NCBI GenBank assembly: GCA_001179505.1
Contig: CDMY01000557.1
Span: 1 to 51,940 of the forward strand
DNA length: 51,940 nt
Source of the DNA: Vitrella brassicaformis CCMP3155
Lineage: Eukaryota; Protista; Chromerida
Reading direction: 5' to 3'
Shown here: one piece after another, positions 1-51,940 of the stretch
Layout of the letters: each line of letters opens with the position of its first letter
Numbering within the stretch: position 1 is the first letter of the stretch
Program-made: the position numbers and the translations under genes
Notes under the pieces: generated by a model
Databases searched by the model: none
What the model was told of the DNA's origin: nothing
Seen by the model: the letters and a program-made list of their open reading frames with translations, nothing else

Positions 1-464
1 TCCGTTACACAGCAATCTACCCTAGCTCACAAGCTCGCAGTGGTTCGTCTTGCCAAGCTGGCAAACCTGACACTGCCCTCTGCGTGCTGCGTGTTGCGTG
101 TCCGGGTTGCATGTTAGGGTGCCTGTTTCATGTTGGCGATAACTCAGAGGAGCGTCGAGGGTGCTGTGAATGAAAGTAGAAAGATCTGCGGACGTCGTCG
201 TGGCAGCCGAGGCATAGATTTCACTGGCGGGACGATTCGGCGAAGCAAACGGCAAAGAGGTGTGAGCGTCGGTGCGCCCTTGTCGAGCAGAGGACGTGCT
301 GTGTTGAATGCGCTGTTGTGCTTCTTGACAGACACCTGTGAGGTGCTGATCTGTCGTGTGTCTGAGCGGAGCTCTTGTGGCTCATTGAGTTTTGCTCAAA
401 GGTGAGTCACACGCCATGCTGTCATGCTGCTCAGTCATCGGCTGTCCGTCGTCGTTGTGTGTGT

Positions 465-2400
465 CACAGGCCTGTGCCCAGCAGACAGGTCTTCGTCTGC
501 TGATTGTGTTGGCGGTGACTCGAAGCGCCAACGTGTCGACGGCCGTGCCGCTGGGGATGCTGGTGAGATCACACACACACGGTTGGCTGACAGACAGACT
601 GACAGACAGACAGACAGACAGACAGACGTGCAACGGACCATCGTGTATGTGTGTTTGCACAGGCGTCGGTGCGATGAATGGCACAGCCGCTCACCACCAC
701 CAGCGGCAGGAGGGACACAGCCAAGCAGCATCGGTTAGTGAGGCAGTGCGGCACCACACATCACCGTGGGAATGGCTGAGTCTCACTGAGAGTGCCTCTG
801 TTCACTGTGTGTGCAGGCGTCCCCCCCTGTGTGTGTCGGGTCGGGTGATGTCTGTGGTCGGCTGGCGGCCATTCACTCACTCATTCAGCAGGTGGGTGAC
901 GCACAGACATCGACCCACTGGTGGATGCAGCCGTGGTATGTCTGCTCTGTGTGTGTATCAGGTGGCCACTGAGGTGTCGGCCGCCGACCCGCTGATAATG
1001 CCGTCCATCGCCGCTGACCAGGTGAGTCACACAGACACAGTGAGGGGGGCGGCTCAACACATTCCGCCTTATCTGTCGTCTGTGTGATGGCTTCAGGCGT
1101 CCGTCATTGCCCATGAGTGGTCATCTGTCAAGTCGAGCGTGTCGACCCTCTCGGCCGCCGTGGCCACCATCGTCCACCACATCTCTGCCGCCCCGCCCCC
1201 TCCCCCCGGCCAACCAGACACTGCCGTGGACGTGACGGCCAACCGGCTGCCGTCCGATGTGTTCTGTGACGGTGTGGTGGGCTACCTCCCTGTCGACGTG
1301 GCCATTAGCCCGGCGCGTGCAACCAACACCCACTACGGCACACAACTCATCAACGAGGCCTTCATGCTCAAGCGCGTCGACTGCTCGCTCGACAGCAACC
1401 ACCTCAGCGGCCTCATCGACGTCTATCGGCCGTCATTCCAGTACTTCAGCAAATGCGCCTATGTGCTCGAGCAGGGAGGTCATGTGTGGCGGGAGATGGC
1501 CGAATTCATTCGTGTGGCGGCCATCTACAAGCTCATCAAGGCACTGCCCCTGTCTCTGATGCTGTCGCCTCAGTGGATGGCCGACCATCTGGCCAGCAAG
1601 AGCGAATTCCATCAGATGCCGGCCGCATTAGCCATCTACAGCACATTCGCCACATGCTCAGCCACAGGGGGACCACCCTAGAGCTGCGGCGGGTGGAGGG
1701 AGATGACGGCGACAGCGATCAGGAGAGTGACGAGGATGAGAGCAACGGTGACAGAGACAGCGACAGTGACGATGAGATGAATGAGGATGGCGCTGGGGGC
1801 GGCGACGCGAGTGCCGGAGAGGGCACAGCGGGCAGCGGCCAGGGGAGGCAGCAGGGCGGTGGCGGTGGTGGTGTGACGAGGCAGCGCTACAGGATCGGCG
1901 ATGTCGAATTCACGACGGTCCCCCTCATCGATCTGCCCCCCGCCCACCCCTACCGAGCCACGTACAATGCCGTCGACCCGCCCGTCCGCTGGAGGGGCTG
2001 GCTCTTTCGATCATTCACGGCATTCATCAAGCGGATGGCCCTGTGGTTCTGGCATGACCAAGTGGGAGGGGTGGAGCAGAAGCGTGTGACTAGTGCTCGT
2101 GTCGGCCCTGACGACACTCGCTATCTGTCCCTGCTGACGGAGCCCATCGAGGGCCACAAGACCATCGACTTCATGCTTTGGCAGCCAGGCCAGCGACATG
2201 ACGGCCGCGAGCGATTCATCATCCTCAAGGGCACAGCAGCGACAGACACCATCGTGGCTTACCTGTGGCTGGACAGTGGCAACATCCACCTCTACACGAC
2301 CGAGGCCCCGATTGAGGGCAACACGCGCATCGAGCGCTTCCCAGTTGCTGTGGCGGCCGCCCGACCTCTGCTGGCAACACATGGGCTCGAGAGAACAGTG
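465..2400 (+). repeat. Left arm of a ~1.9-kb inverted duplication (partner ~10965-12830)
   Basis: Exons and introns are reverse-complementary to ~10965-12830. For example 'gcctgtgcccagcagacaggtcttcgtctgctgattgtgttggcggtgac' has a near-identical reverse complement at ~12780-12830. Confidence 0.9.
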
Positions 2401-2409
2401 CTCCGATAG
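674..2409 (+). pseudogene. Lineage-specific expanded-family gene, copy A; spliced, with a probable 1-bp frameshift near 1649
   Basis: GT-AG introns (563-662, ~736-817, ~892-961, 1022-1096) join in frame: MNGTAAHHHQRQEGHSQAAS|ASPPVCVGSGD...IQQ|VATEVSAADPL...DQ|ASVIAHEWSSVKSSVSTL. ORFs 1139-1681 and 1453-2409 together equal the single ORF of the paralogue at 10830-12143. Copy A reads TTCGCCAC where copy B reads TTCGGCCAC. Confidence 0.75.
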
Positions 2410-3151
2410 ATGCCTTACATAGCAACACACTGGTGAGGTACACGGGAGGTTGGGAGTGAGGGGGCTGTAGGCGTGTGTAGAAAGGGTGGGTGGCGGCTGG
2501 TAGAGGAATACATATCTTCTGGTGACCTGGCTGGCCGCACACTGTGACTGACTGACTCGTTTGTCGGTGGCCATGTGTCTGTCTGTTTGGCACCTTTGTC
2601 TGCATTGCATGCCGATACCGTTCAACAGATGCTTTAAGAGGCTGTCTCGACGTAAGCAAGTGTCCGGCGGTCTGCCGCCATCAAGTCAATCATGCCGCCG
2701 TTCATGATTCATTCATCAGTGTGGAGCCACACAAGAATAAGTCAAAGCCACGGGAGGCAGGCAGTCAGGGAAAGGAAGGAGACCTACAAGGCCGTGATCT
2801 CGTGATCCGCACTACTTAGTTAGCCAAACTACGCACACATCCATCCATCCATCAGGACGCTACTTACTGCTGCGCTGCATGCCCTCACAAGTGTGTCATC
2901 GGCAGCAGCGCGTATCGACCGACCTCAATCACTACCACTACTGTCTGTCTGTCTGTCGACCGCCCCCTGCCCCCATCTACAGCGCACACGACTCTTCTTG
3001 GCGTCACCTCACCGACCGCCACTAGCCATCGAGTCAGTCCACTCACTGCCTCCCTCGCGCCCCAGGTGGTGAGTGAGGGATGACTCATCCGTCGTGGGAG
3101 GGCTTGCTTGCACTACTTAGACGAATCCCCGGATTTGCAGGCTCTGGTTCC

Positions 3152-7990
<4,839 letters not shown>

Positions 7991-8610
7991 CGCTCTCGCC
8001 CCGACGCACCGGGAGCCTCAATTGCTGCGGCGGATGCCGATTGGACGATGCCGCTCTCGCGCGCAGTGAGACATACTGCTTCCGCCTCCTGTTACCCGCT
8101 GTTCTCGCGATTTCCTTGCCCACCGGGATCACATGGACTTGGTCTCCCTTCAGATCACGCCCATCTTCGAATTCACTCCACCGAGTTCGCAAACAATCGC
8201 GAGCTTAGCTCGCAAACCTTCATGAAGGCTCCTGAGGCTTGTGGGACACAGGCAGCTTGTGTGGATTCACTGCGGAAGAGCGACGGTGGAATCAGGCCAT
8301 GAGGCGCATTCTCTGGTAAGGACGCAGTCATGAGAGGGATGCAGGCCAGGCCCTGTACGTGTGTGTTCCCGCTTGTCCTGTCCTGCAGATGTCCCCGTGG
8401 CCGAGCAGAGACCACGAGACCACCAGCGGGGTTGTTGAAGCAGGTGTCAAGTGGGCCTGGAGGCAGGTAAGAGCAACACACAACGATTTGGGGGTGAGCA
8501 AGGGCGCCATCTGTCTGTTCTGCGTGCTTTCAGGCATCTGTCGACCACCATTGACCACGCCAGCGTGTTTGTCCTGTTTTCGCTGAATCACGCGCGTGAG
8601 CATCTGGCAG

Positions 8611-10346
8611 ATGGGTTCGCGAGCCAGGGTGCCCGAAGAGGAGGCATTCTCCACCGAGGCCCTGAAGTGCTCTGTGTTTCGTTCGTGCGCACCGGTAAGC
8701 CGCCGAGCGACCAGCAAGTGTGATGTGCCGACCCCCCTGCCCTGAGCTAGTTATCGGTGTGTGATTTGTGTGATTGCTTATTTGATTTGATTGTCCACCA
8801 GGTGTTGTCATCGATGGGCATCGATGACGAAGTGCTGGACAGCAAGTACCACAAGTGCTACTGTGACAAGTGCTGCCGGGCCAGGGGCGAGCGCAAGGGC
8901 ATCTACTACACCCGGTGAGCGAGCGGCCACACAGCCATACACACCACACACACCACACACACCACACACGCCCCTCAATGATTCTTTCGTCCACCCCATT
9001 CCCATTATTCTTAACCCAGAGGGACCCCCCCGACGATGTACGCCCTTCCCTTTGGTTGGTGTCGCTTCGCCCTTCGGCTGAGCCAGGACGAGCTGGACAA
9101 GTTCCGCACCTGGAACGTGTCCTTCCACGGCACACACAAGGACAGCGTCCGCGGCATCGTCCGCGACAGGCGGCTGCGGGTGCCCGACAACAAGTCCATC
9201 TTCATCCGGGACGGCCACCTGCCCGACCAGTTCTACTACTTCACCACACCCTCCGTCGTCTACGCGTCCTTCGGGCTGTATGCCGAACCCTTCGAAGTGA
9301 GGGAGGGGGGATGCACACACACACACGCAGACAGACAGACACACAGGCTGACTTGTCTATATGTGGCCTGGTGTGGTGTGGTGGTTGCGTTGGTTGGATG
9401 GATTGCAGCACGACGGTCAGCTGTGGCAGGTGCTGGTGCAGCTGCTGCAGCGGCCCGGCAGCTTCGAAAAGGGCTTCGAGACGTCGGGACTGGGTACGGC
9501 AGGCAGGCAGGCAGGCAGACCAGATGGCAAGACAACGCGATATGTGCCTGCATCCATCCATTTCTCCACCTGTCTGTCTGTGTGTCTGTCTGTCTGTGTG
9601 TGTGTGTGTCAGGTATGATCCACCTGGACCCCGGTTTCCCCAACCACGAGGTGGAGTGGAAGTCGAATGTGGACGGTGCGGCGGTGGTGTACGCCGTGCT
9701 GGTGCGTCCCATCCCCAACAGGGAGCCCGAGGGGCTGGTCTACCCACACGGCACCTTCTTCAGAATACGCAACTACTCCTGGTACCAGCCCTTCGACGGA
9801 TCGCCGCCATTCTTCCCCTCCAGCCAGCTGTTCAACAACACCAGCAGTGGCCAGGGGGGGAGCAGCAGCAGTGGCAGCAGCAGCAGGGGGGCAGGTGCTG
9901 CTGCGCGGGGCGGGCAGCTCACACAGCAGCTGATTAGGGTGAGTGAAGACGTCATGGGGTCGCACCAGGCCCCTCACCCGCACCCACACCACAGTGCCGC
10001 TGTGCCAGCATCCCCGGTCCCCTCGGCCCCCTCCGCCCCTCAGCTGGGCAGCGGCTCACTGTCGAATGCGCAGAACGGCCGTCCCACCCTCCCTCATCAC
10101 TCGTACGTTGTGAGTGGACACCACCACCACCAGCCCGCCCCCTCCTCACACCCACCACCTCATGTGCCGCCACTTTGGCCACATGTGGCGGGCCAGCCGC
10201 CCCCATTGTACTACTATCCCCCTCCTGCTGCCGCTGCTGCTGCTGGTGGTGGTGGAGCACCCTCCCTCCCCCATATGTCGATGCCGGCCAACGTGGTGAC
10301 GGTGCCGCCCGGGAGCACCGTGTGGATCATGCACACGGGCCGGTAG
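8611..10346 (+). CDS. Stand-alone NEURL4-C-terminal-like ADP-ribosyltransferase-fold protein with His/Pro-rich tail
   Basis: Spliced product: KCYCDKCCRARGERKGIYYTR|GDPPTMYALPFGWCRFALRL...WNVSFHGT...FYYFTTPSVVYAS..YAEPFE|HDGQLWQVLVQLLQRPGSFEKGFETSGL|GMIHLDPGFPNHEVEWKSNVDGAAVVYAVLVR. This matches, from memory, the NEURL4 C-terminal ART pattern. Introns ~8695-8801, ~8915-9019, 9297-9408, 9494-9612. The start codon is uncertain. Confidence 0.8.
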
Positions 10347-10829
10347 CACAGGGGGGTATGGGGGCGGGCGGGGCAAGTTTTCCCTGCAGACAGGTCCCTC
10401 GCGGCTGAGGCACATGGAATGGATGTGTCCATCCATCCATCCGTCGATCCATCCATCTGTGTGTCTGCCTGTGTGTGGTTGAGATGGCGGGGTGGAGAGG
10501 ACTTGCTGGCCGACTGAGTGATTTTGTTTGTAGTTGCTCGTGTGAGTGAGTGCTTTTTCCTGTGTGTGGTACCGATGGCTGGCGCGATAAGGACAGATGG
10601 ATGAATGGATCGATAGACAACAGTGACTGATCTGTGAGAGAGAAAGCTGTGTGTGTGAATGAATGCTCGAATGTTCACACAGAAATGGTCCCATCAGCGA
10701 GTCACGGCAGATCAATCAGCTGCATGCATCGAGTGTCACAGACTGGCTGAGCAGCAGCTGCTCTGGCAGCTGGCAAGGCAACTCTGTCTCTCTGAAACAG
10801 ATGTGCTCCACCGGGTAGGGTAGGGTAGG

Positions 10830-12603
10830 CTACACCGACCCCCCAGCACCTGCAAACATCAGTGCAGCATACCACACAGGAAATGATGCCGCCGCCTCTC
10901 CCTTCCCCAAGCGCCCCCCCTCACCCAGCGAACGAGGCAATCCGAGGACTGCCTGCTCTAGCTCATGTGTTGCCAGCAGAGGTCGGGCGGCCGCCACAGC
11001 AGCTGGGAAGCGCTCGATGTCCGTGTTGCCCTTAATCGGGGCCTCGGTCGTGTAGAGGTGGATGTTGCCACTGCCAATCCGCATCCAAGCTTCGATGGTG
11101 TCGGTCGCTGCGGTGCCCTTGAAGATGATGAGTCGCTCGCGGCCGTCATCTCCCTGGCCTGGCGGCTCACCCATATAGTCGACGGTCTTGTAGCCCTCGA
11201 TGGGCTCCGTCAGCAGGGACAGATAGCGAGTGTCGTCAAGGCCGACACGAGCACCCGTCACACGCTTCTGCTCAACGCCCTCTTGACGACACCAGTACAT
11301 CAGGACCATCCGCTCGATGAATGCCGTGAAGGATGGGAAGAAAAAGTCCCTCCTCCGAATGGGCGGGTCGACGGCACTGTATGCGCTGCGGTAGGGGTAG
11401 GCGGGGGGCAGATCGGTGAGGGGGAGCGTCGTGAATTCGACATCGCCGATTCTGTAGCGCTGTCTCGTCACACCACCACCGCCATCGCCCTGCTGCCCTC
11501 TGTCCTCATCTTCATCACTGCTTGCCCCCTCCATGTCCTCATCGTCGCCATCACTGTCGCTGTCCTGATCGCCGTCATCTCCCTCCACCCGCCGCAGCTC
11601 TAAGGTGGTCCCTTGGTGATGGAGCAAGTGGCCGAATGTGTTGTAGATGGCCAGGGCGAGAGGCAGCTCATCGAAGGCCGCCTTGGTGGCCAGATGGTCG
11701 GCCATCCACTGAGGCGACAGCATCAGAGGCAGGGGCAGTGCCTTGATGAGCTTGTAGATGGCCGCCACACGAATGAATTCGGCCATCTCCCGCCACACAT
11801 GACCTCCTTGCTCGAGCACATAGGCGCACTTGCTGAAGTACTGGAATGTCGGCCGATAGACGTCGATGAGGCCGCTGAGGTGATTGCTGTCGAGCGAGCA
11901 GTCGACGCGCTTGAGCATGAAGGCCTCGTTGATGAGTTGTGTGCCGTAGTGGGTGTTGGTTGCACGCGCCGGGCTAATGGCCACGTCGACAGGGAGGTAG
12001 CCCACCACACCGTCACAGAACACATCGGACGGCAGCCGGTTGGCCGTCACGTCCACGGCAGTGTCTGGTTGGCAGGGGGGAGGGGGCGGGGCGGCAGAGA
12101 TGTGGTGGGTGATGGTGGCCACGGCAGCGGAGAGGGTCGACACGCTCGACTTGACAGATGACCACTCATGGGCAATGACGGACGCCTGAAGCCATCACAC
12201 AGACGACAGATAAGGCGGAATGTGTTGAGCCGCCCCCCTCACTGTGTCTGTGTGACTCACCTGGTCGTCGGTAATGGACGGCATTATCAGCGGGTCGACG
12301 GCCGACACCTCAGTGGCCATCTGACACACACACAGAGCAGACACACCACGGCTGCATCCCCCAGTGGGTCGATGTCTGTGTGTCACCCACCTGCTGAATG
12401 AGTGAGTGAATGGCCGCCAGCCGACCACAGACATCACCCGACCCCACACACACAGGGGGGGACGCCTGCACACACAGTGAGGCACTCTCAGTGAGACTCA
12501 GCCATTCCCACGGTGATGTGTGGTGCCGCACTGCCTCCCTCACCGATGCTGCTTGACTGTGCCCCTCCTGCCGCTGGTGGTGGTGAGCGGCTGTGCCATT
12601 CAT
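10830..12603 (-). CDS. Lineage-specific expanded-family gene, copy B (intact paralogue of copy A)
   Basis: A 437-aa open main exon (10830-12143) plus upstream exons and introns collinear with copy A. Acidic D/E linker in the middle. A probable extra intron near the 3' end. Confidence 0.8.
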
Positions 12604-12674
12604 CGCACCGACGCCTGTCCACCAAACACATACACGATGGTCCGTTGCACCTCTGTCTGTCTGTCTGTCAGTCA

Positions 12675-12705
<31 letters not shown>

Positions 12706-12830
12706 AGTCAGCCAGCCGTGTGTGTGAGATCTCACCAGCATCCCCAGCGGCACGGCCGTCGACACGTTGGCGTTTCGCGTCACCGCCAACACAATCAGCA
12801 GACGAAGACCTGTCTGATGGGCACAGGCCT
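10965..12830 (-). repeat. Right arm of the ~1.9-kb inverted duplication
   Basis: See the left arm. Similarity ends upstream of the shared acceptor (gtgtcacag in copy A, gtgtgacag in copy B) and near the end of the coding sequence. Confidence 0.9.
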
Positions 12831-13508
12831 GTCACACATATGAAAATGGGCAGCTGGTGATTGCATGACAGTGATGATCCTCCCATCTTGTGCACATTCA
12901 TCATTGCCGCCTCACCTCCTTGCGATACGATGCAAATCCGACGCAAAGCAGCTGCTCAGGCACAGAGCTCGACACTCTGAGGAAGACGCACACGACACAC
13001 ATCCAGCACACTCCCAGACTGAGAGGGCGCCTTGTGTTGATGCTCACCTTTTGGCTCGGTCAACCGAGGCTCTCGCAGATTCACCAAGAATCACCAAGCA
13101 ACCGACACTCGGCTTTCGTCATTGCTGATTTGCAGATCGAAAGCATCCCGCAGCCTGCCATACAATACCACCGGACGACGGCTGGCACCGGACCACTTCT
13201 TTTTCTCCTCCTTTGTGGCGAGCTCAAGCTTGCAGCGCAATCTCGGCCGTGGGCAAAGCTGGCCGCCCGACCCCTTCCCCCCTTCCTTCCCCCTTTCTTT
13301 CTCGACCTGTCGTTTGCATTGGGGTGTGTTTGTCACCCCCCGGCCCCTCGCACGGCAAAACCGCTGCGAGTTTTCTGCAAACGCCATAAGGATGGACGAA
13401 GTCACTGAGGGCGCGAGGAGGGAGAGGTCACTGTGTGGAGCCCTCAAGGTTTTGAGCGCCTTTGTTGAATTCCGGCCCCTTGCAGTCGCGGCTCTCTCTT
13501 TTGAAACG

Positions 13509-16500
13509 ATGGTGTTTCCCTGGCTCTTCGTCATCTCCCTTTTCTGCCCCGCTGCCGGCGTCCCAGCATGCCCTGCCCTGGATGCATGGCCACCACTGGC
13601 CGAAAAGTGGCTCTCTTTGGTAGGTACCTGCCAGAATAGCCTTATGGCATCGTTAGGCATCGTTTGTGCATGTGCATGCGCTTCTGTGTCTTTGCGCCTG
13701 TATGCAGGGATCCTATAGCTTCAACAGCCTCACGTCGGAGTCTTCTCTGGCGTGGGTTGCCAATGGCGTCACTGCATCCATCAGTATTATCAACGGTGAT
13801 GCCACGATTGCGATGGGGCAGGAGCAGGCCGCATATTTCGATATGGACTTTGATGAAGCAGGAAAGTGCCGCTTTCATCCACGGTTCCCACACACACACG
13901 ATGTGCATTTCCTCTATGTGCAGGGTTGCCTCTTGACTCCTTCGGAGCCCTTGACGTTAACATTTCATTGTCACAAGTGAGTTTGCCAAGTGTACCAGCA
14001 AATCCGAGTTTTTGGAGCGACATCAGACCCAACGGATTCGAGCTGATGAAATCCAGGTTTGGATGACGCACATTCGCACCAGCTGGCTGCATCACCACCT
14101 TTGCTATCCTGGACTTTGTCACGAAGGGCCCGAGCAATGCTCGTGTTGGCTCGTTGATCGTCTTCCGCGAACAGGGCGTCCTGAAGGGGGCAATCACCTA
14201 CACCGACGGCAACGACAATTACATCCAACTGACAGATGAGACATTTCCTCTGGCTGATGACGGCAAGGAGCACGAATACATCTTCGGCGTGCCAACCATC
14301 AGCAACAGTGACGGGACCGGACGCATCTTCTTGTGCGAGGATGGCGTCACACTCATAGAGAAAAACAATCTCAACATTGTCACCACCGTCGTCACTGTGG
14401 TTCGAGTCGGCTACTCCCTGTGGGGTCAGCACACGAGGGGCAGCCTCATCCTTCATCACCTGCAGTTCCTCGTCCCCGAGCTGCCAGACCTTTACGTCAA
14501 CGCAGAGACAGGAGACGACGCAAACGATGGAACCACACCTGCCAGCCCTCTCGCGACAGCCGTCCGAGCTGCAGAGATAGCACGAGCCGGCACCACAATC
14601 CACCTTGCACCAGGCACTTATCGTGGCCCTCTGAAGCTGAGGGGAAACGGCCGTTCGCAGAAGGCGCTAAAATTCGTCGGGGAGGCCAACAAGACGGCGA
14701 TTGTCGGCTCTCTTCGAGCTGACTCGCTGCAATGGAGCCACCATGACGGTAACATATATGAAGCAGATGTCAGCGAAGTGTACGACTCTTGGAAACTGAC
14801 GAAATTGCCGCGGATAGTGTGTGAGGTCGACAGTGCGATGCCCGGTGTGTGTCGGCAGCGTTACTATATTGCTCGCTCGCCCAACTACCACGAGCCGGGC
14901 CCTCCATATGCATATAAGCACATCCAATATTGGTGAGGTGGCACACAGCCTGGAGGATCGCCTTGTGTTGTCATTCCTTTGCTGTCGGCAGGTATATGGC
15001 CGACGGAGGGGCTGGCGTGCCTTCCTGTACCCCGGCACCACCTGGCCGAAACAGGTGGTGCGACGAAGGTGAGAGTGAGAGTAGGGCGGTTACCTGTATA
15101 TTCCATCGTTCCATGTCTCTTGACGTGTCCATTCTTGTTTTTGAAATTCAGATTTGTGGTCATATACGGAGCTTACAGATGTCGATCACTTTCCTGATGA
15201 CGGCAACGGCTCGTATGCCATCCCGCCTCCCGGCATCCAGCCAGCAGCCAACTTAAAGACACTCCCGGATCTCAAGGGCGCGAAAATTTTCATCAACGAC
15301 GGGAGGTCTGGCTTTTGGACGAAGCGCTTTCAAGTCGCAACGCACAGCAAGCAGGCTGGCAAACTCATCATCAACGAGGATTTCTTTTGCCGCGACCCTG
15401 AAATCATCTGCATTCGAGCCTACGCCCAGTACTTCGTCTATGACAAGTTGAACCTTCTGGACAGTCCTGGGGAGTATTGGTTTGACGAAGCAAACCAGAG
15501 GCTCTACATGTGGAAGAACGACGGAGTGGACTGGTCTGAGATCGAGATAATGGGCGACGTGGACTCAAGCGATGAGGCGACAGGCATCGACCTCTCGGGA
15601 AAGTCGTTTATCACTATTGATGGCGTTCGTGTCGCTTTCTTCCGGAGAGGCGTCATCGAGTCTGGCAAGGTAGGATGCACATGCCATCTACCACTTGCGA
15701 CTGATTCACCCATCAATATCCACCTCTCTTTCCTTCAGGAAGGTGAACCCCTCTCACAGCATGTGACTCTGACAAACTGCCACTTTCATGCCATTTCTGA
15801 GGATGGCATCCGCCTTTTCCGCACTCTCGACAGCAATGTTCCAGGGCGAAAAACACAGATGTTGACCATCACCAACAACGTGTTCTCCGAAATAGACGAA
15901 TTTGCTATTTGGTCTGGTCCAAGCTTCTTGCAAACAGACGGAAGGTCAGTCAATCCTCTTGGCGCTGCACGGCGTGCAAGGGGAAAAACAATTGTGTCTT
16001 CTTTTCACTGATGTGCGTGGTTGCATGCTGATGCAGCTCGGAACAAGGGCGAGACCCAACGAATGCTGAGGTCAGTATACGAGATCTCTACGTGGCCCAC
16101 AACTACTTCACCCGCATCAGCTTCCACTACAAGAACCCATTCACTCAAAGGATGTTCGGTCCCGCAGCCGTCTCATTCATGGCTGCGACGAATATCACGT
16201 TCGTGCACAACGTGATAGAATACGTTGGTATGATGCAAGACATGCATACAATGTGACAAAGCTCATGCTTGTTGTGCCGTGTCTTGTTCTTCTGCGTGCA
16301 GGCGGCTATGCGCTTTCAATGCGCTACGTAAAACATGGATCGGACGGAACCCCGTACGCTACTGCCGATGATGTCAGATACGGTGAAAACTTGGCCGCCT
16401 GGAACGAAATGCGCATGGCTTCGTTGGTCAAGGCCGACAGTGGGATAATAGCGGTCTCTGGGGCAAAACCTTTCAACACGCTCTTTTATGAGGTCAGCTG

Positions 16501-18724
16501 AGACACAGTGACGATTCGCCTGATGCCTTTGATTTTTACTTATGATTCCAATGGATTGCCTTCAGAACCACATGGACAATACATTTGGTTGGACAGGGAC
16601 GGGCAGCAGGAAAGACAGCCCGATGGGTACGAAGCCGTCCGGTGCGCCTTTGCACATGAATCCGTGCATTTACTGTGATACGCATATGTGCAGGTGCGGG
16701 AAGTGGCATGTATCAAGAGTGGATCGCCGGGGTCAGCCTCATATGTCACGAAAAGGAATGGGGCTGGCTCATCCCGGGCTGTCCATGATTGCAGGGCGTA
16801 TACTTTCGTAATGTGGTGTGGAACGTTGTGGTAAGTGAGGAAGAGATGGCTGTAATTCATCCATGATTACGTGCCTTTGTGCAACAGGAAAAGGCCTTCA
16901 CCTACCATTGCAGTGAAGAGATGGAATGCCATGTCATCTTTCTGAACAACATGCTTGCCCGGTAAGGGCATATCGGAAGAGACACGCTCTCAAATTACGC
17001 TTTCGGTGTGAATTCTGTGCTGCAGAGCCAGAAGGTGTGTGAAACAAGACGAGCGTCAGCAGAGCATTCCAGCAAAATCATTCACATTGCACAACAACCT
17101 TTTCGTCTCCTGCTCGGAAGCCACGGACTTCGACCGTCCAGACAGCCCTCCTTTCAGCAGAGATTGGTTCGATGTCGACTACAACATGTACTACGACATT
17201 AGGTATGAAGACGGCTCTCCCGGATTGGTGCTGCATCTGGAACACGGCCCCAAGTCTGACAGAGAAGAATTCACATATAACACACTGGCGGACCTGTCGG
17301 CTGCATCAAGCGGAACCTGGCTTGAGGGATGGGAGGCACATGGATCCGAGACGGCCTATATCGGGCACAACTACAGACAACAGAACCTGCCGCCACATAC
17401 AAATGACGTCAACACTGCTCCATACATCTCTCACGACAAAGAATGGTTCAAAACTCAACCTGCCCAGGTGCGAGACAAAGAAGGCTCTCTCTACATTTGC
17501 ACTTCCCTTTTCCTTGACTGTCAGCGCGGGGCCTCGAACCCCTCGTTCCCCGCCGAGCTGGAGCGTCTTCTGCGTCGCTATGACATTTGTGTGCCCATGG
17601 CGGAGGACGAAACGACACTCACGGTCGGTCCGTACTCGTCAGGCGAGGACAAATGCTTCAAGGGTATCGGAAAGCTGGGTGGTGCCCCTAACCTTGGAGA
17701 GCGTCCTACGACCCTGGAGCTGTCCACACAGGAGCCTACGACGCTCGAGCCGACCACAGATGCCCCGAGGACTGATGCCCCAAGTACTGAGCAGCCCAAA
17801 TTGGAGCAGCCGAGTACTGAGCAGCCAAGCACTGATGCCCCAAGTACTGACGAGCCGTCCACACAGGAGCCTACGACGCTCGAGCCGACCACAGATGCCC
17901 CGACCACTGATGCCCCGACGACTGATGCCCCAAGTACTGAGCAGCAAGTGGTGCCTGCATCGTCTCCCCTGCCCTACCCCTGTCCGTCTCTGAGCAGCAA
18001 GTGGCCTTCACTCGGCCAGACGACCATTTTCGGCCAGTACACTTTCGATGACGAGCCCACGATGTGGACATTCGGCGGCACCACGGCTAACATCGTCCGG
18101 ACGAACGGCAGGGCCGAGATCACTCTCGCTGCGGCAGATGAGGCCTACATGGATCTCAACTTCGCCAACACGGCCGACATGAACTATGCAGCCGTCGTTT
18201 TCACCGTCACATGGTCGGAGATGCAGCTCACCCCTGTGGCTGGCGGGTTATTTCACAACCACATTAAGCAGCGTGGTTTTGAAATTGTGCGTATGGCCGA
18301 GCTTGCGCCGACATTTGCCAGAGCTGTCTCCTTTATCGTCTATAGAGACACATCGGGCGCTCTTGGGGGGATAATCGGATATAATGAGGGCCACCCGTCA
18401 GGGCCGTTTATCGACGGCAGCTACAACCCGCTAGTTGATAATTTCTTCCTGCTCAAGGATGACTCTGAGCCCCACACGTATGCCGTTGGATACGCGCTGC
18501 CAACGGGAGACATCTTTGTGTGCGAAGATGGCAGCACAATCTTTCAGAAGACGAACCTTGCGATTTGGCCTTCGACGGTGAGACGCGTACGGGTGGGGCA
18601 CGCCGCCTGGGCGGACGAGGCTATCGCAGGTAAGATCGTTCTCGAGTCCGTAAGTTTGTTCTTACCGCAATCTGCATCACAGTGTTATGGCGACACTACA
18701 TGTACTGATCCTTCCCGTATCTAG
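13509..18724 (+). CDS. Secreted multidomain protein: signal peptide, unnamed domain X, right-handed parallel beta-helix (pectin-lyase-like/GH141-like), mucin repeat, second domain X
   Basis: Signal peptide MVFPWLFVISLFCPAAG. Beta-helix entry motif DLYVNAETGDDANDGTTPASPLATAVRAAEIARAGTTIHLAPGTYRGPL. Also YYIARSPN and YFVYDKLNLLDSPGEYWFDEANQRLYMW, plus PbH1-like ITIDGVRV and TITNNVFSEI. Many short introns (e.g. 13620-13707); several middle boundaries were not resolved. Confidence 0.75.
17720..17945 (+). repeat. 15-bp-unit tandem repeat encoding about 15 mucin-like pentapeptides
   Basis: STQEP TTLEP TTDAP RTDAP STEQP KLEQP STEQP STDAP STDEP STQEP TTLEP TTDAP TTDAP TTDAP STEQQ. An exact 44-bp block recurs at 17723-17766 and 17858-17901. 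Confidence 0.92.
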
Positions 18725-19755
18725 TCTGACACCGTTTAAAAGGCGCGCAATGTAGTCATGTTCGTTGTACTACTGCAGCTGTACTCTCGTGCGCCTCCGT
18801 GTAGCTGTGCTGTGACCAAGATAGAAGGCGTTCTTCGTGTTTCGCTTTCGCGATGGAGGCCGTGACGCATTTGAACGAAAGCGGCGCTTTCATTCTTGTA
18901 GCTGCGTGGAGGTATCTGCAGTAGATATCCTCAGAGAAAGAGTAGAGGTGTACATGTTGATTGGATTATTTGTATGAGGGAGATTGTCTAATTCTCCACA
19001 CTGTCTGCATTTTTTATCCACGGAGACAAGTCTTTTCGCTGTCTGTCACGGGAAGTGGCAATCGTAACAGACCTATGAGTTGACAATCGCTGAGAATCGT
19101 AAAAGTGTGTGTGTGTGTGTATGTGTGAAATCATCGCAAGGCAGTGTACGCATTCATGCACTGCCTGAATTTGTGGACTGAGTAGCTGCTGCTTCAATGG
19201 CTGACCTGATGAGGACTGTCGTCTGGATCAACACCAGCGGGAAGCCACCCACACCGGTATGTTGTATTCCACATTGAAGACACGACATAACTGTCTCCAT
19301 TCTCCCGCCGATACATCCAAATCAGCAAGCCAAGGCAACACAATCGCAATCAGTCAGCCAAATCGAAAAATACTTGTACACTCGAGGAGAGAAAATCACT
19401 GTCTCGTTGGACTCTCGTGGGAGTCCAGAGAGAGCACCAAAAACCATACAAGCCTTACACGGGTCGACCACCTTGACTCACTCACAATCGCTGGATGAAG
19501 CAAGAGGTGGATGGCGGCTGGCCAAGGGCTTACATTAGTACAGCCATCACCCAGTTCACCGATAGACACCTCTGCCTCGCTCGCACGAAATATAAAGTCA
19601 GTGACTGATGTAGACCCAAGTGACCGATGAAAGGCCCCCTCCCCCTCTTGCACTCTCCCGCCCCCGCTTCTCTCCTGCCAGATCTGAGCGGGCAGCTGCC
19701 TGCTTCGGTTTCAGCATAGATCATGTGCCTCGAGTCGAGTCTCACACGCCGTTCG

Positions 19756-22282
19756 TCAGACATCCAGCTCTTGAGAGATCTTCCGAAATATCGCCCTTCG
19801 GCTCTCTGATATTCGCCTGTAATCAGCCATCTGCACACACACAGGCACAGGCACAGGCACACACACCGACATGACAACAGTCATATCTGCGTGGCTGCAG
19901 CACTGATACGTTCATTCAACTCAGAAAGGACCTCACTCACTCACTCACTCACTCACCCCGGCATCCTGGGCGACACTCTCCTCCCCCGTCTCCTCGTCTG
20001 TCTGCGTCGACTCGTTCTCTGTCGGCACCCGATGATATAAGTCGCTCGACGGCGTGATGGCCCGGAGGTGTGCATGCGGGTCCCGCGAACTGGAGATGTC
20101 GTTGGCCCATAAGCACAGGGCGCATACGATTGCCACGCAGGTGATGATAGCTAAGATGGAGAACATTAGATGCCAATTGCCACCGATCCAGCCCTTGACA
20201 AGCAGCAGCACCATCGCAGCAGTGTTGTCAGAAATTCCCATGCTGCTCAATCACACACACACACACACACACAGAGGGAGAGAGGGAGAGGCCATTGATT
20301 GATTAATTGATTGACGGACGAACGAAGTGACTCGGCGGGCCGGCTGGCCGTGCTGTTTGTTATATACATGGAGCAGGCGGTCCCCTTCAGTCTTTTCCCG
20401 CCGATCTCAGGCGCAAACACGGCACCTGCACTCCCACACGCCCCGCACAGAGAACCAGTCGTGTGGACACACACTCAGACATAGATGTGATGAGCGGCTT
20501 GCTGACCGATCATTTTGTAGGGTCCGAACAGCATGAGGCCCGCGACGGCCAATGATGTCACCGCCACGCCAAACGAGACAGTCCCGCCATTCGAGTGCTT
20601 CCACATTGGGTTGCTCGCGTTCCACAGCAGACCCAGACACACCAGCAGCACAAACAAGGGCAGCAGAAGCACTGACGCCCTGTGCCGCTTGGGCAGCCAG
20701 TCCCGCAAACGGCCGATGACGAGCGTCGACACGCAGCCAAGCAGAGTAAATAGCGCCGATGCCCGTCCGGCCGTGGCGGCCGCGACGTGGGAGGTCAGGC
20801 AGTTGTGTGGGACCAGCTGCCGGTTGCCCTTATTGGCGCAGAAGGAGTGGACGAGGAGAGATGGCGAGTAGAGCAGGAAGAGCGTGCGGACACTGTAGAG
20901 GCAGCCCGACAGCAGAGCCAGTAGCCACAGGTTGGGGTGCTTGAGAAGGACTATTGCCCGCTGCCTGAAGGGCTCCCTCTCCTCTTTTGTCTTGGTCTTC
21001 TGGATGGCCGTTTCCTCCTCGCCCGGCGCGTTCTTGACGAAGAACACCACAGGCAGCATCAGACAGAGGGCGAAGCCAGCAGCCCTGTTGCGTTGGATCA
21101 AACAGAACACACAGACCCATCCCATGAGCGAGTGAGTCCTAGAAATCGTTCTGTGTTCCCCGCACCAGAAGAAGATTGTGCGCCAGGGAAACACGATGAT
21201 GATGCTGCTTAGGACGCTGCGGGCTATGACGTCGCCTAACTGGGGCGCCATGCTCACCAGCCTGACAAACGACAACAACCACCAGTGCAATCGATGCCTT
21301 TCGCTCGACGTCGTTGCATCGCACCCCATCAGTGTGCCGTAGTGTGCAGTGGGCACCCAGTTGGTGCAGAGCGCCACAACAGACACCCAACACAGACCCA
21401 GCGCGAAGTAGCCGTTATAGGCCCTGCACGGCACGCACAAAGAGAGAGAGAGAGAAAAGCGGCACCAATGGCATTCCATCGTCACCACAGCAATACGGCG
21501 CCAGTCAGTCAGTCAGTGAGTCATTGAGAGTGAGTTTGCTCACCAGACGATGAGGAAGAGCGCAAACTGCCACCCGGGTGCCGCCAAGACGGTCTGGTGT
21601 GGGTGCTTGGGGTCTCTTGGATAAGCCACGGGTGTCGGATTCGTGTACACCAGGAGACCTACACGACAAGGCACCAATCAACACACACACACACACACAC
21701 ATGGATGTAATGAATGTCCGGACATTCCTTAAGGCAGTACCAAAGAGTATGGAGGTCACCACATAGCCGAGTCCGGCAAGGACAAAGACGAACTTGCCGC
21801 CCCGCGCGTCGCTCAGCACACCAGCCGTGACCTTGCCGAAGATGCTGGCAGCGTATGAGATGGCCAGAATGATGCTCAGCCTGACGCAACAAGTCATCCA
21901 CACGAAGACGGCAGATTGATGTTCTGACGAGTGTTCTGGCATGGCGCCTACCTGCTTGGGGAGATGAACAGCTCTCCCTCAAACAGAGTCTCCACTATGT
22001 AAAGGTCACTTATCGCGAAATCTGCTAACACACAGAGCAACATCCGTCAATCCCGAAGAGATTGCCTCCCCTCGTGTTGTGCTGTGTACATTTGCCGAAG
22101 TATGCGACGCTGGCCATTGCCAGCACCGCCCAGCACACGCCGGGCCGCTCATGGTAGCTGAGAGTCCGCCGGCTGACCTCCTTGTGCACCAGCAAGCTGT
22201 CAGATGCAGTCGCGTCGTTGGCCTCCTCTGCTGCTGATCCGCTCGGTGCAATTTCGACCGACGTGTCCGGTGTGTTGGCCAT
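19756..22282 (-). CDS. MFS transporter, organophosphate:Pi antiporter-like (GlpT/UhpC/SLC37 family)
   Basis: Spliced hydrophobic exons: ISYAASIFGKVTAGVLSDARGGKFVF (MFS motif A), NWVPTAHYGTLMG, APQLGDVIARSVLS, WRTIFFW, LFGPYKMIG, GWIGGNWHLMFSILA. The last exon (stop at 19756 versus 19945) is uncertain. Confidence 0.75.
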
Positions 22283-22755
22283 GTGACGCTCTTCAGTGGC
22301 CCACACTGAGGCAGATCTTCCAATCAACAGATCTTCACGGCAGCTTCCTACTTGCGCCCGATACTGTGGTCCTCTCAGCCCGTCGTTGCCTGGTTGCGTC
22401 CGTGCGACCCCGAGCGAACGCCTGCGAGATCTCCGCCATGAAGCTCGCAGGTGCGAACGAACGAACGAACGATTGAATGAGAGGATCGAATCCTCATGGT
22501 TACGGGGACGTCGAAATCGATTGAATAATGAGTCTGTCCGCCTTCAGCAAGCATGCGAATCTTTCGCTAGTCAAAACGGAACAACAGGCAGGCAGCCAGC
22601 CTGTCGCTTCTATGCACACGCACCATCCACATTCACACGCACATGACCCCTCACAGGCAGGCCACCCCGCACATGCTGCACAACAAACAGCAATCCATAC
22701 ATCCAGGCGAAACCTCTCTCTACTCAATCTAGATATCTATCGATCACTCTATCAA

Positions 22756-24371
22756 CTACTGCAGCCTGGAGGTGACGCTGCTGCTGCTGGCCCCCTCTAC
22801 TGCCGTGCTCTCCGCCACTTTGGCTGACTGCTGCAGGGGGGCGTTGTCCCACAGGGTCGTCACCGGCGCGTCCGACGCAGCCACAGACGACACAACTTGC
22901 TCGGCCTTGACGCACACCTCGGCCGCTATCGACTGGCGGTAATGAGAGAACAAAGGCAGAGGTAGAGGCACACACAGGTGGGTGGCTGGATGTGTGTGTA
23001 TGTGTGTGTGTGTGTGTTACGTCGATGTCTTTGGTGCCGTCGATGGCATGCCAGTAGGGCTGTGTGCTGAAGTGCATATAGCTGCTGTACACCCGCCGCT
23101 GGATCTCCAGCTTCTCGTAACGCTCCGCACCTACGGGACAACATAGGCAGGCAACAAACACAAGACACACAATGAATGCTGCTCTGCTTGTGCCGTGCTG
23201 GATGTGGTGCTGTGGGTGCCGGCCGAGCTTACTTACTGACTCACTCACTCACCGTATCCCTTTCGCCTATTGGCCTCTTCTGGCGACACGTCGATGTAGA
23301 AGACCGTGTCGGGCGCTATCAAACCACTGTCGGCGTTCTTGCACCACTCCAGAGGCAAACCCTGCACACACAAGACAACAAGGCAGCAGGCAGCTGTGTG
23401 TGGTTCATGTGTGATGATGGTACACAACAAACACGTGAGGTGAGCTGACTGACCTCGGCTCCCGACGAGTATGCGACGCCCGAGAATGCGTATCGGTCCG
23501 ATATGACGGTCGTGCCAGACAGCACCGCCGCCTGGATCTCACACCTGCACACATGGGAGTGGTGGCGCATCCATCGCACACGTACACACACGGTGAGTAG
23601 CATGGTGCACTGCACTGCACCTGCCCTGTGTGTGGTGCAGTGGTGTCATGGCAAGTGCTGCTCAGACTCACTGTTTCTCCCATCTGTCGGACGAGAAGAG
23701 GTGGTGGCAGGTGCGCTTGGTGAAGTCGATGTCTTTGCGCAGGAAGGCGTCTATCAGCTGGCCCAACGGACCTTCACGATCTGAATGAACCATACCACAC
23801 ACACACGGACAGACACGCCAGGCCATGTCTGTGTGTGTGCAGGGACAATGGCTGGCTGGCTGGCTAGCTGCCTGCCTGCTTGTCTGGCTGGCTTACTCGG
23901 GAATCGGATAGCCTTGACGTCGTGCCCCTTGTCCTTGAGACTGGCGGCCAGCCGCTGGGACTGCGAACTCTTACCCGACCTGCACACACACACACACACA
24001 CACCGAGAGAGAGAGTGGTGCTGGTGCAATCAGTGTTCGTCCTCCCTCCCTCCCTCCCATGTCTGTCTGTCTGTCTGATCAGACCTGTCGAGTCCCTCGA
24101 AGACGATGAATGCACCTCGTGGCATCGCTCCCACACACGAGGCGCCCCTCTGCTCACGATGTACACTCCGCCTGCTGCCGACACGCTGCACCAAATAGCC
24201 CGGCGAGGCTTTGCAGAGTGTCTGAAACAGCAGGCCGCTGCCGCCCTGCCGGTTTAGTGACGCCGCCCCTGAGCTGGTCAACCACACCAGCAAGAGCAGC
24301 AGGAGGCACCAGAGGGCGCTGCTCGTCCGCAGCAAGTCATCCCATGAGCAGCCGCGTGGAAGATCTGGCAT
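22756..24371 (-). CDS. TMK: Thymidylate kinase (dTMP kinase) with possible N-terminal targeting extension
   Basis: MPRGAFIVFEGLDR|SGKSSQ (P-loop split by an intron), AIRFP, VISDRYAFSGVAYS, WCKNADSGLIAPDTVFYIDVSPEEA, GAERYEKLEIQRRV, PVTTLW. The core ATG is at 24125 and an upstream in-frame ATG is at 24371. Confidence 0.93.
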
Positions 24372-24533
24372 CCGTCGAGCGGGGATGATGGAATGGCATC
24401 GTTTGGGAGTCCAGTTCAGGTGAGGTGCGCTTCTCCCTCCTGTGCGAGCTTGAAATCGTAGTAGATCTCATCTTCAGCATCTTTTCCCGTCAGCAGGACG
24501 AGGCGCATCTCCTCCTCCTCCAACCAACCCAAG

Positions 24534-27083
24534 ATGCCTAAGGGGCGTGATGCCAAGGCAGACAAGGCGGGCAAAGATGAGCCATCACCCGGTGATGCCG
24601 CCTCCTCTGCGGCTGCATCCCCCTCCCCCAAGAAGCCAAGAGGTGTTGCAACCAAGCGGTGGTTCGTCTTATCGACTGGCGCGGTCGGGGCCATAGTGGC
24701 GGTGGTGGTAGCGGTGTGGGCCGTGATGCCCAAGGAGCGGGTGGAGATGGAGCTCAAGGCAGCCGAGATGAAGAAGTGGCTGGACAGCACGCTGCAGCCC
24801 TGGTTCAACACTTCCTCGCCCCTGCCCCTGGAGCGGCGGCTCAAGGACAAGGGCATCAAGGCCAAGCACCCGGTGCTGTTTGTGCCAGGCCTGGTGTCGA
24901 GCCAGCTGGAGGTGTGGAACGCCCTCGAGTGCTTCGGCGACGACCGGCGCTGGAAGATCTGGGGCGGCGTGGACATGTTCACGGCCGTCCTGCAGAACAC
25001 CAGCTGCTGGCTCGAGCACCTCACGCTCGACGAGAAGACCGGACTCGACCCCTACGACGGAGCCATCAAGATGCGGGCGCAGGAGGGATTCGCATCCGTC
25101 GACTACTTCTTCCCGGGGTAGGTATGTATGTGTGCAGGCAGGCCAATCTCACTCGCTCCGGCAGGCAGGCGGCACATGCAGTCGTGTGGCTCTGTGTGGG
25201 TGATGGATTGGTATTTATGTGTGTATGTGTGTGTGCTGTGCGTATGCCCACCTAGGTTTTGGGTGTGGGGCAAGCTGACGGAGGTGTTGGGCTCGATTGG
25301 CTACGACCCCAACTCCTTAATGACCATGAGTTGGGACTGGCGGCCCTCATTTGACAACCTGGAAGTCCGAGACAGACTTCTGACCAAGATGGTGCACACC
25401 ACACCACACCGCACCAGACACATGACCGTGACCATCAGTGCCACGCAATGGCCTGCTTGCCCTGCCCTGCCCTGCCCTCCCTGCCCTTGGTGTCTGTCGA
25501 TGCATGTCCGTGTGTGTGCAGAAGCGTCGCATCGAGGATTTATACGAGTTCAACGGCAAACAGAAGGTGGTGTTGGTGTCGCATAGCCTCGGGTCGCTGC
25601 TGACGTTCTTCTTTTTCCAGTGGGTGACCTACCACCACGACCCCAAATGGGTCGACAAACACATTCACTCATGGGTCAACATCGCTGGGGCTCTCCTCGG
25701 TCGGTGGCGGTACACCACACGGAGGGAAGCCAGTGAACCAGGCTGGCTGGCTGGGGGGGTGCATCATCCGTCAGTGTGTGCGCGCGTGTGTGTGTGTGTG
25801 TGTGTGCAGGTGTGAACAAGTCCACTTCGTGTCTGTTCTCCGGCGAGATGAAGGACCTGAATATATTTGGGCCTGTCATCAGGTGAGTCAGTCAGTGAGG
25901 CACCCAGACAGACAGACAGACAGGGAGACAGGCAGGCAAGCTTCACGTGCATCCCCCGTTGTGAGAGACTGCGTGAGTGTGTCTGCTTCAGGTACATAAT
26001 CGACAAGATCCTGCCGCTCCCAGACCGAGTGCGGCTCTGGCGGTCCATGGGCACCATGAGGCACATGGTACGCACACACGGACACTATACCATAGCACAC
26101 ACGCGAGAGGGGAACCACACGTGAAAAGAATGAGCCACTCACTCTTCTGCGTGTGCGCCTCTGTCTGTCTATCTGTCTGTCTGTCTGTCTGTCTTATCCA
26201 TCAGATTCCCAAGGGCGGCGCGCGTGTGTGGGGCCATTTGGGCGAGCCGACCTTTATGAAGTTCCCCGCCTCTCCCGAGCTCGATTTGCCCTTTGACGAC
26301 TTTGTCGGCTGGGCCAACAGTTACCTGGACAAGGCAGCCGACCTCAACACGTGGCTGGACAAGGACACCTATGTCAGTATGCCGCCTCCCGACCAGCCCT
26401 TGCCGACGTTCAGGGATGCATCCGACGCCATCAAGTACTGGCTGAACCCCCTGGCCGCCCCCCTCCCGTACGCCCCCAACATGAAGGTCTTCTGCACATA
26501 TGGTGTCGGCATCCCCACCGAGCGCAACTATCTCTACCAGAAGATGCCAGCCACACACATCAGTAACCACAACCAGCAGCAGCCGACGGCCACTGACCAG
26601 GTGCTGACGTCGGATCAGCGGCTGGTGGACCTGCCCGTGCAGATGATTCCGCCCCACCAGGTCAGCGGCCTCCTGGCCAACCTGTCTTCGGCAACGACGA
26701 GCGCCCGCGACGCGTGGGAGTGGCCCCCTCTGGCCAGTGACCCGCGCGGCAAGGTCGAGGTGCTCGACAGCGTGGTTGTGTCCGACGGGGATGTGTCGGT
26801 GCCGCTCGAGAGCCTGGGCCTCATGTGCCAGCTGTGGCGCAACACCAAGAGGTACAACCCCTCTGGGGCGGCTGTGCGGGTGCGCGAGGTCTACCACAAC
26901 ATATCCATGACGCAGGAGCTCATGCGCGACAGCAAGAGCGGCAACCACGTCGACATACTCGGCAATGAGGACATACTCGAGCTCGTCGCCCGGGTCGCCA
27001 GTGGGGACGACCCGACTGACGAGCGCACCTTCTCTCTAATTCAAGAAATCGCACACAAAGTCGTCAACAACGAATTCACATGA
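24534..27083 (+). CDS. PDAT: Phospholipid:diacylglycerol acyltransferase (LCAT/Lro1 family)
   Basis: N-terminal TM helix, KHPVLFVPGLVSSQLEVW, CWLEHLTLDEKTGLDP, FWVWGKL..LGSIGYD, SWDWR, catalytic VSHSLG, GDVSVPLESLG and GNHVDILGN. Five GT-AG introns join in frame. Confidence 0.92.
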
Positions 27084-27671
27084 GGGAGAGGGGAGGGAGT
27101 GGCGGACTGGCGGACACACACAGAGGGAGGGAGGGAGGGAGGGAGGAAGGGAGAGGGGGAGAGAGGAAGTCATGATGAAGGTGATGTGACTGTGGACATA
27201 CGGGCTGTTGGTTTTGGTTTCGGTTTTCCCACGTCGGTCACTAACTGGGCTGAGCTATGTGTGTGTGTCTGTGTGTCTCTGTGTGTGTGTGTGCGTTGGT
27301 CTTTCTGTCTGTGCGGCGCTGTGTGTCCCTCCCTCCCTGATTTGCGTGTAGAGAGAGATACATGTATGTAGCTGCGAGCAGCGGGTGGGTGGTGGCTGGC
27401 AGTGCATTGATTGATTGCATGTGTGTGGACGTGCCGAGGAAGGACCACAGACAGACAGATCACATTTCGGGTGAAGGTGAGATTCGCAGACTTCAGTGCA
27501 CGTGATTTATGTTATGTATGCCTGCCTGCCGTTTGGATCGACACACACATGGTGGAAGTTATACGCCCAAGGCAGTATGTGGGCGTCCCTCCGCAGAGCC
27601 TCTGAAACGATATATAAAATCAGAGGGGCGATCCTGGCACGTTTACAACTCGGCGAAAAAGGCGATCAAAG

Positions 27672-28845
27672 ATGGCAGGCGGGGAGGCCACACCTCTATG
27701 TGGCCACATCGACGGCGAAACGGCATCATGTAACTGGAAAACCTTCGCGGTCCTGGCAGCGTCAGCTCTCTTTCTGTCCGCATCCCTCTCAGCCAACACA
27801 ACATGGCCATTGCTGTCGCTGCCACGCCATACCATCAACCAGTCCAGCAACCACAGCAGCAGCACCACCACCACCACAGCGGGACTGCACCTCAACGGCG
27901 GCGGCCACCTGGATGCCGCCATTCCACCAGCAGCAACATCAGCAGCGTCCAACGACTCGTCTGCTGCAGTAGATCGGGAGCTTGAAGCCTATGTGGTCAC
28001 ACTGGGCGGGCACATGCATTCCTACGAGCGGCGCCTGGTGCCCCTGGCCGCTTAGCTGCACGCCAGCAGAATCCCCCTCATCCCCCTTGCCGCATACCCA
28101 AACATGACCAACGCCCTCTACGGAGAGTCCCTCCTGGTCACAAACACAACACCATGCGCAGAGAATGACCATGTTGTGGTGTGTCACTCAGGACAGCTTC
28201 CGCGCCACCATACAGCTGGCGCTCGGCACCGGCCTGTTCGACAGGGGCGGCATGATGGTCTACCTCGAGGACGACACTGGGCTTGTTGATGGCTTCAGGC
28301 GAGAGCTGCTGAGGACTGTGAGGGACCTGCCTGACTCATGGGAGGTGAGAGGCTCTGTTGCTTTGCACATTCATGCCTCACTTCTCCTTCTCATGAAGGT
28401 GCTGCACCTCTGTCCGGGATTCCTATGGGGCCACCGCATCAAGACCGGCAAGACCGTGCGGCTCTACGACCCCTGCTTTGCCTTTAAAGGACGGCTCGAC
28501 CCGAACCCACCAGCGGGGGTGCGCAAATACATCCTTTCGCAGGCGAAGCGCACGCCCAATGGCCGCGCATTCAGCCCCAGATGGCCCTGCCCGCCGAAGA
28601 AGGGCTGTCCCAAGAAAACTGTCAACTGGCCGGGGGCACCGACGGCCATGGTGGTGCGGAATGCCCGCGCAGCGCGGCGGCTGCTGCATCAGTGCGACAA
28701 GGAGCGGCGGCTGGCTGAGAGGCGGCCGATAGACGTCTTCCTGCAGGCTCATATAGTGGCAGGAAGGGTGCTGGCGGCGGCGGAGCCCCAGCTGTGCTAC
28801 CATCGGTATACGGGGGGCTCGGTGAGGGGAGAACACTCATACTGA
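27672..28845 (+). pseudogene. GT25-like glycosyltransferase interrupted by an in-frame TAG (28053-28055)
   Basis: Hydrophobic anchor FAVLAASALFLSASLSA, then AYVVTLGG...ERR, LYGESLL|DSFRATIQLAL (intron 28137-28191) and MVYLEDDTGLVDGFRRELLRTVRDLPDSWE|VLHL, which resembles GT25 motifs. The same frame continues after the TAG (LHASRIPLIPLAAYPN). The 3' end is uncertain. Confidence 0.6.
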
Positions 28846-29179
28846 CTGACTGAATGACTCACTCCATAGCTCATCTGCTGCTGTGTCTGCCGTACGCTGG
28901 CGTCGTGGTGGCGTGTGTGTGGCGTGTTGTGCAGTGGGTGGCGTGAGTGGGTCGCCGCGATGGATGGATAGATGGATGGATGATGGGTGGGTGGGTGGGT
29001 GGTGTGGAGGTGACTCGCTGGCTGTCAGCTGTCAGCTGGTCACCATTGATTGAATCAGATCAGCCGACCACTCATCCACAGTGCTCAGGCAGCACCACAG
29101 GACAAAACAACAACCACCCCTCAAAGCACAACACAAGACCACCCATCCGTCCCCACAGCCCCTGCATTGCATGGTCACG

Positions 29180-32100
29180 TCAGATCGCGTCACGCCGCAC
29201 CTTTCCTCTGCTGCTATTTTGTTTGTTTTTGTCTTGTCTTTTGTTGGCCTTGTCGATGGCCGCCCGCTTGGCCTTGAGCTTAGCGGCCGCCTCCTGCTTG
29301 CTCTTCTCCGTGTACTGAACACACATTTAGCACACACACACACACACATCCACACAACACAGAGAGGGGAGGCGAGTGAGGTGCAGTCCAGGTGAGAGAC
29401 CCACCTCGATTCGGTGGAGGAGTCGGCGACGCTGCACGCAACGCACACAGCCACACACACACAAGGCATGAAATGCGACGGACGGACGGACGAGGGCGCC
29501 GGTGTGTTTGTGCGCGATTCCAACCTTTTTCGAGAGCAGCGCCTTGGCCCGCTCTCTCTCCTCTTCCTCACGCAGCTCCCTCCTACACACACACACACAC
29601 ACACACGCACGCACGCACAGCCAGCATAGAGAAGGGCAGAGCAATCCACAGCCGTCCGTCAAGGCGACGTCAGATTCCAGCTGCTCAGTCGGGGCTCGCT
29701 CACGTACTTGCTCTTGGTCTTTGGTGGGGCCTCCTCCTCCTCCTCCTCCTCCTCAACCTCAACCTCAACCTCATCTACTTCTTCTGCCTCCTCTGCCTCT
29801 TCGTCTGCCTCCTGGGCTTCTTGCTCAGGCTCATGGTCAACGGTGGCCTTCCGCTTGCGAGACGACCCCTGCTGCTGCTCCTTCTCCTGCTGGTCGTCGT
29901 CAGCCTCATTGGCTGCTGTCGTGGGCTTCTTGTTGGGTTTCTTCTTGGCCTTTGCTGACGTATCGGCTCGCGCAGAGTAGGACGTGCCCTGACACAAACA
30001 CAAACACAACACCATGAGCACAGACACGACAGATGGATTCTCTCATGCGAGCAGAGACAGAGAGAGACAGAGAGAGACAGAGAGAGGGCAATGGTGTGTG
30101 ACCTACCCACCCACCTTGGCTTCCATGTCGAGTTCACTCATGAAGTGGACCTCTTTAGCCAGCCGCTCCTGCCGCGTCATCTCGTCCTCCTCCTCCTCCT
30201 CGTCGCCTGACGACCCCTCGCCCTCGAGCTCGTCATCCTCGCCAACCACACGGCGCTCGTCGCCCTCATCTAGGTGGATGACCACATAGCATATGCACCA
30301 CCACACACTTGGTAAGAAACCAGGGCGAGAGGGGCAGAGGGGGGAGGGGGGAGGGGATTGCTTATCTACTTTCATCGATGAGTTTGCTCTGTCGCTGCCG
30401 CTCCTTGATGATGGCGTCGAGCAGCTCCCGCTGCTTGGGCACATAGCCCTCCCTCACGTCGTCCTGACGGCGGTCAACCATCACGCCAACACATCCATCC
30501 ATCCATCCGTCTGTGCTGCACTTGGGTGGCTGCCCGGGTAGTGGGGCATACCACGAAGGGCGAGAGGTGGGGCGGGAGAGTCTTGCCGGGTTTGTATGGC
30601 TGGATGGGCAGCAGCACGCCGCTGTTGAGGCTGTCGAAGACCCACTGTGGCTGCACCACCTCGCGACACCTCAACAGCTCCTCGGGCGCACACAGACGCA
30701 GCGCTGAAGACAGCACGGACACACACACACACACAGAGACAGACAGACAGCAGCATAAGTAAGCCCACACGCGCTGTCGTGTCGCCGTTGGTCAATCACT
30801 CAGTGTGGCCGGCCGTACCTTCAGGCGGCCTGTCGACGATTTGGTGGGTGATAGCTGGGTCGGCCTCGCCAAACGGAGAACCCTCCCCCTGCACAAATCG
30901 TGTGTGTGCTATGACATGGCCATGTCACTGGCTCACCCACCCTCTCACTCACTCACTCACTCAGTCACTGACCTGCCAGCCTACTCGCCCCCCGCAGCTG
31001 AGCACAGCCAAAGCCAACGGTTGCAGCGGCACCTCTCTGAACCAATCCATCGAACGACGAGTGAGATACACACACACACACATGTGGGTGGGGACAAGAG
31101 AGTCTGTCTGTCTGTGTGTCTGTCTGTCTGTCTACCGACCGACCCACCGGTTGAGGAACAAGACGAGCTGAGCGAAGAGCTTTTTGACGTGAGCAGCTGC
31201 AGCCTCCTTCTCCTGAGGTGGTACATAAAGACACATTACAGGCACATGAGGTCTGCCGGGCGGGCTGGCTGGCTGGCTTGGGTGGAAGCATGCCTTGATT
31301 TCCTGGAGGATGGTCGAGTCTTCAAAGTCTTTCGTGTCCACCGCTGGGCCATCGGGGCCACCCTGACCCGCACACAATGACAAACGGATTCACACACACA
31401 AGAGACGAAGGTCAGTCCATCCCGTCCGTTTGCCTGTGTGCGTGCCACTGACCTCCTCGTCGGCATCCTCTTGGCCCTCTTCGCCCTCCTCCTTGTCGCC
31501 CTCTGCCAAGTCATCCAGCCGGCCGCCCATCCCCTCTATCCGCTTGCCCTGGGAGCCCTCACCCCCTCCTCCACCTCTGGCGCCCTCTTCCTCCTCCTCC
31601 TCCCCCTCCTCCTGCTGCTGCTGCTGCTGCTGGCGGTTGCCCTTGCCGTCGGCCGTCATGGTGATGTGATATGCAAGGAATCCCACGCCGGCCTTGGCGC
31701 GCCGCTTGACGAGTGTGGGTGGGTATGTGTAGCCCTTCTCGAGGCAGAGCTTGAAGTTGACGGCCTTGAGCATGGTGAGGTAGAACTCTAGGAAGCTCAT
31801 GAGGACCCGGAAATCGACCTCGGGCGGGGTGTCCTGGGGGAACTGGTGGGGCAGCAGCCACGTGACGGCCTGGCCCAGCAGCTCAGCCTGCAGGTAGTAC
31901 CCCTTCACCGACACAAACACCCTGCGCATCGCACCCGCGCGCGCCACCAGGGCGTGGAACTCGTTGAGCAGCCGGGTGCTCTCACGGATGCACTCGGACG
32001 GGATCTCCTTGTCGTCACGCACAGGCAAAGCCGCGAACACGCTGACCGTCGACAGAGCGTCGTCCAGGTCGCGCAGCGCGTCGACGAGAGTGGGGTACCT

Positions 32101-32445
32101 CTCCTTGACCAGGTGGTGCAGCGTGTACTTGGGCTTGCGGCTGACCAGGTCCTTGGCCTTCGACTGCTGCTTCCGCCCGAGGGCCTTCTTGTACTTGCGC
32201 TGGAAGACCTTTTGCTCGCGCAGTTTGTCGATGAGTGGCTCGTGTGAGAGGAAGAGGATGTCCTTGCGGTGGTAGTAGGTCTTGTCGCGCCCCTTGCGCT
32301 TCTTCTTGGGGTCGCGCGGGTAGATGCCCTTCAAGATGCACAGCTTCCGAAAGTCGGCCAGCGACACCTGGAGCTTTCGCAGCACCTCCGCGCGAGTCAG
32401 GTAAGCCGCAGCCTCGCCCTTGGTCCCCTTCTTGACCTTCTTCAT
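29180..32445 (-). CDS. PES1: Pescadillo/Nop7 60S ribosome biogenesis factor with BRCT domain
   Basis: [110 protein letters not shown] and [19 protein letters not shown], acidic then basic C-terminus. Confidence 0.97.
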
Positions 32446-32583
32446 CCTCCGGAGGATGTACCAATCACACCGATCGGCCGACGAGATGACAGATCACGCC
32501 ACAGCGGATGACGGCCTCTCACACGACTAGGCCGACATTCACTCCCCTCACTCCTCCTTGTCCACCAGCACGTGGGAGGCCGA

Positions 32584-32608
32584 CTAGGGTGCTCCACGAA
32601 ACCGCTGC
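32584..32608 (+). promoter_or_regulatory. 25-bp element, copy 1 (CTAGGGTGCTCCACGAAACCGCTGC), between PES1 and the coiled-coil gene
   Basis: Near-identical to 38781-38805 and 44041-44065; non-coding position 139 bp from the PES1 ATG. Regulatory role is inferred. Confidence 0.7.
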
Positions 32609-32611
32609 TGA

Positions 32612-32647
32612 CGGCGAAAAATCTCTATCCCGACGGCGAAAATCTCA
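32612..32647 (+). promoter_or_regulatory. Tandem GACGGCGAAAA(A)TCTC motif pair in the PES1 promoter region
   Basis: 'gacggcgaaaaatctc' then 'gacggcgaaaatctc' about 22 bp later, immediately after 25-bp element copy 1. Confidence 0.45.
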
Positions 32648-33029
32648 GAGATGGCTTAACTGCAAGGATCCGTCCTTAACTGCTTTCTGCCTTGCGAAAG
32701 CCGAGAGCTCGGCCCCACGAGTGATTGCCCCACCAACTCTTTCTGACTGGGGATGGCCGTAGGGCGGAGGACGAGGGTCTTGACTTGACAGCAGCACGGA
32801 GACGGCTATGACTATGAAGGCGGCTCACGTGGCCACCGACACACAAGCGGGCGCCGGCCGACGTATCGATTGAAGCGGGGACTCCCTCTCCTTCTGCTCG
32901 ACTCGACCGACATTGCCCCTGCCTCATCTGCACGTGCGTGGCATTCATCTGGAAACGACGGCTTGAGCGACTGCGGCTCCCTCCCTCCCTCCCTCCCTCC
33001 CCCTTAATTCTTGTCATCAATCAATCATA

Positions 33030-36000
33030 ATGAAGTCGACCCACTCCAAGTCGCCAGCCATCAAGGACAGGTCCCCCAGGTCGGTGTCCATCCGCGAAGA
33101 CCCCTCGAAGCGCCTCACCGCCCTTGCCATCCCGGAGGCCGCCATAGCCAAGGGCCGCAGGGCGTCCACTGCCGCCGTGGCGTCTCACTCTGCTGGCGAG
33201 ATGTGGGATCGCCTCAACGCTGCCCTACTGGAGGTGGCAACGGAGAAGAGCCGGGCGGGGCGGCTGGAGAAGGAATTGGAGAGGGAGAAGAAGGAAAGAG
33301 AGGCACTCAGGACCACCATGGCCGCGGTGAGGACGTTCGTGAGTGTGTGTCAACCAGGGAGACGTGCCTTCACTCTCTTGATGTGTATGTGTGTGTGTGT
33401 GTGTGTGTCTGCCTGTAGCTTGAGCATGAGGTTCAGGACCTGAAGGAGGAGAAGGACGGCCTCGAACACTTCATGGCGCAACTCAAGGTACGTCACCGCT
33501 CGCGCATGAAAGTAATACAGACAGCCTCCTCCCATCGACCCTCTCTCTCTTCCATCCATCTCTGCTCAGGGTTTCGGGCCTTCGGGCACCCTTTCCTTCC
33601 TCGAGAGTTCCAAGAGCAGCTCTAGTGCTGTAGGCGACGCCGAAGAATCCGCAGCAGCACCAGCAGCAGCAGCAGCCGCCCCCGAGGTGTTGCCAGTCGA
33701 CGGCCCCACACTGCAGGTGCCTGGCGGTGTGAAGCCGCATCAAGTGGCGCTGGAGGGTGGTGAAGTGGAGGAAGGGGAGGAGGCGGCGAGCCCCAGCAGC
33801 TCGGCTGATGCGGGTGACGACGTGATGGCGGATGAGGAGCATCAGGAGAGGCTGAGGCGGCGGTTGAGCGCCAGGTCGATGTCTGCGGGGCGGCGGTCGG
33901 GGCTCAACGAGGCAGATATCACATCGATACGCAACTCCATCGAAGTGCTCTCGAGACAGTGCACGTACGCAGACAGACAGACAGACAGACAGACAGAGAG
34001 AATTGGACGGGAAGGGGGAGAGGCGGGGGTATCTGGGACACACCGTGTGGCGCGAGGCACATGCAGACACGCATGTCTGTGCTCGTGCAGGATGCTGGCT
34101 GGACGTGAGAAGAGACTGCTGCAGGAACGCAAGTCTATCCAACAGCAAATCCAAGAAGGTACACAATCAGCCTCCTTCCTCCCTCCCTCCCTCCCTCCCT
34201 CCCTCCGTCCTTGCATCATCACACACAGTCACACACACACATAGACACACCGTCACGATGTCTGGTCTCTCTTCTCCCCTGCTTTCCCGTCAGACCGCGA
34301 GAATCTCTTGTCCAAGTTGCGAGAGAAGGTGACTGAGGTGTCTGAGCTCAAGCAGGAGCACCAGGACATGGAGATGCTCCTCCTCGCATGTGAGCGGGAA
34401 TTCCTGCGGGAGGTTGAGCGCCCACCCGCTTTCTGCCTACACACGCTCAAGGAGCTCCGCCACGGCCGCGAGACACCCTTCCTCATTCCACCATCACCCA
34501 CAGCCGACACGCCGGGTGCGGGGAATCTGGGCCTGCAGCCAAGTGAGACCGCCGAAGATGTCACGCCATCTGAGCCATCTGCGAGACATAAGACCTGGGA
34601 GGGGACGGCTGCATCCGGGGCGTCGAGCAAGCGTGCGGCGGGTGTGTCGGTAGAGTTCAAGCGGGGCGGTGGCAAGGTGAACCCTTTGGGTGCCGCTTAT
34701 GCCGAGATCGACCGTCTGAAGCTGGTCATCAAGACGCAGAAGGAGAAGCTGGAGGAGACGCAGGAAAAGATGGCCGAGAAGGAGGAAGCAGCCAAGAAAT
34801 CGAAACAGTCCGAGACCGCACTCCTCAAGAAAATGTACATACATACATACAGAGAGAGAGTTCACATGTGCATCGTCGGTCGGTCGGTCTTTGTGTGTGT
34901 GGTCCTTTTTTCCTTCAGGGGTGCGCTTCGCACCGAGAAGGACGTGACTGCGGCCAATCTGGTGGCAGCACAGAACGCACTCGACTTCGCGATGAAGAAG
35001 AGCAAGGAGTACCAGCAGAAGTTCGTCGACCTCATCAAGTCCGTGAACCAGCTCAAGGATAGCGGCCGCCTCAACACCAGCGGCGCACCAGACCCCCCCA
35101 AACCCCGCTTACCGGGCGCAGAAGAGGAAGCGGAGGCTGCTGAAGGCGAGAGGAAAGCGGAAGAGCCTGAGGAGGGAGAGGCCCCCGAACCCCCACCCCC
35201 ACCAGCAGCGGCAGCGGCAGCGGTCCCGCCCGTGGTGCCCCCGCTGCCGATAACGGTCCTGGTAGATCGTTTGGACAAGGGCACATCGATGACGCCCCGC
35301 CCGGAGGCCGACCAACTGGTTTTGTCTGAGGGGGCGGTCCAGGCGCCACAGCCGGAGCAGCAGGTACGCCTCGCGCTCTCCCACGAGGAAGTGGTGCCCG
35401 ATACAGCAGACAGGGCCAAAGCCCGCTTCCCGACCGCGGAGTCTAAGAGGGGCAAGAAGGTGTCCATCGCCCCTGCTGTGCCCAAGAAGCAGGGGAGGGG
35501 CAAGACGGCACCGCCCCAGCCCTCTCAAGTGGCGGGAGTGGTTGAGTCGCCCAGGGAAAGTGTGGTCGAGGGTCCATATGCGGCGGCGACAGGCGGGCCC
35601 CAGCCGGCCCCACCCGCCCACCCGAGGATGTCGGCTGTCGTTGCTCCAGTGGCCTTCTTCCCAGCTCCAAAAATACCCCCCCGCATGAGGATCATCAGAG
35701 CAGTCACAAAAGTCCTGAAGGTAGGTACTCACACACGATATATGATGTCTCTGCCTGCCTACCTCCCGGCCGGTGCGTGTTCAGGAGATCCGCAGTCTGC
35801 GTCTGAAGGGCAAGGGAGGCAAGGCGACGCTCGGCAAGGGCTCCCTCGTGCCCCCCGGGCAGCAGCAGGCTCCTCCACTCCCACCATTGGCAGCGTCCCT
35901 CTCACCAACACCATCGCCCCCCCTCCCCCCCAAGGTGCCATCGCCCCCCTCTGCCAAGCGCACATCACAGCAGGCGCTCGCGTCGCCATCCGACTTCCTT

Positions 36001-36597
36001 CGTCTGGGCCTGGGTGCCACCAAGAAGGCCGACAGGAAAGAAGCCGGAGCATCAGCAGCACCAGTGGTCCCCATCACCGACCGGAGCTCCCTTGCCGGCT
36101 CCCTGCGGCTGAGCATCAAGGCGCCCGCATTGTCCGAAAGGTCCGCCCTTGCCACCAGCGTGCACCTGGCCTCCCAGCAGCAGCAGCAGCAGCACCATCG
36201 CAGCCTGTCAGTCAAGGCTCCGAGTGTGCAAGGGCCGACCCCCCCGCCCGTCATCAGCCTCTCACTCCAAGAGAGACGGGGCAGCACCACCCCGGTTGCA
36301 CGCCCGTCGGCCCCCCACCTCTCCCTGCGCCTTTCGCCCACACCGTCACCGGCCCAGTCTGCTCGCAACAGTGGCCGCAGCGCGTCTGTGAGTGGCGGTG
36401 CACAGCCTACTCGCCTGTCGCTGGGGCAGCTGGCCGCCCTTACACAAAGCCAGCAGGAGGAGGCCGCACAGCCGCCTGCTGACGAGGGGGTGCGGCCGGT
36501 GCTGCCAGAGGGGGGGAGGCTGAGGTTGGACTTGCCATCCATCAATGTGCCATCCCACTCGGTGCCGGCACTCAACCTAAGGTTAACCTACGCGTGA
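33030..36597 (+). CDS. Hypothetical coiled-coil / low-complexity protein
   Basis: Long ORFs (33030, 33687, 34308, 35773) linked by GT-AG introns. E/K/Q-rich heptad segments (RLEKELEREKKEREALR, KLVIKTQKEKLEETQEKMAEKEE) and a P/S-rich tail. No family recognised. Confidence 0.7.
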
Positions 36598-37059
36598 GGG
36601 AGGTGGAGAGGAATACAGACAGACAGACACACAGGGAAGGGAAAGGGGTTCAATGAAGTGACATCGATCACCGCGTGTGTCGTGTCGTGGGAGCAGCTTT
36701 GCTTCGACGTGTCTGTCTGGCGTCTGCCCGTGCGTGTGTGTCTGTCTGTCTCTGACTCGTTCGTTCGTTGGACAGATTCGGTCGTGTGTGCGTGAAAGAA
36801 TGTGTTGGTCAGTCAACTGGCTGGTCAATCAACTGGTTGCTTGATTCTTCATTCATCGGGTGACTGACTGACCCTTGAGCATCAAAGGCACTCACTCAGG
36901 CCTTGACTCACTCCAAACCTCACTCATGTCATCGATGCATCTATCTCATGTCAGTCAACCGCCAAGCCCAACACACAAATACATATCCGCCCGCCTATAT
37001 GTCTGTCAAATCCGCCCCTCCCTCGATTGACCAAGACACTCAACCGCACACACAGTCAT

Positions 37060-38685
37060 TTAGCCGCCTGCCTTGCCGCCAGCAGTAGCGGCAGCAGCCA
37101 CAGCACCATCGGGGGACGACGGCAGGGGGCTCTTGGGCTGACAGTGCACCCGTCTGGCTGGTACGCTGTATATGTGTCGGCCTGGCAGCACGACAGCCGA
37201 CAAACGGCCCCCATACACGCAACCTGCACACACACACACCCACACACCCATGCCCATCTGTCCATCTGTCCATCCATCCAATCCATGTGTGTGTGTTCAT
37301 CCCCAGCCAGCCCACCAGGCAGGCAGGCAGGCAATCTACCTACTTACACACCTGTGTCGAGGCCGATGGTGTGTTGAGTGACATAGAGGCCCTTCTTTGC
37401 GTCGTGGCCGTACACGACCAGCTGTGGCCCGTCCCACAGGTCGATCCAGTGCACCCCCTGTTTGTCGTCCTCAACGCCCCGCCGCCCGTCCACCAGGACA
37501 TTGCGCATGTGCGTCAGCTCCCACTCACTCTGCTCCTCCAGCGGCAAGAACGGATTCAGCCCTGCGTGGACGACTACCAGGTCCTGTTGTTTGCCCCACG
37601 CCGCCGCTGCTGCTGCTGATAGTGATAGTGACAGTGGTGGTGCTGGTGGGATAATGGGGAAGCGGAGCATCTTGGGCTGGCGCATCAGCCAGGCCATGTC
37701 GTCCTCGGTGAGCTCCTGCAGCATCCGACGAAAGGCGCCCTTCTTCCGCTCCTGCTTGCTGCTGCTGCTGCTCTCACTGCTGGAGGTGTCTGATTGAGAG
37801 GGGGTGGGGAGGGTGGGGGTGACGGCGGCGGGCGAGAGGGCCACAGAGGGGGAGGGCGCCGGGGGGATAATCGACAGACAATGGGGGGCTGGAGAGCTGG
37901 TGCTGCCAGAGGGGTCGGGCTGGCCCGGAGAGGTCTTTCTACTGGCTGACCTCCTGCCCTCTGCCTCATAAATGCTGAACAGCTTCATCTCATGATTGCC
38001 AACCACCTGTAGGTAGGTGGGAATGGACAGACAGACAGACAGGAGGACACACAGACAGACAGACAGACAGACGGACAGGAGGGCACACAGACAGACAGAC
38101 AAATCCGGTGGGTGAACTCCCTCGGCGTGCGCACACACCATGAAAACGGTTTGAGGGTATCTCTCCTGGTGCTGCCTGTAGAACTGCACTATCCCACTGC
38201 TGTCGGGACCCTTGTTGACCAGGTCGCCACACAACTGACACGACGCACACAGAAGCCAATGGTCTGCCGACGGCAACTCATGTCATCGATTTTCATCTGC
38301 GGCTCTGACCACAAGGATGTCTTTCCCAGGCCGATAGCTGAGCCCTCCCGGACAGCGGGGCGGCCGGCCCAGCAGATCAAACAGCTCTACCGTACACACG
38401 AAACAGCGGATAACACAGCTATGAAGACGGTGACTGACTGACATGCTGCCTCCCGTGCGCGCACTGTTAGTTACCGTCAAAGCACCCGTGCAGATCTCCC
38501 ACTATGATGATTCGCCGTGACTCGCCAAAGAGCCTCGACATCCACTTCCTCCACCATTTCTTGGTGGCCTCGTGATCATAGCGGTGCACCAGATATCGGA
38601 TGGCGAGCAGGGACGCGAGCGTGGCACCACAGCCGAGTAGTACTGACGCAAAACTTGAACGATGGAGCGATAAAAGCAAAGCCAT
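37060..38685 (-). CDS. ApaH-like (ALPH/Ppn2-type) metallophosphoesterase with N-terminal membrane anchor
   Basis: IIIVGDLHGCFD, ILV|LCGDLVNKGPDS, VVGNHE, VVVHAGL, VVYGHDA, IGLDTG|CVYGGRLSAVVLP. N-terminal hydrophobic segment VLLGCGATLASLLAIRYLV. Confidence 0.9.
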
Positions 38686-38780
38686 GAGTGACGCGCTCGT
38701 GTTGGACTCGTAGATCAGGTGTCTGGCCGTCCCCCTTTCATCTCAACACATTGCCGGAAAGCGGCGGGCGAGCATTGGGC

Positions 38781-38805
38781 CTAGGGTGCTCCCTGAAACC
38801 GCTGC
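38781..38805 (+). promoter_or_regulatory. 25-bp element, copy 2 (CTAGGGTGCTCCCTGAAACCGCTGC), between ALPH and the MFS gene
   Basis: Direct sequence match; lies in the ~200-bp interval between divergent start codons. Confidence 0.7.
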
Positions 38806-38882
38806 CCCATGTCGGCGACAGTGCGGTGAGGAACGCAGTCCCTCGCCGAGTAGATCTACTTGGGTTTGCAGGTCAGCTCGCG

Positions 38883-41067
38883 ATGTACCGGACCGCCGTG
38901 GACCCCCTGATATTCCTCGATGGGACGCCGTTCGGCCACTTCCACTCGATTCTATTCGGCCTCACTGTGACGTCATGGTTCCTCATCGGGTGCATCACCG
39001 AGATGGTCCCGCTGCTCTACTCGGCCATGACGACCGAGGCCTGGATGGGCGGACACGACGGATTCGGATGGCTGGTCGGCGCCTCACAGATCGGCTCACT
39101 CATCGGCAACCTCCTGGGAGGCGTCATGTCGGATGTGCAGGGCAGGCGGCCCGTCCTGCTGACCTCTCTCTTGGTCATCGGCCTGGGCTGCGGCACTCTC
39201 GCCACCACCACCGTATGCAATGACTACGCCATGTGTTGCGCCGGCATTGTGCTGGTGGGTGCGGGCATGGGGGGCATCACCGTGACTTACCCGGCCCTGC
39301 TCAACGAGTGGCTGCCCGAGTCGCTGCGGCAGAAGTGGGTGCAGCGCTTCCAGATGGGGTGGATCGCCGGGGGGCTCACGGCCGTCGTGGTGGCCTTTCT
39401 GTCGTTCCCCCAGTGGCGCCTGGCCTTCCGCTTCCTCGTCGTGCCCAGCGTGCTGCTGCTCGTGGGGACCCTGACGCAAGTGCCCGAGTCGCCGAGGTTT
39501 CTGCTGATCAAGAAGAGGGAGATCGAGGCGCTGGAGAAGATCAACTTCATGCGCCGTGTGGACGGCCATCGACCCATCCGGTGGCTGGACCTGCAGAGCC
39601 ACCCCCCGTCGGCCGCCAGCACCCCCACGGGCGGCTCGCCGCGGTCCATGTCGTCTCTACGCATCCCCAAACAGAGCCCCTCTTTTGTCGTCGCTCTCGG
39701 CCAGGTGTGGGCCAGCCATCACTACAGGCGGCTGGCTGTGGTGCTCAGCCTCCTGACCTTCCTGCTCTCTGTGGCCAGCACCGGGCTCAAGGTCTGGACG
39801 CCCTACATCGGGCAGGAGAAGGCCGACAAGGCTGGCAGGATCGCCGCTGACGAGGTGCTCGGCGAGGCTAATGAGGCTCTCCCTTCTGTCGCTTCTGATG
39901 CCCTTGTCGGAGCCTCTGAAGAGCCCTTCATCAACGGCAGCATAGTGGTCAACGACACGTCAGCCACACTGCCTTGGGCGCTCTTCAACGGGACCCTGTT
40001 GCCCCACGACATATTCCCCGGCGGCCTGCCGGCTGTCCCGTCCGCCAGGCAAGTTCCCATCCGGCTTGTGCAGCAGCAGATACAGCCGGACCACCACCAC
40101 CACCTTGGCAGGCGCATGAGTGCTGAGAGAGGTGTGTTGGACGAGTTCAGGATGTATGACGACTTGGACGGCACTGAGGGGGAGGGCGGTCGGATCAGCC
40201 TGGGGTGGCTGGTGGTGCACGTGACCAACGGGGCGATGATCGTGATGTCGGTCAAGCTGATGGAGTGGATCGGGCCGCGCCGCACCCTGCAGCTGGGCCT
40301 GTGGGCGTCGGTGCTCTCGTGTGTCGCCATCCTGCTCCCCGCATACCAACGGTCAGAAAGAACAACATAATGCCGACCGACATACGTTAGGACGGATGGA
40401 TGGATGGAGGCAGCTTCCCTAGCTATGACCCTTCTCTCCTTGCTGTATCGATTGCCTTTGTGTGTGTGTGTGTGTGTGTGTGCAGGTGGTGGGTGACGAT
40501 ATGCGACACGATGGTGTTTTGCGCCCAGACGACCGCCTGGGTGCCGCTCACGGCCATGCAGATCGAGTCGTTCCCAACCTCTGCCAGAGCTGCAGGTAAG
40601 TGGGTGGGGGGGTGCCTACCTGTCTGTCAGTCAGTCAGTCAGTCATACACAGATGCGAGGCTGCAGGCCAGGCAATGCATCACTTCACGCCCCTCTCCCT
40701 CCCTCCCTCCCTCCCTCCCTCCTTCTCTGTCTGTCTGTCTGTCTGCCTGCCTGTCTGGCGTCCGTCTGTCGGTCATGTCGGTCATTCATTCATTCATCCT
40801 AATCCAGGTTTGGGTTTGATGCAGCTGGTCAACTCGATGGGCAGCTTCCTTGTGGGTCCAATCGGCAGTCTGACGATCAGCATGGCCACCGCCTACGGCC
40901 CGCCCCATTCCGTCCACCCGGCCCTGCTGCCGCCGTGGGCCATGTCGCCCAGCGTGCTGCTGGTGTCGGGCTTCGGCCTCTGCTACCTGCTCACGTGTGT
41001 GTGCTTCTGTTTCATGCCCGGCAGACAGCGGCCGGGGAGTGGGGCAAAGGGGCAATGGGACCCTTGA
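38883..41067 (+). CDS. MFS transporter, SV2/SVOP/organic-cation-like
   Basis: PFGHFHSILF, GNLLGGVMSDVQGRRPVLL (motif A), LLNEWLPESLR, PESPRFLLIK, MEWIGPRRTL, IESFPTSARAAG. Two introns near the 3' end. The start may be further upstream. Confidence 0.85.
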
Positions 41068-42441
41068 TTGACATGAAGGGGTGAGTGAACAAATGGATGG
41101 CCCATTGATCTGATTGATTGAGGCGAACTGTGCTGTGCTGTGACGGAGAGGGAGGGAGAGAGCTTTGAAAGCTCGGGAGGGGTGCGAGAGGTGGGTAAGC
41201 CTTCTTGAGAGTGCCTATGGTTGCGTGTGTGTGTGTGTATGTATGAGTGAGGCATGAGCTACTAGCATGGCAGCAGACAGAGGAGGCGACAGGCAGGCAA
41301 GTACATGTCAATCGCAGCTAACTGCATGTCATTAATTGTGAATGGATGTACACTTCGGGGCCATGCAATTTCAGACAGACGCATGGCAGGCACAAAGAGG
41401 GAGGGAGGGAGGGAGGGCATTTTCTGTATGTGTTATGCTGTCGGCCTCTGTTGGGCGCGTGTGTGGTTTAGTCCACGGGGCCGACTGAGGGGGAAGGAAC
41501 TCGTCTGTGTTTTAATGTTGTTTCGGTCTCTCGGCCAGCCGGTCGATCGATTGCATACGTCCATATTATATCCCTTATATACTGCCAAATGGGTGCACTG
41601 CACGCCACGCACCGGTGTGTCCCTATCGCACAGCACACGGGGTGGGCAGAGAGAATAAGTGCGTGAGTGAGTGAGAGTGAGTGACGCTGACAGACAGGCA
41701 GCTGGGCAACAAACAGGTCGGCATTCCATCGACAGACACACTGTGGCACACGACGTACGTACGTGTATGTATCAATGTCCCTGGACTCATGGTCCAGGGA
41801 GACACGTGTTTGTCTGTCACCTGGTAAGTCGCTGACACTTCAGGCGTCCCGAAGCCGCTGTGGCGAAACCGCCCCGCCTTGCACTCGCTCTTGGACGGCA
41901 GGGGCATATGGGCGGATCTGAGTGTAATCAGTGTGAAGTTGTGCGCGACGTTGAGAGGCCGGTGTTGGTACCCGTTCATCAAGTCGTATTTCGAGGGAGC
42001 ACGTAGCACAACACCTGACGGGGTGTGAATAAAATGTTGAGACGTTGTGGAATATGATCTGATTGTGTGCGACAGTGCGCTGTCTGTCTGTCTGATGGCG
42101 CAGCTTTCGTCACTCATCACACCAATCAATAAACAGTCAGTCAGTCGTTCATGCACATGTGGGTATGTTGTGTTGCACGTCCCACACACCCAGCGGACAC
42201 AAACAACGGTCGTTTGCTTGACACAAAAACAGTCCGTTAAGCAAACAAGACCATCCATCTGCAAACCCACACACGGTACCTCCCTGTCCGCCTGTCCCCC
42301 TGCCTGCCTGCCTGCCTGCTTATCTTACACAAACCATCCGGACGCTAGCTCTCTTGGCATCGTGCTCAATCAAAATACAGAGGCAGGGAGGGGAAACCCA
42401 TGAAAACGTGGCTGGCTGCTGGGTTGCATATGCATGCAACG

Positions 42442-43800
42442 CTAGAGGGCGTTCAACCGCTCCTCAATGTCGCCCTCGCCCTCGGCAACCTAATGCAGCA
42501 ATGGACAAGTAACACACACAGACACACAAGACAGACACTCATCCTCACATACGGATTGCGCGCCGATCTGATCAATCAGATCTGATCTTGATCTGTCGAC
42601 TGACCTCAGCTTGTGGTTGTGCCTGCGCGGGCAGCTTGCCGGCCGCGGCGGGGAGCTGGCCCAGGACGCCGGCCGCTACCTCTGACAGCACCTTCTGCAC
42701 CTCCTCGTCGGCCTCCTCCTCTACACCTGCTCAGGTGAGGGAGTGACCAAAGAGACAGACAGACAGGCAGACACAAGGGTGGATTGATGGCTTGGGTGTG
42801 GTGTGTCGTCTGTGTCTTGTCTGTCTGTCGGTTCGGCGGCTGCCCGTCTGCCCCTACCGGCGGCGTCCATAGAGTCGACGGCGTCGCTGACCATCTCCTC
42901 GATCAGACCCATCTTGGTCATCTCGCCTGCCATCTCGCCCATCTGACGGGATGGATGGACGGACGGAGATAGGGATGAACAGAGAACAGCACACACGTGA
43001 TATTGCTGAAGAAAGGATGGCTGAGTGGTTCGTTGGTTGGTTGGGCAGTCTGGCCGACCACTTTTGCGACTTCTGGGTATCTGATGAGTTTGCTCATCGA
43101 CTGCATCACGTCGGTGCTCGTCTTGAGGTGATCCGCCATACGCATCGTAGCTATACAGACAGGCACACACAGACACACAGCACACCCACCACACAACACA
43201 AGACAGAAATGGACGGGTGGATGGATGGATGGACGCAATACAACAAGAGAGAGAAAAGTGTGTGTCTTGTGGTGTCCTGTCCCCCTCACCCAGGTTGCTC
43301 TGCAGCGACATGGCGACGGAGTTCATGTGTGCCTTGCTCTCGTTCAGCCCTTCACCCACACACCCACACACCCACACACCCACACACACACAGAGACAGA
43401 CACAGAGACAGACAGCAGTCACTGCACCTCTCCCCATAGCAGCAGACAGGGCGGTGCCTTGCCCACATCTCTCACTCACTCACGTGTTTTGGCGTTTCTG
43501 GACCTGACGACCTCCTTCGCGAGTACTTTGCACGACTGCACGTCGTTCCTCTTGGCGGCGGCCTTGATCTCAGCCACGACCTTCCTCTCCTCAAAGTCGA
43601 TGCTTCGGATGGAGCGGTCGATGCCTCGCATCTCGTGACGAAGCTTCCGAGTCCACTCACGCACCTGCACACACAGCCCTCACACAAACACACACAACTC
43701 TTACAGAGAGAGGAACTCCATCCATCGGTTGTCTTGCACCGACCTGTTCTTTCGGTTCTTTGGGTGGCTCAGATGCTCGTCCAAAAAGTGACCACACCAT
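42442..43800 (-). CDS. VPS24: ESCRT-III subunit CHMP3/Vps24
   Basis: MVWSLFGRASEPPKEPKEQ|VREWTRKLRHEMRGIDRSIRSI...KVLAKEVVRSR|LNESKAHMNSVAMSLQ|STDVMQSMSKLIRYPEV|EMTKMGLIEEMVSD|EEEADEEVQKVLSEV|VAEGEGDIEERLNAL*. Confidence 0.93.
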
Positions 43801-44040
43801 GGCTGGCTCCTTCTCAACCTCCGAGCCGCTAAGACCTCACTCGGCACACACCAGACAGGAGGCTTCCACACAGCAGTACGACGGTAGCTGTCTTGGTGCG
43901 AATCTTCTCTCTCTGGTTAGATCTGCTGTCTAGCGAGTGCGACGGCCACTCTGACCACTCCAAAACGACGAAAACGCGAATCACAAAGCTCAGGCTAAGC
44001 TCCCAGGGGAGGAGCACTCATTCCTTGGCCGCCAGGCCGC

Positions 44041-44065
44041 CTAGGGTGCTTCCTGAAACCGCTGC
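44041..44065 (+). promoter_or_regulatory. 25-bp element, copy 3 (CTAGGGTGCTTCCTGAAACCGCTGC), between VPS24 and the HYKK-like gene
   Basis: Direct sequence match; lies in the ~300-bp interval between divergent start codons. Confidence 0.7.
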
Positions 44066-44095
44066 TGCAGGAGCGACTCATTCCAGTTTTTTGGT

Positions 44096-46487
44096 ATGGA
44101 AAACAGGCCACGTGGTCTCGACGATGCCCGCATTTTTGCACTGCTCAAAGACCTGTGGGGGATTTATGAGGGTTCTTTGATCTTTGATCTGCCGACTCCC
44201 GTGCGTGTTCCGTCTGGAGAGGGCGCTGGAGGCTCTGATGCTGCGTGCGGCGTTGTCAGTTCGATAGAGCTGCGCGGCCTGGAAAGCTATGATGATTTCA
44301 ATGCCCATGTCGTTGTCAGAGTGGGGGACGAGGCGCGAATGGAATATGTGTTCAAGGCGACCATGCTCCACACGCGTCAGCGACTGGTAAGGGGTGGAAC
44401 ACACAGGGGGAACACATCATGTCGTCGAATGTTTGCTCATACAGGAGCTGCAGACGGAGGTCATGACCTTGCTCAATGCAGCTGGTCTTCCGTGCCCAGC
44501 TGTCGTCCCTTCTGTTCACGGCAGGCACATAGAGAGGGCCGACGGGCTCACCACTGACGGCACTGCTGCAGCAGACGAGTGCAATGGCAAGAAACACCGG
44601 CCAACTCTGTACGAGCGAACGTGGTCGACAGTTGATTGTTGACGTAGGGCTTAATTGTGTGGTTTGTTTAATCAGTGTGCGGCTACTGACATACCTGCCG
44701 GGCAAGGTGCTGCCACTGCAGCATCACCGATCGCGAACCATGCTCATCAACCTTGGGAGGCTCGCCGGGAGAGTGTCGGCTGCACTCGAGGTGTCTGACT
44801 GGGGTCATTTCATTTTTCCCAGCCTGCGTGCATGCCTGTCTATGGATATATCGTTCAGGGTTACGAGCATCCCGCATCCGAGTGGGATTGGGAGTGGAAT
44901 ATCGCCACTCTGATCGCCACGTGCAGGTCCAGCCGAGTCGACCTCCTCTATGTGTATATATTGGTTGTTTTCGGCACCAACCATTTGCATGTTTGTGTGT
45001 GGGTGCGTGCGCGTGTCAGGCCGCGGGTGCGGTACGAGCAGCAGGCTCATCGGCGGGAGCTGGCTACACTAATTCTGGCATATCACACATGCACTTAAGA
45101 AGGGCACACATACATTCAAGAATGCTGGTCTGTCTGTTCAGGATGAGTTTGAGCGTGTTGTGTGCCCGCGGCTAAGCTCTCTCCGCCAGTCCGTCGCACA
45201 CACCGACCTCAACGATACCAACCTCCTGTGGGCAGGTGACACGCATTCATGAGACGATTCATGTGTGCGTGGATCGCTGCGACGTCTGTGTGTGTGGACG
45301 CTGATCGGTTGGTCCATCGATCGGTCCATCAGGTGACGAGTGCTGCGGTGTGCTCGACTTTGGTGACGTCATACATACAGCCACGTGCTTCGAAGTCAGT
45401 AATTGGATACCATGTGGTCGGTCACGCGTGTCACTCGTCGGTGTGTGTCACTGTCTGTGTGCAGGTGGGCATATGTGCGGGGTATCACTGCATTGCGCAA
45501 CCTGACCCTTGGGAGGCTGCACTCACCATCATACAAAGGCAAACACGCACAGTCACACACACACACACACACACAGCCATACACAGCAATGCATTCATGG
45601 ACTCTCCGTCGGGCACCTTTCGTATGCGTTATGGTTCGTGCGTGTGTGTGCAGTTATGATGAGGGTTATCCGCTTACTGATGACGAGATAGAGGTCCTGC
45701 CGCTGGTGGTACAGGCCAGGTGAGAGAGATAGACGGGATGAACAGAGGGGTGGAAGACAGTATGTAATTGGAGGCAGCCAGGTAGAGGTTGGTCTAGAGG
45801 ATGATGATCGATCTCTCAAAGTCCTTTAGGAGGCCGGTCTGCAGGTCGGCTGTTGACTTGAAGGAACAATGTACCATCAGATAAACTGCTGACCAAACAG
45901 ACCAGCCAGACAGCAGAGACAGACAGACAGACAGACAGAGAGGGAAGGATGGAGGGGGAAGGTTTTTCACTCCTCACGCGTCATTTTCATCGCTTTGTGT
46001 GCTGTCCATTTCAGGATTCTGATGTCGGCACTCAACTCAATTTACTACCAGGTGTGGATGATGAAGACAATGAGCTAGACTACATGCGAACGACATCGGA
46101 TGTGTGTGTGTATATGCCGCCGCGCTGCTCTGGTAGACACTTGAGGTGCGCTGAATGAGCAAACAGGCGAATTGCTCTCATTATGCTGTGATTCTTGTGT
46201 TAACAGCCCGACAATGAGTACCTCTCACACACACACGAGGTACACAGAGAGACGACAAATGGCCAATCGAAGTGAACGCGTACGTCTTGCTGTGCGGTAT
46301 GTCTGTGCAGCCCGGTTGGCGTACGCTTGAGCAGCTTGGTGCGCGTCTCGAGATTCGAGCAAGGGGGCAAGAGGTGGCTGTGGATGAACTAAAGAGGAGG
46401 CTCAAGGCCTCACGTGTACATCGAGGCAGCCCTGCAACTACGGTCACAGTTGAGACACCTTATTGTGTTGTGCGCAGGGAGGGCTGA
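44096..46487 (+). CDS. Hydroxylysine kinase-like aminoglycoside phosphotransferase (APH)-fold protein
   Basis: LRGLESYDDFN, YVFKA, GLPCP, VRLLTYLPGKVL, LGRLAGRVSAAL, GYEHPA, LRQSVAHTDLNDTNLL (HxDxxxxN), GVLDFGD, YPLTDDEIEVLPLVVQAR, PGWRTLEQL. Terminal exons are uncertain. Confidence 0.8.
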
Positions 46488-47670
46488 CATACATCGGCCT
46501 GGTTTTGCGACTGGCAGGCACCACCGAGTGACAGGATCGCTGCTGAATAAGGCTGAAGTGACTGCTGGCGTGATGTCGTGACGTTTCTTCCCCATAATAG
46601 AGAGAGGCGTAAATGTCTGAATGCAAACGTTCTCTCTTCGTGGCCAAGGGATCGGCTTGTCTGTGTGCGCGTGTGCTCGTACGTACACCCATTATGTCAT
46701 GTGTCTCTGATGTACTGTGGGCTCGGACAAGTGGGACCCTGCTTTTAAATGGGAAAAAGAATCCCGTTTATCCGTTGCACATAAATGTTGGTCCGGACGA
46801 CGAATTTGCTTGGCGAGATTGAGTCACGGTATAAAGGGAGAGGAGCCGGGCGCTTGCGAGGCAGCAAAGGCCCACTGGCGACTCACAGGAGGGTCAGTTG
46901 AGTCATCTGAGGCGTCTGATGACATTCATCCAGCCCAACACACGTTTGTTGCGGGCTGATGTGATTTGCCCTGCTTCCCCTTCCGCTCCCCTCCCCTCCC
47001 CTATCCTCACGCCCGCCCAGCCACCCAACCCTTTTCCCCCATCGCACATCGAGCATCGATGCATTCACTGCTGCAGGACTTCGACCGATTCACAGCCCGC
47101 TTGGGTGATAGTGAATGGATGGTTTTTCATCGTTTCATGCAGACGCCGCACGGCTTCGGCGTGACCGTGGAGGACCAGTGCAGCTGGTGAAGGGCGATCC
47201 ACACACGTAAGTTAGTTACTGTGTGCACGTACTGTCGCACGTTCGAAGTAGCCATCAAGGGCTCAAACAATTATGTAACAGGCTGTCACATTGTGGCAGC
47301 CACCCACCCGAGAAAAGAATGAATGAGACACACCCACCTCTTTGCCTCTAGCTAGCCAGGCTAAGCCAGCGATACATGTATCGATGGACTACACACATTC
47401 GATCATGCATGCTACGAATGATCGAATGAATCAATACAACTGACCATGTACACGTGCATACTGATGGGGTCTACACGGACGGGGCGTGCTTCCACACCTC
47501 ATCTACAAACAATCAGCCCGTCCGTCACATAGAGCAGCCGCACAGCTGGGCAAAAGCCTGACTGGAACACGCAGCCGCGGCCCACACGGAAGACGACACA
47601 CCAATCAGTGCATTAGCTAATAGCTATTTCCAACACAAGCTGACATGCATTGCTAATATTCTTCATTCAT

Positions 47671-50600
47671 TCATGTCTGATCGGCCCGCACAGATGACTC
47701 GAAAGCAGGCGTGCTGCCGCTAAGGTTGCCCTGCGTCATCCGCAGCTGAGACTCGAAGCCAAGGAAAATCTGCACACACGCACACACGCGGACACGCAAG
47801 AGAGCGAGACACATGATCGCATCGACAGAGCAGGTCATGTGGCATGCACTCACCTGTAGGTTGTTGGCAGGTGTCCGTATGGTGGAAGCGCCCTTGTTGG
47901 AGAGCTCAGACTCGACGCCGTCTCGGTCGTCAAAGTCGTCTCGATCGTCGTCATTATTACCACGATTAGGGTCAGGTGGTTTGCTTCGTGTGTGGGGATG
48001 GGAGTGCCGGTGGCCAACACGAAGCTGCTTGATCGACGACAGTCCCGCCGATGCGTCGACCCCCTTGGCTAAGCTCATATACTCATCGTCCGTGGATGAG
48101 GCGCCGGGGCTGTCGGGCGGCAATCTGGCCTGGTGTCTCCCCTCGTCATGATTGTGTCTGTGGTGGGGCCCCTGCTTGTTGTTGCTGTGTTGCTGCTGTT
48201 CGGGATAGCTCGCCTCATAGCCGTCATCGCCGTCGTCCTCACACTCGTCATAGTCCAAGTCAGTCCGGACCGACAGCTGTTTGACATTGCCGAGCTTGTT
48301 TCTGTTGATCGCTGTTTGCGAGTTGGGCCTGGTCTCCTCGCCGGTTTGCCCGTCTTTGTTTCGCTTGATGCCTTGCAGGTTGGGTGACGAGTGGAAGAGG
48401 CCCAGCCACGGCGGTCTGAGCCATCGGGAGCCCCAGCCGCTCAAGAAGCCCTTCTGCGCGCCCCCTTGAACGTGATGCTGCTGCAGGTGCTTTGACCCGT
48501 ACCACCACAACACAGGCAATGTCAGTAGCAAATACACAAACATCAAGACGCCTGCATTCAGAAAGACAGGGAGGGATCACAACAGAGCAGGAGAAGCACG
48601 ACCTGTGGCGACTTCGGCAATGTCGGCGTTGATGTCCTCCGGCTATCACGCGGCACACGTTATAATGATCAAGAAAGACGTCGTTTGTGCATTCAGGACG
48701 TCTTGTCAGGGGTTTGTGCAGTCACTGACCAGAGGGAAGGTATAAAAGAGGGCGATCAGGGTCACAATGTGCATCAGCAGCATCTGAGAGGACGAGACAC
48801 AAGCCACTTGCACCTGTCTAGGTGCCGTCCGTGATCACACACACGTGTCGGTCCTTTCATCGATAGATTGACTGACAGTGAGTGCGATGTCCAGCTTGCT
48901 ATTTGCAGACCGCCTCCACGGCGCAAATGTCATCTGCAGGGATGAATCAATGAGTGAGTATGAATGATTGAATGAAGAAATACGGAGTGAGGGGACAAGG
49001 AAACCGATTGACATCACCGTTGCGAAAGCGTAAAAGGTCAGGATGACTCCGTAATAGAGCAGCTGCAGCTGCCCGATGTTCGGCACTATCACAGTTGACA
49101 GAGCCAGTGAGGCGTTCCGGGCCTGCATAGATAGGTGCATTAATTAGGTGGCTGCCAGACCTTATCGCTGGCTGGTCAGCTGGCTTACCATCCAGACGCA
49201 CTCCCACCAATGCATGCCTGTCACACGCAGTCAGGCAGGCAGGCGCAGGAATCATCACAGACAAACACGTCCCAATGACGCGTGACTCATCGACACAGGC
49301 CGCCGAGACATGATTGCAATTATGTTCGGGTCACCCACCCTGTCTGTATTTGCCCACAACGTATCTGAAGGCAGCGCTGAAGACCTGATCGAAGTCCTGA
49401 AGATGTGTGGCCTTGTTTCTCTTCTTAAGGTCTGTGAGCCGCTGCATGCGGAAGGAGATGACGATGGACGCGATGTAGGGGCAAATGATGTACAGAAAAA
49501 TGGCCAGGAAACTCAGCCACAGCTGATCGCGCCACTCCTTGCCTCGCGCCTGAAGCAAGCAAGCAAAGACGAGAGAAGAGAGAGAGAGAGGAGACACAAG
49601 TGAGAAAGCAGCCAGACTAAGAGACACACACTTGACAGACAATTATCAAGCGTGATTGGATTTGATTTGATCTGATCTGACCGAGTTCCAGTCGCAAATT
49701 ACATATGGATGCAGTCGGACGGTGAAGTCCCCGGATGGATGCTGCAAGGGCACATAAATGTACGTACATACGCACACAAGTGTGGATGGAAACGTTGTAC
49801 CCGAAAGCAGTCGACGTGTGTGGTAGCAATCGATGCGAGGGCCACATACATGAACGAGGAGACCTGTGTCGTGGTCGCCAAGATCTGAACAACACACAGG
49901 AGCCAAACAGGCACACAGGCACACTGACCGATGAATCAACCAAGACGGACGTGAGTGGTGAGTGCCCCGCGCAGAGGCACACGGCTACTCTGGCGATATA
50001 CCCGGATGAATCCCAGGCCATGGGCGGTGTCGACAAATGTCTTGCGGAACCAGTGCAGCCAGGCCTTCTTTCGCCTCCCCACCACCTTGTCGGGATCGAG
50101 GCATTCCCACTTCTTGCCATAAAACACGAAAGCCTGCACGTGACACCAGGTGAGTTAGCCAGCCAGCAGGAGCGAATAGTGAAGGAACATTGCTGAGCGG
50201 ATACCTCAAGGATGAAGTGCACCAGCGTGACAGCCAGGACAAATATGATGGGGATCGAGAAGACGTACATGAGTTGTGTGGCGAAGGTGTCCATGCCGTA
50301 GCAATTCACACCGAGGACGGTCGGGTCCAGCATCAGCAATCTGACACATTCATATGCGTACGCATTTGCACACACAACCGTGGATCACGAGACATGGATA
50401 TGTGTGCGTGTGCGTGTATACGTATACGTATTACGTATACGTATATGTATATGCGTGTATGTATCTATCTGCATCAAGAAATAGGTGAGCTGAGTCCCTT
50501 GTCCAAATTTCTGCACCCACCTTGGGAGGCTGAATAGTTCTTGCACCTGGACGTCAATACGGAGGTTGAAGCTGCTGATGATGCCGATGTGTTGGAGGAA

Positions 50601-51940
50601 GGACAGGATGATGAGGAAGGCCTTGTTGGGGTCGTCGGCCGCCTCCCTCTCGTTGCGGCTGATCACGCTTCTGGCCGAGACGCCCGGCGTGCCGTCGCCT
50701 CTTGTCTTGCGCGGGTCGTCATAGGACGTCTTGGCGTAGAAGAAAGCGCCGACCGGCATCATAACGATGAGACTCATGAGCATGAAGCCCAGTATGCCTC
50801 CAGACATCCTGCACCGCGTGCATTCACCGCCGCTGCCCTGCAACATCACCCATCCGCATAGACCGACAGCCAACAACCTCACCTCATCCTCTGTTGCATC
50901 CGTTCGTATGTGTGTATCTACCCTGGTATATCCGCTCTCGCATCTGCCGCATGCGAGCCCCACTCTGTGCTTCTTGCAGTTGCGGGGCGGCCCGCCCTTG
51001 CATGTCGATCGTGGGTTGCACTCGTATACGGTGGGAAAGTCGTTGGCATCGCGGATGCCGTAAGACTCCATGTAGTAGCCATCCAGCGCACCCGGGGGCT
51101 CAAACCGGCCTGCGTGCACAAACCATTGAAGCAACGAATCAATAAGTGATCATCTGTGCAGTGCAGACATTTACCAGGGCAATCGTACAGGTTCTCGTCG
51201 CATAGCTTGCATGTGCCTGGGGGCAGGGTGGCGTTGACAAGGTCATCAGTGCCAATCGACCCATTGAACCCATTTCTGTAGAGACCTGCGTGCAGGTTCA
51301 CAACAAACGGCTGATTCAACCACTTGTGGACGATCTCGCGCCTGGCTAGCTGCGTGTGAGTAAGAGAATGCTACGTGGATCTGCAACGAGAGACTGACCA
51401 GTGAAGAAGTAGCCTTCTCTGCAGACACACTGGTTGACGGACACGCTGCCAAGGGCGTCCGTGGTACGCGTCTCGCCGCACTCGGTACAGTTCGGCGCCC
51501 CCTTGCGGTCGCTATAGAAACCCTCAGCACAGCGCTGGCACACACTCGACCCCTCCGTTTCAGAGAAAAACCCCTCCGCGCATATCTGACACCCCTTGTC
51601 AGAGTTGGCAGGGTTGGCATAGCCGATCTGACAGGGCGAGCAGAATGTCTGGCCCTCCAGTGGCTGACCTTGGCCTGGACGCATACATACATGCACGCGG
51701 CGAGTGTTTTGAAAGCCATTTAAGCAAAGGGGGACCATCCGTGTCTCTGGAGGCCTTTCATACCGGGTGGGCAGAACTCGCACCGAGTGGCATTTGTCGT
51801 GTCCGAGAAGGTGTTGGCGGAGCAGTTTCTGCACTCCAGCCCTGCATACATAACACACACACACACACACACGGAGAGAGAGAGAGAGAGAGAGAACACA
51901 ACCGTCAATCAATCGGCGTGAGTTGCCAGCCTTCGCTGCA
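47671..51940 (-). CDS. Cysteine-repeat (GCC2/GCC3, TNFR-like) multi-pass membrane protein, CRMP-like; 5' end lies beyond the window
   Basis: CxxC repeats (CRNCSANTFSDTTNATRCEFCPPG, CQICAEGFFSETEGSSVCQRCAEGFYSDRKGAPNCTEC, CVCREGYF), CKKHRVGLACGRCESGY, TM segments (KAFLIILSFLQHIGIISSF, QLMYVFSIPIIFVLAVTLVHF, MFVYLLLTLPVLWWY) and an acidic cytoplasmic tail. Confidence 0.75.
50411..50466. repeat. Intronic palindromic (TATACG/TACGTA)n microsatellite
   Basis: 'tgtatacgtatacgtattacgtatacgtatatgtatatgcgtgtatg' is largely self-complementary. Confidence 0.7.

Follow-up and report, generated by a model that had tools for sequence, protein, structure and literature searches.

An expressed gene for a stand-alone member of the NEURL4-type ADP-ribosyltransferase family in the chromerid Vitrella brassicaformis

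Described NEURL4-type proteins and the relatives of the Vitrella gene

The NEURL4-type ADP-ribosyltransferase (ART) family is said to have been defined by de Souza and Aravind in 2012, in the H-Y-[EDQ] clade. A family set published in 2021 (PMC7955679), which was assembled with JackHMMER, starting from a choanoflagellate seed, includes members from Babesia, Theileria, Emiliania, Guillardia, ciliates, Dictyostelium, fungi and animals, as well as four other Vitrella proteins. The Cryptosporidium protein of 361 aa (C. parvum EAK88145.1 / Q5CRZ3) is short and stand-alone, as is that of the Vitrella gene described here, and its homologues are known in C. hominis, C. tyzzeri, C. meleagridis and C. 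ryanae. EAK88145.1 carries the GenBank name [quoted passage not shown]. Both the family and stand-alone forms of it in protists had thus been recorded before, the Cryptosporidium form under this name, and apicomplexan and other Vitrella members in the 2021 set.

The analyzed window comprises 51,940 nucleotides of V. brassicaformis CCMP3155 (contig CDMY01000557.1), in which an earlier note, made from the letters alone, had placed a NEURL4-type ART with a candidate H-Y-E triad and without neuralized repeats at positions 8611-9760. The locus is expressed and spliced and encodes a stand-alone member of the NEURL4-type ART family whose catalytic His and Glu are intact. It is likely that the 430-residue product is composed of a Cys cluster, an ART domain, a hairpin common to the alveolate proteins and a low-complexity tail, and its predicted activity is NAD+-dependent ADP-ribosyl transfer. 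All six motifs listed in the note were recovered in the exon-by-exon translation, namely, CYCDKC in exon 2, YALPFGWCRFAL, FHGT and YYFTTPS in exon 3, QRPGSF in exon 4, and DPGFPNHEVEW in exon 5. The signature motifs PxGWxRF, [FY]HGT, [FY]xSPSxxYA, QxP and ExEW and a hydrophobic last strand are found in this order in the Vitrella protein.

Similarity searches were run with single exons or with the natural stop-free stretch window:9021-9812, not with the joined spliced protein. In this stretch, exons 3 and 5 share one frame and the intervening intron is translated as filler. The exhaustive phmmer search of 1.84 billion representative proteins yielded 189 relatives at E<=1e-3; 29 of these reached E<=1e-10, and 6 reached E<=1e-30. 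In every case, the best stretch fell within exon 3 or exon 5 and not within the intron filler. The similarity of the predicted ART protein to these relatives is far beyond chance. The closest relative was P0001, a 536-aa product of an MMETSP protist transcript (64% identical, E 4.6e-51). Its identity with the Vitrella protein was 58-67% in exons 3-5 and 37-38% in exon 2. Two Cryptosporidium proteins, P0003 (325 aa) and P0004 (361 aa, the cluster of EAK88145.1), matched with E of 1e-37 and 3e-35, respectively, and P0007 is a relative from the apicomplexan Cardiosporidium. P0004 contains the exact string of the entry “NEURL4||Q5CRZ3_CRYPI/102-244” of the published family set, and the peptides of the present Vitrella gene are absent from that set (PMC7955679).

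As for the animal proteins, the Pfam Neuralized domain (PF07177) was detected in 11 of the 28 long phmmer matches. One of them, P0052, a lizard (Phrynosoma) “NHR domain-containing protein”, has six Pfam Neuralized repeats followed by the NEURL4-type domain, and matched the Vitrella query directly in the whole-library phmmer search (E 1.3e-7). In pairwise comparison with P0052, exon 3 showed 41% identity over 63 aa, including YALPFGWCRF, which is nearly letter for letter the same in both, and exon 5 showed 50% over 28 aa (E 7e-14 and 4e-8). Animal NEURL4 and the Vitrella protein also have in common HGT/HGS, PGSF/PGSY, E-x-E-W and the upstream C..C...CxCxxC cluster. The assignment to the NEURL4 type was therefore borne out by significant similarity to the C-terminal domain of proteins with NHR repeats and the NEURL4 layout. 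In contrast to the Vitrella protein, animal NEURL4 has six NHR repeats ahead of the domain and long inserts within it.

Profile searches were less informative. Pfam found nothing significant in any exon or in the read-through ORF, nor in nine close homologues, and in particular no match to PF00644, the PARP catalytic profile, in the Vitrella exons or these homologues. The N-terminal neuralized repeats that would mark an orthologue of NEURL4 were likewise not seen in any exon, in line with the note. Neither the ORF nor the family profile found a match among PDB sequences. For exon 3, the language-model features indicated PARP clusters with high confidence. No identical protein was present among the representatives searched with phmmer, and word-index searches found no identical protein of 145-763 aa; since the latter also missed the Cryptosporidium orthologue, although it has a few 5-mers in common with the Vitrella protein, their blank results say nothing on absence. 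With the present analysis, a Vitrella gene that these protein searches did not find in public collections has received a domain assignment that is confident and a gene model that is validated.

Gene structure, transcript and neighbouring ORFs

The NEURL4-type ART gene has five coding exons on the + strand of the window at 8611-10346 (8611-8694, 8802-8914, 9020-9296, 9409-9493 and 9613-10343), which comprise 1290 nt, or 430 codons, followed by the stop TAG at 10344-10346. Two non-coding exons on the same strand precede them. The first (8228-8315) is where the RNA contigs of runs X1 and X2 begin (8228/8231), and the second (8389-8466) was delimited by a spliced X2 contig and GT-AG sites. The start-codon exon (8534-8694) contains an in-frame TGA (8584-8586), the ATG at 8611, 28 codons and the first two Cys of the cluster (CSVFRSC). 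Coding exon 2 (8802-8914) carries CYCDKCC of the cluster and the strand leading into the ART core, and coding exon 3 (9020-9296) carries PFGWCRFAL, FHGT with the catalytic His, DGHLP and YYFTTPSVVYA, in which the triad aromatic residue is Phe. The long central strand WQVLVQLLQRPGSF and ETSGL are encoded by coding exon 4 (9409-9493). The first part of coding exon 5 (9613-9812) encodes NHEVEW, whose second E is the catalytic one, the last ART strand VVYAVLV and the hairpin ending in WYQPFDGSPPF; the rest (9813-10346) encodes a low-complexity tail of 177 residues and the stop codon.

The model was compared with contigs from four public runs (X1, X2, X3 and X5), which were placed on window 7600-10900. 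In both X1 and X2, the contigs skip precisely the predicted introns at every junction. Their spliced pieces are 8231-8314, 8388-8463, 8531-8693, 8801-8913, 9019-9296, 9409-9496 and 9618-9853, where the offsets of a few bases from the exon borders reflect alignment ambiguity at the junctions. All six transcript introns have GT-AG borders. In X3 and X5, the contigs over the gene correspond to unspliced genomic DNA with the introns kept; X1 and X2 are therefore RNA runs, and they show that the gene is expressed, with the splicing that had been predicted. The end at 9760 proposed in the note had to be moved, since it falls within exon 5 and the frame continues unspliced to the TAG: region 9892-10367 is covered by one contiguous RNA contig of X1. 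This contig also excludes introns at the GT-like sites 9930 and 10110 of the tail. P, S, A, G and H are abundant in the tail, which the note had described as His/Pro; from this composition, the disorder that the note ascribed to the tail is probable.

According to these data, the observed transcript cannot encode upstream NHR repeats, since its leader is spliced and non-coding and the in-frame TGA lies 24 nt 5′ of the ATG in the same exon. An N-terminal extension or NHR exons were thus excluded, and the absence of neuralized repeats claimed in the note was confirmed at the transcript level. A wrong gene model or a pseudogene, in which the frames would be open by chance in GC-rich DNA or further NHR exons would lie upstream in a longer protein, would in principle agree with the many long spurious ORFs that the GC-rich sequence produces on both strands, and with the lack of an identical protein in the searches above. 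Against this stand the spliced RNA contigs of two runs, which fit every predicted junction, the upstream TGA, and the homologues, with which the exons align in order and gap-free at the splice junctions, with E values down to that of P0001. For the isoform seen, this reading is refuted, and overall it has hardly any probability left.

Several features of the leader and introns were also recorded. The ATG at 8299 in the first non-coding exon opens a uORF of 5 codons whose stop is created across the splice junction, and the ATG at 8389 in the second opens a uORF of 32 codons that ends in the next exon (read by hand over the junction). N-myristoylation at MGSRAR was considered and dismissed by eye, because residue 6 is Arg. 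Microsatellites of the (CA)n and (GACA)n/(CAGG)n types and GCA/GCT runs occur at 8936-8974, 9310-9350, 9495-9617, 9854-9891 and 10220-10254, in introns 2-4 and in the coding tail; mapped reads pile up there to depths hundreds of times greater and give many spurious “joints”, and joints at these places are to be ignored. In the relative P0005 (143 aa), the predicted protein turns to junk after ...LYASPF, which is the site of Vitrella intron 3, and the genome of this relative probably has an intron at the same position. No paralogue of the ART gene was found in the 52-kb window by tblastn with each exon.

The ART gene is flanked by two ORFs on the - strand. The head-to-head neighbour at 6932-7990 encodes a divergent protein kinase (Pfam Pkinase, 1.4e-17) and starts about 240 bp from the RNA 5′ end of the ART gene, so that the two may share a bidirectional promoter; no RNA contigs of X1 or X2 were found over the kinase ORF within 7600-7990. 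The convergent ORF at 10830-12143 encodes 437 aa with an acidic Asp/Glu/Ser-rich stretch and has no Pfam match. RNA contigs at 10367-10850 may represent the 3′ UTR of the ART gene or that of the convergent ORF. Neither the kinase nor the ORF without a family match gave a functional clue for the ART gene.

Predicted fold and catalytic residues

An alignment of 94 domain segments and the four Vitrella exon pieces (A1) was used to fold residues 57-283 of P0001. The AlphaFold model has a mean pLDDT of 96.0 and a pTM of 0.92. In a Foldseek search of the PDB with this model, the best 50 matches were all PARP ART domains, and the top match was PARP4 (8swy_A, E 5.6e-6), with probability at its maximum. 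VIA-align gave 338 chains at Z>=8, and all matches listed were PARP catalytic domains. For the canonical PARPs (PARP10, PARP14, PARP15, PARP16 and PARP4; PF00644), which have the ART fold, Z was 10-11.6 and rmsd 3.3-3.8 Å over approximately 125-139 residues for most listed rows, PARP10 giving Z 11.6 and rmsd 3.3 Å over 136 residues. The ART fold proposed in the note is thereby supported by way of the nearest homologue: it is P0001, 64% identical, and not the Vitrella protein itself, that was modeled as PARP-like, and the Vitrella domain is predicted to have the same fold. The likeness to the PARP family is one of fold only, because no PF00644 or PDB sequence match was obtained. In both the PARPs and the Vitrella family, a His ends the first core strand ahead of a helix, the next core strand carries an aromatic residue, and a Glu stands at the start of a late strand. 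The Vitrella family differs from PARPs in having its own motifs (PxGWxRF, SPSxxYA and ExEW) and a Cys-cluster cap and in lacking the PARP helical regulatory domain.

The H-Y-E triad suggested in the note was upheld in its first and last members. In the family alignment, the column of the FHGT His contains His in 88 of the 94 relatives, and in the P0001 model this residue ends the core strand before the helix, as in PARPs. The second Glu of EVEW, at the start of the late strand, is Glu in 93/94. The middle position of the triad is occupied in Vitrella by Phe of YYF-TT rather than by Tyr. This residue lies two positions before the near-invariant SP/TP, in a column that contains an aromatic residue in 86 of the 94 relatives (F 56, Y 30). 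The second Tyr of YYF, beside the Phe, belongs to a mostly aliphatic column (I 43, V 19, F 15, Y 7) and probably faces the core, and the first Tyr falls in a variable column. Consequently, the Vitrella triad reads as a predicted H-F-E.

In human NEURL4, Leu occupies the place of the Vitrella Phe, the triad being listed as H-L-E (PMC7955679, Table 1). The alignment thus indicates a middle position that varies within the family, so that Phe is not disqualifying. The Glu site of human NEURL4 is ELEW, and mutation of HGS and ELEW led to loss of the in vitro activity (Cardamone et al. 2022, PMC8932523). By analogy, we infer that the Vitrella protein binds NAD+ and transfers ADP-ribose: NAD+ would be held by the His of FHGT and the Phe of YYF-TT, and the second Glu of EVEW would transfer ADP-ribose to the substrate, as reported for the C-terminal domain of human NEURL4. 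As the Glu is retained, the Vitrella protein might also elongate chains, although PARP3 and PARP4, which are H-Y-E enzymes, can be mono-transferases.

The replacement of the canonical Tyr by Phe could also be read as a sign that the protein is a pseudoenzyme or only reads NAD+ or ADP-ribose, for which TASOR and some PARPs offer proposed precedents, and that it would act as a scaffold through the low-complexity tail. In agreement with this, assays have been confined to human NEURL4, with no stand-alone member among them, and part of the field words even that activity cautiously, as one that “has been suggested” (PMC9027952). In addition, the Foldseek similarity to PARP1 is lower for NEURL4 than for canonical PARPs (PMC10450202). 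However, the near-invariance of the His and Glu extends across very distant eukaryotes and many domain contexts, as expected from selection on catalysis. In ART active sites, Phe can stack on nicotinamide as Tyr does, which further weakens the argument from the middle position. Since mutation of the same motifs abolished the activity of human NEURL4 in vitro (PMC8932523), loss of catalysis in the Vitrella protein is regarded as unlikely.

An active ART could also act on something other than a protein, either the end of a nucleic acid or a small molecule; such substrates are known for some PARP-like and other ARTs. Human NEURL4 has been reported to be DNA-activated and to interact with mtDNA (PMC8932523), and reviews describe the modification of nucleic acids by some PARPs and bacterial ARTs. 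In contrast, no recognisable nucleic-acid-binding domain was detected by Pfam in the Vitrella protein, and this alternative seems quite improbable, less so only than an error in the gene model. The preferred reading therefore remains that of a stand-alone NEURL4-type ART with predicted transferase activity.

Cysteine cluster, alveolate hairpin and domain contexts

The region of 70 residues upstream of PxGW was aligned for 97 relatives. A family-wide cluster of the form C-x5-C-x20-C-x-C-x2-C-[H/C] was revealed. Its first column contains Cys in 87/97 relatives and the second, after five residues, in 57/97; the third, 20 residues further on, contains Cys in 88/97, the fourth, after one residue, in 82/97, and the fifth, after two residues, in 83/97. 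The adjacent sixth column holds His in 39 and Cys in 4 of the 97. In Vitrella, all six positions are Cys, distributed between CSVFRSC in exon 1 and CYCDKCC in exon 2. The CYCxxC that the note had read as a putative zinc-binding element is therefore present, not as a private add-on, but as a part of this family-wide cluster. Its estimate of about 40 residues upstream was also roughly right, CYC starting at residue 47, whereas the conserved module begins at approximately residue 19; as the cluster starts in exon 1, the 46 residues before CYC are no free leader.

Among the relatives with the cluster are P0052, the lizard protein with six NHR repeats, and the family members fused to Macro/WWE, LRR or kinase domains. 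The extended model of residues 38-290 of P0001 has a mean pLDDT of 92.9, with values of 96-98 in the region of the cluster. The cluster is probably a structural zinc site capping the ART domain. The published family boundaries begin at PxGW, so the cluster lies outside them (PMC7955679). It may matter for catalytic fragments of NEURL4, since constructs starting at PxGW would cut it off.

A second feature lies at the other end of the domain. The C-terminal extension RxIPNxEP..YPxGT[FY]F...W[YF]QP[FY]DGxxPF (window 9700-9812; residues 250-283 of P0001) is common to the alveolate proteins only and forms a confident beta-hairpin in the P0001 models. A quick maximum-likelihood tree was constructed from 92 columns of exon 3 only, too few for the deeper branching. 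In this tree, the Vitrella protein grouped with the alveolate hairpin proteins with an SH-aLRT of 97, apart from the NHR-fused animal set, which formed a separate clade. The Cryptosporidium proteins belong to the same clade as that of Vitrella and show 44-48% identity to it over the matched parts (E 1e-35 to 1e-37). Both have the same order of elements: a Cys-containing lead-in, PxGW, [FY]HGT, FT[ST]PS..YASFGLY, QxP, ETSGLG, E[LV]EWKS and the hairpin W[YF]QP[FY]DG. In the lead-in, the Cryptosporidium Cys pattern is degenerate (TCCRDHC / TCNRIEC) as compared with CYCxxCC of Vitrella, and the long His/Pro tail of Vitrella is absent from Cryptosporidium. On sequence grounds, Cryptosporidium and other apicomplexans have kept a protein of which the Vitrella protein is the chromerid orthologue.

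Chromerids and apicomplexan parasites thus have in common a stand-alone NEURL4-type ART in which the catalytic His and Glu are preserved, and a free-living, culturable relative is now available in which to ask what the role of this enzyme is in Cryptosporidium and piroplasms. Possibly new are the Cys cap found across the family and the hairpin confined to the alveolate proteins. A broader proposal can be put forward tentatively, and we hold it to be rather doubtful: the cluster would be an undescribed zinc-binding cap integral to NEURL4-type ARTs, including vertebrate NEURL4, and the alveolate orthogroup with its private hairpin would represent an ancient ADP-ribosylation writer that has been preserved both in free-living chromerids and in reduced parasites like Cryptosporidium.

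The domain partners found among the relatives were diverse. Besides NHR repeats, they include SPRY+NHR+ARM, LRR+ZU5, kinase+thioredoxin, three Macro+WWE (PARP14-like) and Mind-bomb SH3 repeats, and further clusters, containing ubiquitin, ankyrin or TLD domains, came from shape matching in the ESM Atlas. Examples are P0041 of a hemichordate (1963 aa), P0019 of amphioxus, and P0064 and P0016 of Gefionella. One of these has a PARP14-like layout with RRM/KH, three Macro domains and WWE and ends in a NEURL4-type ART, a PF00644 match not being reported for it. In others, the NEURL4-type ART is joined to LRR, to LRR+ZU5 or, in a malawimonad, to a kinase and thioredoxin domains. The NEURL4-type ART is thus widely shuffled among domain contexts.
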